Shown here: positions 1-64,000 of the stretch, piece after piece
How positions within the stretch are numbered: the first letter of the stretch is position 1
Layout of the letters: the number at the start of each line of letters is the position of its first letter
NCBI GenBank assembly: GCA_047495785.1
Contig: JBLDXI010000002.1
Coordinates: 744,001-808,000 of the forward strand
Direction: 5' to 3'
Length of the DNA stretch: 64,000 bases
Origin: Lepidodermella squamata
Lineage: Eukaryota > Animalia > Gastrotricha
The notes under the pieces: model-generated
The model's input: only the letters and a program-made list of their open reading frames with translations
Databases searched by the model: none
Told to the model about the DNA's origin: nothing
Program-made: the position numbers and the translations under genes

Positions 1-204
1 ACAAGTAGGTCAATTAGCGCCGCCAAAACACATTGATTGAAGGGTAATAAAATTATCGGTCATCATAACGCATGTCACGTGCATTTTTTCAGTGAATTAC
101 GGGCGTGCCCAATATTAATAAATTTTCGCGATATTTTTTTTAATAATTTCACAATTCATTTTTGATTTTTATCGAAATGAATCACTATACTCAGTCTGCA
201 AAGC

Positions 205-255
205 CAATATCGATTCCAATTATCGAATTTACAAATCAATAATTTTCCGATATGA
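205..255 (+). repeat. About 55-bp dispersed repeat (CCGATATCGATTCCAAGTATCGATTTTACAAATCA type)
   Basis: Similar copies at about 20722-20775, 46476-46530 and 48528-48582. Confidence 0.6.
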
Positions 256-506
256 ACCCGAGTCCCGAAAGCCTTAAATGTTTCTACCTAATAGCTGAAA
301 TAATAAAAATCCAAGGCAAGGAGACTTAAATTGCCGACATTTTTGACGTCCGAACTCCTACATGTAGAGCTTGTGCCTTGAAATAAATAGAAAGTGAACT
401 TTTAAAAAACAACACCACGTTTATTTATTTTTTCAAGTATCATTTTAGACGAAACCAAAATATGTTTGGGTTTGAGAAAATGTACGGTTTTTTTCGTTGT
501 CTGTGT

Positions 507-3500
507 TCACCAAAAAATAACAACAGCTGCGCCCAGGTTCACCAAAATGAGTAGGAAAACCGTGGTTAGAAAAACTAAAATATCCCACATTCGGACGAAT
601 CGAAGGGTGTATTTATCGCGGATGAACGACAGATTGACGCGTAGGTTGGCGAGGCCTTGTTTGTTTGTGCAAAAGCAGCACGTAGCCATGTCGTAGATGG
701 TTACCAAGGCTGTGATGCCGATGAACATCATCAGGTAGTCGGCGAGTAGGATTCGCTGGGAAGTTCGAGGAACCTCCTCTAAAACGGATGATTGCGCCAC
801 TACAAAAGCAAGCAAAACCTGTGAAAAATGTAAATATAAAAAATCAGTGAACAACATTTATATTTAGGTTCGAAGAATTTGAAAAATTTTAAATTTTAAA
901 TTTTAATTAGATGACGCCAAAATATTTAAAATTTAATATTTGATTTTGTTTAATTTTTTTAAACAAATTTTTAAATTCGAAAATTGAGGAAATTTCGAAA
1001 ATTCGAAAAATCGAAAAATGAATTTTTTAAATATTTTAGTTGGCTACTTTGTAGAGTTATGACTCACCGTACAAGTTGTAACCGGGCGATCAGGCTTGTC
1101 CGGCGGCATTAGGAATGACCCAAGGACGATAATCATGAGAATGGCACTGGGTGCTAACAAATTGCACATGTAGTAATTCACATTACGCTTGAAAGTTAGC
1201 GAGAACTTTGCGAAGCCCGCCTTTCCATTTTTTATTATCGGCGAATCAGTCTCACCCATCGACCAATACCTTGTATTCACGTACCACTCATCATTCGGCA
1301 GCACGTAAGGCCCTCGGAGGTAGACCCCGGCGAATTTCAGAAAAACCGAAGGTTCTTTAAGCAGAAACGTGAAGTCACATGTTTGCTCATCGAACGGAAA
1401 TTTCCGAAGATCCAACTCGCATTTCGCATTGAAAATCCCGATCCGGGTCCAGTAGAAGAAAAGGGTTCGGTAGACCTTTGTCGGTAAGTACAGAACTTGC
1501 ATGTCTGACCCGTATTGCGTCGATTGCATGAAAACGTCATCCGAAGAATTCGCGAGCATCGCCTTCGGGTGCCATACCATTTTTTCATCGACGACAAAAA
1601 CCCGTTCGGAATCTTCGACCCCAGGCGCAGTGTCATTTGCTGAGCACGTCATGACAGGCCATTGAAGATAGACACTTGCGGAAATCGAAGCGATTTGGTC
1701 GATATCGGCGATTTTCAGTAGTCGATCAATTGTCAGGGTCATGTAGACATTTGTGGCGTTATCTTCATCCGGAGCCCTCGCGGTTGGGGCAATTTTCGGG
1801 CATTCCAAAAGTTGGTCAAGGGTTACTATCGGTTTAGGATGGCCGTTTATCAGCGGTGGAATCGGGAACCCAGTTTCAGGATGCTCCATTTCAGTTGGAA
1901 AGGACCATTCATCGCTTAGATTCGTCGCATTGGTCGAAGTCAAAGCTTTTTGGCTCGCTGCCAAGGTCGTAGTAGTTATCACAGCCGAGGTTGTAGCATC
2001 GAGAATAACTAAAAGAATAAAGTTTAAATTGGACCTTCAAGCAGCAATTTGAAACTTGCCTCGCTTTCTCTCGGCGTAGAAGCTTAGATCAGTTATTTCG
2101 ACAGATGCTGAGCTTTGGAAATTCTGCTGGAACACTTGAACTGAAGCATTCGAAGCTGAAATCAGTGCCATTTCAGGTACTGGGTAGTTTGACACCAAAA
2201 CCTGGGGTCCACGGAACCTTTTCCCGGTAACAGTGATAGTCAAAACGTCTTCGTAAACTTGGATGACGAGAACAGTGGTGTCGTCGAAGTCGGAGGGTGA
2301 GATCGAAGCTTGGCAGCATAGAGCTTCAATGCTAGGGCCAGTTATCGGAACGTTGTCTTCAAGGATTGGCGAGAAGTAGACAAAATTGTTGCGAGCCCCG
2401 CCACCAAATTTGAACAGAATCCCTTGGAACAGAGCCAACTTTCCCGACGTTATGTCGTCTGTAGAAATTTATGTTCAGTAAATGAGAAATTCTCGTTTTT
2501 AGAGCTTACTCGGGGTAATAGGCTGGATACCAATGTGGAAAAACAGCAGGGTGGAGTTCTCGCTGAACGTTGACATTTTGAATGCCGCCTCCAATCTCCA
2601 ATAGGTTGAACCAGGGGAGATTGCGTAAAAAGAAGAAATTCCTCCAATTGAATTTGCATTTCCAGCTGGGACCAGCGTAGTTTTACTGGGATCTACTACA
2701 GCCAGCCCGCTTGGAACGTACAGGTTAGGATGCGCCGCGCCATCAACCCACGAAAAGCCGAAAGAGAGATATTGATCGAACCACATCGACTCCCACGTGT
2801 TGTCATCAGGGAACTGAAGATACTTGTCATAAGCTGAAAGTCATTAGATAGCAAATTGAAGAACAGCTTCCGATTGAACCTACTTTGTGAGACAGCGCCT
2901 GTCAATACATGGTAGGAGAAGTATATTATTTCTGATTGCGTTGGCTCAGCGCTGTTGATCATGACTAAGGCAGGCGAGAATGAGTCGGAGTTAACCAAGT
3001 TCAGGTAATCGGGTAAGATTGCCCTGGCTACACAAGCTTGGGGAAAGTCGTCCTTTGATGTTTGTACGACTACCTGGATTCAATAGGGTCAACAGAATTG
3101 GGGTTTTAGAGCCTGAAACTAACATTCAACTCTCCACTGAATACTTGGACGACCAAATTCAAACTGCTCGGTAACGATGAGCCGAAAGAGCACGAGGCAC
3201 AGGTAGAAAGGCCTACAACCCCAGGATTCGATTGATTGTAGCTTGAAACTGGAAATGTGGAATAGGCTGCCCTGAACTGCCCATTTACTTGCAGATCGAG
3301 CCAAACTGCGATACCAGCAAAGTTCGTGATAGTCGAGTCCGGTTCTGTACAAGAAAGGGAGAGTAAAGATCTTTCAAAATTTGCGGGTTTTACTCACGAA
3401 TTATTGGAGTGGAATTCTGGGTTAGGAATAGAACGCCAAGAGTGCTTTTAGATGTGTTTGAAAAGCTTTTGATTCCGAGCCTCGTTCGAAGTCTGAATTC

Positions 3501-3819
3501 CATAGGTTTTTGAGGCTAGAATCAAGTAAAGATTACAAAATCGTGTCTTGACTAATTTTGGTCCCACCTTCAATCCAAGCAAGTATCCAATCGAAGAGGG
3601 TTGCTGGGTTACAGATACACCAGTTGATGAAGCAACAAGACCTGATGAGACATTCCAGTTGCTGGTGTTTACTGATACCGGTGGCGTTGTTGTATAGTTT
3701 ATACTGTACAGGTAATACCCAGGATCTTTTAAGGACAGATAATTCATCGATTCAATGTAGTTCCAACCTAAGACCATCTTGATTATGGAGAAACCAATTG
3801 CTGCTGAGAGAAGACTCAT
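507..3819 (-). CDS. Cys-loop pentameric ligand-gated ion channel subunit with two N-terminal L-type-lectin-like domains (paralog A, 918 aa)
   Basis: Eight exons splice in phase: 3819-3568, 3515-3398, 3344-3124, 3073-2884, 2833-2510, 2458-2060, 2008-1068, 818-507 (2757 nt). Has a signal peptide, a C-x13-C Cys-loop CELDLRKFPFDEQTC, pre-M1 KRN..YY, and four TM helices. Intron 2009-2059 is GC-AG. Confidence 0.88.
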
Positions 3820-4149
3820 CTCAGGTTCTTCAGTTTTTTCTGAACAGTAATAATAGCCGTTTTATTTTGGAAAAGATTTGTCACAACAAAAGCACTCGAA
3901 ATCGATTGATAGCGTACACAATAACAAGAGTGGGTTTGAAATCACGACACTTTATGAATGGCAGTGAGTTCAAAACAAATTCGAATAACATTAGAACAGA
4001 GAACAGTCTGTTATTTGTTTTGTTGTAGTAAGGGAGACAAACATAGTACACCTACCATGGGCCTGGAGGCGAAACAAAACACGATTTAATAATTCAGCAG
4101 GTTCTTCTTGCGTGAAAATTTGATTGCGACTTCAATTGAAACACCTTAA

Positions 4150-4918
4150 CCCTTTCATGGCGGAATTAGTTATCTGTGGGAGAAAAAATATTTGACACCG
4201 GTTCTAGGGGTTACAGAGGGCCCTGATCACGATTTTGAAACCCGTTTATCTCTATCTATCACCGTTAAGGCTGTGCAAAAACTGGCCGAAATCGTCCTAT
4301 CCGCCCAGCTGATTTCAGCAGATTTTTCAAACACCCTGTTTCTGCCTTAGATGCTTTGAAATTTGGATTTTCAGACACAAAATTGCTCTCGTGGAAGTCC
4401 TTAACGATTCCGCCTACTGACATTATCAAAAGGAACCCGTTAAAACCAGTTTCAAAAATCAGTGTTGAAATCAGTATTCAGCATTTTCATATTTTTCACG
4501 CGCAGCTGTTTTAGAGCACAAAAATCAAGCACTCCGCCTGTAGAAGTCCTGGCGGATAGGACGATTTCGGCCGATTTGATTAAAGTTCAATAGCGTCGTC
4601 ATTTTTAATTTCCAACACGAAAAAATTGACACAGAGGTCAATGAGACTATGGCGGACACGGTGGTATTTTTTGTGGGATCATAGAGTGATCAGAAACCTT
4701 CAAGTTGAAATAAATCGAAATTTCAATCTCAGGTTGGTTATTTTCAAATTGCTAGTATGTCATGGGCATGCAAGATAACGGTGTCCTGGTTTCAAAACAT
4801 TGTAGCCAACATCGAAAAGCAACATTCCTTAAAAGGGCGATCAAAAATTCATCAATTTCGAATTTATGTGAATTTTCAAAGTCGAAATTCCGAAATCGTC
4901 CTTCCCGCCGTGAAAGGG
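4150..4918. mobile_element. piggyBac-like non-autonomous element (MITE)
   Basis: TTAA on both flanks (4146-4149, 4919-4922). TIRs CCCTTTCA(T/C)GGCGG. Perfect internal 22-bp inverted repeat at 4284-4305 / 4551-4572. No transposase ORF. Confidence 0.8.
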
Positions 4919-5036
4919 TTAAAATAACATGTGTAAATTTTCATCGCATTTTTATTACAACAAAGTGAAATAATATGAAGTAAATATCTTTAGATGAATG
5001 CTGAAAACTGATATTTCAAATTACTTTCCTATGATT

Positions 5037-8000
5037 TCATGAGTATATTATTTGGACTGCATAGACGTTGATGAGAAACAGCATGACAAACGAGATGATA
5101 AAAGCAATAAGATCGAGAACTCGAACAAAACGCATAATGAATCGCTTGCACATCATTATGCTCATGCGGCTTTTTGGGGAATCCTTCATCAAGCTGAATC
5201 CGCACATAGCCATGTCGTAGAACGTCACAATGCCTGTCAGACCAGTGAACATCATGATGAACTCAGCGAGTAGGATTCGTTGTGAAGTACGAGGGACCTC
5301 TTTTAAAACGTCAGATTGCGCAACAATAAACGCAAGTAGAATCTTTATAAAGCTCAATTTTAAAACAAAATTTGGATCAAACTTCATGACTTACCGTGCA
5401 ACAAATAACCGGCCTGTCCGGTTTCTCTGGCGGCATGAGAAACGACCCTAAAACCAGGGCAATCAAAACGCAACAAGGTGTCAGCAAGTTATAGATGTAG
5501 TAACTCGGATTGCGTTTGAATTTCAACTGGAACTTGGCGTAACCCGATTTGCCGTTTTTGATAATCGGTGATGCAGTTAGACCAGTCGATCTCGTGCTAT
5601 TGAGAAGGATCCACTGACCATTGGGTGACATCAACGGCTCTCGAAGGATTACCCCACCGAATTTTAGAAAAGTGGACGGTTCTTTGAGTAGAAACGTGAA
5701 ATCACAGGTTTGCTCATCGAACGGGAATTTTCGTAAATTCAACTCGCATTTTGCGTTGAAAATGCCAATTCGGGTCCAGTAGAAGAAAAGGGTCCGATAA
5801 ACCTTTGTTGGTAGATACATGACTTGCAAGTCAGATCCGTACTGAGTCGCTTGCATGTAGATGTCATCCGAAGAATTCGCGAAAATCGTAACTGGATGCC
5901 AAACCGATTCTTCATCGATGACGATTATTCGTTCGGAATCTTCAACACCCGGAGCTGTCATATCAGCCGGGCAGGTGTAGACCCCCCACTGAAGGTACAT
6001 AGTTGCAGAGATCGAAATAGTTTGATCGATATCGGTTATTTGAAGCAATCGATCGATTGTCAGAGACATATAGATTTGCGTTGAATTCGAGTCATCTGGA
6101 GCTCGGATGTTTGGACCGATGTAAGGGCACTGCAGAATGTCTTGCAGGGTGACTAAAGGCACAGCGTGGCCTTCAGTTAGCGGTGGAATCTGGAAAGCTT
6201 CACTCTCGACATCCGATAACGATTTTGGACGTGTATCAGGGGCATCTGTAGCGCCGTTCCATCGTGCTGTGGAAATTGGCGTTGAAGGCGTTGTGACAAC
6301 TGAAAATTTATCGCAAAAAATCATAAAAAACCCTTAATCATAGATCAATTACTTCTGGCAATGGATGAGAAGAAACCCATGTCTGTTATGTTGATCGATG
6401 CGTTGCTTATGAGATTTTGCTGGATAACTTGAACCGTAGCGTTTGTCGAAGAAATCAGACCCATTCCAGGGATCGGTAAATTCGAGAACAACACCTGAGG
6501 ACCACGAAACCTTTTACCAGTTACAGTTACCGTCAGTTGGTCTTTGTAGCTTTGCAGGACTAAGACCGTCGAATCATTGAAATCAGTAGTTACCATTGAA
6601 GCTGTGCAAGCTGGAGCTTCTTTGGTCGCGTCTATCGGGTATGAGCTAGCTTCAATCGCCGAGAAATACACAGCATTACTGCCCTGCATGGATCCGAGTT
6701 TGAACAGAAGACCCTTAAATTTGGACAGTAACCCCTGCTTCAATTCACCTTAAACAAGTGAGCTTTTTATCATCGGATTGATGAATTTTGATGTTCTTAC
6801 CTGCTTGAATCGGGGTGCTTCCAACGTAGACGTACAGAAAAGTTGACCCAAAGTCGAGAGTTGCTCCATTGATTCTAAATTGAACCTCAGCCCTCCAGGA
6901 TACTGAACCAGAATTGACGGTCTGCAATGAAACTCACAATAAATATATCAGAATTTCAGAATCTCAATTACTAAAGGTGATGTTATCATTCCAACCGAAT
7001 TAGGACTATTGGTCGGCAGTAGAACAGCAGCTTTTCCAGAAAGCCGTGCAAGATCACTAAAGCTGTAAAGATTCGGTTGCTGTGTTTGGACCCACCATGT
7101 CCACGCAAAGGAAAGATACGGATCGTAGTACAGCGTCCACCAAGTTCTGTCATCCGGAAGTTGAAGGTACTTGTTGTTATCTAAGATTCGTAGAAAATTA
7201 TCAGGTTATAAAACTATAACTAAGTGCAATGCTCACTTTGCAATGGTCCGCCTTTTATCTCGTTGTAGCTGAAAGAGTTCATTCTCACTTGAGTCGGCTC
7301 AGCGCTATTGACCATGACCAACGCTGGCGAATACACATCAGTCAGTGTGAGATCTTCATAGCCATTAAGAATAAACCGGGCCACACATGCGCGAGGGAAT
7401 GAGTCATTGGCCGTTTGCATAGCAACAGTTAGTTCTCCTGTAAAAACTTCGATTTGAAGGTCGACGTAGCTCGGCAATCTAGGTCCCAGATTGCAGGAAG
7501 TACAAGTTCTTATAGCAGATGCGTTTTGACCATTAAAGTTGTAACTGCTGACTAGAGTCGGCGAGTAGAAAGCTCGAAGATCCCCATTTTGCCGCAAGTC
7601 CAACCAAACTGCCAGACCAGCAAAATTGGTGATCGTTGAATCAGGTTCTGGAAATCGCAGTTCGATAGAAATACGAAATTGACGATAATAGGCTCTACTT
7701 ACGTATAGTAGGACTGCCTCCACGAGCGAGGAAAATCATTCCAAATGTGCTGCTTGAAGTTGAAGATGAATTCACTATGGTCAGCCTCGTCGCCATGCGC
7801 CATTCCATTGGTTTGAGGGTCTGAAAAATTGAAGCGCGATTAGGTTGCGTATTTCCTATTAGGAAACCAGGCTAACTTTTGTTCCGACCATGTAGCTAAC
7901 TGATGAAGGCTGCTGTGTTAGAGCTACCCCATTAGATACAAGCATGCTAGGGGATGATATGTTCCAATTGCTGGAATTGACCGGCATCGAAGAACTTGAA

Positions 8001-8131
8001 GAGTAACTGAAGCTGAATGTTACGTAATTGTTATCATTTGTCACGCTGAAAGACCGCGAGTCGATGTAGTTCCAAGCAAAAATGGCCGGAATCGCCGAGA
8101 TCAGGCTTGTGATAATCAAGATTATTTTCAT
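5037..8131 (-). CDS. Cys-loop pentameric ligand-gated ion channel subunit with two N-terminal L-type-lectin-like domains (paralog B, 906 aa)
   Basis: Exons 8131-7877, 7820-7703, 7647-7237, 7180-6972, 6921-6801, 6748-6353, 6299-5395, 5342-5037 (2721 nt, all GT-AG, phases consistent). Cys-loop CELNLRKFPFDEQTC. Colinear with paralog A over its whole length. Confidence 0.9.
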
Positions 8132-9445
8132 GGTGAACTACTTTTCACTTCGAACAAAATGCGAATCCCAGCTTTTACAAAGTTCCTCGACAGACGCACT
8201 TATTTTCTAGTTAAATATTTATAGCAAAACCAAGGTGCACATGAAGGCTCTCCGAGTTCCAATCTGTTGCGAAGTAGTGCGTGAAAGGATGAATAAGTAA
8301 CATCAATTGTTCGATGTGATCACTACTTCACGAAAACAACTTATCGTCGCGCAAAATGCGGGGAAAAACGACCTCAGCAAATTGCCAAAACAAGCTAAGT
8401 GGTGGCAGAAAATCTCGGGACGCTCAATCAGCCGATACTTGACAACTTATTGACCTTGAAAACACAACCAAATGAGCGTGGAAACCTGGGCGTTTTGTCT
8501 GAAATTTTCGAGAACGCGATGAAAAGATTGTGGACTGCTGCGGATGAAAGGCGTCGTACCGATATCCAGTTGTCAACCTTCTATCATTATATTCAATATT
8601 CAGGGAGATTTCAGACTGTTTGAATGTCTGAAAATAAAGACGTCTCAGCCCAGCGGACCAAGTGTTTACTCTCGCAATTTCAAACATTTCAACTCCAGCT
8701 TGTTTTGGTCCGCTATCTGCTGGGTTCAATGGAGTTTTTTGGAACTCATCGGATCCTGTTTTAGCGGACCGCTTTATTTAAATCAGCCCCCTATTAAGGT
8801 GCAGTGCAACTTTCAGTCATAATTGGTCTCCTTAGATGTGCCACACTTGGCACCTAGTCGGCTCACTTCGATATTAACCCTGGTTAGGGTAGAATTGGTG
8901 ATTAGTGTGGTCCGCCGTGGAACTCAATGGATAAATGGTTAGATTTAGTTGCACCAAAAATAGGGTGACTTTTCGCACGAAGTTTGATAACATTTTTCTG
9001 CTACAGAGATTATCGTTATCTCCCAGTAACGATTTCCTTGCACCGAATCCAATCAATTCCTGAATATTATTGCCCGCTATTATGATAATAGATCACAATT
9101 AGAAACCACGACTGTTGAGGTAGCCAAATTTTCTGGAGATAATGCTCTAGGGCGGGATGAGTCATGGCACCGAAGCGGCTTCCTTATCTCAAGTCTCGAG
9201 AAACCATGAAATTTCCGGAAGTCACTAAAGAGGCCAGTGGTGATAAAACGCACGTGTTTATAATTTTTGTTATCTTGAAAAATAAATCCAGCTTCGTTGT
9301 GAAATTTGACCTTTTATCGCAAAAAAGCAGCGTCCGTTTGTTTGTTTTGGCGATAATAAAACCGGCGGTCTGCTATCTCCGCTGCTTTAAAACACAGCCG
9401 AGCACCGGATCTCGTTCAGTTGTTTCAGGCACTGTCTCTAGAAAC

Positions 9446-10603
9446 ATGAAATTCACGTTCGCGATTGTCGCTCTATTGGTGAGCTCCTGCTTCGCCGATG
9501 AGCTGTTGCGCATCAAGCTCCAGAAAATGCCGTCAGCCCGCGCGCTGCTCGGCGAGAAGTTCGGCCCGATGGTCCGCGCCGCCCTCCAGCGCAAGCACAG
9601 CGGCCTGCAGGGTCCCGAGCCACTGAGCAACTATTTGGACGCTCAGTACTACGGCCCCATCAGCCTCGGCACCCCGCCGCAGGACTTCCAGGTCATCTTC
9701 GACACTGGCTCGTCCAACCTGTGGGTCCCCTCGACCCGCTGCCGCGGCCTCGCCTGTCTGCTGCACCACCGCTACGACAGCACCAAGTCGAGCACCTACG
9801 TCGCTAACGGAACTTCGTTCTCGATCACCTATGGCTCGGGCTCCATGTCTGGCATCCTCAGCGCTGATGACATCACCATCGGAGGCTTGACCGCCAAGAC
9901 CGTCACCTTCGCCGAATCTGAGAAGGAACCCGCGCTGCCGTTCGCTACTGCCAAGTTCGACGGCATCCTCGGTATGGGCTACCCGACCATCTCTGTCGAC
10001 AAGGTCGTCCCAGTCTTCCAGGAATTCATCCGCCAGAAGGTTGTCTCGAAGCCCATCTTCTCGTTCTGGCTCGACCGCGATCCGAACAACCCAGACGGTG
10101 GTGAGCTGATCCTCGGCGGCTCAGACCCCAACCACTACACCGGAGCCTTCACCTACCTGCCCGTCGACCGCCAGGGCTACTGGCAGTTCAAGATGGACGG
10201 TATCAAGGTCGCTAACAGCGCTTTCTGCAACGGCGGCTGCGAGGCCATCGCCGATACTGGAACATCCCTCATCGCTGGCCCGAGCAAGGAGATCCGCGCC
10301 TTGAACAAGGCTATCGGAGCTACCCCAAGCATTGGCGGCGAGTACATCGTCGACTGCAACAGCATTGGCAGCATGCCGAACATCACCTTCATTCTGGCTA
10401 ACCGCGGATTCATCCTCCAGCCCAACGACTACGTCCTCAAGATCACCCAGGGCACCCAGACCCAGTGCCTCAGCGGCTTCCAGGGCATCGACATCCCGCC
10501 ACCAGCTGGTCCTCTATGGATCCTTGGCGACGTCTTCATTGGACGATTCTACGCCGAGTTCGACTTCGGTAACAACCGTGTCGGCTTCGCCACCGCCAAG
10601 TAA
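9446..10603 (+). CDS. CTSD: Cathepsin D (lysosomal aspartic protease), intronless, 385 aa
   Basis: Signal peptide MKFTFAIVALL, propeptide, NYLDAQYYG, catalytic FDTGSS and ADTGTS motifs, and the cathepsin-D polyproline loop DIPPPAGPLWILGD. AATAAA at 10676. Confidence 0.95.
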   Translation: MKFTFAIVALLVSSCFADELLRIKLQKMPSARALLGEKFGPMVRAALQRKHSGLQGPEPLSNYLDAQYYGPISLGTPPQDFQVIFDTGSSNLWVPSTRCRGLACLLHHRYDSTKSSTYVANGTSFSITYGSGSMSGILSADDITIGGLTAKTVTFAESEKEPALPFATAKFDGILGMGYPTISVDKVVPVFQEFIRQKVVSKPIFSFWLDRDPNNPDGGELILGGSDPNHYTGAFTYLPVDRQGYWQFKMDGIKVANSAFCNGGCEAIADTGTSLIAGPSKEIRALNKAIGATPSIGGEYIVDCNSIGSMPNITFILANRGFILQPNDYVLKITQGTQTQCLSGFQGIDIPPPAGPLWILGDVFIGRFYAEFDFGNNRVGFATAK

Positions 10604-10778
10604 TAAGCTGGCATAGATTCGGCTCCATCTGATGACTTGAGAGACTGAACACCTCGCATGATTATGGAGCATTGAAATAAATATTTCCGCTTATATGTGA
10701 TGATCTAATTCTTTTGTTCAAAAAGCCCACCCTAAAATTTGATTTTTGGTCAGATTTTCATTTCAGTACTCCGCAAAA

Positions 10779-11426
10779 ATGATTGAACCCGCTGTAGCGT
10801 CTCAGCTTGAAGTCGCTCCACAGTGGGTTTTCCCACAATTTGAAGAAACCTACCTTCCCCTCGAGCACTATTTACCCCCGAAGCTGTTCAAGTTCTTCGA
10901 CCCCTACGACATCGCGGTAGGGATGAAAGGGACAGTTTTCGAACCAGTTCCTTTCCCAAAACCACCAAAACTTCCGCCGACTCGGTTTCGGCAGAAGGTA
11001 TACAAGTGGCTGAAAATAGGCGGGGCTATTTTCGCAGGATTAGTAGTTTTGGGTCTGTCAATCGGTCTACCGATATATTTCGCAAGCCGAAGCTCTGAAC
11101 CCGATAAAAACGAGCCGAAACCAGCAAAATCTTGGAGTGAATACGATCGGAAGTCTAGGTTGGAAACCCTAAGAGACGCAGAGTCAATTGGAAGAAACGC
11201 TATGCCTGGGTCGGAATATTCCATCATCGCAGACATTTTCGAAACGAGCTATCGCGATTTGGATTTCGTTAACATAACAGCTCGGCTCGTAGCTCCTCAT
11301 ATTGCTTTCACTGCGATAGAAACGCTTCCAAATGTTAACAACGAAGCGGCTAACCTCGATGAATTTGCCATTTTCAGCCATAGAATCTTTGAAAACTATA
11401 AATCTTACGAAAATCTCAGAAAATAA
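10779..11426 (+). CDS. Uncharacterised single-pass (type II-like) membrane protein
   Basis: 215-aa ORF starting after a TTTCAG acceptor. Pro-rich N-terminus, then basic residues before one hydrophobic helix (IGGAIFAGLVVLGLSIGLPIYFA). AATAAA at about 11437. Confidence 0.65.
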   Translation: MIEPAVASQLEVAPQWVFPQFEETYLPLEHYLPPKLFKFFDPYDIAVGMKGTVFEPVPFPKPPKLPPTRFRQKVYKWLKIGGAIFAGLVVLGLSIGLPIYFASRSSEPDKNEPKPAKSWSEYDRKSRLETLRDAESIGRNAMPGSEYSIIADIFETSYRDLDFVNITARLVAPHIAFTAIETLPNVNNEAANLDEFAIFSHRIFENYKSYENLRK

Positions 11427-11586
11427 CCGAATGGCCAATAAAAATCATGAATGAGTCTCGAGCGTAATCTCAATTTAAAAACCAAACCGTACACAATTCA
11501 ATGGCGAGAGAAGCAGTATTTCTGCGATTTTAAAAGATCGAAAATCGATTACCGAGTGACAATGGCGGGGGTCATGTCGTTGACGA

Positions 11587-11695
11587 CATTCTACTTCGGT
11601 TTTGCAGGATCGGAGCGCACGTGCCCACATAACATGCAAAAAATGGCTAGCTTTTAGGATCGCGCGCTCCGATCCTGCTAAACCGAAGTAGAATG
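11587..11695. repeat. 35-bp inverted repeat (hairpin)
   Basis: 11587-11621 vs the reverse complement of 11661-11695: 33/35 identical, 39-nt loop. Confidence 0.85.
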
Positions 11696-12142
11696 GATGA
11701 TCTCTGAAATTTCCAAGCTTCTTCAACGTAAAAGTACTTCAAACCCTGGGCTTGTTCAAAATTAGTTTGAAGTTATGATTCATCTTACTTTTATTTTTCA
11801 TATTTCATCTCAAATATTGCAAAATTGTTCGCTAGAATATTCTCGCCGCAAGTGTAGTCATTTTATATTTATTCACCGCACTGATATAAATAATATTTGA
11901 ATTGCGTTTTGCGTTTTGATAACGGAAGATATAAATAGGGGGTGCTTGTGGATAACATTGTACCACCTATCAAATGAAATTAGGCTCTTGAATTCGTCAA
12001 GGACTTTCGAGGAAGCTTTCTTCATAGGTCTAAGCAACAAGTAACAATATATTCTTGCTTATGAGTCGTTGATAACGCAATTTCTATAATTTTTGAATTT
12101 TTCAAGCCATTGGATTTCCTTAGGTGAAATTTTGTATCAGCG

Positions 12143-12454
12143 ATGTCCGGTAATATACGCGATGTTAAACACGTCAGCCAGGCTACTTTATACCGTAAAG
12201 TAGCACATAATAATGGAGTAATCAGGGTTGGTTCTACTGGTGATCCAAATCAACGCAAATACGGATATCAAAACGAAGGCTACTCGGGCGTCATGTATGC
12301 TGCGAAAACAACGAACATGATGTCAGCAGAAGATAGGCTGTTACAACATGCCAAAGCCCACAACGCTGCACGGCATAACGTTCATGGAAGCAGTAATGCT
12401 CAGCAAACTTCAGGGTATGTGTACGGCATCGATGGCAAGAAATACAAAAAATAG
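12143..12454 (+). CDS. Small 103-aa protein, putative circularly permuted GIY-YIG-like domain
   Basis: Motifs IRVGSTGDPNQRKYGY, AEDRLL, HN and a C-terminal GYVYGI. TATAAATA at about 11930 and AATAAA at about 12669. Confidence 0.6.
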   Translation: MSGNIRDVKHVSQATLYRKVAHNNGVIRVGSTGDPNQRKYGYQNEGYSGVMYAAKTTNMMSAEDRLLQHAKAHNAARHNVHGSSNAQQTSGYVYGIDGKKYKK

Positions 12455-13918
12455 CAGCCATGTAACATATCAATCAGGTGCATATTTTTCTTTGTGAATT
12501 GTTTCCTTAATTCATATAATGTGCTCGCGGTGAGACTCCGTGCAGATGACAGATGACAGAGAACTGTCGGCACTCGATAATAGTTTCTGCTCTTAATGCA
12601 TTCCTATTGAATAGCCCGAATGATTCAAATGCTAATTAATGGTTAAAAAAATCAGATTGAATAATGCCAATAAAAAGGATTTATCAACTATACTTGAATT
12701 GCGATTGATAAAGCATCTCTTCGGGTATAGTGAACCAATTTCGCTCTTTTTTTAAGCCGCTATTGTAAAAGACCTTTGTGTATTATCTCTCTAGTTTACA
12801 ATTCCATTGAACTTCTTTAAAATTGCCGGATCCAATACGTTCGGAGAGACATGACTGCTAGATATGGCTTAGATTACAAATTAGTTGTGCTTCCACATAG
12901 ACAGATCACATCTGTTCGGATTCCGATGAATGTCATCGCGAGAAATCCCTCCCGTGCCATGTGAATTCCCTAGCCTTGAATAATATGTAAGCTGCAAGCG
13001 CGCCTAGTGCGCAAATGTAAGAAAAAACCGCTGCTCGCATAATTGAGGCAATCAACAAGAAAAGCAATAAAATGGTTTTACGGTTTGTCTTAAGAGGTCA
13101 CCATACAATGGTTATTTGATTGGTAATCACGCGCTGATCCATTGTTCGAGGTTTTCTTGCTTTTCTTTCGCACCGTCTTAATTGAGGCAATTGTCTTTTT
13201 TTGCCCTCGATTGCGGTGGCGCAATTGCCGTTGCATCGCAACAATGGCGCGCTTATTGAACGTTTTTCCTCTAGCGGCTGTCCGGTATTATTAGGGACGG
13301 CCTTCTGCAAACCTCGATCTTCGATTATCGATATTCTCAAAATTTAATAAGCTAGGTATCTGTTGAACTAAGTGGTCTTTGTCGCATTTTATTTCGAGAA
13401 AGTCTGAGTTTGAATGTTTTCGACGTGATCAACAGTTCCATCGATTTTATTCTTTTATCATGTTGTTTTGCGGCATTTATCACACTTTTGGGTGTTAGTA
13501 TAAACTCTTTTGCGATATTCATCGATACTTTCCCTGCTAACATACCCTAGATGCCATAACAAATGAGAATTAGGATTTGTTGTTGCAACCGGCAATTCGC
13601 AATCTGCGTCCTGGAGATTATTATTTTACACCGGGGCTATGGGAAATAGGACAACAAGTTCCGAACTGCCTTGCAAGAACCTAGTGCGATATCTACAAGA
13701 CTTCCGAAGTTTCTTTAGGACGAAAAATTGTTTATTTATTCTGGTGATTCTCGTCCTTTCCCGAGTATCTTATGTTCAGCTCTTAGAATTTAGAATTACA
13801 CGAAAAACCTAGAGTGATCCTTCTCCAAATTTAGTGCAACATCTAAAATGCCGTTTTTTTCAGGAATTTTTAGTCGTTGCGCAAATTTTCAGCGAAGCGG
13901 AACTCGTATGAATGAGCA

Positions 13919-15082
13919 ATGAGGCCGTTACTTTTATCGGCATGGATTTCGATTGCTTCAACGTCAGATATCCTCAAGATACACTACGATTCTCTCGAAA
14001 AACATCTCACCGAACAAAACTACCAAAAACTCTACGACGAATCTCGAATCACATGGGACATCTTTAACAAAACAACGGGCCCTTACTCAATCCTAGAAGT
14101 TCAAATCATTGACTACCTGCAATTCAGCGCCTTCCACCTGGAACGATTCAGAGAAGCTAGAGATTTATGCGAATGTGCGGTCAACAAATCGCTGCACTTT
14201 GGCGCTCGCGTCAAATTTTACGAGGAACTGCTTTTCTATCAATACTTGAAAAATGAGAACATGACTGACTTCACTGCAAAGGAGAAACTTGAATTTGCGA
14301 AAAAATTAGCGACAACGCGAAGATTCGACTCATGCAATGAAGAGCGAGCCTTAAATCCCAAACTATTCTGCAGATACGACAACCGAAATCTGCACCCTTT
14401 GTTGATTTTATCGCCTATTAAGGAGGAATATTTACATTTCGACCCGATTGTCGTTCTGTTTCACGATATGATTTCTAAGTCCCAATTATTGAGCCTAATT
14501 TCTTCAGCAAGCAATTCTATGGTCGATTCTTTGGTTGACAATGCCGCTGGAGGGGTTCAGCGATTTGACATTCGAAGGTCGAAATCTGCAATATTGGAAT
14601 CAGCACTTTTCCCGAAGCTCAACCTCGATCTTAAGTCTAAGTCGATTACAGCTTACGTTGGGCTTAAAATCGATGGCGAAGGTGCCGAGAGGTATCAAGT
14701 CGCTAACTACGATATTGGCGGCAATTATGCACCACATCACGATTACCTGTACCCGAACGAAACCGGCAGTCGAGGAGATCGAATCGCGACTCTATTGATT
14801 TATCTGAATGACGTTGAAAGCGGGGGTGGAACCGTGTTTACCCACCTTAAATTTCGCGTTTTGCCCAATCCTGGCGCGGCGTTGTTTTGGTACAATTACC
14901 AGAAGAATGAAACCCCTGATCGGATGTCGTACCATGGTGGGTGTCCGGTGCTGAATGGTGAGAAATGGGTGTCGAATAAGTGGTTCAGGCTTCGTGGGCA
15001 ATTCTTACATAGGCCTTGCGGCTTGGACAAGTCCGAGCAATTTACGCCTGAAGATTTTGTTCTGCCCGAGTGGCTTCGGTGA
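13919..15082 (+). CDS. Prolyl 4-hydroxylase alpha-subunit-like protein, intronless
   Basis: LxCRY...PxLxLxPxKEE, YQVANYxIGGxYxPHHD (HxD), GDRIATLLIYLNDVESGGGTVF, HGGCPVLxGEKW motifs. Confidence 0.92.
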   Translation: MRPLLLSAWISIASTSDILKIHYDSLEKHLTEQNYQKLYDESRITWDIFNKTTGPYSILEVQIIDYLQFSAFHLERFREARDLCECAVNKSLHFGARVKFYEELLFYQYLKNENMTDFTAKEKLEFAKKLATTRRFDSCNEERALNPKLFCRYDNRNLHPLLILSPIKEEYLHFDPIVVLFHDMISKSQLLSLISSASNSMVDSLVDNAAGGVQRFDIRRSKSAILESALFPKLNLDLKSKSITAYVGLKIDGEGAERYQVANYDIGGNYAPHHDYLYPNETGSRGDRIATLLIYLNDVESGGGTVFTHLKFRVLPNPGAALFWYNYQKNETPDRMSYHGGCPVLNGEKWVSNKWFRLRGQFLHRPCGLDKSEQFTPEDFVLPEWLR

Positions 15083-15479
15083 TATTTAGAGATTATTTAC
15101 TGCGATATTTTTCAGCTATCAGCTTTCATGGAACTGTTAAAATGAGAGATCGTAAAGAAATTTCCTGTAATTTGAATGCTAAAATAAAAGTGTTGGCATC
15201 GCGTTTGCGTAACTTTGATTTTTGAACAAAAGTGTTTGCGGCAGAATCAGAATTTTTATGACACACTATCATGATCAAATTCAATCAACGGCGGAAATAT
15301 CGGTGCTAAATGAAAAAAAGTTATTAATTTTTCTAGAAATTACGAGAAATTAATGGAGATAATATTATTATTATTATTTACCTATTTTAATTTTTTTTGT
15401 CTGCATTCATTGAAAAATTATGTAGTTCAACCTCATAATCTACATATTAAAGCATTAACGTGACAACAATAAGCACGCG

Positions 15480-15712
15480 AAAAAGTAGGCCATGACGCAA
15501 ACCAACGGCCTAATTATTTAACAAAGAGAAAAAAATACTATCATTAGTTCAGTCGTGCTCATCTTACGCGAAGAATATAGGCACGGTGATCATAAACAAG
15601 TTATATCTTTTCGAATTCCTCAAGATACGTGTCGACTTATTTGACGTAGGATGATTTTTTTATTGATCCGCCGTACTATATAATGATGACAGGCTGATCA
15701 GGCCCCAGAAAC
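15480..15712 (+). promoter_or_regulatory. Promoter of Sushi/CTL gene 1, conserved with the paralog's promoter at 29974-30213
   Basis: Shared blocks: AAAAGTAGGYCAT-N-GRCCTA palindrome, ACGTGTCGACTTA, a TATA-like box and AGGCTGAWCAGGCSCCAGAAACA. Confidence 0.65.
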
Positions 15713-15752
15713 AATATTACAACTCTCTTCATAATTTAAATTTGGCAACAAT

Positions 15753-17155
15753 ATGAAGTTGGCAAGCTTTGTTGTTGGACTGGCGTGTTTAGTCGTCGAT
15801 ATTCAAGGCGACACTGCAATAGCCAGTAAGACCTGTCCGCTTCCAACCTACGACGTCGGTGATTCAGCCGCGTTTTGGACGAGGAACCAAACAAGCCAGG
15901 CTAAGGTGGATGCAGGCTCACTCTTCGTCAGGGGATCTCGAGCCTTCCTCGTCTGTCCGACCGGCAAATTACCATCAAATATCGACGGCGCCATCGTTTG
16001 CTCCGGAGATAAAACGGTAGCCTGGCAGCCTGCTTCCGTCAAATGCTTATCAACCTGTGCTGTGCCCAAACCAGCCGATTATAACGTATCTGATAACGCT
16101 TCGTTCTGGCGGTCGACGTTGAAGGGAGAACGCTTGTCGGCTGGCGCTTTAATTCCGCTCAATTTCCAAATGACGCTTCAATGTAGCGGCCCGCGTAAGC
16201 CAACCCCATCTGCTGCAGTGACGTGCCAAGCTGATGGCTCATGGAAACCAACTGGAATCATCTGCCAAGCACCTGTAGTTGCAGTGACGGACAAAACTCA
16301 AGCCGACCAAATAGGTAATTTAATATTCAACTCCTTCAAGTATTCAAAATTAAATGGAGGAATCTTGAATCTCTTTAGCCTGCTCAAATCCCTATTTTCT
16401 GTTATATATCGTTGATCATCTCTATTTCCCACCAGTTAACGCACTAGACAAAGCAGCGGCCAATGGTGGCCGTTGTGGAGTGCCTCGTCTGAACTGCGTT
16501 CGCAAGCTCCGTTACAACACCACAGCCAAATACTACACATTTGACTGCGCAGGCGAGTGTACGCTTCAGGGCAACAACACGATAACGCATGACGACGAAA
16601 CAGGAGAGTGGACACCTAATGGCTTCTGCAACCGCACTTTTGTTCCTTGCAATGTCGGCTGGGCTGATCGGTTTTTCAAGATTAAGGGCGCAATGCTTTG
16701 GGAAGATGCTCATCAGAATTGCAGCGATGATGCGGCTAAACGGAATAAGAAGGCTCGTCTGGCTGTTATAAGTAATACAGACCAGCAAAAGTACATAACA
16801 GCAAACCTTGTTTGTGAGTGCTACCTAGCCCCTAAAGGCCAAGTTTTTAACCTCATATCTTTCATTTTAAGCTGACGCAACAGATGCTACCGAATGTACG
16901 GGTTATTGGATTGGAGCCAAAGTGACTGACGCTGTTAATGGAACTGGGACCATTGTACGTTGGGGCACTGATGGTAGCAAGCTTTCCCTTGCCAATTGGG
17001 CCGATAAGCAACCTGACCGAGTTGGATGCACGAAGCCAACAGACACTGGCGCCGATTTATCTACTTGCGTTCGCGTTGGCAAAACGGGTCTTTGGAGTGA
17101 TGTCTACTGCGCTACCGACAAGGTCGAGGGCGCAATCTGCGAATACGTGTGTTGA
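15753..17155 (+). CDS. Secreted Sushi/CCP-like + C-type lectin protein (gene 1)
   Basis: Exons 15753-16314, 16436-16813, 16872-17155. Signal peptide, three CCP-like modules (C..C..W..C), and a CTL with YWIG, QPD, WSD and AICE. Confidence 0.88.
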
Positions 17156-18035
17156 AGATTCGGATTTCCACACCCGGTTCGCCATTAACAAGCAAAAATC
17201 AGTTATTTTAAGGATAACATTCAATCTGCTTGAACTATTTTTCGAACTAAATAAATAAATTTTACTTTTCGATACGCTACGACGGAATTGCGGCGATTTC
17301 CTCTTTTTCAGGACATTTTGACGGCGAGCGATAGTGTCAAAGGGCTACTTTCTAATAGCCTTGCGGTTTTTATACCAAAATAAACTTCAGACAATCCTCT
17401 ATCGATTGATTATAGGGTATAGGGGTGTGGCGCGAAGGAATTGTTGGAGAAAAAGTGTAATTACATCCAAGTTTTGAGTCGGTTATGTTTGCGTGAACTT
17501 CCCACGCACTCATAATGAAGTGTGCGCGTAAACTTTTTCCCATTGACCTTTTCATTTGAGAAGCCTATATCCAATCGATAGAGAATTTCCTGAACTATGG
17601 GCAGGCATAAAAACCGCCAGATTATTCGAAAGTAGCCCTTTGACGTCACCCCACGCCGTCCGATTGGCACTTGTGGATATAAGAGTGCCTGCAAATTGAA
17701 GAAAAACCGTATACCGCATTACAAATTGTTTATTCAAATTCAAGCATAAAATTAAAAAACAATAAATATATCGTTTTGGCACGTTAGTCAGTAAATTATT
17801 CGGAAAAATATCAAGTTAAAATGGAATGGTTACATCAGAGTACATCAGAGAAATATTTGCATTAAAATTACTAGTGGGAAAAATGGAATTAATTATCACA
17901 AAAGCATGACTTCGGCTACACGCAGTTTTAAACTCAAACCGGGAAAAATAATCAGAGAAAATTATTACAGCAAAAAGTATTTTTTTCGTAAAATTGGAAT
18001 GTGATACAATAAATTTGCTATAATATCACGTTTTT

Positions 18036-21000
18036 TCATAACGAAATCTGCGAAACAGTTTCGCCGAGATCTGACGAAGGCGATGATGGCCTGTCAGGCG
18101 GTTCTTCCTGATTCAGCGCATTTTCAATGTTATTCTTACTCGACTTCACCAGAGACGCTTTATTCTTGACCACAAACGTCCGGCTATCCTCCGTCGCCAT
18201 GATCGGCGCCAGTTTCGATAGATACGGATTATTCGCCGACGATTGGCTGATAACTTTCGGCCCATTCTCGACCCCGATCAGTTTCGGCGGCGTGTTAACT
18301 CGATATTCAACCGGGCCGGGTGGTAGATAGGTCGTTACATATTGCGCTGATGGTTGGGGTAGCACTGGTTCCGACATTGGAACCGGCTCCAGGATTTGAT
18401 TCAACTTCGCATCAGCGACTAATTTTTTAGCATGGCAGGTTCCTGAGACAATATGCCGGCCAGCTGTTTGTAGGCTCGAAGGTTGGGGCAGGGTCGATTT
18501 GAAGCCTTTCGGGTTTTCATCTTCCTGGTTTTTCCCATTCGCGTCCTTTCGGTATTCCGCGATACAGGCTGGGGTGATTTCGACATTTTGTGATGAATGG
18601 TCTTGAACCATGTCGGCGAGGTCGAGTCGGCCTAAATCTGTTAGAGCTTCGATTAGTTGGCTCACTTGGTCTTTATCTCGTGAGGTTCGGCGTTTCCATA
18701 GCAGCAGGATTCGATAGGTAACTTCGATAAGGGACAGGCCTTCGGATAACGCGTCGAATCCTATTCCGGTTATCATTGAATCGGGTAGGCCGAGGTTCAG
18801 GGCTAGCACTAGGCCGTCGCGGAGCTCACTAGCCAGACAATGCAGAGACCGGCCAGATAAAGCTCGAGGCTCTTTGGCTGAAAAAATCGGAAAATTAGAA
18901 AATTCCCAGCTAATTCGAGAGCAATTTATAGTTTAGTGGTAAAATTTCGTATTAAAGACCAAGAAAGCTAAATGTGAACTAAAGTTTCATTGATGGAATC
19001 AATGTTAAATAGCTTCAACATTTTTCTAAATTTTAAATATTCCTAACACAAAGGGAACCTGAACCTTTGCCAAAGGTTCGATAGGTTCGAAAAGGAATTT
19101 GAGATTTATGTTTTCTGAGTTACAAATTTCCTATTTGCTATGTTTGACAAAGGTAAAGTTGTAAAATTTGAATTTACTGTAGTCATTTCGTCGGCGATGA
19201 TCCGGAAGTTGAGCTGTTAACCGCATGAAAGCTGCCGAGATCGGCTTCGGACCAGCAGGAGTCGCAGCTGGTGCCAATTTTTCCTTCTTTGCAGAATAAG
19301 GAACATCCGTGTATGGATTCTGGAAATAAGCAAATATAAGTCTCATTCAAACGATCATCATTTGAATTTTCAAAATATTTTCAAAATTAAACAAAATTCT
19401 AAAAAAAACGAAGGAAAATGAGGATCTTATTCCGAAATTTTAGATTTTTTTCTATAATTATTCAACATTTACAATATTATTCTTAGTTTACTTACATTAG
19501 CCAAGAATTTGTCCAGCGGATCCATCTCTTTCGGGGGTGGCGGGGGTGGAGCAACTACCTGCGGCGGGTGTATAATGTCGTACCACTCCTTGACCTGATC
19601 CCGGGTGATATCAACCGCAAATGATGCCAGTTCTCGATATTCGCAGCTTTCATCATTCGAAACCAGGCCAGCCTTCATGACACCGTAGACATTACGCACG
19701 TTGTCCGAAATTAGGTCAGGTTCGATGCGAAACTCAACGTCGTGGTCGTCGAGGAACGGGTGCGTTTGAACCATGATGTCCGGTTTTTTGCCGTTATCGG
19801 CCCACCGAATCTCGCCTTCGATTGTTAGCCGGATGAACTGGCCAACGGTGATTGAGAGCGGGTTTGAGGCTAGGGTAGACGAGGCAGCGTCCAGGTCGTA
19901 TTTTGTCGACTTTTTCGCCAGTGGCAGGCGACTACGACCGCCGGGTAGGATAACCTTGTTAGAAGACGATTCCATCTCGTCAGGATCCTAAATCAGCAAA
20001 AAATGCAGGAATTTGAGAAAAAGAATGAATTCAATAATACAAAAAACAATCAGACAATCTAAATCTCAATAACAACGAAAATTGCATGCTATAAAAACTG
20101 TGCGAAACCAAAAATAACCCACATTTCGAGGCGTTTCTACCGTCTGCGAAGCCGAATCAAAATGTAAAATGAGAAAAATGAAGCTAATAATGCGAAATTA
20201 CTAGTATAATTAATATCTCCAGAGCTAAAATGCATCAAGGCTGCCTTGGAAAAATTATTGGACAAAAATTTGCCGGTGAAAACCCGGATAACCCCGATGG
20301 TAACTGGTTTGGTAATTTTCGGTATTTTGCCCGGTTGGACCGAATTTCTCCGGATTTTTCAATACAATTATTTGTTGACCTACTTTATGTATTACTATTC
20401 TTATTATAATTATTAATATTCTCATAATAATAGTTATAGTAATTAAGTGGGTCAACTAATAATTGTATTAAAAAAATCCGGAGAAATTCGGGATAAATAC
20501 CGATTTTGACCAAACAAGTTACCATCGGGGTCATCCGGGTTTTCACCGGCAAACTTATGCCGATTTCTCAAGGATTTCTCATGGCAATTGAATGTTTGGA
20601 AGATTTTTTTATTACTCATAGGACACCCTTACCCGTATCATTTGAGGGTTCCTAAGATTTCCAAAATTCAGGGTTACAGAACTGAATTTTTCAGTTTCAG
20701 AGCTGTACCCCAACCTACAGAGCGGATATTGATTTCAACTATCGATTTTTTAAGTAAATGATTTTTCGATAATATCAGCACACATACCTATGAGTCTATG
20801 GTCAATCGGCGACAGATTCCAAAATTTGTAAAAAATTTCGAAAGGGTATCTCTGGAACCTCAATTTTAGGGCGCTATATAGTTCCATTTTAAACTTTATC
20901 TCAGATTAATTTCCATCTGAAATAAAAAATTCCATTTTTGAAATACAAAATTTTTTGAACTTTATTTTTCAGCTGAAATGCATTCCGTGAGATTTTTCCG

Positions 21001-24000
21001 CCTATGAAGCAGCTCTACTTCTGAATTCTACTTCAAACTCTGAAGCTTCCTTAAATTTACCTTGATAACAACTTGAGCCCGGAGTGGTTTGAATCCCCGT
21101 TCTGCCTTTTTGTTGAGCCACTCCTGGCGATGCTTTTCGCCCCGAACAAGGTTGAAAGCGAGCCAAAACACGCCATCAGTCGAGCGGCCGCACGCCGCTG
21201 CCTCCCAGCCGTGAAGCACAAACGACTGCTGGTAGATGAACGTGACAGCGTTGCCCTGGTACGGGTTCAAATTCGAAATTGTATAAGCGACCATGTAAGA
21301 ACCGAGGCGGCGCGTGTCGAAGGCGAGGGTCGTTTTTGTGATCTGCTTCGACGGCGACTCGAACAACGTCCAACCAGCGCCTTTGAGCGGCCCCGGGCGA
21401 TGGAAAATTCGCCAGACGCAATCTTTGTCCGGAAGTTTTTCTGGTAACTAGAAAAGTAAAATAATATTGAAAAAATTATAAAATTATAAAAAAATCGTAA
21501 TAATTTTTGAAAAAAATTAAAAAATCATTGAAAAATTATTGAAAAAAAAATAAAAAAATATCGAAGAAATGTAAAACATCATTGAAATTTTTTTTAAATG
21601 TCTACATAACACACACGATCATAAAATCGAACACAATAAAAATTCACAGCAAAATTTATTCTCAGCTAACTAGATCAATTTAAAATCAACTCCAATTAAA
21701 TTAAAAAAATCGCCAATTAAATTAAAAATATTCTAACGCGTTTGGCGACGAGCTTTCGAAAAATTCCAATATTATTAAAATTTGTTTATATAAATTTCGA
21801 AAATTCCAAACTTACATCTGGAAGAGGGAGTCGAATGGTTGCAGCTCGGTTGTAGTCGCTACTCAACGTCGTGCCATTTTCATTCGAAGGCCCAGGCAGC
21901 TCTTCGAAATCGAAAACATCCGACAGCACGACCAAATCGCCTAATTGCATCATATCCACCTTAAATTTCTTGAGTAGATCTATCGGAACGGGGATAACGC
22001 GATGCCGGTATTTCCGCTCCTTCTGATGATGGGCGAGGGCGCCTTTCGGGAACCGCCCGGAGACGTAGCGGCTTAATTTCGATGTGAAAAGTAACCCGGA
22101 AGGCGGTAGGCTGAAAAATTCCTCCTTAACCGTGCAGACGATCATCCATAGCCCAGGCGAGTTTGACGTAACCCTAACCACTCTGTTGTTATTTTGCATC
22201 GAAAATACAACACCCTCAGACACGACAACCCAGCCGTCCTGCGATACGATCGGGCTCATAGTCGGCAGGGTGGTTTCGCCGAAAAACTCCTGCGGCCCTG
22301 TGCCGTTAGCTGCGTCTACGTTTTTAGCCGCCTTGGTCGAGGTTGTACGATGTAGGACGTTGTAAACGTAATGAGTGGTCGGCAGGTTGTAGACAGGCAT
22401 GTCCAGGGTATAACTCCCGGGTAAATTATTCGTATAACTCTCGCAGACAACGTAGATTTCTGAGACTAGCCGTGAAAACGCGTCAGTGAACGAAAATTTA
22501 AGGTGGCGCTCCGCGGCTGGCACAGTGCCAAGCGTGATTGAGTCGCGTTTGCCGAGCGAATCCGGCGATATGCTGATAGCGGCGCCGTTGTCCATTTTAA
22601 TGGCTGTTACGCGGTTGATGTAGGCCACGCGCTTGCGCTTTTTCGCCGACGGTGCGCTGCCGCCGGGCTTTTCGATTGACCCATCGCGCATTTTCGACAG
22701 GCTGGCCCTTTTTAATTGGTTAAAATTAGTTAAAATTAATAGTTTAGATTATAACCTAAACTGATAATAGGGTCGTGTAAAATTTCAAATTAAAAAGCGG
22801 GTTTTAATTAAATTCTGTGGAACGGTAATAATAATTAGTGGAAAAGCGAATTAATTCTAAAATTAACACTGATTTCCGTGATATTTCGAGTAATAAAGCA
22901 AGAATTTCCATCCAGAAAAATAGAAAATTAGAATTTGTAGTTTTTTTATGTAATGATGGAAACCAATTTGTATTTTTGCCGGTGCAAATTTTTTGATGGA
23001 AAAATACATGCAAAAAAATGGCAAGGGAAATAAGGTCCAACCGAGAATTTCCGGAATTAACAGAAAATGCACTAAAATTCCGGAATTTTTTTCAGCGATA
23101 TAATATGTTCAAAGATGATTCAAGTATTCCAATTTCTGGTGCAAAACTGACTTAATATCAATCATTTTTTGGTTGAATGAGCTTTTTATGAGGATAAATT
23201 TCACTGATGAATTATTGTTGACGTAAAAAGAAGGTTGCCAAGCGTCACAAGGATGCTGCTCTATTCATAAAAGTGGTATATTTTTTCTTCACCCTCTATC
23301 GGCCGGGTTCTAGCGACATGCATGGGAGCTTATTCAATCGCGCACGCGTCGCTTTGATGAGGCGTGACCAGACGTCAGGTGCACTATTTTTCGGCGTAAA
23401 CAACAACAACAAAAGAATGAGCCAAGTTCACGCCCGCTGGTTTTGGCGCGCGCGCGCAATAGTAATTAAGGTGGCTAATGAGGCGCGGTATTAGCGAAAA
23501 TTCGGGTGATGGCGAGTAACAAAATATTGGTTTTAAAAGCGTGGGGCCTAAAAACTTGGCTGAAAACTTACCACAGCAAGCTATAAGCAGCGTCCATTTT
23601 GTTGTAAGCGCGGGAGAGTTCGATACATGTGAACGCGTATATGGATGGTGTGGTGTAATAATAAATATTCGATTTTTTTCTGTGCGCGCGTGCGCGCGTA
23701 GCAACCTTAATAAACTCTACATTGGCGCGATGCGCTTAGCAACAATTGCGCACAACTTTTATTATCATCGTCGTCGAAGGGTATCGAAACAAAAGAACTG
23801 GCCGTAAGAGATCAAATTACACCGCGTATCAAACCCGGACAGTTGCGGTTCCAGCATGATTATCATCAATAATAAATATACTCCGACAATGAGTAAGGGG
23901 AATTTCTTATTGATAAATTTGCATATTCGAGCAAAATTTATAAAAATATTATCAAAGAGAAGAGGTTCCTCTTGTCAATTACACAAAATGAATAAAATAT

Positions 24001-24662
24001 TTCTCCACCGAAAAATGAAGATAAAAGAAAAATAGTAAGTTGAATTTCGAAAGCAATATGTCCCAAAATTAAGAAAAATCCTTTAAGTGGCAGAAACTTG
24101 GTAACTGAGAAGAAAATATGACTGGTTAGCAATTTTTTTATCTCTATTGAATTTACCGGTGCGTTGTACCTAATAAATAGGACGCATGAATAGACTTTTT
24201 CTTATGCAGCTATTAATTCGATATTTTTAACACCTAATACAGCGCAAAAGCGAAGGTAGGCTTTGTAACAGTTCGCAAGAATAAGTAATCAATGAACCAC
24301 ATTTATCGCATATAAAAATATTTATAGGCGCAATGTTTCCATTTTAAATTTTTCTAAATTTTCGAAAATTTTAAAATTCGAATTCAAATATAAAAACCGG
24401 AGGTTTGAAGATTAAAAAGGAAAGAATAAGGGACTTACTTTTTCATTTTACCTAAATTCGTTAGCGATTTCCTAGTTAGGCCTTGGCGAGTTGTAGCAGC
24501 GGCTTTGGCGATGTTTTCTGTCGACGAAAAACGAACAGATTTAGTCAACGGCAGCGAATTACTGTTGTCCATGATGCTGTTGCTTTCCGAGACAATAGTC
24601 TCGATTGCGCCATCACAGTCGCGCTGTTCAAAATTCATCGATTTTTCGACGCGCAATTTCAT
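18036..24662 (-). CDS. ZU5/UPA-like + death-domain protein (DTHD1/PIDD/UNC5-like architecture)
   Basis: Multi-exon, approximately 24662-24439, 22707-21816, 21447-21061, 19987-19495, 19319-19178, 18877-18036. ZU5-like GRFPKGAL...VLSDVF...ATIRLPLP, and a death domain LVLALNLGLPDSMITGI...YRILLLWKRR...LIEALTDLGRLDLADMV. Internal boundaries are approximate. Confidence 0.72.
20269..20553. mobile_element. Foldback/MITE palindrome in an intron of the death-domain gene
   Basis: TTTGCCGGTGAAAACCCGGAT...CCGAATTTCTCCGGATTTTT is mirrored at 20471-20553 around an AT-rich spacer. The same arm occurs at about 43851, 46670 and 48315. Confidence 0.75.
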
Positions 24663-25772
24663 GATCGAGGTGTTATAACAACGGGCGATCGAGCTTATTT
24701 ATTATAAAAAATTCAGGAAAAAAAGCCGCCGAAATTTCAGCCGTTTTGCGTAGAAACTTGCGTCACGCTGAAATGGATGTTTTCGTTTTCGTTGGCGCTT
24801 TTACTAAAAATCATCCCAGCCGTGTATTCTCGATAGCCGCTGCGGACCGGGAAATTAAATTTCCGCACTAGATTTTTGTAAATTTAACTTTCGCATTTTG
24901 GCGTATAAATAATTTAAATCGTGCGATTTTTTGGCGATTTTTCCGCACTGAAACTGGCTAAATTATTGCACCAATAATTATGGCGATAAAAATGTCAACG
25001 CACCTGATTAAGTTAATTATACCTATCATACGAACTTTGCTTGCGTCATTAGTCGAAATGACTCGAAAGTTGAACTTTTGACCAGCCAAAAAAATCCTTT
25101 GAGGATTTAAATGACGTCAAAGGGTTTATACCACAAATTAATAAAAAAAATGAATAAATCCTAAATATTTTCCGGGAAATAAAAAAAATTAGGAAATTTC
25201 ATGTAAAAAATAAGGAAGACTTCAATGGTCATGAATCATGTAATCGAGGGTCGCCGCTGTAACTTCTATAGTGCAACGTAAAATATTGATGAATCCTATC
25301 ACTGAATGTTGAAATAACAAAAGTATTTTTTTAGTTTAAATTCATCATCGATCTAATAATCACAGACAAATCTCAGACAATTTTCACTAAAATGAATTTA
25401 CATTTAAAAATATAAACCATTAAAAATATTTTAAAGAAAAATGAGAACGCTGCCCTTAATAAATCGGCTGGAAAAATATTGTGGGAGCAAACATCCGGAA
25501 TTTTTTGAAATTTTGATTACTAGACTGCGAATGAGAACGAAAAAATCCAGGCCGTCAGTTAAACAAAAGATATCGTAGGCATTTCATTATCGCGGCTTTG
25601 TATTTTTGAGCGAATTGAGTCCCCAAGGTAATATTTAGGGCGTGACCCAGGAAATGAACGTAAAACGCTCTCGATCTTTTATTTTGTATTAACACAATAA
25701 TAAAATCGAAGGAAAATTATGGCACATAAATCAACAATATATAATATTAAATAGCAATTTTTCGAAAAATCT

Positions 25773-27571
25773 TTAAATTATCTCGACAATCAGGTCGTCC
25801 AGGTAATTTTTCGTCTCGTCATGCTCCGATTCGTTTTCATACTCGAAAGCTGCCTCTAAAATTTCAACGTCATGCTTCGTTGCCTGGCCGTTGTGGTAGA
25901 AGCGGCCCCAAACCTGGCCAGCCGTGACCTTTTGACCCCGAATCGGGGTGCGTGGGAAATTCAGCTCAATGCCAACAGCCGGGTCGATTACATCCGAACT
26001 CCTGAGGCGACCGGCGCCGAGTCGCTGAAGCGTGACGCCGATCACCTTCGAATCAATAACGCCGACATATCCGTCTTTCTTCGCCTTCAATTCCTCGACG
26101 AATTCGGCCTTCGGCATCAAATCCCTCGGATTCCCATCGCCGAGAATTAATTGATCCGCGTAATTAGGATCAACGCCTTGAAACACGCAAATGTCTCGGA
26201 ATGCTTTCAAAGCCGATTTGTTGCGCAGCGCCTCTAGAATTTTTGCTTTCCCGTCCTCGAAATCTTTCGCCTTCCCAACAGTGGCCAAAAGATGACCGCC
26301 AAAAGCGGCGACCAGCCTAATTATATCAGGCGCAGATGAATTCTCGGGGCCGAGTCGAAGGCATTCAATGCATTCGGCAATTTCGGAGGCGTTTCCAATG
26401 GCAAGACCGATAGGGCTGTCATTTCGTGTCAGCATAGCGGTTGTTGGGGTGCCCATTCGCCTAGCTAGAGTGGCTAAAGATACCGCCAGCTAGTGAAAAT
26501 AATGAAAATAAATGATTTTCTGATATTCGAATAAAAATTCCGATTTTTCGGATTTTTTTTAATTTTTTTTAATTTTTCTGGAATTTTCGTATTTTTTTTT
26601 TAAATTTTCCAATAATTTTCTACTCATGATATTTTTTCCAATTTCATAATTTCATAATTTCGTAAAATAATTCCGGAATAATTTTTTTGAAATCTTTGAA
26701 ATTCAGTTTAAAATTGAGGCATTTTTGTATTTCAATTTTGGACCAAAAAAGAACAATTTTCTTACGTTTCTCGCTTCGTTGATATCCGCCAGTTGACCAC
26801 CTCGGCCGAATTTAACGTCCAAAATCAGGGCACTCAACTGCTCGGCAACTTTCTTACTAATGATAGACGCTAGGATAAGAGGGACACTAGTAACCGTAGC
26901 CGTGACGTCTCGGTGCGCGTACAGTACGGCATCAGCCGGGCACAATTCGCCGGTTTGACCGGAAATGCAACCGCCAACGGTAGCCAGAGCCTCGAGAACT
27001 TTGTCGGAATGCAATTTCACGCTGTAGCCGCGAATTGCGGTCTCGAGCTTGTCCAAAGTACCGCCGGTGTGACCTAGACCGCGGCCGGAAATCATTGGGA
27101 CTTTGACTCCACAAGCGACTAAAGCCGGTACCAGAACGATGCTATGAAAAAATGAAAAAAATCATTTATTAAAATGTATAAAAAAACAATAAAAAAATAT
27201 AAATTTTAATCAATTAAAAAATAATTATAATAATTTATAAATTAAAAAATTATGAATTTTTACCTGGTTTTATCGCCGACTCCGCCCGTGCTGTGTTTAT
27301 CGACAACCAGGTGCCGCCATTCCTCCGGGTACGGCCCAATTTTCGACCCACTCTCGACCATCAAATGCGTGAAAGCTTGCGTTTCGTTGTCATTGAGGCC
27401 GCGAATGTACATCGCCATCAACATGGCGCCAATTTGCGACTCTTGAACTCGACCCGGGTGCTCTTTATCCGCAACCGCGGTGACAAAATACGCGATCTCA
27501 TCCTGCGTCAATTCGCCGCCGTCTCGCTTTTTCGCAATCAACTGGCCAATGCTAACTGCTGGTTTCGACAT
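25773..27571 (-). CDS. TYMP: Thymidine phosphorylase
   Basis: Exons 27571-27264, 27141-26766, 26489-25773. Motifs VDKHSTGGVGDK, MISGRGLGHTGGTLDKLE, RDVTATV, ASIISKK, LDVKFG, LGAGR. Confidence 0.95.
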
Positions 27572-28225
27572 TTTTCAGAAATAATAATTGCAAAACTCGA
27601 TTATTTAAGCGTTTGCTTTGATGATAAGAAATTTCCTTAGAAGAGAGCTGTGACCCGGGGTCAGATGGCATCATAATGACTTTCTCGTCGCCGTCTTATC
27701 AACGCCGTAGCAGTCCATTGTTGGCACTTAATCTGAGCAGTTATGACATTTTCTTATCTCTAAAAGCTGGAAAGGTGAACACAGCCGCGTAAACGGACTT
27801 GACACGGAATAGAAAGATATTAAGTTATAAACGGAATCGGTTATACAAACAATTATTTTTTGAAAAATTAAAAAAAAATCAAGATTCAAATTATTTATTA
27901 GAAAAATACCTAAAATTAAAAAATTCATTCAAATTTCAGACAAATCTTAAAAAATGCAAAATAAGATTTGAAAAATTTAAATTTTCAAATTGAAAAAATT
28001 GGAAATTTAAACAAAATTTTATATTTTAAAACGAAGCGGCTTTAAACTTGATTAATCATCAGTCTCGATAATAATATTGACTTTCATGAGTCGCGTGTTG
28101 GTCGCGTGCTTGTGACAAAATCTTTCTCGATATCTTTCTAAAACTCGAAAAATTTTCAAATAAAATTAGCACGTAAAATTACGAATTCCTCCCTCGACAT
28201 CGGTTTTACTTTGAATTTTTGAATT

Positions 28226-29845
28226 ATGCCTGATCGCGTTATAGGCGTTACGCCGCATCGGGCGGCGTCGATTTTCGACACATTGAACACCGGCAACGGG
28301 TTGATTTTTAACATTTTACTACTCGGCGATGAGGCGGTTGGCAAATCAACGCTAGCTGCTCGTTTTGCATGCGGTGAAGAACGTAGTACTTACATTCCAA
28401 CTATTGGCGTCGATTTTTATTTTCGTCAAACAACGGTCGATGGTTATCACTGCAAACTTCAGGTTGGAAATTGATCAGAAAAAATTCCATAATATTTTTA
28501 AAATTAGTTATGGGACACGGCTGGTCGAAATAAATTCATGACGTTCCTCAACGAAAAGTAACAATTATTCTAGATTTTTCTCGGAATTTTATAATTTTGT
28601 TTCAGTTATTTTCACAAAGCCAATTGCGTGATTTTGATGTACGACGTATCGAAGAAATCGTCATTCAAAGAAATGAAATTATGGGTCGAACATATTAAAA
28701 AGGTGACCTAATTTTCATATTATGCAATTTTTTCTTGAATTATTTGTTTTTTTTTAGCTCTGTTCCAATTGTGAGCTAGTTATTGTCGCAAACAAGGCCG
28801 ATTTAGGTCGCCAGGTCGACGAAAAGGACGCTCGCGAATTAGCGGCCAAATACGATTTCGACTTCATGGAAGTTTCCAGCCTCGACTCGTGCCAAGTCGA
28901 CCGGCTATTTTTAAGCCTCAGTCGCGCCATGATTTTGTCCCACCTTCGCCGCCAATGCCATCAAATGACGCCCCTGAAAACTGTAGGAGCGCCGAAAAAA
29001 ATTGCGAACAGAAAAACTTACCGAGAAGATTGCGATGTTTTATTCAAAGTTTTACTCAGTAAGTCGAATTCTAAAATTCCACCTTAAAATTTGCAATTTT
29101 TTCTAGTCGGCGAGTCTAGTGTTGGAAAAACGAGTTTGATGCGCCGTTTTGTTCACGATCAATTCAACAATAGCTTCAAAGCAACGGTTGGTATCGATTT
29201 CGAGAGCCACATGACTCGAATTGATGGCAAACTCGTGAAAATGCAAATTTGGGACACTGCGGGCCAGGAAAAATTTCGCTCACTATCACCGCAATATTAC
29301 CGAGGCGCTGATGCTGTCATTGTGGTTTACGACATCGGCAATCGGCACTCATTCGATGGAGTTCTATCTTGGGTTCAACGAGTTCAAATCGTAAGAAATC
29401 TGGAATTATTTATTGCATTAATAATTTAATCAAATACTATAATTAATTATTTTATTTATTAATTTTTAATATTAATTTTTCTTTCAGCAAAATACAAATG
29501 ACACCTTAATGGCCCTTGTAGGCAATAAATGTGACATTAACCCAAATCTTCGAGAGGTTGAGGAAAATCTTGGGAAACAGGTACAAATTTTTGCAATTAT
29601 TCGAAATTTTCCATAATTTTTCAAAATAGATTGCCGGGAGCCTTGGCTTAGATTTATTCATGGAAACTAGTGCTAAGGCGAAGATAAACGTCTCTGAATT
29701 GTTCGATAATTTGGCCCGGAGGACCCTGGAGAAAAAATGCATAGACCTGAATGGCCTGGACTCATCTGATCAAACAATCGACGATTCAATTATCAAGCCC
29801 GTCAGCCTTGGTGCAAATTGGAAAAAGAGTTGCTGCTCAAATTGA
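28226..29845 (+). CDS. Tandem double-Rab GTPase (two Rab domains in one 425-aa chain, C-terminal CCSN)
   Basis: Exons 28226-28462, 28508-28557, 28606-28702, 28758-29058, 29107-29390, 29488-29580, 29630-29845 (1278 nt, in phase). Domain 1: GDEAVGKS, TIGVDF, WDTAGR, NKAD, EVSS. Domain 2: GESSVGKT, TVGIDF, WDTAGQE, YYRGA, GNKCD, ETSAK. Confidence 0.88.
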
Positions 29846-29973
29846 TGCTCAAAATGATGACAACGAATTTATTTGATCTTAAATTTTGATTTTATCCATC
29901 TTATTGGAAAGCAATAGAAAATAACGTTATACGCTACGTAATAAAACGCGACATCAATAAACAGCCTCATGCG

Positions 29974-30213
29974 AAAAAGTAGGTCATGGCACAAATGAAT
30001 GACCTACTTAAACCAGAGTGTAAATATATTAAAATTGTCGTGCTCGGAGAGCGGCAGTTTTACAACGACCTATTGATCGTAGAAAAGTTCTATTGTTTCT
30101 GAAAAATTCCTTTCATCTACACGTGTCGACTTAATCACTCAGGCGGAAAGTTTTTAATTACTGTGTCGTCATATAATTGAAAAGGAACGTAGGCTGAACA
30201 GGCGCCAGAAACA
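29974..30213 (+). promoter_or_regulatory. Promoter of Sushi/CTL gene 2 with inverted AGGTCA (nuclear-receptor-like) half-sites
   Basis: Perfect inverted repeat AAGTAGGTCAT (29977-29987) / ATGACCTACTT (29999-30009). Other blocks are shared with 15480-15712. Confidence 0.65.
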
Positions 30214-30250
30214 TTTTTGCACGTGTTCGTAGTTCAAAGTTGACAAAAAA

Positions 30251-32269
30251 ATGAAGTTTTCAACTTTTTTGGCTGGATTGGCCTGTTTAATTGTCAAAAT
30301 TCACGGTGATAGCGTCAAAGGCATTTGCTTTGTGCCATCGCAAACTGCTTACGATGTTGGCGATAAAGCGGCGTATTGGACGTACGACTCAACTGGGAAG
30401 ACGGCGAATGTGCTCGAAGTTGTAAGTGTTAGCGACAAACTGGTTTTGGTCTGCTCGGGAGGTGGGAAAGCGACAAAAAGCGGAAAAATCAACTGCAACG
30501 CAAATGACGGGTCTTGGTCGCCGCCGGACATCAAGTGCGAAGGTGGGACAACAACAACAACGACAACAACAACAACCACTACAACAACCACTACAAAACC
30601 AACGACTACAACGACTACCACAAAGTCTGCAGCTACTACAACTACTACTACAGCCTCGAAATCTACGGCTTCAACTGCTACGACGAAGGCAGCAGCTACT
30701 ACCACTACCACGACAAAAGCTCCAGTAGCAACATGTTCACTTCCAACTTACGACGCCGGTGATTCGGCTGCGTTTTGGACGAAGAATCAAACGAGCCAGG
30801 TAAAGGCGGAGGCAAGTTCAACCTTCGTGAAGGGAGCTCGAGCTTTCCTCGTCTGTCCAACTGGCAAATTGCCATCAAATTTCGACGGCGCCATCGTTTG
30901 TTCTGGTGATAAAACTTTGACCTGGCAGCCTGCGTCCTTAAAATGTGTATCAACCTGCGCTGTGCCGAAGCAGTCGGAGTATAACGTATCTGACAATAGT
31001 TCGTTCTGGCGGTCGACGTTAAAGGGAGAACGCTTGTCAATTGGCGCCTTAATCCCGCTGAGTTTCCAAATCTCGGTTCAATGTAACGGCTCGAGTAAGC
31101 CGAAGCCGTCATCTGCAGTGACGTGCCAACCTGATGGTTCGTGGAAGCCAACTGGAATTGTTTGCAAAGCCCCTGTTGCTCCCGTTCCGAAGCCAGCAGT
31201 TCCTACAGTCTTAAGTGTAGTAGCGAACAAAACTGAACAAGCAAAATTAGGTAACAATTTAAAAGTTTCCAGTTAAAAAATTGGAATTAAAAATTTGGGG
31301 ATATCTCGCGTAAATATATTAAATTGATTTTTTTTCAATTGATTGAAATTTGGATTTCAGAATTCTTTATATTGGAAATGATATTTTTGAAATTTTAAAA
31401 ATAATTTATTATTTATTTTGATTTGTTTTACATTTTAAATTGTTCAAATTTTCTAATTATCAAAATATGTTTAATCATCACTTCATGTATATTACATTTT
31501 CTGGTCTATTTCGTCTATTTCGACCATCTGCATATTTTCCCCTAGTTGCGGCAGTTAACAATGCAGCAGGCAACGTTAACCGATGTGGAGTACCTCGTAT
31601 GAACTGCGTTCGCAAGCTCCGCTTTAACACAACAGGCAAATACTACACATTTGACTGTGCAGGCGAGTGTACGCTTCAGGGCAACAACACAATAACGCAA
31701 GACGACGAAACGGGAGAGTGGACGCCGAATGGCTTCTGCAACCGCACTTTTGTTCCTTGCAATGTCGCCTTGGGTGATCGGTTTTTCAAAGTTAAGGCTG
31801 CTATGCTGTGGGAGGATGCCCAACAGAATTGCATCGATGACGCTGCTAAACGTAATAAGAAGGCTCGTCTAGCTGTTATAAGGAATTCGGACCAACAAAA
31901 ATACATAACTGCAAATCTAGTGTGTAAGTGCCATTCAGCCCACAACAACTTTATTTTCAACCTTTTCGTTTATTTTAAGCTGATGCGACGAATGCGACCG
32001 AATGTACGGGCTATTGGATTGGAGCCAGGGTGACTGATGCTGCTAATGGCACTGGGAAAGTTGTACGCTGGGATACAGATGGAAGCAAGCTTGAACTCGC
32101 GAATTGGGCCGACAAGCAACCTGACCGAGTTGGATGCACGAAGCCAACTGGGGATGACGCCGATTTGGCTACTTGCGTTCGCGTTGGCAAAACGGGTCTT
32201 TGGAGCGATGTCTATTGCGCTACCGACAAGGTCGAGGGCGCAATCTGTGAATACGTGTGTAACAGTTAA
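30251..32269 (+). CDS. Secreted Sushi/CCP-like + Thr-rich mucin-like linker + C-type lectin protein (gene 2)
   Basis: Exons 30251-31250, 31546-31923, 31980-32269. Closely similar to gene 1, with an extra N-terminal CCP and a poly-Thr tract (30548-30716). Confidence 0.88.
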
Positions 32270-32948
32270 AGATTCGGATTTCTACCCCCGGTACTGGAGC
32301 CCGGTTAAAGATTTACAATCAATAAGTGATTTTTGATTTTTAAGATTAACCTTGAGTTATTTTTCGAATCCGCACTTCCGAATAAATTGTGTTTTTGAAT
32401 TACATGGTAAGATAATTTTTTGAGCCTGGGAAACCCCATTACGTCAAATAGCTTGATTTACTCATCACGTTTCATAATGACTGAGAGAAGAGAAAACTTA
32501 TTGGCTTTGCATCGTGAGTTTACCGTTGAGGTCTTAGCTTTCAAATATAAAGCCGCACTGGAAAGTTCTACGAGACTTTGAAGGAGGTGTGACATTGTCC
32601 TGAAACGTGTTCAAGCTGGGTAAGGGTAACACATGTGATGAATAAAAGAACTTCCCAGAATTTTAGCCTGATCTAGTTTCTCACGCTTCGAGTTTCCAGG
32701 CTTGGCACAGTAGAAGGTGAGCGTTCATTTCTGGCTACATATTTTTTATATACTCACGATGGGCAAAAAACTAAGTTTTCTTACATTTCTTGAAAAGCGG
32801 AGGTAGATGCGAGTTATAAGTAATGCCAATTTTTTCATTAAGCGTCAGGTGGGCGGCGTGAGAGATGTAACCTCGACAAACTTTCTAATTAACCGACGCT
32901 GAGGTTCACGCGGGTCGTTCATTGTGTTTTTTCGTCAGTTGGAAAAAC

Positions 32949-35900
32949 ATGAAATTAGGCCTGGCAATTACCCTCCTGGCTTCGGCCTTCCTGAACGAAG
33001 CTCAAGCAGACAACGACAAGAAAAACTGCACTGTTCCTGATTCGAAGACATACGATGTCAAAGATTCGGCGGCCTATTGGTATTATGAATCGGGGAAGAG
33101 AGCCAATGCTGGTGATGCTGTTCCTGGAAACATCAAGTTGTATTTGAATTGCTCAAATGGCGGGAAAGGCTCGAAAGGCGATGGGAAAATCACCTGCAAT
33201 AATGGCGATAGCACTTGGTCACCCCCTGACATGGTCTGTGTGGGTGGAACAGCCACTACGAATTCGACTGCTAAGGCTACAGATACCAATAGAACTACAG
33301 AAGCAGCGAAAGCTCCAGAAGCAGCTAAGGCTCCCGAGGCAGCAAAAGCTCCAGAGGCAGCAAAAGCTCCAGAAGCAGCAAAAGCTCCAGAGGCAGCGAA
33401 AGCTCCAGAAGCAGCAAAAGCTCCAGAAGCAGCGAAAGCTCCAGTAACTAACGATAAGGCACCAGTAACGTGCAGCTTCCCTTCTGTGGCTAGCTACGGA
33501 GATTTGAAGGAAACTGCTGCTGTGTGGAAGACTGAAAAAGGCGTTGTTGCTTCTCCCTCACAAACTTACAAAGTAAAAGACAAGCTTCTGCTGAACTGCA
33601 ATAATAACAGCCTGAGGCCAACGATTAACACGATTATTTGTAACGTAAACGGGACATGGGATCCACCCGGAGCTGTATGTCAACAATATAACCCGACTCC
33701 GGTTAGGTCTTCCCTTCCCCAAGTAATCGTCAAGCCAGCAAGTAGGAATTGATTCAGTTTTTAGTCTATTTGTGAATAATTCTCAATTTTCAGGCCAATG
33801 CAAGCATCCAAAGATCGCTCGCATCGCCGGCTTTGTCGTCGGAGACACGCAGGTGACATTCACATGTGAGTCTGGTTCGACTTTGATCGGCAGCAATGTC
33901 TTGAAACGTGACGGTGATGACGAGTGGAATGTCGATGGCTATTGCGCCAAGGCTGGATCTCTTCCATCTGCCGCACCTGCTGAACGCCAGCCTGCTGAGA
34001 TTCAACCAATTAGTGGTGGTCCATGTGGCAACGTGCCCGTTGAACAGCGATTCTTCAAGGTTAAGCCCACGTCTGGGCAGTGGCTTTGGGCAGATGCTTT
34101 GACTGCTTGCATCAAGGAGGGCATCCTTGGTGCTGGCCGCCCAGCACGTTTAGCTGTGATCCGCAATGCAACTGAGCAGCAAGTTGTCCAAAAACTAGTT
34201 TGTAAGTTGAAAAATTCTAGAAAATCGATAGATTCATCTTAATTTAATTCAGCTGATGCCCCCGAGGCGTGGGCCTGCAATGGGTATTGGGTGGGAGGTC
34301 GAGTGAATGAGAGCAAAGTTTTGAATTGGCTTGATGGTAGGAATGTTCGGGATTACAACTATTCAAACTGGGCTAACAGCCAGCCGGATAGAAGCGGCTG
34401 CAGCACTCCGTCCGGAACTGCTGACAAGACAACCTGCGTTCGCGTCGCTAAGAGTGGAGTTTGGGACGATGTTTTCTGCGCGACAGATAAGGTAGATGGC
34501 GCGGTCTGTGAGTACATCTGCCCAAGGCCCGAGGACTACGCGGAAAAAGGAGACGCAACCGCGACAAAGGAAAAAGATGGTATCGCGCAAATCGTGAATA
34601 TCATAGCATCAAACGCAGATTCGGCTAACGGCAAAGCCCCAGCTACTGCCCCAGCATCAGGGCCAGCTCCAGGCCCAAGCCCAGCTCCAGCACCAGCCAA
34701 AGCTCCATCGCCAAGCACTGCTCCATCATCTGACAAACCAGCATCAGGTCCAGCTCCATCGTCAGACAAGCCAGCATCAGGGCCAGCTCCATCTTCAGGC
34801 CCAGCTCCATCGTCAGACAAGCCAGCATCTGGACCAGCTCCAGGCCCAAGCCCAGCTCCAGCACCAGCCAAAGCTCCATCACCAAGCCCTGCTCCATCAT
34901 CTGACAAACCAGCATCAGGTCCAGCCCCATCGTCTGACAAACCAGCATCAGGTCCAGCTCCATCGTCAGACAAGCCAGCATCAGGGCCAGCTCCATCTTC
35001 AGGCCCAGCTCCATCTTCAGGCCCAGCTCCATCTTCAGGCTCACCTCCATCTCAGCCACCGGCCAGCAGTGGTTCTCCTCCGACGAACACTGCTGGCGGA
35101 AACCCGCCGCCACCGCAACAATGCAGTGCAAGCAGCATTGAACTCCGCTACTTCAAGGTGAGACCTCAAAATGGTGCGAGCTGGAGTTGGAACGAAGGCT
35201 TGAATGAGTGTATGAGGGTCGCAAACCTCACCGGTCGCTTTGCTCGCCTTGCAGTCATCCGAAACATCAATGAATCCAACTTTATGACCAACTTCACTAG
35301 TAAGAAAATTTAGTACTGTTTTTAAAGATTTCGTAAACGCTTTAATTACTATAGCTGATGCAGCTGGCACGTGGGATTGCAATGGTTATTGGATCGGCGG
35401 TCAGGTCAGGCCAGGCACCACTGAGGTCCTGTGGAACTGGGATGGGGAGAAGAGGAACTTCACCAACTGGGCGACTAAGTCACAGCCTGATAACAATGGT
35501 TGCAACACCCCGAACGCAACTGTTACAGATAGAAGCACTTGCATCCGCGTGAATAAGACCGGGTTCTGGGACGACGTCTTCTGCGCGACTGATAAGGTAG
35601 AGGGGGCGATTTGTGAGTTCCTGTGTTCGCAACCTCAGATTCCGATGTTCCCACCTCCCCCGACGAATTCGACTAGTGGAGCTACTCCACCCCCATCCCC
35701 AGCTCAGCCACCTGCCAGCAATGCTGCTGCTTCTCCCCCTGCAAACACTGGTGGCGCAACCGGCTCCGGCTCCGGGTCACAGAAACAGTGCGATTTAGCC
35801 CTGGAAAAACGTTTCTTCAAGCTTAAATCCAATCAAACTGGCGGCAAATGGGTCTGGCCAGCTGCCAATGCCGCGTGTCTGACCTACGCTAGCGCCACTG

Positions 35901-37065
35901 GTCAATTCGCCCGTCTTGCTGTCATCCGCAACATCAACGAATCCAACTACATCGCGAGAACCTTCACATGTAAGTTAAGAAAATCTCCTCATACCGTAAC
36001 GCCACATTGAATTTTATTGTGAGACGTGACTCGGTTGCTTTTATTTTATGATTTGCATGATTTGTCCCCTAACAGCTGATGCTCCCGACTCATGGGACTG
36101 CAATGGCTATTGGATCGGCGGTCAGGTCAGGGCAGGCACTACTGACGTTGTCTGGAATTATGAAGGTCCACGATGGAACTTCACTAACTGGGCTACTAAG
36201 GCACAGCCTGATAACAATGGCTGCAACACCCCGGCAGCAACTGTCACAGATAGAAGCACCTGCATCCGCGTTAACAAGACCGGGTTCTGGGACGATGTCT
36301 TCTGCGCGACCGATATGGTGGAGGGAGCGATTTGCGAGTACCTATGCGAGAAACCTGAAATTCCTATGTTCCCTCAACCACCTGCGTCAGACTCAACTGG
36401 AAACACTACTGGCGGCAACCCTCCACCAGCAAAAACTTCCAGTGAAAACCCTCCGCCAGCTAATACTACCGGTGATGCCCAGCCTTTTTGGGACAAGAAA
36501 AGCGGAAATTGCAGCGAGCCTGTTCGTGGAAAATACTTCAAAGTTAGGTCTAGTGGCATATCATGGGTAAATGGCCACTACAAATGTAACGAGACCGCAG
36601 CTCCGACGGGCTATTGGGGCCGTCTTGCTCAAGTGCGATCAGTTGAAGAGCAACGAATCGTCGCAAATCTTTCAAGTGAGTAATTTTTCCAACTGTCTTC
36701 GTCTTAATTTTTATCCATTTCAAGGCGATGCTTCTCCTGATTGGAACAGCACTGGGTACTGGCTCGGGGCCAATATTGAAGCCTCGCAATTGACAACAAA
36801 ACTCATGATGTGGCAGCCCTATAGGGAGCAAATCAACTCATATTCGTATACAAACTACGATTCGCGAGACGGCAAAATTCAGCCCGATTTGGCTGGATTC
36901 GTTAAACCGACGCAAACCTCCACAGCTGCTACGGCTGACTTATCGATGTGTATGCGCATAACAAAAACTGGCACCTGGGACGACGTTTGGTGCGCATCGG
37001 ATAGGGTAGAGGGCGCTATCTGCGAATACTTCTGCCCCACGAGTTACAAATATTCCTTCTTCTAG
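32949..37065 (+). CDS. Secreted Sushi/CCP x3 + four C-type lectin domains with Pro/Ala/Ser-rich linkers (gene 3)
   Basis: Exons 32949-33741, 33794-34201, 34253-35299, 35355-35969, 36076-36675, 36725-37065 (all introns phase 1). Four CTLs, each with QPD and WDD. Confidence 0.88.
33300..33443 (+). repeat. Coding tandem repeat (EAAKAP)x8
   Basis: 18-bp unit GARGCAGCNAARGCTCCA repeated 8 times. Confidence 0.9.
34645..35042 (+). repeat. Coding tandem repeats PASGPAPSSDK / GPAPSS with a higher-order duplication
   Basis: The block PASGPAPGPSPAPAPAKAPSP occurs twice, followed by arrays of SSDKPASGPAP. Confidence 0.85.
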
Positions 37066-37289
37066 AATACCGAATAGATTAACTCGTGAACTTGTTAAAC
37101 CTCCAACCCTATCATATAATATGACCTAATTATCAAAGACAATTTAAAATTTCCTGTGACACTTCCCTAACTTTATTTCAGGTTCATAGACAGCTGAAAG
37201 AATTTCGGCAGTTTTAATAAAAATTAATCACAATTCCGTTCGGGATCAAGATAAAAAAATCAGTTCATTAAGGTTGATGTCGCTTTGAA

Positions 37290-40200
37290 TCAAAACGAAG
37301 CCCCAATGCGTTCCAGCAATCTCACGACCTCAATTTGCCGATGCATTCGGGCGTAGCTCATCGCTGAATGTCCTAGAGAATTTTGCATTTCCAGCAAATA
37401 CTCGTCACACTTCTGTTCCCGGGCAGCATCGACAATCAACGCAACGCAAGAAACGTGGCCGAAATTCGCCGCCAAATGCAGAGGCGTGTTTTCAAATTCG
37501 TAATCCTTTGCCAACAAATCTGCCTTGCGCTTTTTGATCAGGTACTCGACTACTGTAGAATGGCCGTTGATGCAAGCTTCCATTAAGGGAGTTCGGCCTA
37601 AATAGCCTCGATTTTCGATATCAGCCCTTCTGTCGCCAGATAGCAATAGTTTCACCACCCTCAAGTGGCCGAATGAACAGGCCCGATTTAGAGCTGTCCC
37701 ATTTTCGCTGTCTTTCATATCCAATAGATCAGGTTCGAAGTCTATGAAGTACGCTAGGACGTTGACATTGCCATTCTCAGCAGCTAAATGGATAGGGGTC
37801 GAACCTAACCCGGTTGATTTTCGCGATTTCGGAGCTGCCCTGAATAGGAAGTTGTCATCCCTCGCCCGAACATCAGCCCCCTTTTCCGTTAGGAATCTAG
37901 CCACCCTAAGATGGCCTCTAACCGCTGCTTGCATTAACGGGGTCCGACCCAACTGGCCGCGATGTTCAATGTTCGCCTTCCGCCAATTTACAAGATATTC
38001 GACGATCATGAAGTGGCCCTCAGATGCTGCGAGGTTCAAAGCTGAGTCGTTGAAGATTGTTGGCGATTCGAGGAGGTCGGGTTTGTGTTTAAGGAGGTAG
38101 TCAACGCATCCTAAGTGGCCGCGTAGCGTGGCTAGATGAATTGGGCTGGCGAGGTAATTCGCCCAGTTGCAGACAGCCTTGAGATCAGCGCCGCGTTCGA
38201 TTAGAAATTTGACGGCATCCAGATTGCCGCGATGACAGGCGTGAAGTAGTGGTGTTCGATTTTGATTAATTTGAACCTGCGAAAATGCGAATAAGGTAAT
38301 ATTCCTGATAGCGATCAAAGTTTGGTTGCACGAGATGATGTCAAAGGGCTACTTTGGAACAATCTGGCGGTTTTAATACCGAAATGATCGTCGAAAAATT
38401 CTCTATCGATTGAATATAGGGTCTTAGGGTGAGAAAAGCGAAAAGACATTGGACTCGGAATTTCCCATTTTCCGATATACATACCTGTTTCTTCTGGTTT
38501 ATCACCAAGTCTATCGAGCATAGATCAGGCTGATTTGGAAACGGAATTTGAGCTTGATCGCTCGGTCCATTCCGTCTTTCCAACAACTCTGGCCTCTTTT
38601 CCAGCAAATAATTCGCAACTTCGAAATGTGACCCATCAATCGCCAAATGAAGCGCTGTGTACTGCGCTAACGCATCCAACGCGTCGATGTTACAACTCCC
38701 TTTTTCGACAAAAAATTCGACGACTTCAAGAAACCCGCCGGCTACAGCTTGTAAAAACGGCGTCCTACCAGTTGGCATCGATAGATTTTCAACGTCTGCT
38801 TTATGCTGGGTAACTAGGTACTCGATGACAGCAAGGTGGCCATTCTCCGCCGCTTCATTCAACGCGGAAATTCCTTGATTCTTATCATTTTGCCAACGTA
38901 TATCGACCAAGATTTTGAACTCTTCTATCAGCATTTTACACACGTCCAACTGGCCATGGCGGGCAGCTCGATGGATAGGGTGTTCGATTTCCAGGTCCAA
39001 TAACGTGGAGGTATCGTCTAAAGATTGGGAGTTGGTAGAGAGGATTAAACACGCAGCTTCGTGGCTCGATTTTAAAAGGTTCCGAAGCAAGGCTACGTCG
39101 CCATTTTCAGCTGCTTGTAGCGCAATGTGAGGCTAAAAAAAGTATTAAAATTTAAAATTATAAAAATTTAAAATTCAAAGCTCACCAATTGCTCAATCGG
39201 GAATGATACATTGATTTCACCAGTTTTCACACTTTCAGGCCGTTCTAGTTCGAATTCTTCCGAATCTATCAAGGTTATTTCTCGATCCAGATCCAACAAC
39301 TCGGATTCCGGCTCAGCTTCATCATCCTTCGTCTCGGATGGCAGTTCGATTTGTGAAGTTTCAACTAATTCCACCTCAAGTTGAGAATCTGCGATCAATT
39401 CGGCCTCGATCTTGGAAGTTTCGACTAATTCCGCCGCAGCTTTTTCGATCACAACTTCCTCGGCTAAACTTGGAGATGGGGTCGGAATTTCGGCCGCAAT
39501 TTCCTCGATAGTTTCCAGTGTTCGACCCTCAGAGACAATTATTTGCTCTTCGAAATGGTCTATCTCGCATATTAGGTCATCATCGTCTGCTGATGATGAA
39601 GATTGGCTATAGTCGAACTGTTGTTCGAAAAACGAATCCTCCGCAGCTTCGTGAATTGAAATTCGCTGCTTCGGGTCTTTATCGAGCAGTTTCATGATAA
39701 GATCATTGAGAGCTTCGGAATAACCTTCGTTGGTCTCCGAAAAAGGTTCAGGTTCATTGCTGAAAAGAATTCGAAAATTATTGAAAATTTTAATTTTTTT
39801 AATTTTTTGAAAATTTATTTAATTTTGAAAAATTTTAATTTCAAATTAACTCACAATAGAATAGCTGCGACAACCCCTGGATCGTCGCCATGAAAAGGCT
39901 GCTTGAAATTGGCCAATTCATAGGCGATAATACCGATAGACCAGGCGTCACATTTCGGCGTATAGGCCTTGAATTGCCACAATTCAGGCGCCGAATAAGG
40001 CCAAAACAGCGGCGTGTGTCTGACAATATCCGAATCGGCGTGAAAATCGCGCAATTTCGCCTCTGATTCCGCGAGGCTGAAGCCGGAAAGCTTCAAAACT
40101 GGCCGTTGGCTATCTCGGCTATTTTCGCACCCGCTGCATGATGATGCTGATGACTCATCAACGTATTGTATTAGCACGTTTTTGGCCTGGAGGTTGCGGT

Positions 40201-40861
40201 GAACGTAACCCGAGTCGTGAATGAATTTCAAGGCGCTTATTAACTGGTGGAGCCAGGTTTGAATTTGAAATTCGGGCAGGGCTGGTTTGTTGTTGGCCAA
40301 GCGAGATTGGATGTAATCAGCCAAATTGCCACCTTGGCAGAATTCTTGGACGGAAATGTACATGCTATCGCCATCACAGCTTTCTAAAAAAATTGAAAAA
40401 ATTGAAAAAATTGAAATTGAAGGTAAACATATAATTTTTAAATTTTTCACAATTTTAAATTTAAAATTTCAATAAAAATTTCAATTTTTAATTTTTAAAA
40501 TAGACTTCGAAAAATTTAATTTAATTTATGCTTCGATAAATGAAAATTTACCTCCGAACCAGCCGTAACTCTTGACTATATTAGGATGTTGAAACCTCAG
40601 CAATTTTTCATGTTCCAACCGCGAAATTTCCACATATTTTCGCTTTTCACTGCTATTCGACAGGCGATCGTGGCCAACTTTAGCGAGATGGAGCTCTTTC
40701 AGATAGAAATCAATAACTCGCTGTTGGACATGCATCGATAGGCCGAAACTGCCGCCGCTTAGCAGAGTAGCTATAGCATTTGAGGCATTACTTGAAAGAA
40801 TTTTAACCACATTGAAGTCGAGCCTCGATTTAAACTCCAATACCGCTTTATTCTCGGACAT
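37290..40861 (-). CDS. Pseudokinase + acidic linker + ankyrin-repeat protein
   Basis: Approximate exons 40861-40552, 40383-39855, 39759-39186, 39132-38485, 38276-37290. Kinase fold (HPNIV, EFCQGG, YSAPE, DAWSIG) with HRN and SGF in place of HRD and DFG. More than 12 ANK repeats (TPLxxA..GH..VV.YL). Confidence 0.82.
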
Positions 40862-42397
40862 TTTTTTTTAAAAAGTCGAAATTAAGTCATAATTTAATAA
40901 GCTATAAAATTGAAAAAATTAAAATTATTGAAAATTAATAAAAAACCATCGTATAATTTCCTTCCCCAGATATTTCCGCAAAAATTCCTAGCAGCGTGAA
41001 AGAGTAATAACAAGCTTTATCAGGTGAGTGGGTGTAGGTTTTTAGGGCAGCTAATAATTTTTTTGCCTCATAAAGGTGGGATTTTTATAGAGTTCGCCCA
41101 ATCTTGAGCTCATTTACTTGGAATAACAAAAAAAGAAGAAATTGGTGGATAATAAAGTGTGCATAGAGGTATGACGTGACAAGTTATTACGACTTGATAT
41201 TATTATTTCAGCGCGAGTGCCTCTTCGCCTCGCTCGCGTCCTTAATTGAGTCGATTGAGGCGCGGTTGCGGTGTCTTTTTACCGCACGCATCATCGCCAA
41301 GGTGCGCGCGCGCAAAAATTTGCGCAATACTATAATTATTACAACATCACGCCTCATTGCACTGACATGAATAGAAACCTGTAATTTATTTTGCTATTTT
41401 TTTCGAAGAATATAAGTCGTCAATTTTTTAATCAGAATGAAGACAGTTATTGACAACCTGTGGAGGAAGTTATGCACAGAAGAGGCTATATAACAACAAA
41501 ATGATGCGATTTGCCACGTCAAGAGTTGGCCCAGTGCAAAACGGTGCGATCAAAAGCTGGACGATAATTGAAAAAAAATTAATTAGCTCTCTTTCATACG
41601 AGTGCAAGAAAAGTTTAATATTTTCGCCTGATGTGCGCATAAACTTTTAATTGCAATGCAATAATATTATTGCAAAAATCGAATTCATTACGGTATGAAT
41701 AAAGCGTTTGGGAGAAGGGTTCTCTTGTCAAAGTGGACGATGCCAATAATATAATCTCTCAGTTTTTGGATCGATGTGTGTTCGATGTGTATTCAAGAAA
41801 AAAACAAAAGCCGCCTTATTATAATGCGCGTTTTCCTCGTTTTGTTTGCTCAAGCCGTGTGTTTGACAAACAATTATTCACGAATTTTTTCGAAATCCAT
41901 GAAGAAAAGCGGAAAAAATTGAAAGGCGTATTTTTTGAGATGATATAGCCAGGAAGACTCGAAGATAAACAAAATGCATCCAGCTGTGTCCAGATTTGTA
42001 TATTACTCGGAGAGTCTACGCTATTATTTACCGGTTTTTCCGCGTTTTTTTCCCCTGCGAGCATTTCTGTGTGTACTCGCAGTTCAATTATCATAACACG
42101 TGCGATTTTTTTATTGATCAGCGTATGTGAGCGGGGAGCAGGAATAAATTGATTTATTAGCCTGCATTTTTTATGCGATTTTCTATAATGAAGCTCTCGT
42201 AATAGTGATCCCATATTATTATAGGAATCAGTTTCTTCCTTATTCGTCCCATTTTTCGATTTTCTAGAAACAATTCGGTAATAAAAACATTTTTTATTTT
42301 TTTCACAAAAATTGAGCGGACGCAATGAAGGGACAAACAATATTTTTGAGGTGGTATAAAATTTTAATAAAATGACTAAAATTTTCGGAATCGTCCT

Positions 42398-43072
42398 TCA
42401 CCTGAGCGAGACGTAAGAGATGACCAGTGAAACTATGCCTGAAATTACTGCGAGGCTGGATTGAGTCTGAATCTATAAATATATGCTTTTTTCATAATAA
42501 TAATCAATTAGGAAATTTAATCTATACCAATTTTTCGGCTGAATTACACAACTCCTCTTGGCAACAGTGAATCGTCTGAACAAGATCGCTAACGCTTGAA
42601 GGGCAAATATGCTGACAAATTCTAAGAATAATATAGAATTATTTGAAATAATTGAGAAAAAATAAAATAATCGCAAAAATTGATACCTATCGATTCGATG
42701 AAGGCTGCCAAAATTTGTCACCATTTTCTGTGAAAAAAAAATTAAAAAATTCTCGGAAGAATTGCTAAAAGCGGAACTCACCACACACATCTTCCCGGGA
42801 CAAGGTGCAACTGTCGTAGGATTATCACATTCTGTAATTAAAAATTATGGAAAATGAAAATATATTTCATTTTTATGGTTTTAACAAACCGGCGCAGACG
42901 TAGCAGTAGATGAAATCCAGATGATCTGAAAATATTATATAGAAAAATCCGAAAAGTCCCTTTTTTAAGACTTACCAGCTTTACAAGGCTCGCTTAATAA
43001 TAAAAATAGGCATAGGAAAGTCGGAAGAACAGCCAAGGCCGATTTTGTACGTGAAATCAGCGATTTATTCAT
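42398..43072 (-). CDS. GPI-anchored Ly6/uPAR (three-finger) protein, 130 aa, six small exons
   Basis: Exons 43072-42976, 42925-42890, 42831-42782, 42727-42687, 42621-42528, 42472-42398 give MNKSLIS...EPCKA-DHLDFIYCYVCAECDNPTTVAPCPGKMCVKMVTNFGSLHRIDRICQHICPSSVSDLVQTIHCCQEELCNSAEKL-IQTQSSLAVISGIVSLVISYVSLR. Ten Cys, CCxxxLCN, hydrophobic tail. Confidence 0.9.
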
Positions 43073-43740
43073 TCTAAAAACGAAAAATAAATTTCGGAAA
43101 AAATCGCCACGATAACGCGCAGTTATTAGCTGTTAATTACTGATTGCTCAAAGTGCCCCATATAATCAGGTAATTAATTATTAGCCGAAATATAGCGTCG
43201 GTATTTTCGGTGTCTCGAGACTCGCTATGCAAACACACTTTATAACAAGAGTCGTAGCAAGCCTCTTGACTCGACTCGCCAGTTCTTATTATATGTTGGG
43301 ACGGGTGGGTACAAATCAGTCGTATACCACCAACATATAAAGCAAGTGACGCGCCTCAAAGTCAAGTTTTTGTCACATCTGTCTGTCGCTAAAAAGAGTA
43401 GGTACGCGGATTACGGTTGTCTCGCGACGCTGCTGTGATCGCTGGCATATGCGGGGCGAAAAATAACGACAACAATAATAACAATAACATATAGGCATTC
43501 GGTATATTGCTGTTTGTTTTATACACCCTATATACTACCGCCTGTGCGCAAACAAACGATTTACTGCATGTACACCCTATGCTCCATCTCTACCTTTATC
43601 AAATGTAGGGAAGGAATTTAAAAATATTTACATTGCGAACTTGATATTTCTAATTTTTTCTTAGTATACGATTTTTCGAATCTATCCCAGACTAATTTCT
43701 AAAAAATTATAGCTGGTTACAGTTATTTTTGAAAATTCTA

Positions 43741-43940
43741 TACAACGCGTCCCATAAGTTGCTCAACTATTTTTTTTTAATTTTTAAATTAAACCTACCG
43801 AGAAAAAAATCCATCTTTTATTCGCGATGTAACGAAGAAATAAAAAATTTACCGGGAAAACCCGAAACAACCGATGGCAACTGGTTCGGTAATTTTCGGT
43901 ATTTTACCCGGTTGGACCAAATTTTTCCGGACTTTTTAAT
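43741..43940 (+). mobile_element. Dispersed repeat / Tc1-mariner-like MITE fragment (copy 1)
   Basis: TACAACGCGTCCC start (compare TACAGCGTGTCCC at 47960), AAATTAAACCTAYCG block, and the CCGATGGYAACTGG..GGTAATTTTCGGTATTTTACCCGGTTGGACC arm. Confidence 0.6.
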
Positions 43941-44229
43941 CCCATCAACAAGTAACATACCTGATTTTTAAAAAAAATTCTAAAATCTAAAATCAGAATG
44001 GGTTTGGCAAAAATGAAAAATTAATGAACTCCTGGATCCGGTCCACTGGGGATACCGATAATTAGCGAACCCGGCAGCAACCAGGTTTTGTGCCTGGTGA
44101 GATCGTGGAAATCTTTAAATGCCCATGGTAAGTCTTACTTTGAAAAAGATCGAATCTTATTAATCGAATATTTTTAGCTTTATTCGTAAAAACAGCTGTG
44201 AAATAAATTAATGTTTTCAATGTTAATGT

Positions 44230-45884
44230 TCATCCGAGTGGCACGGTAGTAAAAGGTGAGAATAAAATCAAGCGAATAGCGCCTGATGGATTTACTTCGA
44301 GCATGATTTTATCAGTGCTTCGAAACACGCCCAGATCAGCGCCGGTGAACACATCCGTTGCTCTGAAAATTCGGCCGTTAACAGCTCGCCCGATGATAGT
44401 TAGCAGGGAATAATCGCGAATTCGAATCGGCCCGCCTGTTGAGTCGTCAATATTTATCGCGGCTACTGCGTAACGCCCGTAAGATAGTTGCCGTGCCCAT
44501 ATTTGACGATTCGGAAGCTGGAAAAAATTCAGAAAAAAATAATGAAAAAATTCCAAGACTTTTATAATTTTAATTGTAATGAAATTGAATTTTCCCTAAA
44601 ATTGAATGAAAAATTCCGAACCTTGGCAACGAGCCAAGCCGCTTTTCCCATTGGATCCTGATTAATTTCAATCAGCTGCTTGTTTTTCAGCAATTGAGCA
44701 CTTTCTCGGCTAATTGTTCGCAAGTCATTTGACCTATATAGTTCTTTGAAAAATATTCGAAAATTATCGAAACATTCAAATTTTACATAAATAGTGGAGC
44801 AGCAAACATAGCCCACATGCCGAGTTGTAGGCGTTGCTGGTCGCTTGAAAGGCCGTAATTGCCTACAACAATCATGTCCGGATCCGGGAAAGCGCCTGGT
44901 TTGGCGGATTCCAGGAAAAAACCGATGTTTTTCGAATAATGCTCGATCACGCCCCAAACTGAGTGTATTGAATCTTGAATATCGTGGAAATTCCGATAAG
45001 CATTGCAGAAGGTAGCTACTAAAGCATAGTTGGTCTAAAAAAAATTCAGGATTTTTCGTTAATTTTTCTTAATTATGACTCACAGTTGTGACATTATTTG
45101 CATATTCATAAAGAGGCCATTCACACGTTAGCAGCATCGGCTGGCCAGTTTTGTTCAGGGCCTGAGCGAATAGGATTTGATGATAAGCCGCTAGCTGGGG
45201 CGGGCCATTACAGCCGTCCAATTTGATGGCATCAACGCCCCAATCGATGAAAGTTCGAATGTCAAGGTCATAGAAACCCATGGAACCTGGGTACCCGGCA
45301 CAGGTATAAGTTCCATGGTCAGCATAAATTCCCAACTTCAATCCTCTTGAAAAAATTATAAAAAAAATCAAGTAAGTGAAAATTAATTTTTTATTGAAAT
45401 TTTAAAAATATTGAAACATTTCAAATTAAAAAAAATCAAAATTCAAAAATTTTAAAAAATTTAATTTAAAAAAATCTAAATTTTAAAATTAATTTGTTGA
45501 TAATTTTTTAAGTTAATTTAAGTTAATAATTTTTTTAACTTGTTACCTCGCATGGACGTAATCTGAGAGAAATTTGATGCCACGTGGAAATCGTTTCTTA
45601 TCAGGCACCAGCCGATACGTGACAACATCGCGTTGCCTCTCCATCCAACAATCATCAATGTGAATGTATTCATAACCGGCGTCCGCGTAACCGTCCTCAA
45701 ACAACCGTTCCGCCATGTCCATGATTAAACTTTCCGAGATGCAGTCATCCGGAAACTGGTCACAGTCGACGTTACACCGGAACCGCGCCCATGTCATCCA
45801 ACCCATGGGCGGGGTTCGGCCAAGGCCATTTTCCAAGGCTTCAGCACTTGCTAGCAACAATAATAAAGCGACAAGAGGTGTCAT
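44230..45884 (-). CDS. GH27 alpha-galactosidase (GLA/NAGA family; GLA-type CEWPLY)
   Basis: Five exons. LENGLGRTPPMGW, IDDCW, TCAGYPGS, KLDGC (nucleophile), CEWPLY, DPDMIVVGN, INQDPMG. Confidence 0.92.
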
Positions 45885-46594
45885 TTTAAATAAATATAGG
45901 TATTAAAATTGTTCACAATTTTGTGCTGGGGTGACAAATTTCTATTCGCTCATCTCAGTTTTTTGTTGTTGTGGTATGGAACAAAATGAACTGGCCGTTA
46001 ATTGCTGCTGGTGGTCATAAAGAAATTGCATGTAAGCTGTCGAGAGTGGTTTCTGGTCGACGTCGACGTGTTTCTTTTTTTTCTTCGCATGTTCAGGTAG
46101 ATATTACACATTCCTACTACTTCATAATACTTAGTAACGGGCTTGTGAGGCTACTTGACGTGAACGTTTCATGAAAAAATACCCAGTTCTTGCGGCTATT
46201 GTTTTTTTAAACTTGTACAGGTGTCATCGTCGTGGAGCGACGTAAATTGCTGCTCATTTTCCGCGGCGCAAATGCGGTTTTCGCGCAAATTTAGAAAAAC
46301 CTAAACTCAAGTCGATTAAGAGCAAGTTTCATGAATAATATCTATTAATGAAATTTCAAAATGACTGCTGCGGAAACGATTTTAGGGTGATTAACTGAAA
46401 CTTTAGCTTGAAAATTTGAAATTTAAAATTTAAATAAGAATTTTTTCAGTAAATTGAAATTTTAAAAGGGATCGGCCGATATCGATTCCAAGTATCGATT
46501 TTACAAATCAGTGATTTTTTCGATATCAGCCGTCGTGGAACGCAATATTGATGATTTTTCTACAATTTTTCAATTATTTGGACCTTTCAACTAT

Positions 46595-46756
46595 TTTTGA
46601 AATTAAACCTATCGGGAGCATTTCTCGCAATTTATCCGCGATTTTATCGTAGAAAAATTAAAATTTTACTGGAGAATGCCCGAAAAACCTCGATTGTATC
46701 AGGTTCGGTAGTTTTCGGTATTTTACCCGGTTGGACCAGTTTTTGTCGGGATTTTT
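46595..46756 (+). mobile_element. Dispersed repeat fragment (copy 2)
   Basis: Aligns with 43781-43935 and 48116-48390. Confidence 0.6.
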
Positions 46757-47132
46757 ACTTTACTTTTACTTCAAGTAATAAACGTTAAAACCATTCATGT
46801 GACATTTGTAAGATTTTTCGGCAAGCGATCCAACCTCTCATTTCAGACCTTTTGATTTCTATTCCGTGTATTAAATTATTTCTCAAGTTTAATTTTGGGA
46901 AAATTTGATAAATTTGTAGCGAAAAAAGTCCGGTATTGGAGACGATCGCGCAAATTTTGGGACATGCAGTCCGAGAAGAACCAAAGGTCGCTTGTTATCA
47001 GGAAAATTCAGGTCTGAGAATGTTGAAACAGTTGAATTTGTTCGGCAAAAAAACGAAAATTTTCGAAAATTAAAAATCTTTTATTTCTGAAACACTTTTG
47101 ATCATCGCTTGCAGATCATAATATATTATTAT

Positions 47133-49857
47133 CTATTTGTGTTTTGAAGCATTATATTGCAAGGATTTCACGAGATTGAACCGAAGTTGTTTACTGTACT
47201 CGGCCAGCATGCAGTAGAGGCACTGGTCGAGCGCGTAAAAGTGCCTCATGTGCACATCCTGCGACACAATCAGCGACAATTTGAACGGGTGCATGAACAG
47301 CCAATCACTGCGGTAGCCGGCCCAGGGCATCCGGCGATTAACGCCGTCTGTATTAACGCCAGCCGCGTCTAGGATGCCTTTAGTCGCGTCTTCGAAGCAC
47401 GCGAATGTCGTTTGGATGGCGACTTCTTGAAACACCTTGTGATGATTCGCGAGTTCGAACATGGCCACGGCGCTTGCGAAGTGCTGTTTTGATATGTAGA
47501 AGGCGTCGGCCGGCGACTGTATCACGCGTCTCGTGCCACCGGTTCGCCGAGCCAGGTTCTGCAGGCACTGCGAGAAAACGATGACTGATCCATTACCGGC
47601 TAATTTCTCAAGATCCTATGAAAGTAAAAACACATGAATATTAATTTCATAAAAAATAAAATGTTGAGCCAATCATATTTCTTGGAACGTAATTTTCGAT
47701 AAAATATTCGAAAAAACTTTGAAATAAAAAAAATTAAAATTCCTCAATAAATCAGAATTATCAGAATTTGAATTGGATTTCAAGTCGCCCTGACTTTGCC
47801 ATTATTATTTTCGATGAGTTTATAGCGTGAAGTTTCGGGTTAATCGATGAATCTTTTTCCAATAACTAAATGCGGACAATTTTCAGAAAAGCTGATGACT
47901 CTGATTTATGGTAGAGACCCGAAATTTAGCGCTCCGGCACAAAACCGAGGGTCCAAAATTACAGCGTGTCCCAGAAGTTGCGCAACTATTTTTTAATTTG
48001 GCAGCGTTTTTTAAGAAATTCAAATAATTTTTGCAGACCGTCATAACAGCAAATACCTAAATAGCAAACGCGACATTTTCAAAAGATTTGCTGTTTTGTC
48101 GCCCTACCATAATATTTTTCAAATTAAACCTATCGAGAGATTATTTCTCATATTTAAGCCGCGATTTAACCGAAGAAATAAAAGCGTGTCCTATGAATTC
48201 CGTAACCATTTTGTAATTTCAAAAAATTTTCAAGGACATTTTTTTGGAATTAAGCCCACTTGGGGGAATCTTCCATCCGTTATCCACGATTTTACCGAAG
48301 AAATTGAAAATTTACTAGAGAAAACCCGGAAAATCTCGATGGTAACTGGATCGGTAATTTTCGGTATGGACCGAATTTTTCCGGAATTTTAATCCCATTA
48401 TAACTGGATATCTAGTTTCGTGATTTTTTGAATTTTTCTTAAATTTTTCTAGTCATGAGAGAGAACTACGCCTGTCATTTTAGTGTTTCTTAACCTTTCT
48501 CCCAGTTTAAGAGTTACACTTCAGTTGAGCCGACATCGATTTCAAGTATCGATTTTACAAATCAATAAATTTCCGATATCGACAGTCTTGCAAGCCAAAA
48601 ACGAAAAATTTCAGAGCTGGAACCTCAAATTGTTTGGGCCCATTTCCATAGAAATTCTTCTGAATTTTGGCATCGGTCTCATTTTTTACATTATTTTACA
48701 ACATTATTTTTTCCCATCTCTTTATTGGCTAATTTTTTTAAATTATTTTATAAAATTATTTTTTAATTTATAAATTTTATAAAATAATTGATAAAAAAAA
48801 TTTCTGTACGCTAATTCTCTAGCTTATATTCATGAGATGGCTATTCTTAAAGAAAAAATTTACTTACATTATAAAAATTGATTGTCTCTGGCTGGAACAT
48901 GCGCGGCCAATTCGGCCACGAATTCGGAATATTACACGGCCCAGCCGGTGATACATGGCACGCATTCAACGAATCGACATTGTAGACCACCCCAGCCGCC
49001 ATAGCTTGACTCTTATCCAGATCAAACGCCACCGAGCCAGATTTCGACTCCGGAAATAAATTCCAATAATTCATCAACAAATCATCAGCCATGACCAGAA
49101 CACCATCCAGCTTATCCCGCTCTAGCAAATCGCCGAAAAATTCGGAAGAGCCAAGGGCTAAATTGAAGCACATGTAGAGATTCTCGCCGAAATCTGGCAA
49201 ATCCGGCTTGTAGGTAAGAAAAAGCGGCGCGAGTCGATTCGCCGTATCCGAGCCGTGAAATCGCTCGATTGCGACTCGGAAAATGTCAACCGGAGTTGAA
49301 GGCCCGCAAAATAGAATTTTCGCGAAAATCCCGCGGTAAAACGCCTCAATTAACGCCGCAACCTCGTAATTAGCCGCTCGATTAAAGGTCACGATCAGCC
49401 CGATTCGATTTGACAATTTATCGAATAAATCGAGAGCAATTTTCGATTTATTCACAATATCTTCAGAGCGGTTTGAACTTGTCGAGTCGAGATAGGAAAA
49501 TCGAGGCGGTAAATGGCGAGGTTCGAACATGCATCGGCCGCTTGATTTGACCTCGGAGCAGATTAAACTCTCCAATCGCGATGTTGGGAATAAATTATGA
49601 GGCGATTCTTCGAGATTTTTCTCAGATTTTTCTTCTTGAATTTTCACGACTGAAAACGACCTTCGAACCTCGAGGATAGCCGTTCGACCCGGCCAGCCTG
49701 AGCTGGATAGAGCCATGAAGTCCAGCAGGGTTTGGCCTTGTAGTAACAGGCCTGATAGCACGACGAGGCCGAGTAGGATGGCATAGGCGCGTAATTTTCG
49801 TTTGCTGATCAAAATAACGTGGTGTTTTGTTGACGTGTAAGTTTGAACTACAGCCAT
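47133..49857 (-). CDS. STELLO/DUF288-like type II membrane putative glycosyltransferase
   Basis: Exons 49857-48868 and 47615-47133 (phase 0). N-terminal TM anchor. LIVTFN..YRGIFAKILFCG, YMC, GVLVMADDLLMNYWN, ADAFYI, FQEVAI, HPFKLS motifs. Confidence 0.75.
47960..48392 (+). mobile_element. Dispersed repeat / Tc1-mariner-like MITE fragment (copy 3), intronic
   Basis: TA|CAGCGTGTCCC terminus-like start and the same internal blocks as copies 1 and 2. Confidence 0.6.
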
Positions 49858-51371
49858 GATTTCAGCTATACGAGTAGTCGCGTAGTACTCAGGTTACCAT
49901 TACTATTTTTCGACAGGTAGAGGTGGAATACATGTTGAAAACAGGTAATAATAACGCTGAATAAGCAACGGTCTAAAATGAATTTTTTCGAAATAATTAG
50001 CATTACAACGGATTAGGGTTCAATTAGGATGATTATCCTAATAGTAAATCCTATATCCTAATAGAATCCTATTAGAATGAATGGTAATCCTCGGATATAA
50101 AGGATAAAGGAAAAGGAAGGATGTTCCAAATACCGTCAGGCTAATATTCCAAATGTAATAGATGTCCTATGTCCCACTTTTGGCGGAACCAAATTTTATC
50201 ATTATAAGCGGAACGTGATCAAAGGATAACATAATATTTGGTTGGAAATTTGTAGAAATTCCATGAATTATTCCAAAAAATTCCATAAAATTCTAAATAA
50301 TTCCCTGCAGGAGGCCTAAACATTAAAAAAACGAGGTACCTAACTTGGAAGAAAATTAAAGGTTTGTTTGAAATTCTTCAGCTAGGTCTTAGGTACGTTC
50401 TTGAAATTTGAATAATATCCAAAAAATTAGGAAAAATGTCCCTTTATAAACTCATTTTGAAACTTAACAATAAATGTCCCTCGTTATATCGCGGCGGAAC
50501 TTAGGAGAAAGTGTTGGAAAAAATAATGCTGCATAGTTCCATGAAAATCTCACCTAACCTTAAGTAAGCATACATTTTTGATAATTTAGCCATTTTTATA
50601 AAAAAAATAAAAATGGAAATATTTAAAATATTTGGAATTTTGTTCTCTATTTAAATTCCGCCTCTTCAGTGCGAAATGGCGTGTTTACAGACGTGTTTCC
50701 CCAAATATTTTTACATAGGCCGCTAAACCTGTTTGAAGGTACCCAACTGACCCGGCACGAAAATTTAAGGACACTTTTGACCAGATTTTTTCCAACATTT
50801 TTTTAATAATTAAAAAAGGCGGCATAATCGATTAAAGCTTGAGGTTGCGCTTAAAAAGACCACCTTAATAGGGGAAATATTGGTGTGACCTAGATTCTAC
50901 TGTTAATATTAAATGAACTCTCTTGAAAAGTGCGCGTCTCATTATTAATGATTATTACAGTTTAAAATAATTTTTCTGTTGTATGCTCAATTGAGAAATG
51001 TAGGAATTTCACGCAATTTTAAAAAAATTATTCCCGTCGATAGCTATTTAGGATGTCCCAAAAATGTTTTAACGAGACGAATGGTGCGCATTGCGATGAA
51101 TGTTAACTGCTGGTTCCGCGAGTAATGCGGAGGGTTGTTGTAATATATTATAATTCCAGAGCCAACAGCAGCAGAAGAGTCAAAAGTCGCGACATGTATT
51201 AGATAGGATATACCGCGCGGCTAGACACCGCTTTGTTTGTTAAACCTACGCGCATTGTTTATTTATTTGTTTTGTTCCCGAGCGAGTCGTAAAACATATT
51301 AGGCATGATGTAAAAGATCGCCATCGCAACGTAGCGCTATTTTTCCTGCATCAGAGGTACCTAATGGTAAC

Positions 51372-52458
51372 CTTGTAAGGAATAGTAGAGGAGTTCAAAC
51401 TTGCGTGCGCGCGCACGCGCTTGTGTGTGCCTATTGTGCGACAACGAGCAGGACGAACGAAACGAGCGCGCGTTGTGCTTACATGCAAATGATCAGGCTT
51501 GATCGATTAATAGTTATCTTGAGGTAACTTTCTCAATTTGACGAATTTTTCAAAAATAATTACATATTCTGATAGCTCGTAAAATTTCGCGGTCGCTCAT
51601 GTTTTCATTTTTTCCATTATCTACTTTAATACTAATGTTATTCATGTTTGAAATTGGGTCAATTTATCATCGCTATTTTAGCGCTAAAAACGATGGTATA
51701 TCTGCTGAAAAACATCTATAACACCTTGTATCGATGAAAACTGTTAACACCTCAGCATATAGGGCGACGCGGTTGCATGACAGCCGCTCCACCAGTCAGT
51801 TGACACCTCGCGGAACCACTCGGGCGCACCTCTCGCGCCCGCATCAAGGCACGACCCAGAAATGCTAATCGAATCGCAATTCATCAATAACAAGTCTCGA
51901 GGCCGTCTCTGTCATCCTCATTTACACGTGCTGCAGGTAGTCAATGCCATGCTTGATCAGCGCTATCGGGCGATTTACGCCACTACGACTTTTCCTCCAC
52001 TCCTTGCCGCCAAAATGCCTCAAATCCCTACTAGTCGAGTATTGCGTATAATTAATCTTGCCCGAAAAGTTCTAACTCGTCGATTAATTATGTTTCACCG
52101 CGACCGTAAAAAGTTAGCCACTCTTTCGTTTCGTTCCAGCGTGGCTAAACAAGTCGTCGTCGCTAAATAATGAATCTATTTTCTATTTTCTTTGTGATTC
52201 TCATGAAATTCAACGATAATTCAAAAAATAAAAACATGAGCGACCGCAGAATTTAATGGGCTTTCAGAATATGTAACTATTTTGGTAAAATTCGTCAAAT
52301 TGAGAAAGTTACCTCAAGAAAACAAAAAACTGGCTGTTTAAATCATGCGGCGCAGTACATTTCTATATGGTTGCGTAATCACTACTCGTGTGCGCGCTGT
52401 CGCACGACTCTCGCTGTATGCGCACGCAAGTTTGAACTCCTCTATTATTCCTTACAAG
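51372..52458. mobile_element. Long-inverted-repeat DNA transposon relic with an internal P-element/THAP9-like fragment
   Basis: Inverted arms: 51372-51410 vs 52420-52458 (38/39) and 51517-51549 vs 52287-52319 (33/33). Internal ORF 51862-52170 contains FINNKSRGRLCHP. Confidence 0.65.
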
Positions 52459-53932
52459 ATGGTAACAGGCAAATGATGATGATGAGCGCAAATTATATTA
52501 CCCGGCTATTGACTCTTTTTGTCTCACAACCCGGTAATAATTAATATAAATAATTAATACAACATCCTGCTGTTAATGTATATAATATATAACTAGCTAA
52601 ATGGCCAGCGCGGTCGCGAAATGCTGACATCAATACGTGTACTCGAGTACTGGTCAAATAGCGCGCAAAAGATGAAACGACTCCAAATAGTCATAGCACA
52701 AAGCTGAAAATGAAAGCTGCGAGATGTTGGAGCAAACAAAAACAGCAAGCCGACATCAAACGACGCTACGGCGCCAAACAATGCATCATTATTCTATGTT
52801 CATCGCACCTAAAAAAAAACGAATCTAAAAAAAATCGATATAATTAACGCCTAAATGAAAAAAATCGGGCAATTATATAGCCTCGGTGCGAGTTAATTTT
52901 TTGTGATTATCATAGCAATATCCGCGCGGTTGATCAAGCACGCAAGCCTGTGCTTTATCTGCGATTGATAATTTTGCACCTGAGATTTTCGCAAAAAATA
53001 TTTCTGCATTTATATTAATTGAACATTATATGTGACGTGAGGCGTGGCGCGCAGACAGGATGCAACGAGCAGGTCGTTGCCTGGTGCCGCGGAAGTGTAC
53101 CCTCTAATTATTCGCAACTGCGTGAAATGCAAATTTTCGTTTTTTCTTTCTTATTTGGGCATGTAATGATACTGATAAAAATGCAGCAGATACCAAAATG
53201 GACAAATGGAATTTGAAACGGACTGAATATGACTCTGATTTTTCTGCCGGCTATGAGTGGATTGCCCGATTAACATTGTTGTGAGCGTTCGGCTACGGAC
53301 TTAAGCTCTTAAATAAAATAAATAAAAATAAGTTTTGAACGTGAATCGAGGTAGGTGTCCCATAACTACCGCGAAGAGAGAAAATGCACGGGAATTTGAT
53401 TAGAAAGACTAAAATGAGAGTCGAAACCAAACTTCATGACCAGAAAAAGCTTGAGAATGAAGGATTATTCTATAGCTTGCTATATAGAAATGATATATCC
53501 CCTGATTTGAAACCATGAGCGAGTTTGGCTCAGCCAAACGAGCCGTGAAAGATGAATGGGTGAGGTTGTACATCGAGGTTGTTGTAATAGCAAGACCGTT
53601 TTCTGGCTGGAAATGTCCAATTTCTTTGCTGGTTGTAAGGCAAAGGTCCATTGCTCCCGTACGTCTCCTTTGACATACTCTTGTGACCTAGCGTTGATCG
53701 AATCATCTTGGAAAATTGGCCAGAATCCTATAAGAATTGGACCAGCCTTTGGTCCAATGAAGCCAGCATTCCCCCAAACGAAAGTTTTCCGGTTTGAAGA
53801 AAACCAAAAAGCTCAGAACGCTATGGTGCGCTATTTATTCTGTTCAACTAAACTATTGAAGGAGAGTATTAGGTAACTAGTTTCTTTTATTCAAGAGGAA
53901 GGCGATTCAATTATACGGGAAAGTATCGCATT

Positions 53933-55074
53933 TTAGTCATTATACTTCAATTTTACAGCAATAATTGCAGTTGCAATACAGAGCAAGATATTCATGGAAT
54001 GTAACATAGAGAACCCGGATGAGCTCTCACTTAGGTCAACAGCGACCTCAACACCGATTGCGTAATTCAGGCTCGTTTCATTTTGCGGGCATGAAGTAAA
54101 CTCGAATACTGCTCGATTTGTAATCGAGTAGGCTTCCTTCGAGATTGAGAAGTCACTCATGCCTTCATAGATATGGAGCTATCAACAAACAAATTAAACA
54201 TGCATATAAAATCGACAAAAATGCCTTACCATCATATACTGGTTGCTAGCATCTTTTATTTTGATTGTGCACCCTTTCGGCCATTGACGATAGGACGTGC
54301 TGTTGGCGTAGATATGGAGCAAAGATTCCTTAGGACCAGCGATGGTAAAAGTGCAGCTTGAGACTCTCTCAGGTAAGGATAAAGTTGCATTTGAAATTGA
54401 ATCGGCGCTGCTATTTTCATCGTAACCCAAAGGCGCAAGTCTTGTGATAAGATACTCCTCCTTCCCATCTATTCCATATTCTTGCTTTTTAGAACAGTGA
54501 TCGGCCAAGTTTGAAAAGATGACCCCTGCAAGGGAATATATTAACAGGACTGGAGGGATTCATTTCGGAGGAAACTTGCGAATCTTTGTCGAATCATCTT
54601 CTTGAGGTGAACTACCAGGCTTAACGTATTGGTTGGAGCTCCGGTAGTAGTAACCGTCATGGTAATGGTAATAATGGCGGTAATGCCAGATTGGCAGAGG
54701 AAGAACGACGACTGGATGATAGCCGTAATATATCGGGCGATAAATCACGGGCGAGTAAAACCTTGTAACCGAGTATCTCGTCAACGATCGATACGGCACA
54801 ACTGAGCGGCCGAAACTGGTAGTTCGAACGACACTCGGGGAATAGGTACCAAATCTGGAGCTGGAAAATGAAGCCGATATACTTTTGCTACTGCTGCTGC
54901 CTATCGAAGACACCGATTTGCCAACTGAAAAGTGGGGGAATAGTGAAGCATGTGTGAGAAAAGGGAGTCAATTTTACCTCCGCCAAGGCTAATTTTTATT
55001 CTTTTGCAATCGATTATTTCTACGCCAAACAAGGCAATCGCTATAATAACGAGCCAAAACGTTTGCTTCAGCAT
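53933..55074 (-). CDS. Secreted/GPI-type protein: Ser- and Tyr/His-rich region + CUB-like domain + hydrophobic C-terminus
   Basis: Four exons: signal exon from 55074, about 54924-54580, 54525-54229, and about 54178-53933. Intron 54526-54579 is GC-AG. C-terminal ILLCIATAIIAV. Confidence 0.7.
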
Positions 55075-55937
55075 TTTACCAAGCTTATGGTAGCAGATAA
55101 CAGAACTCAAAACGTCATTTCTGTTAACGATCAAACTTCATTATATACTACGGTGAAAAGGCATGTGTTGCAATAGCTGGAATGTTTTGCGTCAGGAAAC
55201 CAGCGTTGTCATAATTTTTTTCTACGATCGTTGAATTTCATTAGGGTGAATGTACCACGATGAGCGGTTTCGTCAGCTAAAGCCAGAGCTGTTTGGTCCA
55301 GAGTGCAGTCACCGCCAAACGAAAAACGGTTCCGAATGCTTCCCAATCCATCCCATTGGTATTAAAACCGGAAGATTCAAGGAATCAGAAAGGTGGAGGC
55401 TGTTATAAAGCCCGGTTCACAAAACGCCGGTTCCATAGAAGTGACTAGTATTCATCGATTGAAGATGCCTCGTGCCTCGTATTATGGAAGATGCAAATAA
55501 CTAGGACTGTTTCCTCTGGAAATTAATAGCTTCCAACATGACCTTGCTGCTCAAATTTTTGGCAGTTTCCAGCCAAAGAAAAATGCTTGGTTGCCATAGA
55601 AAGCAAAATGTTACCATGCGCTTGTAGGAACAGCACAGTTTATTCTTAGATTGGGCATCAGGCAATTTAGATTGGGCAATTACTTATTGTTGTGTAATGC
55701 GGTAAAAGGAGAGGAATCCATAAATTTGATGTTCATGTCAAAGAGATATTTGAGTGGGGTACTTACAGGAGGAGCATCGTTTACCCCAATTAAACAAACG
55801 CATGCTATTTCAATCTTGTCTGGAGTTTTTTGTGCCAGGAAAACGCAGTGTTTTATGCTTTAGAACTGATCTGAAGGTGCACAGAATCCTTGATAGCATC
55901 GGCTCTGTGAATCGATCTTAAAAATAAGGGTGCTACT

Positions 55938-56111
55938 CGTTCACGCCGTGGAAGAACTCGCACTTCGGAAAAAGTCCGACTGTACACGAGAAACACGATT
56001 GTACCGAGTACAGTATGTTTAGATATAATGGAAAAATACAGTCGGCCTACCGTACTCGTTTGTACAGTAATAAGGAAAAAATACCGAAGTGCGAGTTCCG
56101 CGACGGGAACG
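55938..56111. repeat. Short imperfect palindrome (MITE-like)
   Basis: Exact 15-bp inverted pair 55954-55968 / 56084-56098, with a nested CCGACTGTA / TACAGTCGG pair. Confidence 0.6.
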
Positions 56112-56160
56112 TACTGAACTAGGTATAGTTTTTAGTTTGTCTCGAAAATATATTCCATCA

Positions 56161-57853
56161 TCAGCAAGACTTGGCTTTGCATACACCTCCGCGAGAAGCC
56201 AACACAACAGCGATTTCTTTGTTATTGTGATCGAAGGCCAGATCCAACGCAGTCCAGCCGTTGCTTGTAACGGCGTTTACAGAAGCGCCGCGATCGAGCA
56301 GTAGCCTCACGATTTGCAAGTGGTCGCCTCTTGCAGCCAAATGCAAAGGCGTGTAGTTCCTGTACTCCTCTTTCGTGTTAACGTCCACGCCTCGATCGAG
56401 CAGGAACCGGGCGATTTGAGTTCGCGTCTCAGACTTACCGGCGCACTGAAGTAAGCGGTGCAAGTATCTAGGCTTTCTAACATAGCTCCAGCAAGTGCCG
56501 AATTCTCCGTACATTAGCACGGTTGTATCAAACTTTCCACTCACCTCGATCTCGCTGACCAATCTTCGAAATTTCTCGAAATTGCCATCTTCACATGCCT
56601 GTCCTAGCTGCGTGTACAATTCATCCACGTCCTTCCAAGGCTTGTTTTATGGAAACAATTAGCCATAATTAATCTTCTTTCAAAAGTATATAGACATTTT
56701 TTTCCTAGCAGTTCGAACAAACTGATTACGAATGTGGAACCCGAGGTCTGGTTTTGTTGAATTTTTCCCTATCGAATGTAACAGGGATTGGGAATAGTTA
56801 GCCTCATAGTTAGCCACATAAGTAGCCACCCATTGTCCCAACCCGTAAGGAATTTCAAACTTACTATCATGCAGCGTTCACCCACCCATGACTTCGAACA
56901 CTCACAAGTATTTCCGGCTGAACAACACTGCCACCGTTGAGGCAGGGATGATCGCAGTAAGCTGAAGTGGCAAGTGTTTCTATGATGTATAGAACTGGAT
57001 TGAATAAAAATTTAACTCACGCTCGCTGCAGTCCGTCCCAGTCCACCATCCTTGACATGTGCAGACATTTTCACCAGCACAATATCCGCCGTTCCGGCAT
57101 GGTTTCGAGCATAAAGCTGAAATTTAGGGAGTAGAACAATGCAATGATTGCCTCATAGTGGCCTCGACATTTCAAGATTCATTCAGTGTCCCGAGTCCCC
57201 TTTTTTCCTTAGGTTTCACGACGTAGCACATTAATTCGAGGAGCAAAGACAAATTGAAAATTTCGAAAAATTCAAAATGTAAATCTCAAGCAAAGATTAC
57301 CCTCTTCTAAAGTAGTGCTCCATGTGGCTTACGTTCGCTGCAGTTCGATCCAGTCCAGCCAGCCGAGCAAGTGCAATTATTTCTACTCGAACAATGGCCG
57401 CCATTGAGGGACGGCTGGGCGCACAAAGCTGAACTATCTGTAAGTAAGCCATGTTTAGCCTGGATCTGAAACTGCACGAGAACTCACGTTTAGCAGCCAT
57501 CGAATCGATTGCGGAATGAAGAATTTTCAGTTCTGATAATCAACGCACGAATTTGAAAATTTGAATTTCTCCTAAAAAATTACACTTACCCTTCGAAATA
57601 GATTCAAACTTGAATCGTTGGTTGGTCAGTTCTTTAAAAGCGATGAGTAAAATCTTAGAATTTTTATCGGAAAATCTTTACCATTTCTGATATCGTCATA
57701 TATATCACGGCGATTTCTGATTATATGGTCAATTTTGCCTTCTACTGATGCTCCAGCCAACTGAAATTTGGACGATGCCATAGCAGAAACGGCTTGGCGT
57801 TCTCCGCAACACAAGGCCACCAATGCGAATACTGCAACGGCTAATTTCCGCAT
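56161..57853 (-). CDS. Signal peptide + 3 EGF + ankyrin repeats, with a frameshift in EGF exon 3 (possible pseudogene or assembly error)
   Basis: Exons 57853-57682, 57631-57590, 57532-57488, 57437-57333, about 57116-57021, about 56961-56864, about 56768-56730, 56640-56161. EGF pattern C..PCxNGGxC....CxC..GW.G..C. ANK motifs YTPLHLAA and GWTALDLA. Extra GT at 56925-56926. Confidence 0.65.
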
Positions 57854-58269
57854 TGGTCAAAATTTCCAACCTTCCGGATTATCGAAAAGTTGTTGTTTCA
57901 AAAATCTACCAGTTTTTTGAGATAACGCAAATTTGTGTGACATGTTAGTTTATGAGAAATAGGAATTAAATGGGTCTACCATTTAATTTGGAATAATTGT
58001 ACATAAAAATGCTAAATCAGAATGTGCTTGTGCTCAACAGAATGGCACAATTCTGACAAACGGAAACGCGAACGGAATAATTTATGCTGTGTTTGAACGT
58101 TTTTGGAAGTGATTCATCTTTCCAAAGCTAAAAGACCTCATCAAAGCTTATTTGAATCTCAATTTGAACGATTTTACTTCTCCCAAGATGAATAGACACA
58201 CAGTATTTTGCAAATTTTATTTTTATTTTTTTGTCAACGCTGGTACATTATGCGAATGATAAGAAATTG

Positions 58270-59859
58270 TTAGAGATCGAAGGCATGCTGGCGTATGAAA
58301 GGCAGAAATTCGCTGACTTTGGTGTAAATTCCTGGCTGCAAGGCTTGTCCACAGCCGAAACCGTAAGAAACAATGCCGGACAGGTAGAAAGCGTCATCCT
58401 TTTTGCCGATTTTGCAAGAGAGGGGACCGCCCGAGTCACCTTGGCACGAATCTCGGCCACCTTCCTTGTACCCGGCGCAAAGCATGTTCTCGGTAAAAAA
58501 ATCCTAGGGAACGAAGCAAAAAGAGGTCTATAATTCATAATGAAATGTTTATGCCTATACCTTCAAGCGAACGTCCCAGGACGTGCAAACCTGCCTACTA
58601 ACAATAGGTACTTCAGCTTCTTTCAGATATTCATCGCCTCCAGTGCCTTTAGTCGCGCCGTAACCAGTTACATAGCAATATTGACCAGTAGCAGGGCTAA
58701 CGGTAGGAAGGCATATCGGTTGGATGTAGCTGTTCAACTCAAAACCAGGCGCCTTCAGCCGAACAATCGCAATATCGTTATCGAACAGGCTTATATGACT
58801 TCTCCCGTATTTAGGGTGCAGGATAATTCGCTCGGCTGCCATCTCAACTGCCTGAGGCTCGTACTCCCAAACTTTGTTTTTCCCGGCTATAAAAGTGTAC
58901 GGCCGGGTTAATATCGTGCCGTGGCTTGACTTCTTGAAGCAATGGGCGGCTGTCACGATGTGACGAGGCGAAATCAATGATCCGCCGCAGATGATTCTTC
59001 CGTCGCTCTGAATAGCGATCTGCCACGGCCAATCTTTTTCTTGAGCAACAACTCCGCCAATAATTCGATCACCATCATCCTTAAATTGTACATTCTCATA
59101 AGAAACAAGAGATGATTGACACATGCCGATTTGACCATCGGCAGAAAAGTAAATTGGGTGTTTTGGTCAGTATTTTCTAATCTCATTTATGGATAAAATT
59201 CTGAATTTTGTTCGATTATTTGAAATAAAATCGTATTTAGCCCACTAAACAGGGAATTTCAGGGCCGAGTTATCACGAAATTTAGAGGATCGAGATGAAG
59301 GTTCAGAAGCTTTTGGTATCAGATGAATCGATGCTTAATTATTCTTACCCTAAGACCGCAAGGGATCTTGCAGGCCGCGTGAGAAACAACCGCTTGGAAC
59401 CCTCGGCCGGTTTTGTTGTTTTTGTCGCTTTGAAAGAAAACCATCATCGACCGGCCGCTTGATTTGAAAACTGCCGGCGACGGAATAGTCGAGCCGCAAG
59501 TGTGTAAAATAGCCGCGGAGTAGGTCGAATCACCGTCGTAAACATTTAGAAAATCGTTCTCACAGTCGTGGCTCTGCTCAATGCTCATAGCTAAATCCAC
59601 AAAAAATCATAATAAATCGAACAGAAATTCTGAATATCTAGAACTCACATGTCAGCTTGAAGTCTATGCAAAACCCCTTGGGTGCCTTGAAATTGTAGCG
59701 ATGAGTAACTCCTATCGGGTAGTTTTGCCCTGGCCGGCTCGGATAGCGAATCGGCATTGTTTTAGAAATGACTCCGGCAGAATCCTTTGCTTTGAGCGAA
59801 ATAGCTGCGAAAACAGCAAGTAGTAGTAACCGTGAGTTTTTGGCTGTTCTAGATGACAT
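58270..59859 (-). CDS. CUB-domain trypsin-like serine protease
   Basis: Signal peptide, CUB ([22 protein letters not shown]), R-IIGG activation site, AAHC / DNDIA / GDSGGP triad, and an S1 Asp (RDSCQ). Confidence 0.93.
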
Positions 59860-60863
59860 TTCAAACGATATTTCTCAAGAAGTTAGGAAATAAGTTGAGC
59901 ACTCCACTATGAAACTGTTCACTTTACGTAACGCAGATTAATTGTGTATTTACCTGTTACATAAAGCAAACTTTAGTTAGGAAGGACACAACTCTTGACC
60001 CAGGTATTTGCCAGATGGTCAAATAAACAATAGAGTGTGTAGATATTAAGGACAGGGACTAATACTCTGTATCGCTAAGAGACGTACTATATATAAGACG
60101 CCGCGACTTGCAGAAAATCAGAAAAAGAGTCATCTTTTAATGAGGTCCAACTCGACCAATGAATCATCTCATTACACTTTTAGCAATCATCTTTAAAGCC
60201 TCTTTTTTGCTTAAGATCCACGAGATCAACACGTCTCGCCGATCTTTTGCTGTAAAATAATTTCAAGCAGTTTTCAACAATTTACACTTAAAAAATTAAA
60301 TCTCCGAAATTTTTGGACATAAAATTGAATCGTATTCACAGAATAAAAACATATTTACGGTTGTGTACCAACCGAGCGGTCATGTATAAAGGGGAGCCTT
60401 AGCGGCGTTACACTGCCTTAATTTTCATGGAAATGGATTTGAAGAAAAAAAGAAGTTAGGAAAACTTCTGAATCAACAATAACTGCCATAGGCGAGAAAT
60501 ATGAGTCAAAATCTCAAAAGGACAAAAAATATCATCTCAACTATATACCACTGTTTGAAGATTATCTCTAACGCCGTGCTGCTCACGTATATTTTATATT
60601 TATATGAGCACACTGCCGCTGATTCATGAAATGAAAAAAAAATTAATTAATTTCCGTTGTTCAATTCTTCAAAATTACTCGCATGATATAATACGCGCCG
60701 TCTTCGACATCTTCTTCATTTTTTTGTTATTAAATGTTCTCACCGCGGATTCAACTCTCTCAAGTAACGTCCTGTTTTGAGGTGGAAAATGGTATAAATA
60801 CTGCTGCTTACATGTCAGTTCAAGCACCATCATCTCAGCTAGTGAAGAAACTGTATTCGAACT

Positions 60864-61280
60864 ATGGCAGCTATCTACCTTCTTGGACTTCTGACGACTC
60901 TGCTGTTGTGTAAGTTGAATCCATCCAAGAATATTCACTGTTTCAACCTGTGAATATTTCTTTCAGTCAGTCTTATCACAGCTCAGTCAGATTTTGGCGA
61001 TGGTTTAAGTGGCGGTCAAGGTAGCTCGGGGCGGTCGTGGCCAATCTCATCGAGAGGCGGTGGCGGATCTGATGGCAGTGTCGTTGGCTACATGAGCAAT
61101 CCACGCCAGCTTCCGAATATGGGAGGAAGCTCTTACGGAAGCTGGCCTTCGCCGTCCTACAGCCCTCCCAGTTACATTTACAATCCCCGCAGTCAACCTT
61201 ACTGGGACAATAACCCTTACGACTCTGGTAACAACTACTATTACCAAAGGCCTACTTATTATTATGGTTGGGGTCGTTGA
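60864..61280 (+). CDS. Small secreted Gly/Ser/Tyr/Pro-rich protein
   Basis: TATAAATA at 60793. Exons 60864-60909 (MAAIYLLGLLTTLLL) and 60967-61280. Ends YYYGWGR. AATAAA at 61401. Confidence 0.8.
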
Positions 61281-61673
61281 AAGCCAGAATCCAGCGACCA
61301 TTCCAAAGTTGACAGAGAATACTTTGATAGATTCACATTGTCGCTTCATAATCTAGAATGAATCTTCAACTTGCGGTGAATCGCTAGACTATCATTTCCG
61401 AATAAAAATGCTCGCCTCGTTCCTCGATCTTTGGCTTTTTATCGTGTGATAAATTATAGTCAATTTATTTCTTTGAACATACCTCCTAGCATTGGGTAAA
61501 AAATGCCGAGTTTTCTAATCCCCGGGATAATCTTCTCAACGTGTTTCTCGGTTTCCCCAACCGCGAATTTTCCATTCTTCAGTCACGTTCGGATTAAGAC
61601 AAAAAATGCTTCATAAAACGTTAAACAAAGTTCAGATCTCGTCGGATTACTCAAATTTGATTAATCAGCAAAA

Positions 61674-62519
61674 ATGGCTAGAATTTACTTGCTCGGTTTC
61701 CTGGCAATACAGTTTCTATGTGAGTGTGTTCCCTGAGTTTCAAATTCAGTTCGTTATGGGAATCCATTTCCAGGTATTTCGATCGCCGCTCAACAAGATC
61801 CATCAACGAATGGTGGCAGTAGAACTGTCAACTACCCGATCATCGCAAACAGGCCAGATTTTGCGAGTGGCTACGTGGCTGGAATGATGGATAGGAACAG
61901 AGGAGGCTGGGATACTGACAATAACAATTACAACGGTAATAACAACCGCAATTACGGTAACAGTAACAATAACAATCGGAATACTGGGTACAATGGTGGC
62001 CAAAACTATAATGGGGGCCAAAACTACAATGGGGGCCAAAACTACAATGGTGGTCGAAACTACAATGGCTACTACAACCAAGGCCCCAATGTCAATAGTA
62101 ACACGAATTATCAAGTACCAAACACCAACGGTAATAACGGGAATAGGAACTACCAGCCTCCCAATAACTACAGGAATGACAACCAACCGGGTTATTCCAA
62201 TCAAAATGGCGCCGTAGGCGGTATCCAGCCTTCGAGTCCTGTGGTTATCTACATAAACACTCCAGGTTCCAATGGCAATAATGTGAACACAGCCCAGCGT
62301 GGGCAAGGTGGGATGTACTCGGGAAGTATCGATAATGGTTACGTCAACACCAACCAGCGGCAAGGCTGGAGCGCGAATTCGAACACCAACAACAACGGAA
62401 ATAACAATTACAATAACAACAACGGATGGAATCAAAGACAGCCGCAAGCTTCAGGAGTTGGCTATATGGGTAACAATTACAATAGCAATGGTAACCGGAA
62501 CTATGGCGCCCGGAATTAG
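61674..62519 (+). CDS. Secreted Asn/Gly/Tyr/Gln-rich prion-like protein
   Basis: Exons 61674-61719 (MARIYLLGFLAIQFL) and 61774-62519. (NYNGGQ)-type repeats x4. Confidence 0.85.
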
Positions 62520-63677
62520 GGCAGAAATGAGCGAAAACGGAGACGATTTGTAAACTATGGATTCTTCTAATATTGGAGAAATATTAGCTGTTAGATAGTT
62601 CTGTTATGCTTATGAATTAAAAGACCTAACAAATCTAAAGCTTTTACCCAAAGCAGAAGAATATTATTGGTAGCGAGCCAACATTTAAACCCAATTCATT
62701 TATTTCTACAAATATTGCATTCAGATGACAACGGTGTTTGGTATTCAGTTATGCTCAATTGGCAAGGTTTACAGATTAAATGGTAAAACTGACGTGGACA
62801 ACAAATTCGATTCATTCAATATTTCTGTTGCCAGAATGCTGAGCTTAAGATCATTGTGTTTCGAATATAATGAGAAGCTGATACGTGATTCATACGCAAT
62901 CACGCGTCGTTACGCTTTTATTCGCCCAACAGCATATCGCATGCTTAATCATCCTGGATATAAACTTAATTTCCCGCAAGTTCTTATTGTTTTTTTCCCG
63001 ACTTCGCCGATTTTCGTTTTCGCTTTCGACTAGCTTCATCAGATGCAGTGCAATCGAAAAATTGGCATTTGCTGATTCTGTGCTGTTCTCTGCACTGCCA
63101 TCCGATTCATCAAATTCAGAAGACCCTGATTCGGCTGCGTACGAAGAATTGGGAAAAGACTCATGTCGCTCATCAAGCTGCTCTTAATTTCACGTTTTTT
63201 CGTAGCAATGATGAAATGACAGTAATTGGGCTTCAAAAATGATAAAATGCATTAAATGTGTTACCTTCGAGCGGGCGCCCGGCACGAAAGTAATAACACG
63301 CCTAGTGCAACCATGGCGCAACCCAGAAAATTTCGTTGAACGAGCAGCATTAAAAAGTTTGGCTAGCGCCAATCTTTTTTTGTTACAGCCGAAGTTCGCT
63401 AAAAGACCAGCTCGTTTTGACAAAGGTGCACTTCACGCCTCCGTTTTCGAGGATTTGCTGCGTTGGTGGCAGCGCGAAGTTGAGCGTAGTGAGCGGACGG
63501 GAAAAATAGGCCTCATTGTTTGCGAAATTTCGAAAAAAATCACGTGTTTATCATTATTTCGAGGCAATATATAGCTGAAAAAACCTGTTATTTCAGATTT
63601 CAGCTAATTTCTTCTTCATTTTATCTAAGACTGAAGTTTCCTTTCTACAATTGGAGAAGTATACCTCGTTTTACGCA

Positions 63678-64000
63678 ATGAAATCGATCTTGCATCTTAT
63701 AGCGATTTGCTGCCTGTTTGGTAAGCATTCATGTTGGGTTTTCCTTGCGTTGAACCAGAACAATTTCACAGGGCAATTGAACACGGCTAATGTCAGCAAA
63801 GCAAACCAAGGCAGCCAGCAAGGTGGCCAGCAAGGTCCCCCACAAGGAGGCCAACAAGGTCAGAGGGGCGGCCAGCAAGGTCAGCAAGGTGGCCAACAAG
63901 GTCAAATGGGCGGCCAACAAGGACAGCAAGGTGGCCAACAAGGTCAAATGGGCGGCCAACAAGGACAGCAAGGTGGCCAACAAGGTCAAATGGGCGGCCA
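63678..64000 (+). CDS. Secreted Gly/Gln-repeat protein (runs off the window end)
   Basis: Exon 63678-63720 (MKSILHLIAICCLF), 50-bp phase-1 intron, then an exon from 63771 encoding GGQQGQ(M/Q/R) heptad repeats. Confidence 0.8.
   Translation, partial: MKSILHLIAICCLFGKHSCWVFLALNQNNFTGQLNTANVSKANQGSQQGGQQGPPQGGQQGQRGGQQGQQGGQQGQMGGQQGQQGGQQGQMGGQQGQQGGQQGQMGG

Follow-up and report, generated by a model that had tools for sequence, protein, structure and literature searches.

Does a locus in the gastrotrich Lepidodermella squamata encode a single protein with two Rab domains, and if it does, do both of these domains act as switches? Rabs are normally single-domain switches, and they communicate with one another through GEFs, GAPs, and effectors that are separate proteins. 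The locus lies at 28226-29845 (+) of the window, by which we mean the whole stretch of 64,000 nucleotides of DNA that was analysed. The best explanation, to which we assign a probability of about 60% on the basis of its sequence and that of one ortholog, is a single gene for a 425-aa double Rab, in which a hydrolysis-impaired, Rab-like domain (domain 1) would be carried by a cycling, prenylated Rab (domain 2).

Gene structure and splice sites

Seven exons at 28226-29845 (+), joined by script, give a frame of 1278 nt (425 codons plus stop) with 0 internal stops, the sole stop being the terminal one. The initial annotation had placed two Rab G domains in one reading frame, and this holds for the joined exons, which are stop-free and match Pfam Ras in both halves. 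All six introns are of the GT..AG type, are 45-97 nt long, and have T-rich acceptors. The features described in the following are all on the + strand.

Domain 1 is spread over the first four exons. Exon 1 (28226-28462; Pfam Ras E 1e-10) opens with the ATG, two codons 3' of an in-frame TGA, and encodes a 25-aa N-terminal extension, strand 1 of domain 1, the P-loop GDEAVGKS (28325-28348), and switch I with RabF1 (PTIGVDF). Exon 2 (28508-28557) carries G3 as WDTAGR and the start of a divergent switch II (NKFMTFLNE). A CGA codon at 28526-28528, where the initial annotation had placed it, encodes the Arg of DTAGR, and the aligned codon of the ortholog described below is CAG (Gln). Exon 3 (28606-28702; Pfam Ras E 2.8e-6) encodes YFHKA where the RabF4 motif YYRGA is expected, the RabF5-like LMYDVS, and helix 3. 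As for the 5' end of the gene, the first AG met on going 5' from the start codon is that of a TTAG at 28167-28170 (+), 55 nt before the ATG, which is a candidate leader acceptor; the stretch between the TTAG and the start codon has no ATG.

The two domains meet in exon 4 (28758-29058; Pfam Ras E 7.4e-9), which we call the junction exon. It encodes G4 (NKAD, 28791-28802), G5 (EVSS, 28869-28880), and the last helix of domain 1 with a conserved RAMILS, followed by a basic linker of ~32 aa and strand 1 of domain 2 (DVLFKVLL). Its 3' end reads ...DCDVLFKVLL, and a codon split as A|TC over exons 4 and 5 supplies an Ile, after which GESSVGKT follows. The exon ends and this split codon agree with the earlier reading that the exon runs from G4/G5 of domain 1 into the first strand of domain 2 without a stop. 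Intron 4 (29059-29106) is 48 nt long, of phase 1, and reads GTAAGT...TCTAG; the ortholog has no intron at the matching site. If intron 4 is retained, the frame ends at an in-frame stop at 29085-29087, as had also been pointed out before.

Exon 5 (29107-29390; Pfam Ras E 3.4e-35) covers domain 2 from its P-loop (GESSVGKT, 29109-29132) through switch I (TVGIDF) and G3 (WDTAGQ, with DTAGQ at 29253-29267) to RabF5, including KFRSLS, YYRGA, and VVYDIG. Exon 6 (29488-29580) adds G4 (NKCD), and exon 7 (29630-29845; Pfam Ras E 1.9e-3) adds G5 (ETSAK), the last helix, a hypervariable tail, and a prenylation-type C-terminus, CCSN (29831-29842), before the stop at 29843-29845. Two AATAAA hexamers (29940 and 29956, together 29940-29961), ~95-115 nt 3' of the stop, are candidate poly(A) signals. 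From 28535 to 29523, the + strand has no AATAAA, hence there is none after domain 1.

Several other genes of the window were noted along the way. A 341-aa ORF at 30251-31276 (+) has a signal-peptide-like start, long, mucin-like Thr runs, Cys-spaced modules, and a weak Sushi match, and its product is probably a secreted or surface glycoprotein. A single-exon gene at 9164-10603 (+) encodes a cathepsin D-like aspartic protease with an N-terminal extension of ~160 aa before Pfam Asp, and its best relatives, spread across many invertebrate phyla, are 60-70% identical. A 387-aa ORF at 13919-15082 (+) has a 2OG-Fe(II) oxygenase domain (PF13640).

An ortholog from environmental contigs

The initial annotation had proposed looking for orthologs of like architecture, and one was found. 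A HMMER search of 1.84 billion representative sequences, with exon 4 alone as query, returned one clear relative, a 222-aa protein (P0003) that is 49% identical and spans the G5 region of a domain 1, a linker, and a domain 2. This protein is encoded on three environmental contigs in ENA (L001-L003). From the sequence of L001, we built an ortholog of 517 aa with five exons (L001 5362-5643, 5696-5745, 5812-5908, 5980-6648, and 6703-7158), which has the matching domain order and ends in CCW. Over the ortholog gene, the three contigs share 99.7% identity; L001 differs from L002 and L003 by a small substitution cluster in exon 5 (L001:6772-6777), and there is one intron indel, so the contigs are probably strains or haplotypes of one species.

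In the ortholog, L001:5980-6648 is one uninterrupted exon of 669 nt, in which the second half of domain 1 (from G4 on) is followed by the linker and by the first half of domain 2; the two domains are therefore joined there without any splice. Once intron 4 is taken out, the window is exactly colinear with this exon (CDVL(F/L)KVLL(I/V)GE(S/A)SVGK), and an indel in the linker between the two species is in frame. Four introns agree between the two genes in both aligned codon and phase (80/95, phase 0; 96/111, phase 2; 129/144, phase 0; 324/367, phase 0), while introns 4 and 6 of the window are extra relative to the ortholog. The two proteins are about 45-59% identical. Taken together, these comparisons make it very probable that the fused double-Rab gene is real.

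The two loci are orthologous, with syntenic neighbours in common, namely thymidine phosphorylase and three upstream genes, and the window at 18039-22748 matches L001:110-3387 as a syntenic block. The phosphorylase gene is a multi-exon thymidine/pyrimidine-nucleoside phosphorylase (Glycos_trans_3N, PYNP_C) at 25773-27571 (-) of the window and at L001:7695-9166 (+). It adjoins the double Rab in both loci; in the window it is inverted and on the opposite side, which points to a local rearrangement inside the syntenic block.

Scans of JGI metagenomes, with two alignments, gave no further ortholog and one ordinary Rab (L004). A word search with P0003, which reaches proteins of up to about 390 aa, returned only the protein itself and ordinary Rabs, and a structure search of the ESM Atlas with a fragment of the ortholog returned only generic Rab and large-Rab clusters. 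In these searches, the window and one environmental species were the only places where the family with the domain 1 signature was seen.

Assignment of the two domains

Searches of Pfam and of solved structures were run exon by exon, and the joined 425-aa model was used only for alignments, in which it was compared with itself, with the window, and with the fetched loci and proteins. Pfam Ras (PF00071) matches exons 1, 3, and 4 in domain 1 and exons 5 and 7 in domain 2; across every exon, Pfam returned only P-loop GTPase families and no EF-hand match. The nearest solved structures of exon 5 are Rab8A (7e-30) followed by Rab1A and Rab6 (E about 1e-29), and those of exon 1 are Rab1A, Rab35, and Rab8A (E about 1e-9). 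The match of both domains to Ras/Rab is thus far beyond chance. No single subfamily stands out for domain 2, the bit scores of exon 5 being nearly equal for Rab8A (106), Rab1A (104), Rab6 (103), and Rab7 (100).

The consensus strings of the Rab family motifs RabF1 to RabF5 are IGVDF, KLQIWDTAGQE, RFRSIT, YYRGA, and LVYDIT. In the alignment with named Rabs, domain 2 has all five (VGIDF, KMQIWDTAGQE, KFRSLS, YYRGA, and VVYDIG); the RabF motif set as such has been described previously (PMC3504004). It also has every G motif, from G1 (GESSVGKT) and the switch I Thr (TVGIDF) to WDTAGQ, NKCD, and ETSAK, and it remains canonical in the ortholog (GE(S/A)SVGKT, TVGIDF, WDTAGQ, YYRGA, NKCD, and ETSAK). 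At the C-terminus, the window has CCSN and the ortholog has CCW, both of which are among the accepted forms of the Cys motif (CC, CXC, CCX, or CCXX). Domain 2 can thus be regarded as an ordinary Rab with a CC-type end that is predicted to be prenylated, as the initial annotation had described it.

Domain 1 has neither set in full. Of the G motifs, G1, the switch I Thr, DTAG, and NKAD are kept, but G3 reads DTAGR and G5 reads EVSS; of the RabF motifs, RabF1 (IGVDF) and the F5-like LMYDVS are kept, but F3 and F4 have given way to KFMTFL and YFHKA. The divergent switch II and the G5 EVSS, both mentioned in the initial annotation, were read in the same alignment. The domain is internal and has no terminal Cys motif, and it is without a lipid anchor of its own. 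By best match, domain 1 would be classed as a divergent Rab-like domain and not as a canonical Rab.

Motifs of domain 1 in the two species

A motif table was drawn up from the alignment with named Rabs. In domain 1, G1 is GDEAVGKS in the window and GAQCVGKS in the ortholog, and switch I is PTIGVDF and PTIGIDF, respectively. G3 is WDTAGR in the window and WDTAGQ in the ortholog; G4 is NKAD in the window and N-ING-AD, without the Lys, in the ortholog; and G5 is EVSS and EVNC. Common to both copies of domain 1 are an extra residue inserted in switch II, the string MTFLNE-YF, YF(H/Q)(K/R)A in place of YYRGA, and RAMILS at the end of the last helix. Domain 1 thus keeps its phosphate and Mg ligands (the P-loop, the switch I Thr, and DTAG), while its positions for hydrolysis and guanine contact are lost or drifting, differently in each lineage, beside a novel switch II face that is conserved.

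It is worth mentioning what the ortholog means for the Arg of DTAGR. The earlier suggestion that this Arg could act as a built-in finger is unlikely, because domain 1 of the ortholog has DTAGQ, and the Gln rules out a built-in arginine finger as a family feature. The Arg seems to be lineage-specific, and the CGA at 28526-28528 may also be a polymorphism or a base error. Substitutions of the G3 Gln, as in Rab25 (DTAGL), Rab24 (DTAGS), and Ras Q61R, lower intrinsic hydrolysis and favour the GTP form. The earlier prediction that domain 1 is GTPase-deficient is therefore reasonable by its sequence for L. squamata, but it does not extend to the ortholog as far as the loss of the Gln is concerned. 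TBC RabGAPs provide both an Arg and a Gln in trans (PMC5902221), and since they bring their own Gln, loss of the cis-Gln alone is no proof that domain 1 is locked on.

Selection and ancestry of the domains

The two domains are conserved to a similar degree between the window and the ortholog, with core identities of 54% for domain 1 and 59% for domain 2, as compared to 34% for the linker and 37% for the C-terminal tail. Where a residue is identical and its codon fourfold degenerate, the two species have the same third base in only 11/33 cases in domain 1 and 14/41 cases in domain 2. The silent sites are thus saturated, so purifying selection has acted on both domains over a long divergence, and domain 1 is not a decaying relic.

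The best matches between the two proteins are reciprocal domain by domain (53% for domain 1 with domain 1, 58% for domain 2 with domain 2). Domain 1 and domain 2 of the window are 35% identical (105 bits), whereas domain 1 reaches up to 126 bits with ordinary Rabs. A recent internal duplication was ruled out, since domain 1 is nearer to ordinary Rabs than to domain 2. When the exon ends are placed on the alignment, one intron position is common to both domains (HIKK|LCSN and RVQI|QNTN), and it may be an old Rab intron.

Proposed working of the double Rab and alternative explanations

In the mechanism that we propose, domain 2 would be recognised by REP and RabGGTase and then geranylgeranylated, and its cycle on and off the membrane would be controlled by GEF, GAP, and GDI. 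Domain 1, towed on the flexible basic linker, would remain nucleotide-bound and offer a slow or non-hydrolysing second binding surface for partners of its own. The recruitment of these partners would be gated by the membrane cycle of domain 2. We hold this gating mechanism at somewhat less than even odds, below the double-Rab reading itself. The broader picture, in which a lineage-restricted and probably gastrotrich Rab pair tethers a hydrolysis-impaired, Rab-like module with a conserved effector face to a cycling, prenylated Rab, is offered more tentatively still. If it is true, one GDI/GEF cycle would bring a constitutively "on" second Rab surface to the membrane, and the protein would in effect work as a Rab cascade, or as a coincidence device, that is hard-wired; no device of this kind has been described. 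The earlier suggestion that the protein could link two trafficking steps is speculative, and the initial interpretation as a whole is borne out in part.

The alternative that fares best is that both domains are working switches, each with a GEF and a GAP, in a single-chain, two-input device such as a Rab cascade or a coincidence detector. In favour of this, the P-loop, the switch I Thr, and DTAG of domain 1 are retained, its NKAD is intact in the window, its catalytic Gln is kept in the ortholog, and it is under constraint equal to that on domain 2; TBC GAPs, moreover, can do without the Rab's own Gln. However, the core-motif lesions differ between the two species (Gln to Arg in the window, absence of the G4 Lys in the ortholog) and G5 is degenerate in both, a pattern that fits relaxed constraint on the catalytic cycle better than conservation of that cycle. 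We therefore consider two working switches unlikely.

The same lesions could be read more radically, with domain 1 as a nucleotide-free pseudoGTPase that serves as a structural scaffold or as an intramolecular regulator packing on domain 2. A switch II remodelled with an insertion, YF(H/Q)(K/R)A for YYRGA, the degenerate G5, and the broken G4 of the ortholog would all agree with this, but both species have GxxxxGKS, the switch I Thr, and DTAG in intact form, which is unusual for nucleotide-free pseudoGTPases and leaves a nucleotide-free domain 1 less likely again than a second working switch.

Least likely of all is that two neighbouring genes have been wrongly joined into a double Rab, or that the locus yields mainly separate products. 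One such product would be a domain 1 protein cut short by the stop in intron 4 (29085-29087), and another would be a domain 2 Rab that begins at Met185 or Met197, e.g., through internal spliced-leader trans-splicing. Retention of intron 4 does give a stop, and an acceptor-like TTTTTAAG + CAG in exon 4, 7-15 nt 5' of the Met185 ATG (28905-28930 (+)), could in principle yield a message for domain 2 only, but the ortholog has neither an intron nor a stop at the junction, has both halves in one exon, differs by an in-frame linker indel, and is without the acceptor-like motif before Met185, while in the window no poly(A) hexamer follows domain 1 and the exon that ends domain 1 also encodes strand 1 of domain 2. 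As additions to the fused protein, separate products may arise by retention of intron 4 or when translation begins internally, at Met185 or Met197. We also considered an operon with two Rab cistrons. The first in-frame Met of exon 5 falls 3' of the P-loop, which excludes domain 2 as a downstream cistron of its own; with a stop-free spliced frame, no usable start after intron 4, and a single exon in the ortholog, the operon was ruled out.

Maintained by selection in two distant species, a double Rab would amount to a natural experiment, in which two Rab surfaces are wired in one molecule, and it could reveal the role of a Rab-like domain freed from cycling. Its practical weight is modest, as the family is seen in only two taxa and as public data already contain unrelated tandem-Rab ORFs that have gone unnoticed.

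Comparison with known systems

The closest single-domain relatives are found in the Rab1/Rab8/Rab35 group, with which domain 2 agrees in its G1-G5 and RabF-type motifs and in its CCXX end. The double Rab differs from this group in having two G domains per chain, and its domain 1 differs in lacking the catalytic Gln, RabF3/F4, and a prenylation site. Domain 1 of the window resembles the Gln-less small GTPases (Rab25, Rab24, and Ras Q61R) in that the G3 Gln is replaced, here by Arg; however, these are single-domain proteins, whereas the double Rab has two domains and the substitution is not conserved in its ortholog.

The large Rabs (Rab44, Rab45/RASEF, and CRACR2A) are described as having an N-terminal EF-hand and coiled coil (PMC7645795). 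Like the double Rab, they place a long N-terminal add-on before a C-terminal Rab domain, but their add-on is an EF-hand/coiled coil, while that of the double Rab is a second G domain; with neither an EF-hand match nor a coiled coil, the double Rab is not a large Rab. Miro is the textbook protein with two small-GTPase domains and has a C-terminal transmembrane anchor. Miro (RHOT1/2) is described as carrying two Ras-superfamily G domains per polypeptide, the N- and C-terminal ones being mutually divergent (PMC9510121). It thus shares with the double Rab the presence of two G domains in one polypeptide. However, EF-hand pairs lie between the G domains of Miro, whereas the double Rab has only a linker of ~32 aa, no EF-hand match, and no transmembrane anchor, ends in the prenylation motif CCSN, and has two domains that are both of the Rab type; it is thus not a Miro.

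The initial annotation had stated that the standard architecture of Rabs does not include tandem G domains. Our literature searches for tandem or double Rab-Rab proteins agree with this, as they found no paper, including on the multi-Rab proteins that are public; public sequence data, on the other hand, contain unrelated proteins with two or three Rab domains. For example, KAL5008153.1 (P0001) from the bivalve Solemya velum is annotated with three Rab domains, P0011 is a single ORF of 399 aa from a TARA Oceans scaffold with two Rab domains and a CC end, and P0026 is a single ORF of 337 aa with two Ras domains. Two of these proteins are encoded by uninterrupted ORFs on metagenome contigs (L005:327-1526 and L006:139-1152). 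These proteins are not orthologs of the double Rab: their domains are canonical or are recent duplicates of each other, they are 30-40% identical to exon 4, and they are without the domain 1 signature (MTFLNE-YF, RAMILS). What they have in common with it is the architecture itself, two or three Ras/Rab domains in tandem, and this tandem-Rab architecture recurs in public sequence data.
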